NCBI GenBank assembly: GCA_043228905.1
Contig: JBHGNT010000002.1
Span: 9,300,001-9,364,000, forward strand
Direction: 5' to 3'
Source of the DNA: Azolla caroliniana
Taxonomy: Eukaryota; Plantae; Polypodiophyta
Length of the DNA stretch: 64,000 nt
Position numbers and translations under genes: made by a program. The notes below the pieces were generated by a model that was not told where the DNA came from, did not search any database, and saw only the letters and a program-made list of their open reading frames with translations. Below are positions 1 through 64,000 of this stretch, in pieces; positions within the stretch are counted from its first letter, which is position 1; the number at the start of each line of letters is the position of its first letter.

Positions 1-38
1 AATGTCATCTCTTGAATAGCTTATTCTCTTCACTTCAC
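1..38 (-). CDS. SPL: SPL exon 7 (partial, gene continues beyond window)
   Basis: ttgttcag acceptor; in-frame (G)EVKRISYSRDDI. Confidence 0.7.
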
Positions 39-119
39 CTGAACAAATCAATAAGCATAAAAACAAATTATGAAAATTCCCAGGTAACAATAAGAAGATA
101 AACAAAATAAATATGTTAC

Positions 120-237
120 CATTAATGATCAATGCCTTTTTTTGTTCTACTTGCACTAAAATTCTCCCCTTATTCCAGAGACTAGCATGAGACAATTGCA
201 AAAGACGTTTCAAGCTTCCCCTCAAGTCCAAAGTCAG
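120..237 (-). CDS. SPL: SPL exon 6
   Basis: LTLDLRGSLKRLLQLSHASLWNKGRILVQVEQKKALIING; ctttcag acceptor, GTAAC donor. Confidence 0.85.
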
Positions 238-593
238 CTGAAAGAAGAAAGCCATGATCAAAACAAAAATACAGGAAAAACTCCAAAACCACACTGACTT
301 TTTCTTTCTTTCCCCATTGGACCTAGGTTTCCGTTATTTCTCCAAGTGCCCCAGGTCAACATCCAAAAAAGAAAACAGAATTCATGAATTGAACCACATA
401 CAATTGAGACAAAGGTGATGATTGAACATATAACTGCTTGAATGGTTGACAAAGGCATTTGAGGAGATACCAAAAACTTAGGGGCAATTCTAGGATATAA
501 CGAGAAACTGGAAATTTGGAGATTTCACAAAGGAAAAAATTCTAAAACCCTAAAAACCAAGAGACACTATGTATGCATACATTAGAAGTTTAC

Positions 594-701
594 CTCTTTC
601 CATGACCAATGTGGCATTGAAAGAAATACAGTAAGGAGAATGCAACCAGGCCGCATATATTCTTCCATGAAGCAAGGAGTCACAGAGAGCCATTCTTGGA
701 G
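594..701 (-). CDS. SPL: SPL exon 5 (IRPGC-type motif)
   Basis: LQEWLSVTPCFMEEYMRPGCILLTVFLSMPHWSWKE; AG/GT borders, 108 nt. Confidence 0.9.
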
Positions 702-1332
702 CTGTTCACATAAACAAAAATGAAGTAATTACTACCAAACCTATCAATTCCTCCTCTAATACAAACTCTAATTATTACCAAAACCATCATACAATCCCTC
801 CTTTCTACATATACTTGTACCGCAAAAGTATCATACAATCTCTCCTTTGTACACATAAAATTTTGCCTAAATGGTTAAAAAAGTTTTGAGTTACTAAGGT
901 TGGTTATTCTGGAATATAAAGTTGGAAGTCTCTCTAGATGGAGTTTCAATGGCCTTATCTATTGGGCTATCCATGATGGGGATGTTCAGAAATCTTAGTT
1001 CCACCATTTTCGAGTAAGAATCTCTATCAACCAAATTTGTTCAAGCTTTTATGGTTTTATTTTTCTTTATCATATCATCATTTTTGTTCAAGCTTTTACT
1101 TTATCTCTTTCAATCGCCTAACTCCATTAGATAAAGGCTATTACCAGGCAAATCCAAAGGCGACTTCCTCATTTCAATGGTCTTTCCATATTGGACCATC
1201 TCATGATGCTGCTGATCACTCATTTTATTTCTATTCATCAAGCATCTCTCACTATCATTTACATTAGCTTTTACTTTATTATTTTATTGTTTAGGTAAGT
1301 TAAGTTTGCTTCTGTTTTCTCTCCTTTTGTTA

Positions 1333-2130
1333 ATATTTTACAGTATTGTTTTGGGAAGTTAGGTTAGCATGCATACTTTTTGTTTAAGCTTTTACAATAT
1401 TGTTTCAGGAAGTTAGGTTGGCGTAAATACTTTTTGTTAATACATCTTTCTTTCTTTGTTGTGCATCAGATTCAGCTATTTAAACAAATGGTTATGATAT
1501 AGAGGCATAACAATAGGAGAGGGAGACACAGAAAGACAGAGAAGAAGACGAAGATAATTAGAGTTCAGATGCTATATACAACCACATAATAATCCTGTAC
1601 AAAGAGAGAGAAAACAACAAGTTTAATTGAAGAAATATTTTACAGTATTGTTTTGGGAAGTTAGGTTAGCATGCATACTTTTTGTTTAAGCTTTTACAAT
1701 ATTGTTTCAGGAAGTTAGGTTGGCATAAATACTTTTTGTTAATACATCTTTCTTTCTTTCTTGTGCATCAGATTCGGCTATTTAAACAAATATTTATGAT
1801 ATAGAGGGATAACAATAGGCGAGGGAGACACAGAAAGACAGAGAAGAAGAAGATAATTAGAGTTCAGATGTTAAATACAACCACATAATAACACTGTACA
1901 AAAAGAGAGAAAACAGCAAGTTTAATTGAAGAAAAATCACAGTACATATTACCTGGAGAGTAATAACTCTTAGATCTTTCTTTCTTTCTTTCTTTCTTGT
2001 GTATCAGATTCAGCTAATTGAACAAATGGTTATGATAAACAAGCATAAAAATAGGGGAGGGAGACACAGAGAGATGGGGGAGAGAGAAAAGAAGCAGAAG
2101 GAAATTACAGTTCAGAAGCTAAATACGTAA
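1333..2130. repeat. ~300-bp tandem duplication plus a third partial diverged copy in SPL intron 4
   Basis: 1333-1633 and 1634-1932 nearly identical; 1975-2130 is a diverged partial copy. Confidence 0.9.
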
Positions 2131-2241
2131 TACTGTAGGGAGAGAGAGATGGAGTTTTATCTGAATGGTAATAACTCTTAGACATTCATGTACCTGCTTG
2201 CTTCACATTGATGTAAATTGATGTTTTTTTATTCCATTTAC

Positions 2242-2319
2242 CTGAGACTTATAATTTTGTGGAATGTCTGCAATCCGCGTTACATCACAAAGCTTGAAAA
2301 TAATGCGTCCAGTTAACTC
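2242..2319 (-). CDS. SPL: SPL exon 4
   Basis: ELTGRIIFKLCDVTRIADIPQNYKSQ, homologous to the RTGRIVFKLF motif; AG/GT borders, phase 0. Confidence 0.88.
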
Positions 2320-2610
2320 CTGTCAACAAATTAATGATCAAAATTTCATTGATTCAGATCTGACACAGCTTGCTCATATACAAATTTGACTAATTTATTT
2401 CTACTAGATTCTCGATTAAGGTCACAATTCATTGATTGGAAATGAGGTGACAAACTTATATCTACATGGGAGGATTAAATTTGTTGTGTTCACTGATTAT
2501 GAAGCAGGTTAAAAGATTCTACTAAATGGCCGGCTTTAGTTTTGTTAATTATAGACGTCTAGCGCATGGTAAGATTTGGCTCATTGATTATAAACTCGGT
2601 TAAGATTTAC

Positions 2611-3410
2611 CTGGCTGTTAGAGCTAGAGCTTGCAGGTGATTGATCTGATCCAGATTCTGAGCTATCACTGATTCGCCTAACGGAATTTTTTCCAATAGG
2701 ATTATCGACTGTAGTATAATGTTGTCTAAATACAGGCATTTCACTCTGTATTATAAGATGTGATTCTGTATCTCCCCCATTTGTCTTCATGATATTAGCT
2801 TCAGAGTCCCTGAGCATATTAATATTACTAAAAGTTTCAGTAGGGAAGAATTTCTGCTCAGTAGGAGATCTAGTATAGTTGCTATCCGGTGAAGACCCAG
2901 GTTCGACCTCACTTTCCGTAGAAGAGACATTGAAGATCTTTCTTGATTGAGACGATGGCAAGAAATCATTAACATTTTCATTGATAGATCTTTTCCTTAT
3001 ATGTTCTTCAGGGCTACTCTGACCACCTGAAGATAGCGAGTGAATACTTTGCTCATTTGATGAAGGAGGTTGAGCTTGAACATTAATGAAGTTAGAAGAT
3101 GGTATATTCTTCTTCTCTGTCTTTATTGATTCTTGTGCTGGCAAGATGGCTTGAGATCCCAATATGTTCCGAAGAGCTATTACTACTGCTTCTTGTGATA
3201 GATGACCAAGCTGAGTGAGAAGAGATTGAGATATAACTTGATCTTGCCTTTGTGGCATTACTCCACAAATAGGTGCCATATTATTCTGGAGGTTTTGATA
3301 TGCTGCTAATGTAGCATCTCTTACCATTGCTGCATTCTTGAGAGATTGCACTAGAGCTTCTTGCTCTGGAGTTGGGAGGACAGGATTGGGTTTCTCCTTA
3401 GTTTTTGCAG
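2611..3410 (-). CDS. SPL: SPL exon 3 (Ser-rich central region)
   Basis: ttttcctccaatag acceptor; in frame with ORF 2581..3351; ends SGSDQSPASSSSNSQ|GTAAAT, typical of the SPL1 clade. Confidence 0.85.
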
Positions 3411-3675
3411 CTATTGGAGGAAAATAAGGTTTGTTAGCGTTGTCTCTCTATTATATTACAATTGTATTAAGTTACAATAACAAGAGAGATAAGGTTGTAC
3501 ACACAGCACTCTATTTACTTATAAGAGCATCAAGTTTGAAAAATTATGTTCCGATAGAAGGAATGTTTTGTTTTCAAACATATTGAGGAGCTTTTGTGAA
3601 GCCATAAATCATTTGAGTTTATGGTTTTCTAGAAGCGATGTTTCATTTTACAACTTAACTTTGGCGTTTTCTTAA

Positions 3676-4140
3676 CTAGTTTCATTCATAATCTCTCGTC
3701 TAACATCTAATCTATCCATCAATTCATAATTCATAACTGTGTTTTTTTAATGGCAAAAGATTGAATTTAATGATAAGAGAGTTATGTTTCTCTAGAAGTG
3801 TAACAATAGGAGAATTGTTTTTTCTAAACCTGCTTCATGATCTCTCCTCCAATCTGTATTGTATCTATCAATTCATAATTCATCAATACACAGGCATATA
3901 AGAGCCAGCTAGTTTCATTCATAATCTCTCGTCTAACATCTAATCTATCCATCAATTCATAATTCATCACTGTATTTTTTTAGTGGCAAAAGATTGAATT
4001 TAATGATACGAGAGTCATGTTTCTCTAGAAGCGTAACAATAGGAGAATTGTTTTTCTAAACCCGCATCATGATCTCTCCTCCAATCTGTATTGTATCTAT
4101 TAATTCATAATTCATCAATACACAGGCATATAAGAGCCAG
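3676..4140. repeat. 233-bp tandem duplication in SPL intron 2
   Basis: ctagtttcattcataatctctc...taagagccag at 3676-3908 and 3909-4140. Confidence 0.92.
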
Positions 4141-4601
4141 TGTATGTCTTGTAGTTAGCATTCAGTCTATTGTTTTAAGAGCATCATGTTTGCGAAGTTT
4201 TGATAAAGGCTGAATTAAAGGATAAGAATGGAGGTTATGTTTTCTAGAAGAAAAGTTTTGTTTCTGATGACCTACCTTATACACACGTCTGCTAAAAATA
4301 GGGTAATTTCATTCGCATCACAATGTCTATCTTATATATCAATTCATAGCTCATCACAACATATGCAAATATAATCTGTTGTTTAATCATAATTCTAGCA
4401 GTGCAAACTGCATCTATCATGAGTTCAATACATATAATAACATCCAATGACAAAGCCTCACCATGTAGCTGTGGAAGGAGTAAAACCATACTGACAACAC
4501 ATCATCCTAGCAGTGTTAATAAATTTCACCAGTGTAAAACACATCTATCACCCATACATTAATTCACTATTTATATATGTCCAAATATCCAAGCCACTCA
4601 C

Positions 4602-4804
4602 CTTGGAATTGTGAAAGAAGTGTAATTATACTTAGAAGCTCAGCATTTCCTGGCTGGGCAGTATTATCTGCTGACCCCACCAGAACATTCAGGCCATTTG
4701 CACCATTCACATCGATATTCGATTTCCTTCTTCGTTTGTTATGACCAGCCAATCTCCTCCTACAACTTCTCTTTCCTTCATCAAATTCCTGCAAGGGGTG
4801 AAAT
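4602..4804 (-). CDS. SPL: SPL exon 2 (end of SBP domain with NLS)
   Basis: tgcag acceptor; RFHPLQEFDEGKRSCRRRLAGHNKRRRK; donor G|GTGAG at 4601; phase matches exon 1. Confidence 0.93.
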
Positions 4805-4983
4805 CTGCACACATATAAAAAAGAAGTTGTCATATAAAGATCATTTTTTCTTCTTCAAATTAATTCCTGGATTAGAAATGGAGTACTCTTCGTCATAAAA
4901 TTGAGCTTTCACCATAAAAGGATGAAGTCTTTTTGAGGCATGCATTCGAACTTTCACCACAATATAGACATATAGACATATAG

Positions 4984-5014
<31 letters not shown>

Positions 5015-5219
5015 GATATGAAGAGTTTCTTTTACTGAGTATAAAATCTGAAATAGAGTTTTTTTCAGGTGCAATCCACTAGGAATGAACATTCAGCAGT
5101 AAAAAGAATTGGAAACTTTCAGGAAGAAACATGGGAACTTTGGATACCTAGGCTTAACAATGTTGCCACATGAGACAGGTTGAGAGAGAGAGAGAGAGAG
5201 AGATGGAAGTCTTCTTTAC

Positions 5220-6163
5220 CTGCTACATTGCTGACAGAATCTCTGCATTGTCCTCTGTACGAGAGATTGAGGTGACTTGGAATGGAGCTCACACACTCTA
5301 TGGCGTCTATGGTAATCCTTAGCATGCTTCAGATCCACATGGCAATCATCCACTTGACAAACATGAGTCTGTTGTGTATTGCTATTACTATTACTATTAC
5401 TATTACAATTATTGTTATTGTTATTGTTATTGATCCCACATGTTGGAGATGAAGGTCGATATCTCTTATTTACATTAGAATTCCTCGCCCCATTCCCTGT
5501 ATTATATGCATCACATCGTGGATGATTAAATGAGGTTGACCACAGCTTCAGGGATAAGCTCTGATCATCAGCATATTCAGAATTAGTATTATTCATGTCC
5601 AAATCGATGACGTTGTTCTTGAAATTTGTCCCTTTCTTTAACCTTTGCTGATCTGAAGAGGTAAACTCTGAGTCGGAATCACCGCCATCTCCAGTTGCTG
5701 TTTCATTATTAATCCTTAGGGCAATAGGCTTAATGACACGATCTGATGTTCCTTTCTCGTATTGATCATCTGTTGCTACTTTCTCCGCTTTCGATTCAGC
5801 TTCTTCCAGACCAATTTTCCATACATCATGGGTTTCTGTACTTGCACTGTGTTTCATGAACGAGAAGCCTTCCCATGCTCCTCTCGTTACAGATGTGGAT
5901 TGCGCAGTATACAAATCAGTACTTGCTCGAGCTTCATCAACAGCGTGGTTATAATTCCTCGGGTAATGATCCTGCAGAGACGGATTCTTCTGCTTCTTCT
6001 TGGTGGTACTGGATATTCCATGAATCGTGGTTTCATGGAAACCTGTGTTATTGGAGAGGAACTGGAATTGGTAGTACGGGAGACCTGATGATCCAAGGTT
6101 GCTGTTATAAGGATAGCTCTCATGACGAACTGCTGCGACTTGAGGTCCAGCATCTCCATCCAT
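5220..6163 (-). CDS. SPL: SBP-box (SPL1/12/14-like) transcription factor, exon 1 (ATG to first part of SBP domain)
   Basis: ORF MDGDAG...[28 protein letters not shown]...QRFCQQCS; donor AG|GTAAAG at 5219, the conserved SBP-domain intron position. Confidence 0.93.
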
Positions 6164-7076
6164 TCTTATGATTCTTCAATCTGATGATGTACTTGCGGTA
6201 ATCGTTTCTTCAATCATATATAAATATCTATATATATACGTATGTATTCCTCAATTCTTCTGGTCTGTTGATGCTGACTCTTCTAAGCTCTCAGTATTTA
6301 GTATGGTAGACGCGGACAGGGATTGGAGACAGATGAAAGAGGAAATTAAGCTTTCTAGCCTAAATTGTGATGAAAATGGACTGAATAATGTGTAAGGGAA
6401 TGGAATATATCCGACAGGGATTGGCGATGGTAAACGCGGCCTTCCTTGATGATCCAGTCTGTACTGATGAAAATGGAAGTGTTAACGATCTGCACATCAA
6501 GTTACGGGATGCCCTCTGGCGAGGATTGGCGATGGAGGAATATGTGTATACCATTCAGTCTGTACTGTTGGAGGAGTTACTGATCTTCACCTCAAGTTAT
6601 GGAAACTTCTAGAAAGAATCAGAGATGGGAGGAGTTCAGAAATCATTGGTGAAACGCATGGCTCGTGATCTTCTCCATACATACAACATCGACTCTTCCT
6701 CTTCTTCTTCTTTCAGAAATTTTCGGTACCAGGAAGCAATGGAGCCAGCAAAGAAGAAGAAGAAGAAGGAGAAGAAGGAGAAGGAATCCTATTCTAAGGA
6801 GGAGGAAGAGATGGGGATTGTCAGAGAAAAAAGGGCAGATTGAGAGGTAGCATCATCATTTCGTTGACTGAGTAATCGGATTTCAAGATCTGGCTATGGA
6901 GAAAGAGAAGATCAAAAGAGGAAACTTAGAAAAGGAGCGAGAAAGATCGTACCTGGAACTAAGTATGTATGTATGTATGTATGTAACTACTGAGGAAGGA
7001 GGGTTAAGCAGGCGATGGAATCTCCAAAATGAAGGGAAGGGAATGGGAGAAGGAGAAAGAAATCGATGGATCTACT

Positions 7077-7120
<44 letters not shown>

Positions 7121-7620
7121 CTGTGTCTGTGTCTTTTCTTGCGTTTTGACTCTGTGTGAAGAAGAAGAATGAAGAATGAAGAATGAAGAATGAAGAAGAA
7201 GAAGGCTCTCTCTGTGCTCTTTGCAATCCATTCCATTCCCAAGTGAGGTGAAGTGTTTTCGGTTCGGTTCGGTTCGGCTCGGCTCGGTTTGTCACTCCCA
7301 TCCTCGAGCTCACCCGAAACTCCGAGCGACACACAACTACAAAACCGTCGGGATTCTTCATCTCAGAAAGACCGACCCGACCGCACACACACACACACAC
7401 ACATATTGGGCGGTGCCTTGTCCCCGTGGACACACTCCTGTTAATGATTTAAAACCATATAGGACTCCCGCCTCATTCATTTCATCGAAAGACCTCATCA
7501 GCTTCTCTCTATATCTCATGTCATGACCACCTACCTACCTTCACACCATGTACCCGCACACACATACGTACATACATACCAGATACACACATACGTACAT
7601 ACATACATACATACAAGCTT
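6164..7620 (-). promoter_or_regulatory. SPL 5' leader/promoter with GA/CT, GAA, TTCGG, CA and TACA microsatellites
   Basis: Directly upstream of the ATG; (CT)n at ~7080, (GAATGAA)n at ~7160; possible leader-intron donor CAG|GTACGA at 6952. Confidence 0.5.
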
Positions 7621-8094
7621 CTCCTCCAATTTCCTGAGATTCGATGAAGTGCTTGCCACTCCCCTTCCCATGTCCCTCACAAATTGAAGCCTCGTCTTGC
7701 CACTAGGAGACCTCGTCTTGCATGCTTCATCGTATTATGTTGACATAAAGGAAGTAAAGAAATAGACGTGTTTCGAATAAGATGAGGATCTTGCAATTTC
7801 AAAAGACGTGTTTGCACTCGACGCAAAAAGGGCGATACAATATGTTTTTCTCTATGCCCAACCATCATCTCGCTTCATGAGAAAGGGGGCACCGAGTAAG
7901 AGGAGGAGGAGGAGAAGGTGAGATAAGAAAAAGAAGAATGCCATCCCCCACAAGTGTGACCATGAAACACGACTTCCTAGTTGGCAAAACTTATGTAATT
8001 GCGACAATTTTGTGCGCATGAAGGAAGAGTAGTGCGATTACTAATGACCAATTACCAATATTTTGTGCTACAACAAAAAAAAAGGTACATATGC

Positions 8095-8097
<3 letters not shown>

Positions 8098-8142
<45 letters not shown>

Positions 8143-8157
8143 TGTGTGTGTGTGTGT
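8098..8157. repeat. compound (AG)n(TG)n microsatellite
   Basis: direct reading. Confidence 0.95.
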
Positions 8158-11100
8158 ACACATGTAAGATATTTGAGTTAGCACAAAAGCAATGGCATCT
8201 ATATAGTTATATTTTGTTCTGCATTCTGCGGCAAATCCGGGTTGTTTTGCGATGTAGCCGGTATTATGCTTTCTATTATTACTTCTTGTTTGCTTCAAAA
8301 ATGTCATTTCGCTTTTCAATTGTCGTGTAGCAAAAACATCATGCTCAAGCAATAATACATCATCATTATATTCTCATCTCATATGGATTTGACCTTACGA
8401 TTCACCGCCTTTTTTATCACAGTTTCTATTCATCGGTTTAGTTTTTCGGCAACCCATCATAATCGATTACCAAACGTCGGGTATTAGTTACATGGGACAA
8501 GTATCTTCATTTGCATATAGTTTTGTATGCGTTTCCCTGACTTGATGCCCGACTACATGACTCATGTATAAATATGTCATGCATGACGTTGTGTGGTGTT
8601 GAATTTGAAACATTAAGAAATCATTGCTAGGGAACATTTCATCGTGTTGTCATTGAATAATCATTGTTTATTGTGGATTGACTTTGATGAAAGCGGGTCA
8701 CTTTGTTTATTTTTGAAATATGTACACTTCAACTAACTTTACTAACACCAAGTTGTTAGCTGCTTTCTAGTCCTAAATATATACATTTACATAAAACAGG
8801 AAGGGCATTTTGAAAATTTCCATTTTATATTTCTTGAAAGATTAGGCTGGACAACATGGGCTCGTTGAATGCCTTGTTCATACATTTGAAAACATAATTA
8901 CACCGTGGTTCAAACAAGCACAATAACCACTCTTAATTTAACAGGAGTAGTTCTGGGCCATGGCATTGCCTTTGTTACTCTTCTGAATTTCTTTTTTCAC
9001 ACATGCATGACAACCCTCCAAAACTCCGACCAAAAACTAGGTATAAACAATTAATTATATCGCGTCAAATCGTGTGTACTTACTCGAATGACTGCACATG
9101 CACGAAAAGCTATTACAATGTGGCATATGGCAAATGAGGTCAGTCTTATTCATTTGCAAATGCTAGGGAAGCTTGTACAAAAGTGCCTTTTGTAACACAT
9201 TCAAGATCGAGACAATTGAGCGATGGGGCTACCTTTTAGCCATGTCATAGGCATTGCCTTTTTCTAAACTTTGGTTTGCTTTTCAAACTGATCAAATCCA
9301 CTCATGTGTACTAACGCGATGTGCATTTACAAGCTAACTAGTAACTATGTTGCTTGTGCATCAATCGTAGACTCACCAAATTATTATTTACATGCAAAAC
9401 ATTTATTAATGCATTAGGTTATTTATAAATTGATCTCACTTGTGACACTGACAAGTTTACTTACAATCATTAAAGGGACGAGCTCATCAAGACTAGTCAA
9501 TAGCAGAAACAAAATGTTGATTTCGTCACACAAAAGAATAGTCATCTTGAGGTATGATGGCATAACACACATGTCAAGGAGTATTATTAGGCGTGCATCT
9601 TTATGAACAAGACACATATTTCATATGCAAAGCGATGAAACAATTGAAACACAACCATGAACGGTCGAGGTAACTAAGAGAACAAGGTGACATTAAAACG
9701 ACGAGCAACAAACGTACTTATACAAAGGTCTTGGTAATACCACTAAATAATGCAAATTATACCATATCTAATCTTCAATGTAGGTAGTTGTTTAAGAGAT
9801 GTCATCTTCATAATGAAACTATCCATAGCATGGGCCATAAGGTAATCGTACTTCACATTGATAAATCTAGACACAAACGAGTTACACTCATATACTTTGT
9901 ACTCTACGCAAAGATATTCGATAACGATATTTCACCTGAACATAATGTAAATAACATAGCCGTGTAGAAATCGTACCACTTGATGACATTGTAAGCATCA
10001 CGACTCAATGCTACCTCTGGGTAGTGGTTAAATATACGACATTGCATTTATTACAATGATCAACTTGGGTATTGGTCATTATGTTAGACCACATCTTTAT
10101 TTTAAACAAATGGAGCGAAATTGCGGTTGATCATTGTCGAAGCAAATAGATGGATACATGATGGGTGATGACATTGGAACAAGTGACATCCCATGTGAAC
10201 GGTCAACAATTCATGGAATATAAGGAAAATGAAGAAAATCTGACAATATGCTATTATCCAATGGGTGGAAGCATGGATAGATCATAGGATGATGAAGATA
10301 ATGGTGTTAATTATATATACATACTAGGACACCACATGGATGGCAAGATGAAAGAAAAAGGGGAAAGCAACATAATAAGCCATCTTACATTCATTCCTTA
10401 TTATTATATTGTGCAAATCTAAAGTAGTGAAACTTCTTTTCACCATGAGTTCCGATTCATTTTTTATTACAATCGTTATACCTAATTCATACATTTCAAA
10501 CATCACATGGCACACTTCTAGCTTTTATCATTTTTTCTCCTCTATTGTCTTTTCTTAATGGGATATAGGGTTTCGTGGGTGCGCATAAACGATGCCACCT
10601 TTGGACACGCCTACCATTTAGAGCTTGTACCCTCTTTGTCTCTCTCATGTTCGTCCTTCTTTAAGGTACTTAAAAGTCCCAAACCCTTCACTTTACATCA
10701 ACCGATGTGATCTATAGTTCTCTTGCTCTCCTTTACAAAACACTTTCCTTTCTCTTGCTCACTTTCTCAACCCCTCTTCCTATTCAAATTGTATAATCTC
10801 TCTCATTCTCTCTCTCTCATGGATATAATCTCGAGTACAATGTACAAGAAACCGAGGTGGTGCGCAATTTCACAATAAGACCTCCCCCCCCCCCTTCTTT
10901 GTCTTTACTTTTAAGAGCACTTACTACTTTATTTTTTAGTGCATTAGTACGTATTATTATTATTGTACGATCATGAGTTGTCACACTATTAGCAAATTCA
11001 ACCAACTTTGTACAATCCCTCTCGATCTCGATCTTCCAATGCACATTATTGCAACTTTTTACTTGTCGAGCCATGGTTTTCCTTGTTTGTTGCATATATA

Positions 11101-12869
11101 AAAGAGAATGTACGCATGTTTGAAAAAATGACACATGCTTCTTCATCATCATCTTCTTCTTTTCAACACAAATTTGATGAAATCTTTTTGCCTCGTTAAC
11201 ACACCATTGTAGTATAAAGTTTGGCCAAGGTAGAATGGCTTTAATACAATTTATATTACCGGAATGAATGGCCTCGAATTTGTTTAGTAGTTAGCTTGTG
11301 AAATGGCTACCTAGTTCATCACTTCCTTGAAGTGACAAATTTTTATAAGAAGGTACTCATTGAGAATTTGTGCACGATGAAAGCATATAGTAGGTTGCAT
11401 TGCTTAAAATATAATCTTCCCAATTAACTAAATGATTTTCATCTACCTTAGAACATAACTAATCATGTTTTCACATCCTTTTCAACACATGCATCAAACC
11501 TCTCATTCATCAAAAAGGTAGATGCATATACTTAAGTAATCCCAAACGGAAGTGATGTGTTTTATCTTCATTTGCCGGTGATACTAAATGATGATACCTT
11601 CTTAGGATGAGATGCTCTAGGGCCTTGAATGCCATGTTTCCTAGCATTAGTTGTTCAAAATTTCTTTTCGGCCAAAAAAAATGCATAATTATTGCGTACA
11701 CATTATTATGCTGACCCACATCATTCACATCAACATATTGTATTGATCATTGTTTCAAACTTTATCCAATCCAATCCAATGTTAATATAAAACCGTGGTC
11801 TCTTAAATAGCCATTGCCCGTTTTTAAGTGAAAAATATCTAAACTAGTCACATAGTGTGGCATGATAACATCAAGTTTAGTGTTTTAAAAGGGTGACAAT
11901 ACATTCTAATATATCTCATTAGCCCACCTCTTTAACAATAAACCTTTTCACTATATCATAGAAGCTACTAGGAAACTTCTACTAATGTCTCTTTAATGGA
12001 GTAAACAATATATTTCATACATTTGTTGATTGGAACACGATTTTGTTTAAATATTTAAAGGTATCTACAATGAGAAACTCAACATAGGTATTCCAAATTA
12101 TCATATAACTTTTATCGAAAACCTATATTACATTAAAGGGTGGATAGCGAAGAACAAAAGTATTATGTCTACATGAGCATGACATATTCTTGAGTAACTC
12201 CATGTCACCTAAACCTTTTACACATACATAATTTGTAGGCCAATTTACTCACATATGGAGATGGGGAGGACATGGTTTGAGAAATTGGATGCAATTTTAC
12301 AAAATATGGAGTAAAAACCCTCTCGTGAGCGATGGTGGAGGACTCAAGCACCAAGTATAACAATATTTGGTCAAAAGCACAATTAAAATCTAGCAAGTTA
12401 TAGAGCAATGTTGTCCAATATTGGAAGTGGTCTCCATAGAGTCTTTATATTGTCATATTTGTTCAATGAACTTGTTTTTGCCTTTTCTAATTTGTTGATG
12501 AGGTTTTTTTTTTCTTCTTCTTCTCCTTAAATGGCGATCCTAAATTAATTTGAAAACAATTGCCAATTTTGCCTATATAATATCTCTACCTTTTCTATTT
12601 TATCTTTTTTGGCCATCCATGGCCTTTTTGGCAATAGCTTATTTTAATTAAACTCACCGAACTAGAAAAGACAAAACAAAACTCGTTCACAAAGCTCAAA
12701 TAAAATTCTTCCACTTCTATAATATGCCGATGTTGTCCAAAATGGAGGGTGATTTCTATTAACATTTTGGGTTCACAAAAAGTGGAAGATTGGGACTTGA
12801 CTTCGAGCACATCTAAGTCAAAACCACTAGTTCAACCAATATAATGGTTGGAACTAATGAAGAGAGATC

Positions 12870-12932
12870 ATATTTTATGGAAAGTAATTTATAGGTCAAT
12901 ATTTTATGGAAAGTAATTTATAGGTCAATATT
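12870..12932. repeat. 29-bp tandem duplication
   Basis: atattttatggaaagtaatttataggtca x2. Confidence 0.9.
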
Positions 12933-13419
12933 AGAGAAGGAGAATAATGAAAATCTTGATGCAACAAAATTCATGAGGAATGTGAGGTGATGATGCAACG
13001 GTGTCTTTATGCCCATTAAAGTAGACAATCGGTGATCATAGGTTTCATTAGCATTTTCTTATCTAAATGTTTAAGAATCTTTAAATATACTCTCTCTTAA
13101 TATGTGTAAAACACTAGAGAATGAACAAACAAGCTCTAAACCAAATTACGAAATTTAGGCAAACAAACTTAATATTACTTTATCACTCTTAATTACTTAA
13201 CTTTAATGATTAATTGATATCAAAGAGTTCCTTCAACAAGTTACAATTAGCCCAAATACTAGGATGGATGCTTAAGCTATGGGTCTTCTAGTAGATAAGA
13301 AGATTAGGGTTAAGATTATAGTTTAGGAGGAGATAAGGACTATGTAACCTCTACCTGAAGTTCTTTGAAAATAAAGAAAAAGGTTAAAAGGTTTGTAAAA
13401 CTTTTACAATGGTTGAGTC

Positions 13420-14757
13420 TTTGTCCTCTGGTAAGAGTGTCGTGACTGGCCTCACCTTCCGGTCCACAATCTTATGCTTGGTATTCACTCGTACAACCCG
13501 ATCCGTGTCGACCATGTTCCCGAAATTAGGGATGACTTCGTACATTTTGACCGAACTGACCGGAATCATTCGGTCTTCGCTCAAATCCTTCTCGACTACC
13601 TTCTCCATCTCCCAGATGGTGTTGTCGAATGAGACCGCCTCCACGATGCTACCGATCTCTTCGTCAGGGCCCAAGACTCTGCATGCCTTCAAGTGCCCTT
13701 CTACTCGCTTCTTGTCCAGTCCACCGATGTTGGCTATGGTACAACCTCCATTGCCAGAGGGCCACAATTTCCTACCTATGGTACAGGTGTGTGGTTTCTT
13801 TCGTTCGTCCAGACTATCGCAACCCCATGGCTTGATAGTCCTCTCTAAAAATCCTCTTGGTCTTCGCAGCCGAGAGAATCCCGATTCTGCTCGTGGTTCG
13901 ACTGGACTGTAAAGAACTGGACGGAGTGCCGAACATCCTGGCTTTTCACCCGTGCGTATGCTGAACCATTGTCTAACACTTTGGTTTGCATCTGAGCCGC
14001 CGTAATGTAAGGTTCGCTGAGAATCACCGGATGAGAGAATGTCTCCTGCATGAAGAAGTGTTGGTTGATCTCGACATCCCCGACCTTCTCGCGAATATTC
14101 GGGCACGCTCCGTGTAGCTCCTTCGTGGCTCGGGGCGCCGTGCATATTGATCGGCCACCGAGCCTTCTTGTAGAAGTCCATCGACATCAAGTTGATTTCT
14201 GATCCGTGGTCAATCAACGCTATTACTGGCTCATTCACATCCTCGATTCGGACTGGGGTCTCTGTTGTCGCTCTGGCCTAGTGCGCCTTCAGGAAGTGAC
14301 TACCTGGAAACTCTTCTTCAATAGCCATCTCTTCGATGTGGGCCGCCTTCACTTCGGCCGACTTCTTCAGCTCTAATGAAAGACACTTTCTTTTCACGAG
14401 GTCGACAATAGAATCATGGAAATCCTTCCTGGCAATCCCAATCACCTCCCTTAGGGTGAGTTCCACCTGGCTGTCGAGGATTTGTTCCTCCAAGACCTTC
14501 TATAGGTCCATCGCTTTCTCTATCTCCAAGCTCAACCAAAAGCTCGGAATCTTAGGCTTCTCCTGTGAGCCGGTAGGGCCTCCGGCCCACTCTGGGTCTC
14601 ATACCGGTTCAAGGGACTGGCCTCTCCGGCCTTTTCGGCTCACTTGTCTTCGATCAAAACCTTGTAGTTCTGGGTTTTGGCATGTGGCTTCCACGAAGCT
14701 GGTTTTCTCTTCTACCGGGTTGTCCCATCCAATGCCCTATGGGACCCGCCTCTCCAC
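13420..14757 (-). mobile_element. Ty3/gypsy element B (tRNA-Trp-primed), gag-protease and start of pol, 3' truncated
   Basis: Protease ALIDHGSEINLM; collinear with element A 21000-22400; resumes at 24711 across a ccac/ccgc TSD. Confidence 0.85.
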
Positions 14758-15344
14758 TATCGTGTTGTTACGCTCTTCGCGTGTGGAAAGAGGCGGGACC
14801 ACGGGGGCCTTGAACCAAGGAGCGTGAGAAAGAAGAGAGAGAGAGAGAGCAATGTCTTAATTACAAATCAGTAACGATTACAACCGACAAGCCGGCAACG
14901 GACCCAACTCAGGCGAACGCACACACACACAACCCGACTACATTGTGGAACCTCTGCCGGAAGCACATGGGCTGTCCACGAAGCAGAGGCAACTCAATCC
15001 CAAAATCCTGCAGAGAATGATGAACGATGGAGGAGAGAGCTCGGTCCCAGTCCGACAACACTTCCTCCTCCCTCCAAAAACGCGATACTTTTCCTCACTT
15101 CTCCCTCTCTTTTATAACCCAAGGAGGGAGGCCGTTACCACTCGTTACATCATGTTTATTCCATGTCCTTTCGGACAGGGATACACCTCAATTTCCTCCC
15201 TACCGAATGCGTACTACCTAGGATTTCACCTCAGGCGACTTGTACCTACCTACGTACTATACAACAAAACTTGTGCCCACGTGTAAGGGCTGGTTTACGC
15301 ACGTTATACCCGGTTTCCGCGTAGGGACGCTTTTCTCCACGACA
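14758..15344 (-). repeat. 3' LTR of element A
   Basis: Matches 23629-24212; ends ccacgaca next to the PPT. Confidence 0.9.
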
Positions 15345-18079
15345 TCCGCCCCCACCTAACTGTGCATCCATTGGTATGTGCCAAAATTATACTCTTGCCG
15401 GAGAAGACCAGCCCACGCTTATCCTTCGTCTTCCGGATGGGCATCCGTTCCGAGCCGGTCGTTGTCGCTATCCAGGTCGTCCGAGTCCGGTTCAGCCTCG
15501 TGCCGCTTTTTGAATGCTTTGATCCTTTTCCCCGCCACTGGTACCGCCATCCTCATCCCGTTGAGCTTTGCGAGATGGTAGGTCCCATTGTCATTGGCGC
15601 TCGTCACCGCATAAGGCCCGAACCACCTTCTTGCAAACTTCCGTGTTGCCCGGTGCTAGTTGTCGAGGCTGTTGTCATACACTAGAACCCAGTCGCCTTC
15701 CTCGATCTTCTTCAGTCTCAGTCGGTGAGTCCGGTCGAACCGTCCTTTGTTCTTCACCCTCGCCACCCGTAGCTTCTCCGCGGCTCGGTCCATGTCCTCC
15801 GGTCTTCGTTCCAGCTGCCAAATCCGTGCCGCTAACAGCTCCTCCCAGCTCATCTCGTTGTTCCAGTCCACCGTGGCCCATGAGGAGATTTTCTGCTCCG
15901 TTGGCATGATCGGCTTCTGCCCGTACATTAGCTCTATCGGCATGAACCCGGTTACCGAACTGTGCGTAGTTCGGTCCGCCCACAACGCATAGGGTAAGAG
16001 CCGCGACCAGTTCCCGACATGGCCTCCACACGCCCATACCAACGCTTTGACGATCGGCCCGTGTCCGCGCTCCACCTTCTCGTTGGCCTCCAGATTGTAC
16101 GCTGTGGTGAGCGAGAGTTTAATTCCTAGCCAATCAAACAACTCTTCCGCCTCCTGCGCGTCCAATTCCCCGCGGTTGGCCACGATCTTACCTACGCACC
16201 CGTACCGGCATACCACTTCTTCGATAAAAAATCAGCACACGACCGCGGTCATTTTGCTCTGCAACGCTCGGCCTTCCACTTGGTTCGTTAGGTCCTCCCG
16301 AGCCAGGACTAGATACCGCATTTGCCCTACCCCCATCGGCATCGTCACCAGATCCACCATCCACTTGAAGTGGACGGTCGGAGGATAGGTCGGGTGGAGC
16401 TCGTCCCGATGTCGGGCTATGGAGTGCACCTGACAGCTTTCGCAAGTCGTCACGAACCGATGCACGTCCCGGTATAGTCCCGGCCACCAGTACTTCCCTT
16501 TTAGCTTCTCGAATGTGGCCCACGTCCCGCAGTGTCCGGCCTAGGGACTCTCGTGGTACGCCGTCAGCAATCCTTCTTGTTCCTCTTTCTTCACCACCAC
16601 TCGGAGCGGGATGCCGTCTCTCTTCTTCGGGTGCTTCCATATGCTCCCGTCCCGTAGAAAGAATCGGTATGCTTTCTTCCGAATCCGGTTGGCCTCTTCC
16701 TTCGTCCATGCCGCATCTGATGTCATTGTCTTCAGGAACCCGCCGATCTGGAGCCACTCCCTGGCGTACTTGCTCTCGTCGAATTCGTTAAGCGTCGGAG
16801 TGCTCCCCTTTCTTGTTGTTACGTTGGTTGACCCGAAGAAATCCTCGCCGACTTCCTCGTTATCCGAAACCATGCCGTCCTCGTCACTGAACCGCGCCCT
16901 TGAAAGCATATCGGCCATGACATTATCTTTCCCGGAGATGTGTCGTATCTCCGGGTTCAGGGACTTGATGTACGCGATCCACCTAAGCATCGCTAGGTCT
17001 GGAGTCACACATCCGGAGACCATACCTAGAATCGGTAGGCAGTCCATCTTGACGATCGCTTCTGTCCCGATCAGATAGTCCTTGTCGGCCTTGATTGCCG
17101 AAACGATACCCCACAACTCACGCTTAACTTGGGCGTATCCTCGCTGCCTCTCACTCAATACCTTCGCCCCGAACCGGATCGGGAACCATACGCCGTCCTT
17201 GGCTTCCTGACTGATCACCCACTCGATCCCAGTCGGGCTCGTGTCCACCGTCACGTAGATGGGGACTTCCTTGCCGTAAACTGCTTTCCGGAGAGCCAGT
17301 GCCGCAACAAGCGCCTCTTTCAGCCTCCGGACCGACTTCGTGTGCTCCGTCCTCCACTCGAACCTACGCCCTTTCTTTAATAGCCCGTAGAGCGGTTCCG
17401 CGACATGTGCGTAGTGTGGAATCCAGATGTGGTAGAACGCGCACGCACCCAGGAATCTGCGGACCTCCGTAATCGACCCGCAATCGTCCTCCATCACGGA
17501 GATGGCTTCTACCTTTGCCGGGGACGGTTTCCGGCCATAGGGCCCGCACAGGTGTCCGACTACCAGGATCTCCGGCTGTCAAAAGGCTGATTTTTCTCCG
17601 AAGAAGGTGAGCCGCGCGCTCTCGAGTCTTTGTAGCACCTTCTCGCAGTCGCGGATGTGATCCGTCACGAACCTCCGGCAATTGTCGGGCCCGACCGACT
17701 CGTCCTTGTCCTCCAGCGGACATCCTTTGATCGGGATGTCGTCCAGAAACGACATGGTGATGTCCGGGATGCAGTCCCTCAACACCTTGTTCATCGCATT
17801 CACCATGTGCGCCACCGAATTCGTTCCTCCTTGCGGTAGGGTACACATCCGCACCAAGCCGAGAGGAGTCTGCATTGTCGTGATGTCCTTGCTCTCTACA
17901 GCTAGTTGGAACTGGTCGTACCCTGAGTATAAGTCATCGATCAAATAGATCGACCTCCCGACGAAGGCCTCCGTGAACTCGTCTATGGTTGGCCCGATTC
18001 CTGCGTTATGGATGGTCACCTTGTTGACCGGTTGCAGGTCCTGTATGAAGCGCAACGTGCCGTTCTTCTTTGGCACCGT

Positions 18080-18231
18080 TGTCGGGGTAGTTGTGGTTCG
18101 TGCGGCGAAGTCGCGGGGACTAAGGTTAAGGGGAGTTGAAGGAACTTAACTTTTAATAAGGCTACTTTTAATAAGGCTTGTATGGTGATGATAGAATGGT
18201 TAAGGATAGTAAGAAGAAGAGTTACGAGTAA

Positions 18232-18262
<31 letters not shown>

Positions 18263-20649
18263 CAAGCATAGATAATATGTCTGAGGCAAGCTTGAAACCC
18301 TTTTTTATATCCGTCGTTGTTTCTATGTCTGAGGCAAGCTTGAAAGATGGGCCTGTCTTTCCTTTTACTTTATCAGCTTCCTTTGGCTCAATAGCACCCT
18401 TTTCCATCTCCCTTCTCTTTTGTTCCCGGGTCTCATGTCTCTTTGTCGGATCAGCTTCCTCAGCTCTCTTCCGCTTCTCTTCCACTAGGACATCTTGTGC
18501 ATTCACTTGGGCGAATGCTGATAGCGCGTCTACTGGATCATTCCATCCAGTGAAGTTTCATATTTCATCTCCCGCTCTTTTTAATTCATCCACTCGAACC
18601 TTCCCTTTTCTTGCATAATCCATCACATCTTGCCAAAAGCCAGATCCACCATATGAGTCTTCTACGCGCAATCCTAAGGTTTCCACGGATTGTATCGCTT
18701 GAGTCGTTTCTCTCTCGGCATCTTCCATTAGCTTTTTCATTCCTTGCCCGAAGTTGAGTTGAAGTGGTTGTCGAGTGAATCGTGCCATCTTGATAGTAGA
18801 TTTTATTATGATTAAGAGCATCCCTATGCTCTTGACAATCTTTCTTTTGGTGGTCGATACTATCACACCACATACACCTTTGGACCATTCCACCTCCTTG
18901 CCTTGATGAAGTTGAGCCTTGTCCCGATTCTAGCTTCATCACTTTGATCGACAAGACTTTCATGCCTTTCACCAATTCGTGTAAGAGTGACTCTTCTACT
19001 TTCTTTTCTCCCGACTCGTTCCCCGTTTCTTCATCATTTCTTTCGGGCAACTCCATAAACCACTTTCTTTTGCAGAAATGGGCGCACGCCCTTTTCACCT
19101 CCTTCTAGTCTTCAGTAAGTCCACTTGGACTATTCTGATCTTCTAAAAGCATTCCCAAGTCCTTCCTGTCTTTAATATTAGTGGCTTGGAGAAACAATAT
19201 TACTTTATCTGGCATTAGTATATTTCTATCCCTAATATTTAATTGCTCAAATCTTTTAGAAAACTCTTTTAATACTTCCAAAACACTTAAATGTTTATCA
19301 GACTCTACCCAATCCATGAAAGCTCACCTTGTCATCCTTGACATATCGTTGAGGTTGTATTTATTGAGTAATACTCTTTCGAACGTTGTCCATGTTTGAT
19401 TCTCCCTTTGGAGCTCTTGGATCCTCTCTTGTAGCCCAATCGCAGTGACTCGACTAAAGCTATTAATTTTTGTAGCTTCGTCGACACCGCATTTAAGCAT
19501 TTCTTCATTATAAATCTTCAGAAATCTTGTTAAATTTATACCTTCGATGATGGCTTTGTCGATGCTTGCCATCATCCCTTGTTCCCGCATCACTTGTTCC
19601 ATCATCGTACACATAAGCCTCATTTGCTCCTCCATTTCTCCTCGTCGCCGCCTTCACGTCGGGTTCACCAAATGTGTCAGGGTAGTTGTGGTTCGTGCGG
19701 CGAAGTCGCGGGGACTAAGGTTAAGGGGAGTTGAAGGAACTTAACTTTTAATAAGGCTTGTATGGTGATGATAGAATGGTTAAGGATAGTAAGAAGAAGA
19801 GTTACGAGTAATGTGTGCGTGTGCGTGTGTGAGAGAGAGAGACAAGCATAGATAAAAGATAGAGACAATGTATGATTCAAGAAAGAAGATTGAGACAAAG
19901 TATGATTCTAGAAAGAAGATTGAGACAAAGTATGATTCAAGGAACAAGAGTATATGATATAAACATGATGTATATTAAAAATATAATATTTTACCAACTT
20001 TTACAATCCTTGATTGCAAGATGAATCTTTTGAATACCGACCCTTGATTTGAACCCACGACTTCCACTTTGAAACGCAAGGCTCTTCATCGAATAAGATA
20101 TCTTCAATACTTGCTTAGATTCTTTTCTCCCACTTTCTCTTGATTGATTGATTACCCTCCTTTTTTTCCATTTGTTTTCCTTTCCGCTCTTTTTATAAGT
20201 ATTGCCATGCATATGGTAATGTGTAGGAGCATGGCATGCATGTAATGCATGAGTTACATGTGATGCCTGATCGCCATTTGGCGCACATGCATTGCATGTG
20301 ATGCATGATAGCCATCATGCTCATTTGAGCTCCTATGTATGAAAATATATATGGGATAAGTATAATGATGGATATAATCCTAAAACAAATAACCTAGCTT
20401 AGTGGTGTATGCTTTTTGCTTGATATACAAGGTTGAGGGTCCAAGTCCCTCAATTTTACCTAATACAATATATAGCTTCATTCTTATATCATGAAGCACA
20501 TTTATTACATATTTTTATAAATAAATAGCCTAGCCTAGTGGTATGTACATTGTACTTCGTATATAAGGATGTGGGTTCAAGTCTCTCAAATATTATTAAA
20601 TACAACATTTAAGCTCATTTTTATATCGTGAAGCACATTCTTCACGACA
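18080..20649 (-). mobile_element. Internally deleted Ty3/gypsy element C (Trp PBS) inserted in the RT of A
   Basis: Truncated 3' LTR 18080-18275, gag with CMWCD zinc knuckle 18280-19635, PBS 19653-19670, 5' LTR 19675-20649; TSD ccgt/ccat splits RWFTVPKK. Confidence 0.9.
20391..20590 (+). promoter_or_regulatory. Two tandem tRNA-like Pol III A/B-box cassettes in the U3 of element C LTR
   Basis: A boxes TAGCTTAGTGG 20395 and TAGCCTAGTGG 20531; B boxes GGGTCCAAGTCCC 20437 (T-arm gaggg/ccctc) and GGGTTCAAGTC 20573. Confidence 0.65.
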
Positions 20650-23628
20650 CCATGAACCACCGATTTGAGTATGGGGCACTCGACGGTTCGAGGATGCCCA
20701 TATCCACCTTCTGCTTCAGTAGCTCCATCAACATCGGGATGTGAGCTCTGGGCACTGGAATCGGCTTGAGATTCCACGACACATGTGGTACCGTGAAGAT
20801 CACCATTGGCTCGACAATTGTCGGGTCTACGCACCCAATCTCCTCCGGCGAGAATGCGAAGGCCTTCCCGTGCCTTCCGAGCATCCTCCAAAACCGGTCC
20901 TCCTCCTCTGGTAGTAGAAAGCCACCCCCACCAACCTTGAGCTCCCGTAGCATTATGTCGGTGAACCGGTGCCTTATGCCGGCTGGATTCTGTAAACTTG
21001 GGTCCGATGCGACCCCCTTTATCCGCTGTCCGCTGCCCTCCGGCAAGGGTGCCGCAACTGGCCTCACCTTCCGGTCCACAGTCTTGTACTTTGTATCCAC
21101 GCGGGCCGTTCGATCAAGCCCAATCCTCTCCCCGAAGTCCGCAATGACTTTGTACATACCCATTGAGCTAACCGGAATGGTCCGGTCTTCGCTAAGGCCT
21201 ATATCGACCACCTCTCATAATTCGCCCAAGGTGTCGTCAAAAGAGACCGCCTCCACGGCACCGCTAATTTCTTCGTCGGGGAAGAGGACTCCACACTCCC
21301 TAAGTCGTGTCTCCGCCCGCTTCCTCTCCTGGCTACTGATGTCGGTTATTGTCCAACCTCCGTTTTTTGAGAGCTAAAATTTCCTAGCTATAATACATGT
21401 GTGGGGTTCTTCTGGGGTGTCCAGACTATCGCGGCCCCATGCCTTGATAGCCCTTTCTAAAAATCCCCTCGGTTGTCGGCACCGAGGGTCTCACAGTTTC
21501 GCTCGTGGTTGGGTCGCACTATCATGAATTGTACGGAATGCCGACCGTCTTGGCTCTTGACGCGCGCATACGCCGAACCGTTGTTCAGTACTTTCGTCTC
21601 CATGCGTGCTGCGTAATGTACGGTTCGCCGAGAATTACCGGCTGCGAGGAAGTCTCCTGCACGAAGAAATGTTGATCTATCTCGATGTCGCCGATCTTCA
21701 CGCGTACGTTCGGGCATGCCCCATGCAGCTCCTCTGTAGTGCGCGTCACCGCACGTATCTTCCACCCGTGCTTGGTGTTGATCGGCCATTTCCCCTATAG
21801 AAATCCATGGACATCAAGTTGATCTCCGAACCATGGTCTACCAATGCCACCACCGGCTCCTGGATGTCGCCGATCCAAACAAGGGTTTCCGTAGTGGCCC
21901 TAGCCCAATGTGGCTTCGCGTAGTGGCTTTCCGTCAACTCATCCTTTAGGGTCGTGTCTTCTAAGTGCGTTGTCCGCACTTCCACCGGCCTCTCCGGTTT
22001 CGGCTCCGTCGAGAGCCTCTTCCGCTTCACCAAGTCCACGATGGAGTCGTGGAACTCCTTCTTGGCGATTCCCAACACCTTTCGTAATGACAACTCAACC
22101 TTGTTGTCGAGAATTCTCTCTTCCAGGACCTTCCGCAGGTCCGTTGTTCGTTCGATTTCGGTGCTCAGCTGGAAACCGGCCTGCTTCTTCTTCTCCGGTG
22201 TGCCGGCGTTGATGGTCTCATTCGGCTTCGGTCCGAACCGGGTCTCGTACTGCTGTGAGGGGCCTGCCCCTCTGGCTTTTCCCGCGCACTTGTCTTCTAC
22301 CAGAATCTCGTAGTTCTGGCATGTGGCTGCCACGAAGCCAGTCTTCTCTTCCACTGGGTCGTCCCATCCGGTGACCTCCCGGATCCGTTGTTCCGCGCGG
22401 TCTACCTCTTCCTTCTTCAGCCGTACTATGGGGAGACCCTCTAGCACAAGCGGCCAGAATTCGGAGTCCTTCATTTTCCAGGCCTCATCACCCCTGACCT
22501 AGATTCCCGCCGACGCCGAGTAGTTAACGGCCTCTGCATGTCGTGCCGGGGCTTCTTCCATCAACCGCTTCATTCCGTCGCGCCCCGAATTCAACTCTAG
22601 GGCTTTCTGGGTCTCGCTCGCGTGCACCCGCCCGTTCCAGAGGTAAACCACGTTGGTCCTGAGTGCCTCTACGAAATCCGCGCATTCTTTCTGTTTGTGG
22701 CCGACCGCGTCGCACCACTTGCACCGTTGCCCCGCCGGCGGCCTTCGGTCACGAGACTGTTCGCCACTATCCCTCCGGGGCTGTGCGATTTGGAGATCTC
22801 GCACCATCTGCGACAACTCTTCTAGAGCCGCGCCTCCGGAAGGACCTTTGACCACTCTACTCGGGGCTAAGCCCATCTCAAGACAACTCTGAGTTTCTTC
22901 CTTCCTAGCCGGTATCGAGACCGGCTCCTCGAGCTCCCTCGCCGGGACTGGCCTTGCCGCCGACGAGCCCTCATCGCTCCATTCGCGCCGCTTGTCGAAA
23001 CGACCGCAGACCCTCCTTACCATGGCCCAGTCTGCCGTGAGCCCTTCGTCCGTTTCCAACAGGAGACCCACCTTCTCCCAGTCCATGGCATCCACCGCCT
23101 TGACGAACAATAGTACCCGGCTTGTGTCGAGCACGGTCCGGTCCAGCGTTGACAGCTGTGCGAACCGTTTCTCGAACTCCTGGAGGAGCGCCAATGCGTT
23201 TCTCCCCTTCCCTGGGCTCTCAACCCACGCCATGAAGTCTCGCTTCGACAGCCGAAGCGAGTCATCGAACCCATACATCTCGAGGAGCCGCAGCTCGAAC
23301 TCCTCCCACGTCTGGCATCCGGCTAGCACCTCAAGCACCTCAGCGTGGATGCTCGGCGTCACTACCTGAGGGAATCCGGACAACCGCTTGTCCACCGAGA
23401 TATTCCTCATGATCATTTCGGCCCAATAGGCCTCCAAGTAGCTCGTGGCATTCTTCCCACCGAATCGACCTATGGTGCCGACGATCGACTCAATGGCCCT
23501 GTCGTGGGCACCCGTTTCCCTTGCGAGCGCTCACTAGCCGGTCGACGGCTATGGCCATAGCTTCAGCAAGCTTGGATCCCCTCATCCTTCACTCCTTTGC
23601 CACCTGTTCACGTCGGGTTCACCAAATA

Positions 23629-24710
23629 TGTCGTGTTGTTACGCTCTTCGCGTGTGGAAAGAGGCGGGGCCGCGGGGGCCTTGAACCAAGGAGTGTGAGA
23701 AAGAAGAGAGAGAGAGAGAGCAGCTTGCAGAAACACAAGGGGACGAAGAGAGAGAGAGAGCAATGTCTTAATTACAAATCAATAATGATTACAACTGGCA
23801 AGCCGGCAACGAACCGAACTCAGGCGAACACACACACACACAACCCGACTACACTGTGGAACCTCTGCCAGAAGCACACGGGCTGTCCAGAAAGCAGAGG
23901 CAACTCAGTCCCAAAATCCTGCAGAGAATGACGAACGATGGAGGAGAGAGCTCGGTCCCAGTCCGACAACACTTCCTCCTCCCTCCAAAAACGCGATACC
24001 TTTTCCTCACTTCTACCTCTCTTTTATAACCCAAGGAGGGAGGCCGTTACCACTCGTTACATCATGTTTATTCCCTGTCCTTTCGAACAGGGATACACCT
24101 CGATTTCCTCCCTACCGAATGCGTACTACCTAGGATTTCGCCTCAGGTGACTTGTACCTACCTACATACTATACAACAAAACTTGTGCCCACGTGTAAGG
24201 GCCGGTTTACGCGAGACAAATGAAAATCCTAAAACGAGATCCTAAAACCCAAAATTCTGAAACCCTAATTGCAACGCAAAGAAACCCAAAAAGTGGAAGC
24301 CCCTAAAACATGGCCCCTCACTCCATTTTATAGTAGTAAGGGGTGAGACACATTCATTACATAAAGAAGAGGTCAACCCCCCTTCTTTTCAATGGGGGAA
24401 TATTTGGCCTTGATCTTAGGAGGAGACATTGATGGAGCCTTAACTCCCTCTCCTCACACACACTATGTTCACTACTCACTACACCCGTACTTCATGTACT
24501 CTCCCTTTAGTCTAATGTGCATGTGTACATAAGTGCACATCACATTTACACTTTATGAATTTTCGTAGTGCACTTTTAACACCTTACATTTACCCTTCCT
24601 TTTTTACATTTGTTTCTTTTACAAATCTTCCAAGTGCATGTGCAATGTTGGACATTCCCATTTTATCCATCCCACTTGGTTTTCCCACCATGGCTGAAAA
24701 TCCTCACGAC
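23629..24710 (-). repeat. 5' LTR of element A (chimeric U3)
   Basis: 23629-24212 matches the 3' LTR; 24213-24710 differs and ends cctcacgaca before TSD ccgc. Confidence 0.8.
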
Positions 24711-25270
24711 ACCGCGCAGTCCACCTCTTCTTTCTTTAGCTTCACCCCGGATAAGCCCTCTAGCACAAGTGGCTAGAATGCAGTATTGCTTCCGGATCCG
24801 ATGCCCTTCTCTCTGCCTACTCGGATCCCTGCCGACATCGAGTAGTAAATGGCCTCGATGTTCCGGGCCGTGACTTCCTCCATTACCCTCTTCATTCCGC
24901 CCCGGCCAATGTTCAACTCTAGGGGTTTCTGGGTCTCGCATGTGTGCACCCGTCCATTCCATAGGTACAATACATTGCTCCTAAGCATGTCGGCGAAGTC
25001 AACGTAGTCTCTTCGGATGTGGGTGACAACATTGCACTACATGCATCTCTGGTCTATTGGCGGGCACTAATTGCGTGATTGGCCGCGTTCCCTCTGGGCC
25101 TGAGCAATCTGGATGTCTCTTACCATCTTCGTTATCTTCTCAAGAGCCGTGCCCCCGGATGGGCCCTTGACCACGTTGGTCGGAACCTCGCTCGACTGGA
25201 GTCACCTTCGTGTTTCCTCCGACTGCATCGAAATTAGTTCCTCCAGCTTCTTCCCGACAACCAGGGTTGC
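24711..25270 (-). mobile_element. Element B gag (middle fragment)
   Basis: NVLYLWNGRVHTCETQKPLELN, homologous to A gag; interrupted by copia D at 25271. Confidence 0.85.
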
Positions 25271-27050
25271 TGTTGGCATAAAAGGCCGACTTCTTCCAAA
25301 TTGTATCCGTTCTAGTGTGAACTCGTTAATAAGTTAGGGCTTAGTATATAAGCGAATACCTAACATTGTAATGAGCGATGACAAGCAGACTATTGTATCT
25401 CTGATGCCTATTCTATTTTCTGTATGTGTTGTTTGCTGTCTAGTACCGACTACAGATCCATACACGTTTCTGCACATAGTACTCATAACCAGAACTGGTA
25501 TCAGAGCCAAATCTTTGCTGTTTGGCGGCAATAGACAACAGAAGAAGCTGAAAGAAAAGACCAGGTCAGAAATCTCAAGTTCACAAACAGAATATGGCTT
25601 CAATATTTGGAACAGGAGTTGAAATCAAAAAATTCGACGGCAAAAACTTTGCCTCATGGAAGGAGATGATGCAGGATGTGCTGATTATTCGAAGATAGGT
25701 TGAAGCCATTTGGCACAGCGAAAAACGTGCTTCAATGACAGCCGAGGAGTGGAGATCAACGGATGAAATCGCACGCTCCACCATCTGAATGCATCTGACC
25801 GAAAACGTCTATTTCAGCATGGTGAAAGAGACGACAACGTTCTCATTGTGGGAGAAGCTACAAGCCGTCTATGAGAAGAAGTCCTCATTTTCGAAACTGA
25901 TCTTAATCAAACAATTGTTCAACATGAAGATGAAAGAGAATGATCGGGCAACCTCCCACATCAACACCTTCAACCGAGTGTTGTCAGAGCTCTCGTCACA
26001 AGGGATCAACTTCGAAGAAGAAGTGAAAGTCCTTGTCCTCCTATCGAGCTTGCCGGCGAGTTGGGAGGTATTCTGTATGACTTACGCCAATAACCGACCA
26101 ATCCTAAATCTGGACGAAACAACCGGCAAAGTCCTCACAGAGGACATCGGGCAAAAATTGATGGGACTAACCATCGATGAGTCGGTAGAAGCCCATCACT
26201 TGACCGAGTCGTTCGACCGACAGAGTTGAAGTAAAGAACAAGCCGACAGAACCGGTCGTCACTACAGCCGATTGAAAAGAAGGGGTGACCGACACGGTCG
26301 AAGTCAAGAATGGGCCGAACAAGTGAGTACTGCACACACTGCAGGAAAGCTAGTCACAATGTTTCCGACTGTTGGTCAATAAAAAGAAAAGAGAGTGGTT
26401 GGCGATTTGAGCGGAATCGGGGATGTTCCAACTTGGACCACTCTCTAGTCGGCAACCAGATCAATGTTGCTGACACGCGATCCGGAGAAATCCTCTCCCT
26501 AGAGGATTCGAGGATCGGAGAAGTCCTCTACAGTGCACAAGTTGCACACATGTGGCTACTAGACTCTGGTGCCACATTTCACGTGACCCCCAACGTTGAA
26601 TGGTTCTCGAACTATTCAGCCGACGCGAACAACATAGTCTGACTGGGAAACAGGCAGGAGTGCAAGATAACCGGAACTAGGGAGGTTCCCATCAGATTGC
26701 CAAATGGCAACACAATAACCTTGCACTGAGTTCGGCATGTACCCGATCTAAAGAGGAGTTTGGTCTCCATCGGCATGTTAGCCGAAGACGGGTATCGAAT
26801 GACTCTACATGAGTCGACATGGGTGATCAACCAAGGAAACCTCAAAATCGGTAGTGGGCATAAGTATAATAATCTATACCTATTGATGACGATCAACCTT
26901 GAAGGGGTCGCGAACGTAGCCGAGAAAACCGACCCGAACTTATGGCATGGCCGACTTGGCCACATGTCTCAAGCTGGACTTGATCGGCTGATGTCGGTCG
27001 GCTACATCCCGAAACTCCAGGCAAAGATGGACTTCTGCAAGCACTGTTGA

Positions 27051-30000
27051 TGTCATGAGATGGCAAGACTTGAACCCATGACCTTATGATATATGGGTCG
27101 AGCTCTTAACCATCACACCATCTATTGTAATTCATAGGATATTATTTTCATTTATGTTTTATTATAAGAAAGTAATGTATATTCCAGATTTCTCTGGAAC
27201 ATTCTAGAAGTTTTAGGATTACTCTTGACAACACTATAAAAGAAGGCACTAGGCATTATGTCGAACCAAATTGGTTCAACGCCAGTCTTAAGCCTCTCAG
27301 TCGCTTTGTACTTATCTTTTCACATAATATATTAGCTGCTGTCATCATCTTTCTCTCTCTCTCATCCTCGCTATCTCTCTCTCTCTCCTCTTCTCACTTC
27401 CTCTCTCGGGAATCTTACGCAATCCCGTCCTCTTAGTACTAATAGTACTGCTCTTCTTAGTACTAATTCCATCTCTGCTTTAGTACTATTCCTGACAGTT
27501 TGAACCAATTTTTCCTTTCCTCCAGCCTACTTGTCGTTCTCCCTCATCCTCCTACCCTTTTCCCTATACTATGGCTACTGTTAGTGCCCAAGAATATCAA
27601 TCCGTTTTCTCCGAGTTATAGTGCCTAAAAGAAAAGTTTGTTGCCCTGGAACAAGAAAACCAACGGTTGATAGGGGATTTGCAACAAATTGCTCTCGAAA
27701 AACAACAAACGCAACAACAACATGGGGAGTTAGCATTACGGGTACAACAACTCGAAGCAGCGTTGCAACAACAAGGATCAAGTCCCCAAGGATTTCATAA
27801 AGAGCCCAAGATTGGACTTCCTGTGAAATTTGATGGAACGCGATCGCAATTCCGGGGATTCCTTAATCAGGTACGATTAGTCATCCAAATGCATCCTTCC
27901 CGATATCCCACTGATGCATCTCGAGTCGGCCTAATAGGCACGTTACTTAGTGGCTCAACCTTGGCATGGTTCGCTCCACTTCTAGAAAAACAATCACCCT
28001 TGCTTAATAACTTTGAAGATTTTATTGGTGAGTTTAAAGCCTGCTTTGGAGATACCGACAACATCAGGACGACGATCAACAAGATCCGAAGATTGCGTCA
28101 AGGCGATCGTCTAGCCTCTGCCTAAGCGGCGGATTTCTGTCTACTCGCCTCAGATATTCCCTGGGATGATCAGGCCCTCATGGAGCAGTTTCGCTACGGC
28201 TTACGCAATGATGTCAAAGATCTGCTTTTAACCTTCCCCGAAGAACCAAAGTCTCTTACGGAGGCAATCAATCGAGCGGTCCGATGCGACAACCACCTTT
28301 TCGAACGGCGTTCCGAGCGTCAGTTACAAATACCACGCTCTCGGCCGGAACCCACATACACCTCAGTCACGGCTAAACCGTTTGCACGCGATGTACCTCA
28401 AGCCAATATTCCGACACCGATGGAGATCGACACCATGCGTCGACGCGGCCCGTTATCGGAAGAAGAAAAGCAATGACGACGTGCCAATCGATTATGCCTT
28501 TATTGCAGTGGATCAGGGCATATCGCCATCAATTGTCCCCATAGGCCAAGAAGACAGGTAAATCAAATCGTCGCTTGTACTAAACCCGAGTCAATTCTTC
28601 CCTTCGGAGTGTCTGATAGTATTAATAGTACTAATAGAGTGTCAGATAGTATTCATAGTACTAATAGCCCAAGTATCTCAAATAAATTTGAAATCCTTAG
28701 TCAATTAGATGAAGAGTTAAACGATTGAGTCCAGCCAAAATAGGAGCCGTTTGGTTGGACAACAACCCTAGATCTGTACAGCCCATTAGTGGTTCCATTC
28801 CTTCCAAGCAAGTTAGCAATGTGTTCCTAGCCCAAGTCATTGTTAGTACTAAAAGTACTCCCCCAGTACCCGTCCTAGCACTCTTAGATTCCGGAGCTAA
28901 TTTCTGTTTCATGGATCGAAATTTTGCCCAAGCTTCTCAGATAGCCCTAAGAAAACTTCCTTGTCCCGCATCTGTAGTAGTCATTGATGGTCGTCCCATT
29001 GCTTCCGGGAATATTGTAGAAGAATCAGAACCCATTCAAGTTGTCCTAGGTAGTTTTGTGTGTGTAATATCATTTAATATAATTAGTAGTCCAGAGCATC
29101 CCATTGTCCTAGGATTACCTTGGTTTGAATTACATAATCCAGCCATAGATTGGAGAACAAGAGAAGTCCGATATCGACCACCCCAAGAATCTACTCACCG
29201 AGTTTCGACCATTTCACTCCATCAATTACGCGAAGAAGGACACAAGGAGGCAATGTTCCTATTTGCAATATCAGTACATCCTTCCAGCACTATTAAGAAG
29301 GACTCCTCAGTACAACTTCCGGCAAAATATCATCCTTATGCCGATGTATTTGACAAGGTAAAAGCCGGTACCCTTCCTCATCACCGTCCCTATGACTGTC
29401 CCATCGATTTACAACCAGGAACAGAGCCACCATGGGGACCAATTTACAACTTGTCACCCACTGAGTTAGAAGTCCTTCGAGCCTACATAGAGGAGAACTT
29501 GGCAAGTGGGTTCATCCGTCATTCGAAATCTCCGGCCGGTGCACCCATCTTCTTTGTCAAGAAGAAAGATGGCTCACTTCGTCTCGTCGTTGATTACCGC
29601 GGATTGAATAAGGTCACCATCCGGAATAGGTATGCACTTCCTCTTATATCAAGTCTTTTGGAGCGAGTTAATGGTGCCAAGTTTTTTACCAAAATCGATC
29701 TACGAGGAGCGTATAACCTCGTGCGGATCCGACCAGGAGATGAATGGAAGACCACCTTTCGCACGCGGTATGGGCATTTCGAGTATACTGTTATGCCGTT
29801 CGGCCTAACCAATGCACCCGCAGTCTTCCAACACATGGCAAATGATATATTCAGAGAACTCTTGGATATCTGTTTGATCATCTATCTTGATGATCTATTG
29901 ATTTATTCGAAGACCCAGCAAGAGCACGATTCTCATGTACTATTAGTACTAAAGCGACTCCGCGAGAGTGGTCTTTATGCCAAGCTTTGACTGCAAGCAA

Positions 30001-32743
30001 GTGGAATTTCTAGGCTACGTCATCTCCTCAAAAGGCATCGCCATGGATCCAGCTAAAGTCCAAACTGTACTAGAGTGGCAAATTCCACGGTCGGTACGAG
30101 ATGTACAATGTTTTCTAGGTTTTGCTAACTTCTACCGTAAGTTTATACAGGATTACTTGAAGATTATCTTACCCCTCACACAACTTACGAAGAAGGGCCA
30201 AGCATTTCTTTGGTCCATTGAAGCAGATATGGCTTTTCGGCATCTTAAGAAAGCCTTTACATCAGCACCGATTCTAGGTCATGTGGATACTAGCAAAACA
30301 TTCATCATGGAGGCCGATGCTTCAGATTTCGCCCTCGGTAGCATCCTTTCTCAACAAGGAGATAAAGAAGAGTTGCATCCGATGGCTTTCCATTCGCGCA
30401 AATTCGATGTTGCGGAAATCAACTACGAAATACATGACAAGGAGTTATTAGCCATCGTGGATTCATTTGTGCAATGGCAGCATTTCTTAGAGGGCTCTCC
30501 ACATTAGGTCGTTGTCTTTAGTGATCATAAAAATCTTGCTTATTTCCAGAACGCTCGCGTACTAAATCGACGGCAAGCTCGGTGGGCGCAATTCCTCACG
30601 TGTTTCGACTTCAAAATCACATATCGACCGGGGAAGTAGCAAGGAAAAGCAGATGCACTATCATGGCGTTCATATCTTGCACCTCGTCCTGGTGATCCAA
30701 CATTTGATAATCAAAAGCAAGTAATCTTGGGACCAACACGATTGCACACGACGCAGATTTTTCACACCCCGATGGATTCACGGATTACCGATGGCATCCG
30801 TGCAAACTTGAAGACGGATAGTTTTGCTCAAAACATCTTGGCGCACATTGATACTTCTCGGGCATCCTGTTCTCAGTCTCAACAACCAGGTATTGACTAC
30901 CGACAATTCGAATATCATGATGGTTTGTTATTCTTTAAAAAGCGCGTATATGTCCCCGATTGCTCCTGTCGCCTTCAAATCATCCAGCATTGTCACGACA
31001 CCTATACGGCGGGACATTTCGGTAGTATTAAGACGTTGGAGCTAGTGTAACGATCTTTTTGGTGGCCCCACATGCGCCGTTTTGTCGACGACTACGTTTG
31101 GACCTATGATGCTTGCTGCTGAGCAAAGATGCCACGACACCATCCATATGGCTTGTTGGAACTCTTACCGATTCCAAGTAAGCCGTGGCAATCTATTCTT
31201 CTTGATTTTATCATAGATCTGCCGGTCTCGCAGGGGTTCGATGCTATCTTAACCGTCGTTGATCGATATACGAAGTTGGCACATTTTGTTCCGTGTACTA
31301 AGGCCATCAGTAGCGAGGAAAACGCCGCCCTAGTCATGCGTGAGGTATTTCGGCATCATGGCCTCCCAGACTGTATCATCAGTGACCGAGGACCGCAATT
31401 TGTCTCCAAATTTTGGCAGCATCTCTTCAAGATGCTAAAGGTCTCTTGCAACCTCTCCTCCGGCTACCATCCTCAGACCGATGGGCAGGCAGAACGAACA
31501 AACCAAACGCTGGAGCAATATCTCCAGTGTTTCCTGAGTTATCAACAAGACGATTGGGCCGAGATTCTCCACTTTGCGGAGTTTGCGTATAATAATGCTA
31601 TTCACTCCTCGACTCGAGTCTCCCCATTCTACGCTTATACTGGTTCTCATCCTCGCTGGTCGGTGATCGACACCCCGGAGCTACCTACCAATCCTCGTGC
31701 TGGGGATCATTTGGAGAGACTACGCAAGATCCAGACAGATCTCTCGACTCATCTTCGTCATGCTCAACAGACACAGAAGACTTACACGGATCGTCATCGG
31801 CTTCCCTCCTCTTTTGCCATCAGAGATCGAGTATGGCTCTTACGTCGTCACATCAAGACTACTCGACCGTGCAACAAGTTGGATTATCGACGACTCGGTC
31901 CTTTCCTTATTACGGGTAAAGTTAATGATGTCACATTCCGCCTTGATCTTCCTTCGTAGCTTCAGATACATCCGGTTTTCCATTGTTCTCTTCTTGAACC
32001 TTATAAAGCAAACACCATTCCCGATCGTGTTACACCACCGCCGCCCCCGCTGGAGTTGGACGCCGACCCGGAGTATGAAGTTGCTGCCATCCTCGATTCC
32101 AAACTTATTCGCAACAAAATTTATTATTTGGTCGATTGGGTTGGTTATAGTCCAAGCGAACGCACTTGGGAACCTGTCGAGCATGTTGCCAATGCTTAGG
32201 ATCTGCTTGCTGATTTCCACTGAAAGTATCCAGACAAACCCGGTCCGCAATCAGCGCCGACTCGTTCCACTCGTCGTCTTTAAGGGGGAGATATTGTCAT
32301 GAGATGGAAAGACTCGAACCCATGACCTTATGGTATATGGGTCGAGCTCTTAATCATCACACCATCTATTGTAATTCATAAGATATTATTTTCATTTATG
32401 TTTTATTATAAGAAAGTAATGTATATTTCAGATTTCTCTAGGACATTCTAGAAGTTTCAGGATTACTCTTGACAACACTATAAAAGAAAGCACTAGGCAT
32501 TATGTTGAACCAAATTGGTTCAACGCCAGTCTTAAGCCTCTCAGTCGCTTTGTACTTATCTTTTCACATAATATATTAGCTGCTGTCATCATCTTTCTCT
32601 CTCTCTCATCCTCGCTATCTCTCTCTCTCTCTCCTCTTCTCACTTCCTCTCTCGGGAATCTTACGCAGTCCCGTCCTCTTAGTACTAATAGTACCGCTCT
32701 TCTTAGTACTAATTCCATCTCTGCTTTAGTACTATTCCTGACA
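27051..32743 (+). mobile_element. Tcn1-like chromovirus (Ty3/gypsy) element E, full length
   Basis: LTRs 27051-27497 and 32295-32743 (~13 substitutions by eye), TSD gttga/gtcga; gag 27571-28728, protease LLDSGA, RT YLDD, RNaseH, integrase, chromodomain EYEVAAILD...TWEP ~32070-32230, PPT aagggggagata. Confidence 0.95.
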
Positions 32744-34813
32744 GTCGATATGGGAAACATACCCGAAGTCCGCACTCTCTCCACTGAGACGGTACGACAA
32801 CCCCTAGAGCTCGTGCACACAGACATAAGTGGGCCCATGCCAGAGCGATTACTAGGAGGCTCCCGATACTTCATCACATTCATAGATGATTGTATACGGA
32901 AAGTTTGGGAATACTCCATCAAGTCCAAAGATGAAGCGCTCGAGGTCTTCACTCGATGGATATCTGAAGTGGAGAATCGGTCGGGACACAGAGTGAAGAC
33001 ACTCCGATCCGACAATGGAGGTTAGTACACCTCCAGAGCCTTCAAACAGTACCTGTCTGAAAAAGGGATCCAACATCAAAAGACCGTTCCTTACACACCC
33101 ATGCAGAATGGGGTGGTTGAACGGATCAACCGAATGATCCAGGAGAGGGTGACGACAACGCTCCAGCAAGCCGGACTGAAGTAGGAATTCTGGGCTGAGG
33201 CATTGTAGACGACAGTGTACCTGATAAATCTAGCGTCGTCAAGAGCAATAAGGCTCGAAGTGCCACAAGCACTATGGTCAAGCAAACATCTGATCTACAA
33301 TAGGCTCTGTATATTCGGATGCGAAGCCTACGCGTTCATCCCAAGGGACAAAAGGACGAAGTTGGCACCCCATGCAACAAAATGCATATTTCTCGGTTAT
33401 GGAACCGATGGGGACTTCGGCTACCGGCTATGGGACCCTAAGAACCAGAAATTGATTCGGAGCAGTGACATAGTCTTCAATGAAGACTCTATCTTCTCTC
33501 AATGGAACAATAGAAAACAGTTGGTAAGAAGGTATCCTTCAAAGATGATAGCATTGTCATAGAAGGACCGACCCAATGGGCCGAATCGGAGACTCAACAA
33601 ACAATCGAACTCCAACAAATTGCCAACTTCCCTGCCGACACCGAATCGACAACAAGTCCTAACGTCGAACTCAAAGACCAAGCAATCAAAGACACAGCCA
33701 AATCGAGAAGAGTCGACAAAGGCAAAGTCGCTAAGAGGCTAGTCAGAATCGAGTCGACAACAACCACAGGGGAGAACAACCAGACACCGCTGAAATCCCA
33801 AACCGAGGGCGGGACACCTAACAAGAATCCTGACACAACTGGTTCAACAAATACCGATCGTCAATCCGAACCGATCGAAGAATCCGAACCAGATATTATG
33901 GCACCCAGGAGATCTGGACGAGCTCGAAGGCAAACAAAGTTTTATCAACCGGGCCTCGACTATGTCCACTGTACGGATGTAGGTGAACCACGCACATATG
34001 ACGAAGCTATGGTTGCACCGGACGCTGAAACATGGTTGCAGGCCATGAAATCCGAAATGGACTTGATTCATCAGAATCATACATAGGAGCTCGTCGAACT
34101 ACCAACAGGAAGAAAGCCACTACCTTGCAAATGGGTGTTCCGATATAAGTATGTATCCAACTCAAAGAAACCCAAGTACAAAGCTCGGCTTGTCGCGAAA
34201 GGATTCAAACAGGAATACGGGGTCGACTACGACGAGATATTCTCACCAATAGTCAAGATGATCACCCTCCGACTCCTACTAGGAGTCGTGGCGACAGAAG
34301 ATCTAGAGTTCGAGCAAATGGACGTAAAGACGACATTCCTACACGGAAATCTGGAAGAAGATATATACATGTCTCAACCGGCAGGCTTCACGGCGACGGG
34401 GGAGGACAGTCACCTCGTATGTCGACTAAAGAAAAGTCTATATGGCCTAAAACAAGCATCGAGAATTTGGTACCAAATGTTTGACTCCTACATACAACAG
34501 CTTGGATACAACAGATCAGACTCCGACCCATGCATGTATGTTCGGCAACTGGCCGATGAATCAAGGATCTATCTGATCCTATACGTTGACGACATGTTGA
34601 TTGCAGGGAGCAATCAAGCAGAGATCAGTAAGCTGAAGCGGAGCCTTCACGCAAAGTTCGCGATGAAGGAACTTGGACAAGCCCGACACATACTGGGCAT
34701 GAGGATAGAGTGAAATCGGACGACCAAAACTCTCCGACTCTCCCAGTCCGAATATATCCGCAAGGTGCTAAAGCGCTTCAACATGGAGAACGCGAAGCCA
34801 GCACCAACACCGT

Positions 34814-35538
34814 TGTCGTGCCTTTCGGCTCCGGATCGTTGCGTGAGTCGGGTGGGAACCACTAAGGTTTTGGACTAGGAGAAAGAAGAATATGAGATAA
34901 GGCTCCTTATGAATGGATTGCAAGAAAGAGAAATATTTGAAGGAAGATATGAAACTCGTGAATCCCACGAGTATAGTGTATTAATTGATACTTAGAATGT
35001 AAGAGAGAAATAGATGGCAAAATCGTGAATCCCACGAATATTTTTTTATTAATCAACCCTTGTAAAATAATCAACAACCCCCCATACATCTTTCTCTCCT
35101 CCTTATATAAGGATGGAAGAGGCTAAGCACAGCTTCATGCTTTTTCTAAAGTGTTCATGCACACTAAATGTGCATGAGTAGCCTTTTTACACTATGATTT
35201 TATTTCCTAAATATAGTGCTCATGCTCGCTAGATGTGCACGAGTCATTTTTTATTGGTGTACATTTTTCTTATAAATAAAGTATTCACGCATTCTAGAAA
35301 ATGCATGATAAATAAAGGTAGGCGTAAATAAAAGTCTTATATGTATTAAATCTATATTTAAAACACTTAAGATAAGTTAGTATAGTGGTAAGGTTGGGGT
35401 TTGTCTACGTGGAGGTACAGGGTTTGAATCCTGCCCTATACATGTAATAAATGTTTTTAATATTTTATTTTATTTATTATACGTACTTTAATATAGTATT
35501 TTACATATTTCACGTAGTGTGTGATTCACACTACGACA
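34814..35538 (-). mobile_element. Solo LTR of the Trp-primed gypsy family in the RT of D
   Basis: tgtcg...cgaca termini, TSD ccgt/ccgc, left end resembles the C LTR; tRNA-like cassette at 35378-35433. Confidence 0.85.
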
Positions 35539-36547
35539 CCGCTTCCGACGTCGATCAGACTATCGGATAGAGACTCTCCTGCAACGGACAAGGAGAGAGA
35601 GCTTAATGGAAAGATGGCCTACGCATCGGCAGTAGGAAGTATCATGTACGCAATGGTCGCGACCTGACTTGATCCGACCTAGTCTATGCCGTAGGGGTGG
35701 TCAACCGGTACATGTCAAACCCAGGAAAGAAGCACTGGGAGGCTGTCAAGCACATCCTTAGGTATCTAAAAGGAACCACGGATGCACAGATGACTTTCAG
35801 ATTGACAATCTCAACCGAAATCAAAGGTTACACCGACTCCGACTATGTCGGGAACACAGACAATCGGAAATCGACATTAGGCTACATCTTCATCTACCAC
35901 AGAAGCCGAGTATATAGCAGCATTAGAATCAGTGAAGGAAGCGATCTGGCTGCACCGACTGACTGCTGACTTTGGAACTGCAAACCGAATAGACCGACCA
36001 ACGCCGACTATTTATTGTCACTCACAGAGCGCAATACACCTCATCAACAATCCCGTCTACCATGCGAAGAAGAAGCACATTGAGGTGCGGTATCATCATA
36101 TTCGGGAGCTCGTGACCGAGAAGAAACTTGAAGTCCGGAAGATCGACACCAAGGTGAACATTGCCAATTGCCTGACGAAGCCACTCCCAGATCAACACTT
36201 CGGAATGCTAAGGACAAAGGTGGGGCTACGATAAGCGACCAAGCAGAAGAAAGCCGAATGAGGAGCAGAAGGTAAGAGCTGACCAACACTCTTCCAAATT
36301 GTATCCATCCTAGTGTGAACTCGTTAATAAGTTAGGGCTTAGTATATAAGCGAATACCTAACATTGTAATGAGTGATGACGAGTAGACTATTGTACCCCT
36401 GAGAAAGAACTAAGTAATAAGAAGCTTTCCATTAAAGCTCCATTTGTGTAAATCTCCACGCCTATTCTATTTTCTGTATGTGTTGTTTGCTGTCCAGTAC
36501 CGACTACAGATCCATACACATTTCCGCACATAGCACTCGTAACCACA

Positions 36548-37593
36548 GCCGCCACCGATAGTCCCGTGTCATTCCATTCACGCCGTTTGTCGAAACGTCT
36601 ACAAACCCTTTTTACCACGACCCAATCGGCCGTGAGCCCTTCATCTGTCTCCAATAGGAGACCCACCTTTTCCCGATCGAGCACGTCTACCGACTTGATA
36701 AACAACAAGACCTTGTTTGTATCAACCACGGTCCCCTCCATTGCTGAAAGGTGCGCGAACCATTTTTCGAAATCTTGGAGGAGCACCGAGGTATTCCTCC
36801 CTTTCTCGGAACTCTCGACCCATTCCATGAACTCCCGTTTCAACAAACAAAGAGAGTCGTCGAAACCATACCTCTCGAGGAGCCGTCCCTCGAACTCCGA
36901 CCAATTTTGGCAGTTGGCTTGAACCTCGAGCAGCTCTGCGTGGATGCTCGGTGTCACAATTCGCAGAAATCCGGAGAACTGTCTGTCCTCTAGGATATCC
37001 CTCATTATCATTTCGTCCTGGTAGGCATCCAGATAGATTGTCACGTCCTTCCCATTAAATCGGCCTATCATACCGACTATCATCTCTATGGCCCTGTTAA
37101 GGCCACTTGTCCCCTCCCGTGCATTTACTATCCGGTCAACAACCACTGCCATCGCCTCCATGAGTTTGCTTCCTCTTATCTTGGACTCCTCTGCCGCCCC
37201 TTTTCACGTCGGGTTCACCAAATATGTCGCGGATATCCACAGGTTTGTGTTGAAACAAGCGGGACCACCGAACTAAGGAGCTGGTATGAGAAGGAGGTTG
37301 CCAGAATGGTTTTTGGATAACCTCGCCGGATCGGTTCCCGGATGCCGGCAGTGGGTGCATGGGCTCGGAGACATGCATTGTTCCGGATCGGATGCTAGAT
37401 AGCAGCGACGAGCTCGCGGGCTCACTCACTCAAACAGACAAACTCAACAGGAATAGATCAAAGACAAGAACACGGGAAAGCCCAAACACATAGAGAGACC
37501 CAATGAACTAATGATTAACAGAGAAACAGAAAATATTACAACCGGATGCGACCGACAAAAGAGCTTCGAGCTCTCTACACACACAGACACACA

Positions 37594-37652
<59 letters not shown>

Positions 37653-38691
37653 ACCAACGAGCCTCCCATTAGGAGCACACAAGTTACTAGTGCAAAATGG
37701 TGGCCTTATAGCACAATGACAGGAAATCGGAAAATAGAAAATGTGAAGGAAGCCGGTAGAGCTCGGTCCGGCAACACTTTGTCCTCCCAAAATCGTGGAT
37801 CGTCAAAAAAATTCAAAGCCTCCCTTTTTATAGCACAAGGGGAGCCTGTTACATCACGTTTAAGCTAGCCGATTCAGTCAGAGATCGCCCTCGATTCTCT
37901 CCACCTAACCTTAGTCTTATTTGTTCAGAATCAACCGGCTACAACCGGTTACTCGTTTCATGTATTCGGGTGCAAAAACGAGAAAAACAATGCTAAGACA
38001 GAAAACGAGAAAGCAGAGAACACAGGTACAATGACACACAATTTTTCACATGGAAAACCCGGAAGGGAAAAGCCACGGGGGTCCACAAACCCCAAGAAAC
38101 AGAATCATTAAGTAGAGAGAGGAATACAAGGAGACTCGCAGGCAGCATGCTTGAGCTCGTCTTCGTCTAACAAACGGCGGCTGAGTTACAACTCACACAC
38201 TCTCTCACACTCTCGCTATCACAGATGCAACTTCTTTTTCTGTAACTATACAACAAAACTCATCTACTGCACACATTACTAAAGTTTGCCCTAGTTGTAT
38301 TTATACTTATACAACTTTATGGCTATTTACATACATAGCCCACATAGGGTACATTTCGCGTATTTACAAACATAGTCTCCCGAGTTGGCTATATCCTCGA
38401 TTTTAGTTTCGGCCTCAGCCAAGTTACTCATCAATTCAGCTCGTCTTCCCATCCGGAGGGACCTGTTTCCCAACATTATTCTCTATACGTGTGGGACATT
38501 AAGTACCCATTAACTCTCTACCTAGTACCTTCAATATTTTACACATAATTACATTTCTTGTACTTTGGTCCTTGTGTTTATGCCTATTTGCACACCCTCG
38601 CTCACACGTTTGTCTGACCGGTCCTCGTGTCAGAAACCCATTTCACATGCGCTCGACCCCTTTTTCACCATATGGCCGGAATTCTTTTACA
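36548..38691 (-). mobile_element. Element B 5' part: gag, Trp PBS and 5' LTR
   Basis: gag ORF 36388..37161 homologous to A; PBS 37203-37220; LTR 37225-~38691 with (CA)n, related to 42696-43080. Confidence 0.82.
37954..38475 (-). mobile_element. Copia-type solo LTR inserted in the B LTR
   Basis: Homologous to LTR 52162-52737; ends cccaaca; TSD ttact/ttatt. Confidence 0.72.

Positions 38692-64000: not shown

What the first reader, a model, noticed from the sequence alone, without database searches (positions are those of the whole stretch)
20391..20590. tRNA-like Pol III cassettes built into LTR U3 ends, always antisense (tandem pair in element C)
Seen: the outer end of the C 5' LTR has two ~136-bp units. 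Each has an A box (TAGCTTAGTGG 20395; TAGCCTAGTGG 20531) and a B box 42 nt later. The first B box forms a perfect T-arm (gaggg-TCCAAGT-ccctc). The same architecture recurs at 35378, 43731, 27060 and 32304, each near the U3 end and opposite to element orientation, in two distinct gypsy lineages. Established: A+B boxes recruit TFIIIC, tDNAs/B boxes can act as chromatin barriers, and Cassandra elements carry 5S-type Pol III promoters in LTRs. Inference: these retrotransposons carry their own Pol III promoter or insulator, perhaps shielding the LTR promoter from heterochromatin or making an outward-facing RNA. I do not know of a description of this arrangement in plant gypsy LTRs.
Basis: partly seen in the sequence, partly recalled or inferred. 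Interest (0 to 1): 0.85.

Follow-up and report, generated by a model that had tools for sequence, protein, structure and literature searches.

The report
Backward tRNA-type promoter capping retrotransposon ends
Two lineages of protein-coding jumping genes in a seed-free plant carry, at the outer tip of their terminal repeats, an outward-facing and strongly conserved copy of a tRNA gene's promoter, which likely works as a portable chromatin shield for the element's own promoter.

Summary
Confirmed and extended. All six cited sites are real A+B box pairs (spacing 43-44 nt) and the only strong ones in the window. All lie in U3, upstream of enhancer and TATA, facing outward, in Phygy-like (C, S, F) and Tcn1 (D) gypsy LTRs. 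They are not tRNAs or recent SINE insertions. Of 93 Tcn1-like loci fetched by chromodomain, 14 of 15 assessable members of one clade carry the cassette at the 3' LTR tip; none of 74 outside loci does. Across 10 families, invariant box positions are 84% identical, against 41% at synonymous sites and 42% in the spacer. Cloverleaf stems are not conserved. In relatives of C the unit occurs once, twice or more, and the window's damaged first B box is private. Best reading: a selected TFIIIC/TFIIIB platform that shields or opens the Pol II promoter (0.5, untested). Unlike Helenus/Cassandra it is antisense, sits in coding elements and cannot make the genomic RNA. Orientation reflects one or two origins, not six. 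The scan earlier noted an antisense LTR tRNA relic in another genome (e1-9852194), judged a passenger.

The parts
18080..20649 (-). Element C: internally deleted Phygy-like Ty3/gypsy element, inserted into the RT gene of element B; 4-bp TSD of the NCGN type (one mismatch)
   Evidence: host RT frame is restored only by a 4-bp duplication (sequence)
19675..20649 (-). C 5' LTR (about 975 nt), followed by a tRNA-Trp-type PBS (tRNA identity recalled) and gag
   Evidence: PPT-like loose ends beyond 20651 in relatives
20395..20448 (+). Cassette C1: A box 20395-20405, B box 20438-20448; this copy has a private B-box change at 20441 and a private internal T5
20531..20584 (+). Cassette C2: A box 20531-20541, B box 20574-20584; T5 run at 20618-20622 (candidate Pol III terminator); 65 nt from the LTR tip
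20383..20639 (+). Tandem duplication (136-nt period) of the U3 tip unit; one, two or more units in relatives
20265..20290 (-). CATG-rich U3 motif shared (24 of 26 nt) with the U3 of Tcn1 locus L018; candidate enhancer
20190..20197 (-). TATA box of C's inferred Pol II promoter
   Evidence: sequence
27051..32743 (+). Element D: Tcn1 chromovirus with gag, PR, RT, RH, INT and chromodomain (several stops), 5-bp TSD, PPT, LTRs 96.7% identical, inserted in a copia element
27066..27120 (-). Cassette D5: A box 27120-27110, B box 27076-27066, 15 nt from the LTR tip
32310..32364 (-). Cassette D3 (same cassette in the 3' LTR; faces the PPT and chromodomain)
27235..27279 (+). D TATA box (27235-27241) and 12-nt self-primer (27268-27279) complementary to the PBS at 27500-27511; marks the Pol II start, so the cassette is in U3
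   Evidence: self-priming of Tcn1 in PMC6317226
34814..35538 (-). Solo LTR S, Phygy-like ends, 4-bp NCGN TSD; orientation inferred from layout
35378..35431 (+). Cassette S: A box 35378, B box 35421-35431, T5 22 nt further, 107 nt from the LTR tip
43731..43784 (-). Cassette F in the 5' LTR of Phygy-like element F (plus strand, LTR ends 44268, PBS 44276); LTR tip lost; T7 42 nt after the B box

Best explanation
The cassette is a tRNA-derived A+B box promoter, fixed facing outward at the U3 tip of these LTRs and conserved across families, that likely binds TFIIIC and would place TFIIIB on the AT-rich stretch between itself and the LTR enhancer, forming a portable barrier or open-chromatin platform that likely protects the element's Pol II promoter from flanking heterochromatin. 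Shown: position, orientation, fixed 43-44 nt spacing, box-specific conservation, loss of cloverleaf pairing, an AT-rich upstream stretch, unit duplication, confinement to one Tcn1 clade plus three Phygy-like LTRs. Inferred: TFIIIC/TFIIIB binding, any Pol III transcription, the barrier effect, and that the outward orientation is kept because it keeps Pol III out of the Pol II promoter. In effect the element would carry its own neighbouring tRNA gene, the setting that yeast Ty1/Ty3 obtain by target choice.
For: Selection acts on promoter letters, not on RNA shape. Invariant box positions are 84% identical over 45 family pairs (92 of 100 letters kept), against 41% at four-fold sites (chance 30%), 42% in the free spacer and 41% upstream. 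Watson-Crick pairs in the D, anticodon, T and acceptor stems do not exceed permutation (23 of 56, p 0.60; 26 of 70, p 0.08; 12 of 42, p 0.22; 27 of 98, p 0.11), and the six RNAs share no fold. Spacing is 43 or 44 in all 14 loci and 6 window sites; two contigs replace the spacer with unrelated letters of the same length (table 5c). The 47-60 nt upstream of the A box are 77-90% AT in 13 of 13 families with that sequence, as TFIIIB needs (PMC13578239, passage). The order tip - cassette - AT stretch - enhancer - TATA holds in both lineages while the enhancer changes (heat-shock-like arrays or CATG-rich motif). These elements sit in nested repeats, and D has a chromodomain of a kind linked to heterochromatin targeting (PMC7466625, passage). 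tDNAs with A box, TATA, TFIIIC and Pol III are barriers in fission yeast (PMC2040200, passages).
Against: No binding, chromatin or expression data exist here. The yeast tDNA barrier is orientation-independent, so a barrier alone does not explain the fixed orientation. Letters outside the boxes are equally conserved (tRNA positions 44-48, 85% identity; T at position 35 in 13 of 14), which A/B binding does not obviously need. Sister Tcn1 clades and the window's B and E LTRs persist without it. Within families the raw count of listed variable sites is no lower in informative box positions (6 of 57) than outside (65 of 493); only their direction differs (2 restore the consensus, 2 stay within it, 2 break it), and 58 rows were hidden. 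No yeast- or animal-type barrier factor has been shown to act in plants (PMC9540200, passage).
Confidence: 0.5

Rival explanations
1. The product matters: Pol III makes an outward RNA, short where a T-run follows, or reading from the 3' LTR across the PPT into the integrase end and from the 5' LTR into the flank, and this RNA regulates the element or its neighbours (self-limitation, small-RNA decoy).
For: Both boxes and an AT-rich upstream stretch are kept. No T4 run lies in the free spacer of 13 of 13 families (1.7 expected, P 0.13), and the T5 in C1 is private. All four Phygy-like cassettes have a T4-T7 run within 42 nt of the B box. It explains orientation directly.
Against: The would-be RNA keeps no common sequence or structure. 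A terminator inside the LTR is present in only 5 of 10 Tcn1 families, so products would differ widely between families.
Confidence: 0.2
2. It acts in the genomic RNA: an antisense tRNA copy in the 3' U3 is complementary to tRNA D and T loops and docks a host tRNA to aid dimerisation or strand transfer, like the 3' half of the bipartite Ty3 PBS.
For: It explains the strict antisense orientation, the position just after the PPT, and conservation of positions 44-48. Ty3 has such a 3' PBS (PMC11381356, passages).
Against: D and its clade are self-primed (12-nt match) and need no primer tRNA. In C, S and F the letters do not match the T arm implied by their own PBS (sequence). Conserved letters are scattered invariants with free stems, not a contiguous complement of one tRNA. 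Distance to the tip varies from 15 to about 200 nt and units are duplicated.
Confidence: 0.12
3. Another DNA-level use of a Pol III complex: a polar replication-fork pause, nuclear positioning, or a docking site for the integration machinery.
For: Pol III genes are fork barriers and Tf1/Tf2 LTRs carry a polar Sap1 barrier (PMC5371812, passages). Polarity would explain orientation. The same letters would be selected.
Against: No evidence in the window that elements insert next to cassettes: C, D and S sit in coding regions of other elements. Not otherwise testable here.
Confidence: 0.13
4. Passenger: an old SINE or tRNA head that inserted antisense (the tolerated orientation) and is decaying neutrally.
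For: A tRNA/SINE origin is likely. Individual copies carry box-breaking changes (C1, D3, L002, L009, L041). Many relatives lack it. Within-family variable-site counts are not lower in boxes.
Against: Box identity 84% against 41% at synonymous sites of the same families; fixed spacing with replaced spacers; no tail or TSD; present in 14 of 15 assessable clade members.
Confidence: 0.05

Closest known systems
Helenus (TRIMp3; Kojima 2024, PMC10886601; parts 1-4 of 6, searched passages, and supplement passages read)
   Same: tRNA-derived A and B boxes inside LTRs, conservation centred on the boxes, no functional tRNA, likely SINE/tRNA origin; one family known in a lycophyte.
   Different: Helenus are non-coding TRIMs of 311-1263 bp. 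The Helenus LTRs I saw in the supplement (Helenus-1_SMo and two wasp families) carry the head in sense, where it can drive the element's RNA. Here the head is antisense at the U3 tip of coding elements that keep a TATA promoter; 7 clade loci have stop-free pol frames over 1000 codons. The paper notes other Repbase LTRs with tRNA-like parts but analyses only TRIMs.
Cassandra and Ajax (5S-type TRIMp3; PMC10886601 and PMC10946416, passages)
   Same: A Pol III internal promoter copied in both LTRs.
   Different: 5S (A/IE/C) promoter, transcribes the element itself, non-autonomous; here type-2 A/B boxes facing away from the element.
tDNA and B-box chromatin barriers of fission yeast (PMC2040200, passages); B2 SINE boundaries (PMC8136502, passages)
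   Same: Proposed mode of action: TFIIIC/TFIIIB/Pol III on A/B boxes at a chromatin boundary.
   Different: Those are host genes or SINEs, tested experimentally, and the tDNA barrier is orientation-independent. Here a barrier is only inferred and would travel as part of an LTR.
Tcn1 chromoviruses and Phygy non-chromoviruses (Neumann et al. 2019, PMC6317226, passages)
   Same: D has a chromodomain, self-priming and a 5-bp TSD; C, S and B have 4-bp NCGN target sites.
   Different: The passages read mention no Pol III boxes in their LTRs; only a sub-clade carries the cassette.
Ty3 bipartite PBS (PMC11381356, passages)
   Same: tRNA-complementary sequence near the 3' end of the genomic RNA.
   Different: Ty3's 3' PBS pairs with its own primer tRNA in blocks of 11-12 nt; here the conserved letters are scattered promoter invariants and D uses no tRNA primer.

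Membership tests
Helenus / TRIMp3 | tRNA-derived A and B boxes in the LTRs | tested here: met
Helenus / TRIMp3 | Short non-coding TRIM (about 0.3-1.3 kb) | tested here: not met
   D is 5.7 kb with gag-pol; 7 clade loci have pol frames over 1000 codons; C and F keep gag
Helenus / TRIMp3 | Pol III promoter in sense, able to make the element's RNA | tested here: not met
   antisense in 6 of 6 window sites and 14 of 14 loci; sense in the Helenus LTRs seen
Cassandra / Ajax | 5S rRNA-derived promoter in the LTR | tested here: not met
   no 5S match in Rfam scans; boxes are tRNA-type
tRNA gene | Cloverleaf with conserved stems | tested here: not met
   ARAGORN 0 genes; no Rfam tRNA match; stems not above permutation
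Independent SINE insertion | Own TSD, A-rich tail and copies outside LTRs | tested here: not met
   no A6 tail, flanking repeats 5-7 nt only, apart from the tandem unit itself; 0-6% of laid contigs run on into unlike sequence; no whole genome to search
Type-2 Pol III promoter | TFIIIC binding and Pol III transcription | not testable with these tools
   no ChIP data; no RNA holder listed
tDNA-type chromatin barrier | Blocks heterochromatin spread in a reporter assay, dependent on the boxes | not testable with these tools
   needs experiment
Tcn1 chromovirus (element D) | Chromodomain at the integrase end and self-priming PBS | tested here: met
   PF00385 E 1.6e-10; 12-nt PBS/R complement
Tcn1 chromovirus (element D) | Placement with reference Tcn1 RT sequences | not tested
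   no REXdb references at hand; the tree holds only fetched loci
Phygy (elements C, S, F) | 4-bp NCGN target site | tested here: met
   C and S; F's flanks not definable
Phygy (elements C, S, F) | RT phylogeny with reference Phygy/Selgy | not tested
   C, S and F lack RT; C and F gag align with B gag at about 31-50%; B's RT has named homologues in Adiantum, Calypogeia and Riccia. Hence 'Phygy-like'.

The most novel reading that the evidence does not exclude
Autonomous plant retrotransposons carry their own TFIIIC insulator: a tRNA-promoter barrier module at the LTR tip, passed between the Tcn1 and Phygy lineages together with an enhancer, which lets heterochromatin-dwelling elements stay transcribable and seeds these genomes with thousands of mobile boundaries. 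It would be the first Pol III-type barrier in plants.
Probability: 0.35. Interest if true: 0.88.

Novelty: new variant of a known kind. Interest (0 to 1): 0.72.

Why it matters
Pol III promoters in LTRs are described only as the sense promoter of tiny non-autonomous elements. A selected, outward-facing one in coding gypsy elements needs a different job. If that job is insulation, it answers how elements that live in heterochromatin keep their promoter on, and it gives plant biology a concrete candidate for a barrier element, whose identity a 2022 review calls largely elusive (PMC9540200). The families are abundant (thousands of contig variants in four runs), and a 55-nt module with known critical letters is easy to mutate in a reporter.

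Tried and rejected
No whole genome is held, so no genome-wide consensus, SINE search or tRNA source search was possible. ARAGORN and Rfam found no tRNA or 5S match. No RNA holder was listed; this is no evidence on expression. Viral-contig scans gave no loci. (item 7), 40, 43/54 and 56 used a reference one base out of frame and say nothing about the chromodomain; searches repeated the step in frame. The within-family variant test is weak: 2 of 57 consensus-breaking box sites against 65 of 493 outside gives p 0.02 but compares unlike things; like for like it is 6 of 57 against 65 of 493, with 25 and 33 rows hidden. Avoidance of T4 in the spacer is not significant. Functional tRNA mimic: rejected. 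The sense site at 20055-20045 as a counter-example: B-like word only, not picked by either scan. Two A/B-like hits inside the PR-RT linker of L008 and one in L045 are not picked by the trained profile and are taken as chance. The cassette call used a threshold set; the unscored positions 44-48 and the trained profile confirm it independently. The one metagenome scan went to Tcn1, so the Phygy-like side rests on three window LTRs and laid contigs. Whether Physcomitrium RLG1 has the cassette was not tested (no sequence at hand). Ten paper searches found no description of antisense Pol III boxes in autonomous plant LTRs; the library lacks most subscription papers and Repbase annotations.

Full report
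Setting. The window is nested LTR-retrotransposon DNA from a seed-free land plant; moss or fern was not settled. Named homologues of one RT come from Adiantum, Calypogeia and Riccia. No assembly is held. Self-comparison and translation resolve the elements. C (18080-20649, minus strand) is an internally deleted gypsy with a Trp-type PBS (tRNA identity recalled) and a 4-bp NCGN target site, the signature of Phygy (PMC6317226, passages); its 3' LTR keeps only U5. S (34814-35538) is a solo LTR with the same ends and target type. F is a plus-strand relative whose 5' LTR ends at 44268 and has lost its tip; C and F gag align at 39-44%. D (27051-32743) is a Tcn1 chromovirus with RT, RH, INT, chromodomain, 96.7% identical LTRs and a 12-nt self-primer 33 nt after the start of its TATA box, which places the cassette in U3.

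Observation. The six cited A+B pairs exist. A generic scan gives 5 hits at 23 bits or more against 0.03 in 60 shuffles, all at spacing 43-44. A profile trained on 10 outside loci finds exactly the six, at 27-38 bits against a shuffle maximum of 16. All face outward. The LTRs of B and E and the copia LTRs have none. They are not tRNAs and have no tail or TSD.

Family level. Contigs of four runs with four organism labels (at most 4 samples, 3 studies; 4 of 19 listed runs were laid) were laid on the D and C U3 regions. D: 1734-2749 contigs per run, PPT-like loose ends before 27051, no listed variant in the B box, A-box variants mostly at free or R positions, and canonical A boxes in the loose ends of diverged subfamilies. 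Against this, position 14 is polymorphic (the window's letter in about a third of the depth) and T8 varies in a minority (25 rows hidden). C: 324-555 contigs per run; all depth at 20441 reads T, so the window's B box is a private mutant; the T5 inside unit 1 is private too; several contigs bridge both units, four skip one unit, and others add one; two contigs carry unrelated spacers of the same length (33 rows hidden; the tool warns that joints at this likeness can come from repeats). A plain count of variable sites does not separate boxes from flanks (6 of 57 against 65 of 493), so the within-family test is weak.

Clade level, the main test. Loci were fetched by the chromodomain alone, blind to the LTR: the best 80 of 592 from 16 of 64 parts of the metagenome collection and 13 from genome contigs. 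On a tree of the integrase end (94 of 94 rows), D falls in a clade of 19 loci (support 0.974). Four end too soon. Of the other 15, 14 carry an antisense cassette at spacing 43 or 44 whose B box ends 112-139 nt after the chromodomain match, about 15-40 nt inside the LTR tip; L007 is rearranged and lacks the PPT there. None of the 74 outside loci has one: 5 are too short, about 40 show a recognisable PPT and tip by eye, and their best score with the trained profile is 16.5 against 30.5-43.4 inside (10 of the 14 trained the profile, the other four score 35-40). Seven clade loci have stop-free pol frames of 1044-1235 codons. Over 10 families (45 pairs, mean 64% amino-acid identity) the ten textbook-invariant box positions are 84% identical, tRNA positions 44-48 (not used in scoring) 85%, four-fold synonymous sites 41% (chance 30%), free spacer 42%, upstream 41%. 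Over 14 families of both lineages no stem exceeds permutation. This is purifying selection on promoter-type letters and spacing, not on a cloverleaf.

Architecture and origin. In both lineages the order is tip, outward cassette, AT-rich stretch (77-90% AT), enhancer-like block, TATA. The enhancer differs between families (heat-shock-like arrays or CATG-rich motifs; motif names recalled). One 26-nt motif is shared by C and Tcn1 locus L018 (24 of 26), and the same palindromic core occurs in F, L009, L014 and L015 but in no outside locus. With the shared extended consensus this suggests one origin and a U3 transfer between lineages; convergence on one transcription-factor site is not excluded. 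'Always antisense' therefore counts as one or two events. A captured tRNA or SINE head, or an inverted Helenus-like LTR, are possible donors; none could be tested.

Mechanism. The cassette cannot be the element's promoter: it points away, and a TATA promoter with a defined R start exists. The best reading (0.5) is a TFIIIC/TFIIIB platform that acts as barrier or keeps the enhancer side open. It fits DNA-level conservation, the position between flank and enhancer, unit duplication and life in nested repeats, and tDNAs do this in fission yeast. It does not by itself explain the orientation or the conserved positions 44-47 and 35, and no such barrier is shown in plants. Rivals: an outward regulatory RNA (0.2), another DNA-level use such as polar fork pausing (0.13), tRNA docking on the genomic RNA as in Ty3 (0.12), passenger (0.05). 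No binding or expression data were available.

Comparison. Helenus (PMC10886601) is the nearest described system, but membership fails on size, coding capacity and orientation. Cassandra differs also in promoter type. Ten library searches found no account of this arrangement. Other papers were seen as passages only: PMC6317226, PMC7466625, PMC8136502, PMC11381356, PMC10946416, PMC2040200, PMC13578239, PMC5371812, PMC9540200 and bioRxiv 10.64898/2026.03.01.708851. The Helenus paper says other Repbase LTRs hold tRNA-like parts, so unpublished annotation may exist. The scan's own notes hold one antisense tRNA relic in a probably fungal LTR, judged a passenger, and nothing like this in the present genome.

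Verdict. Real, family-wide, clade-wide and under selection; function inferred. New variant of a known kind; interest 0.72.

Noticed in passing
window 20265-20290 and 43888-43916; L018, L014, L009, L015 U3: A 26-nt CATG-rich motif with a palindromic core is shared between Phygy-like and Tcn1 U3 regions and occurs only in cassette-bearing LTRs; possible U3 module exchange between gypsy lineages.
   Followed up: partly
3' LTR tips of L016, L020, L023, L024, L032-L037, L043, L070, L073: Tcn1-like clades without the cassette often start their U3 with short tandem repeat arrays instead.
   Followed up: no
all 14 cassette families: A T at tRNA position 35 (13 of 14) and positions 44-47 are conserved although outside the A and B boxes; unexplained.
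   Followed up: partly
window 20628-20645 and 35515-35534: C and S end in short inverted repeats right at the U3 tip; in D the tip is complementary to the bases just before the B box.
   Followed up: no
window 20055-20045 (-): Lone sense B-box-like word with a variable-loop-like lead-in in C's R/U5, no good A box, not conserved in F.
   Followed up: partly
window 24221-24710: Element B's 5' end carries an extra 490-nt LTR-like piece absent from its 3' LTR; the matching target site lies outside it, so the 5' LTR looks chimeric.
   Followed up: partly
window 44540-45350: MITE-like insertion in F gag with terminal inverted repeats and an 8-bp TSD (hAT type by recall).
   Followed up: no
window 54621-60254: Single degenerate 18S-5.8S-28S rDNA unit among retrotransposons, with a gap in the 28S, followed at 60200-60520 by a fragment that by recall resembles a ribosomal protein gene (not tested).
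   Followed up: no
window 27197-27209; L006, L011: Heat-shock-element-like arrays in the U3 of part of the Tcn1 clade (up to 6 matches in L006).
   Followed up: no
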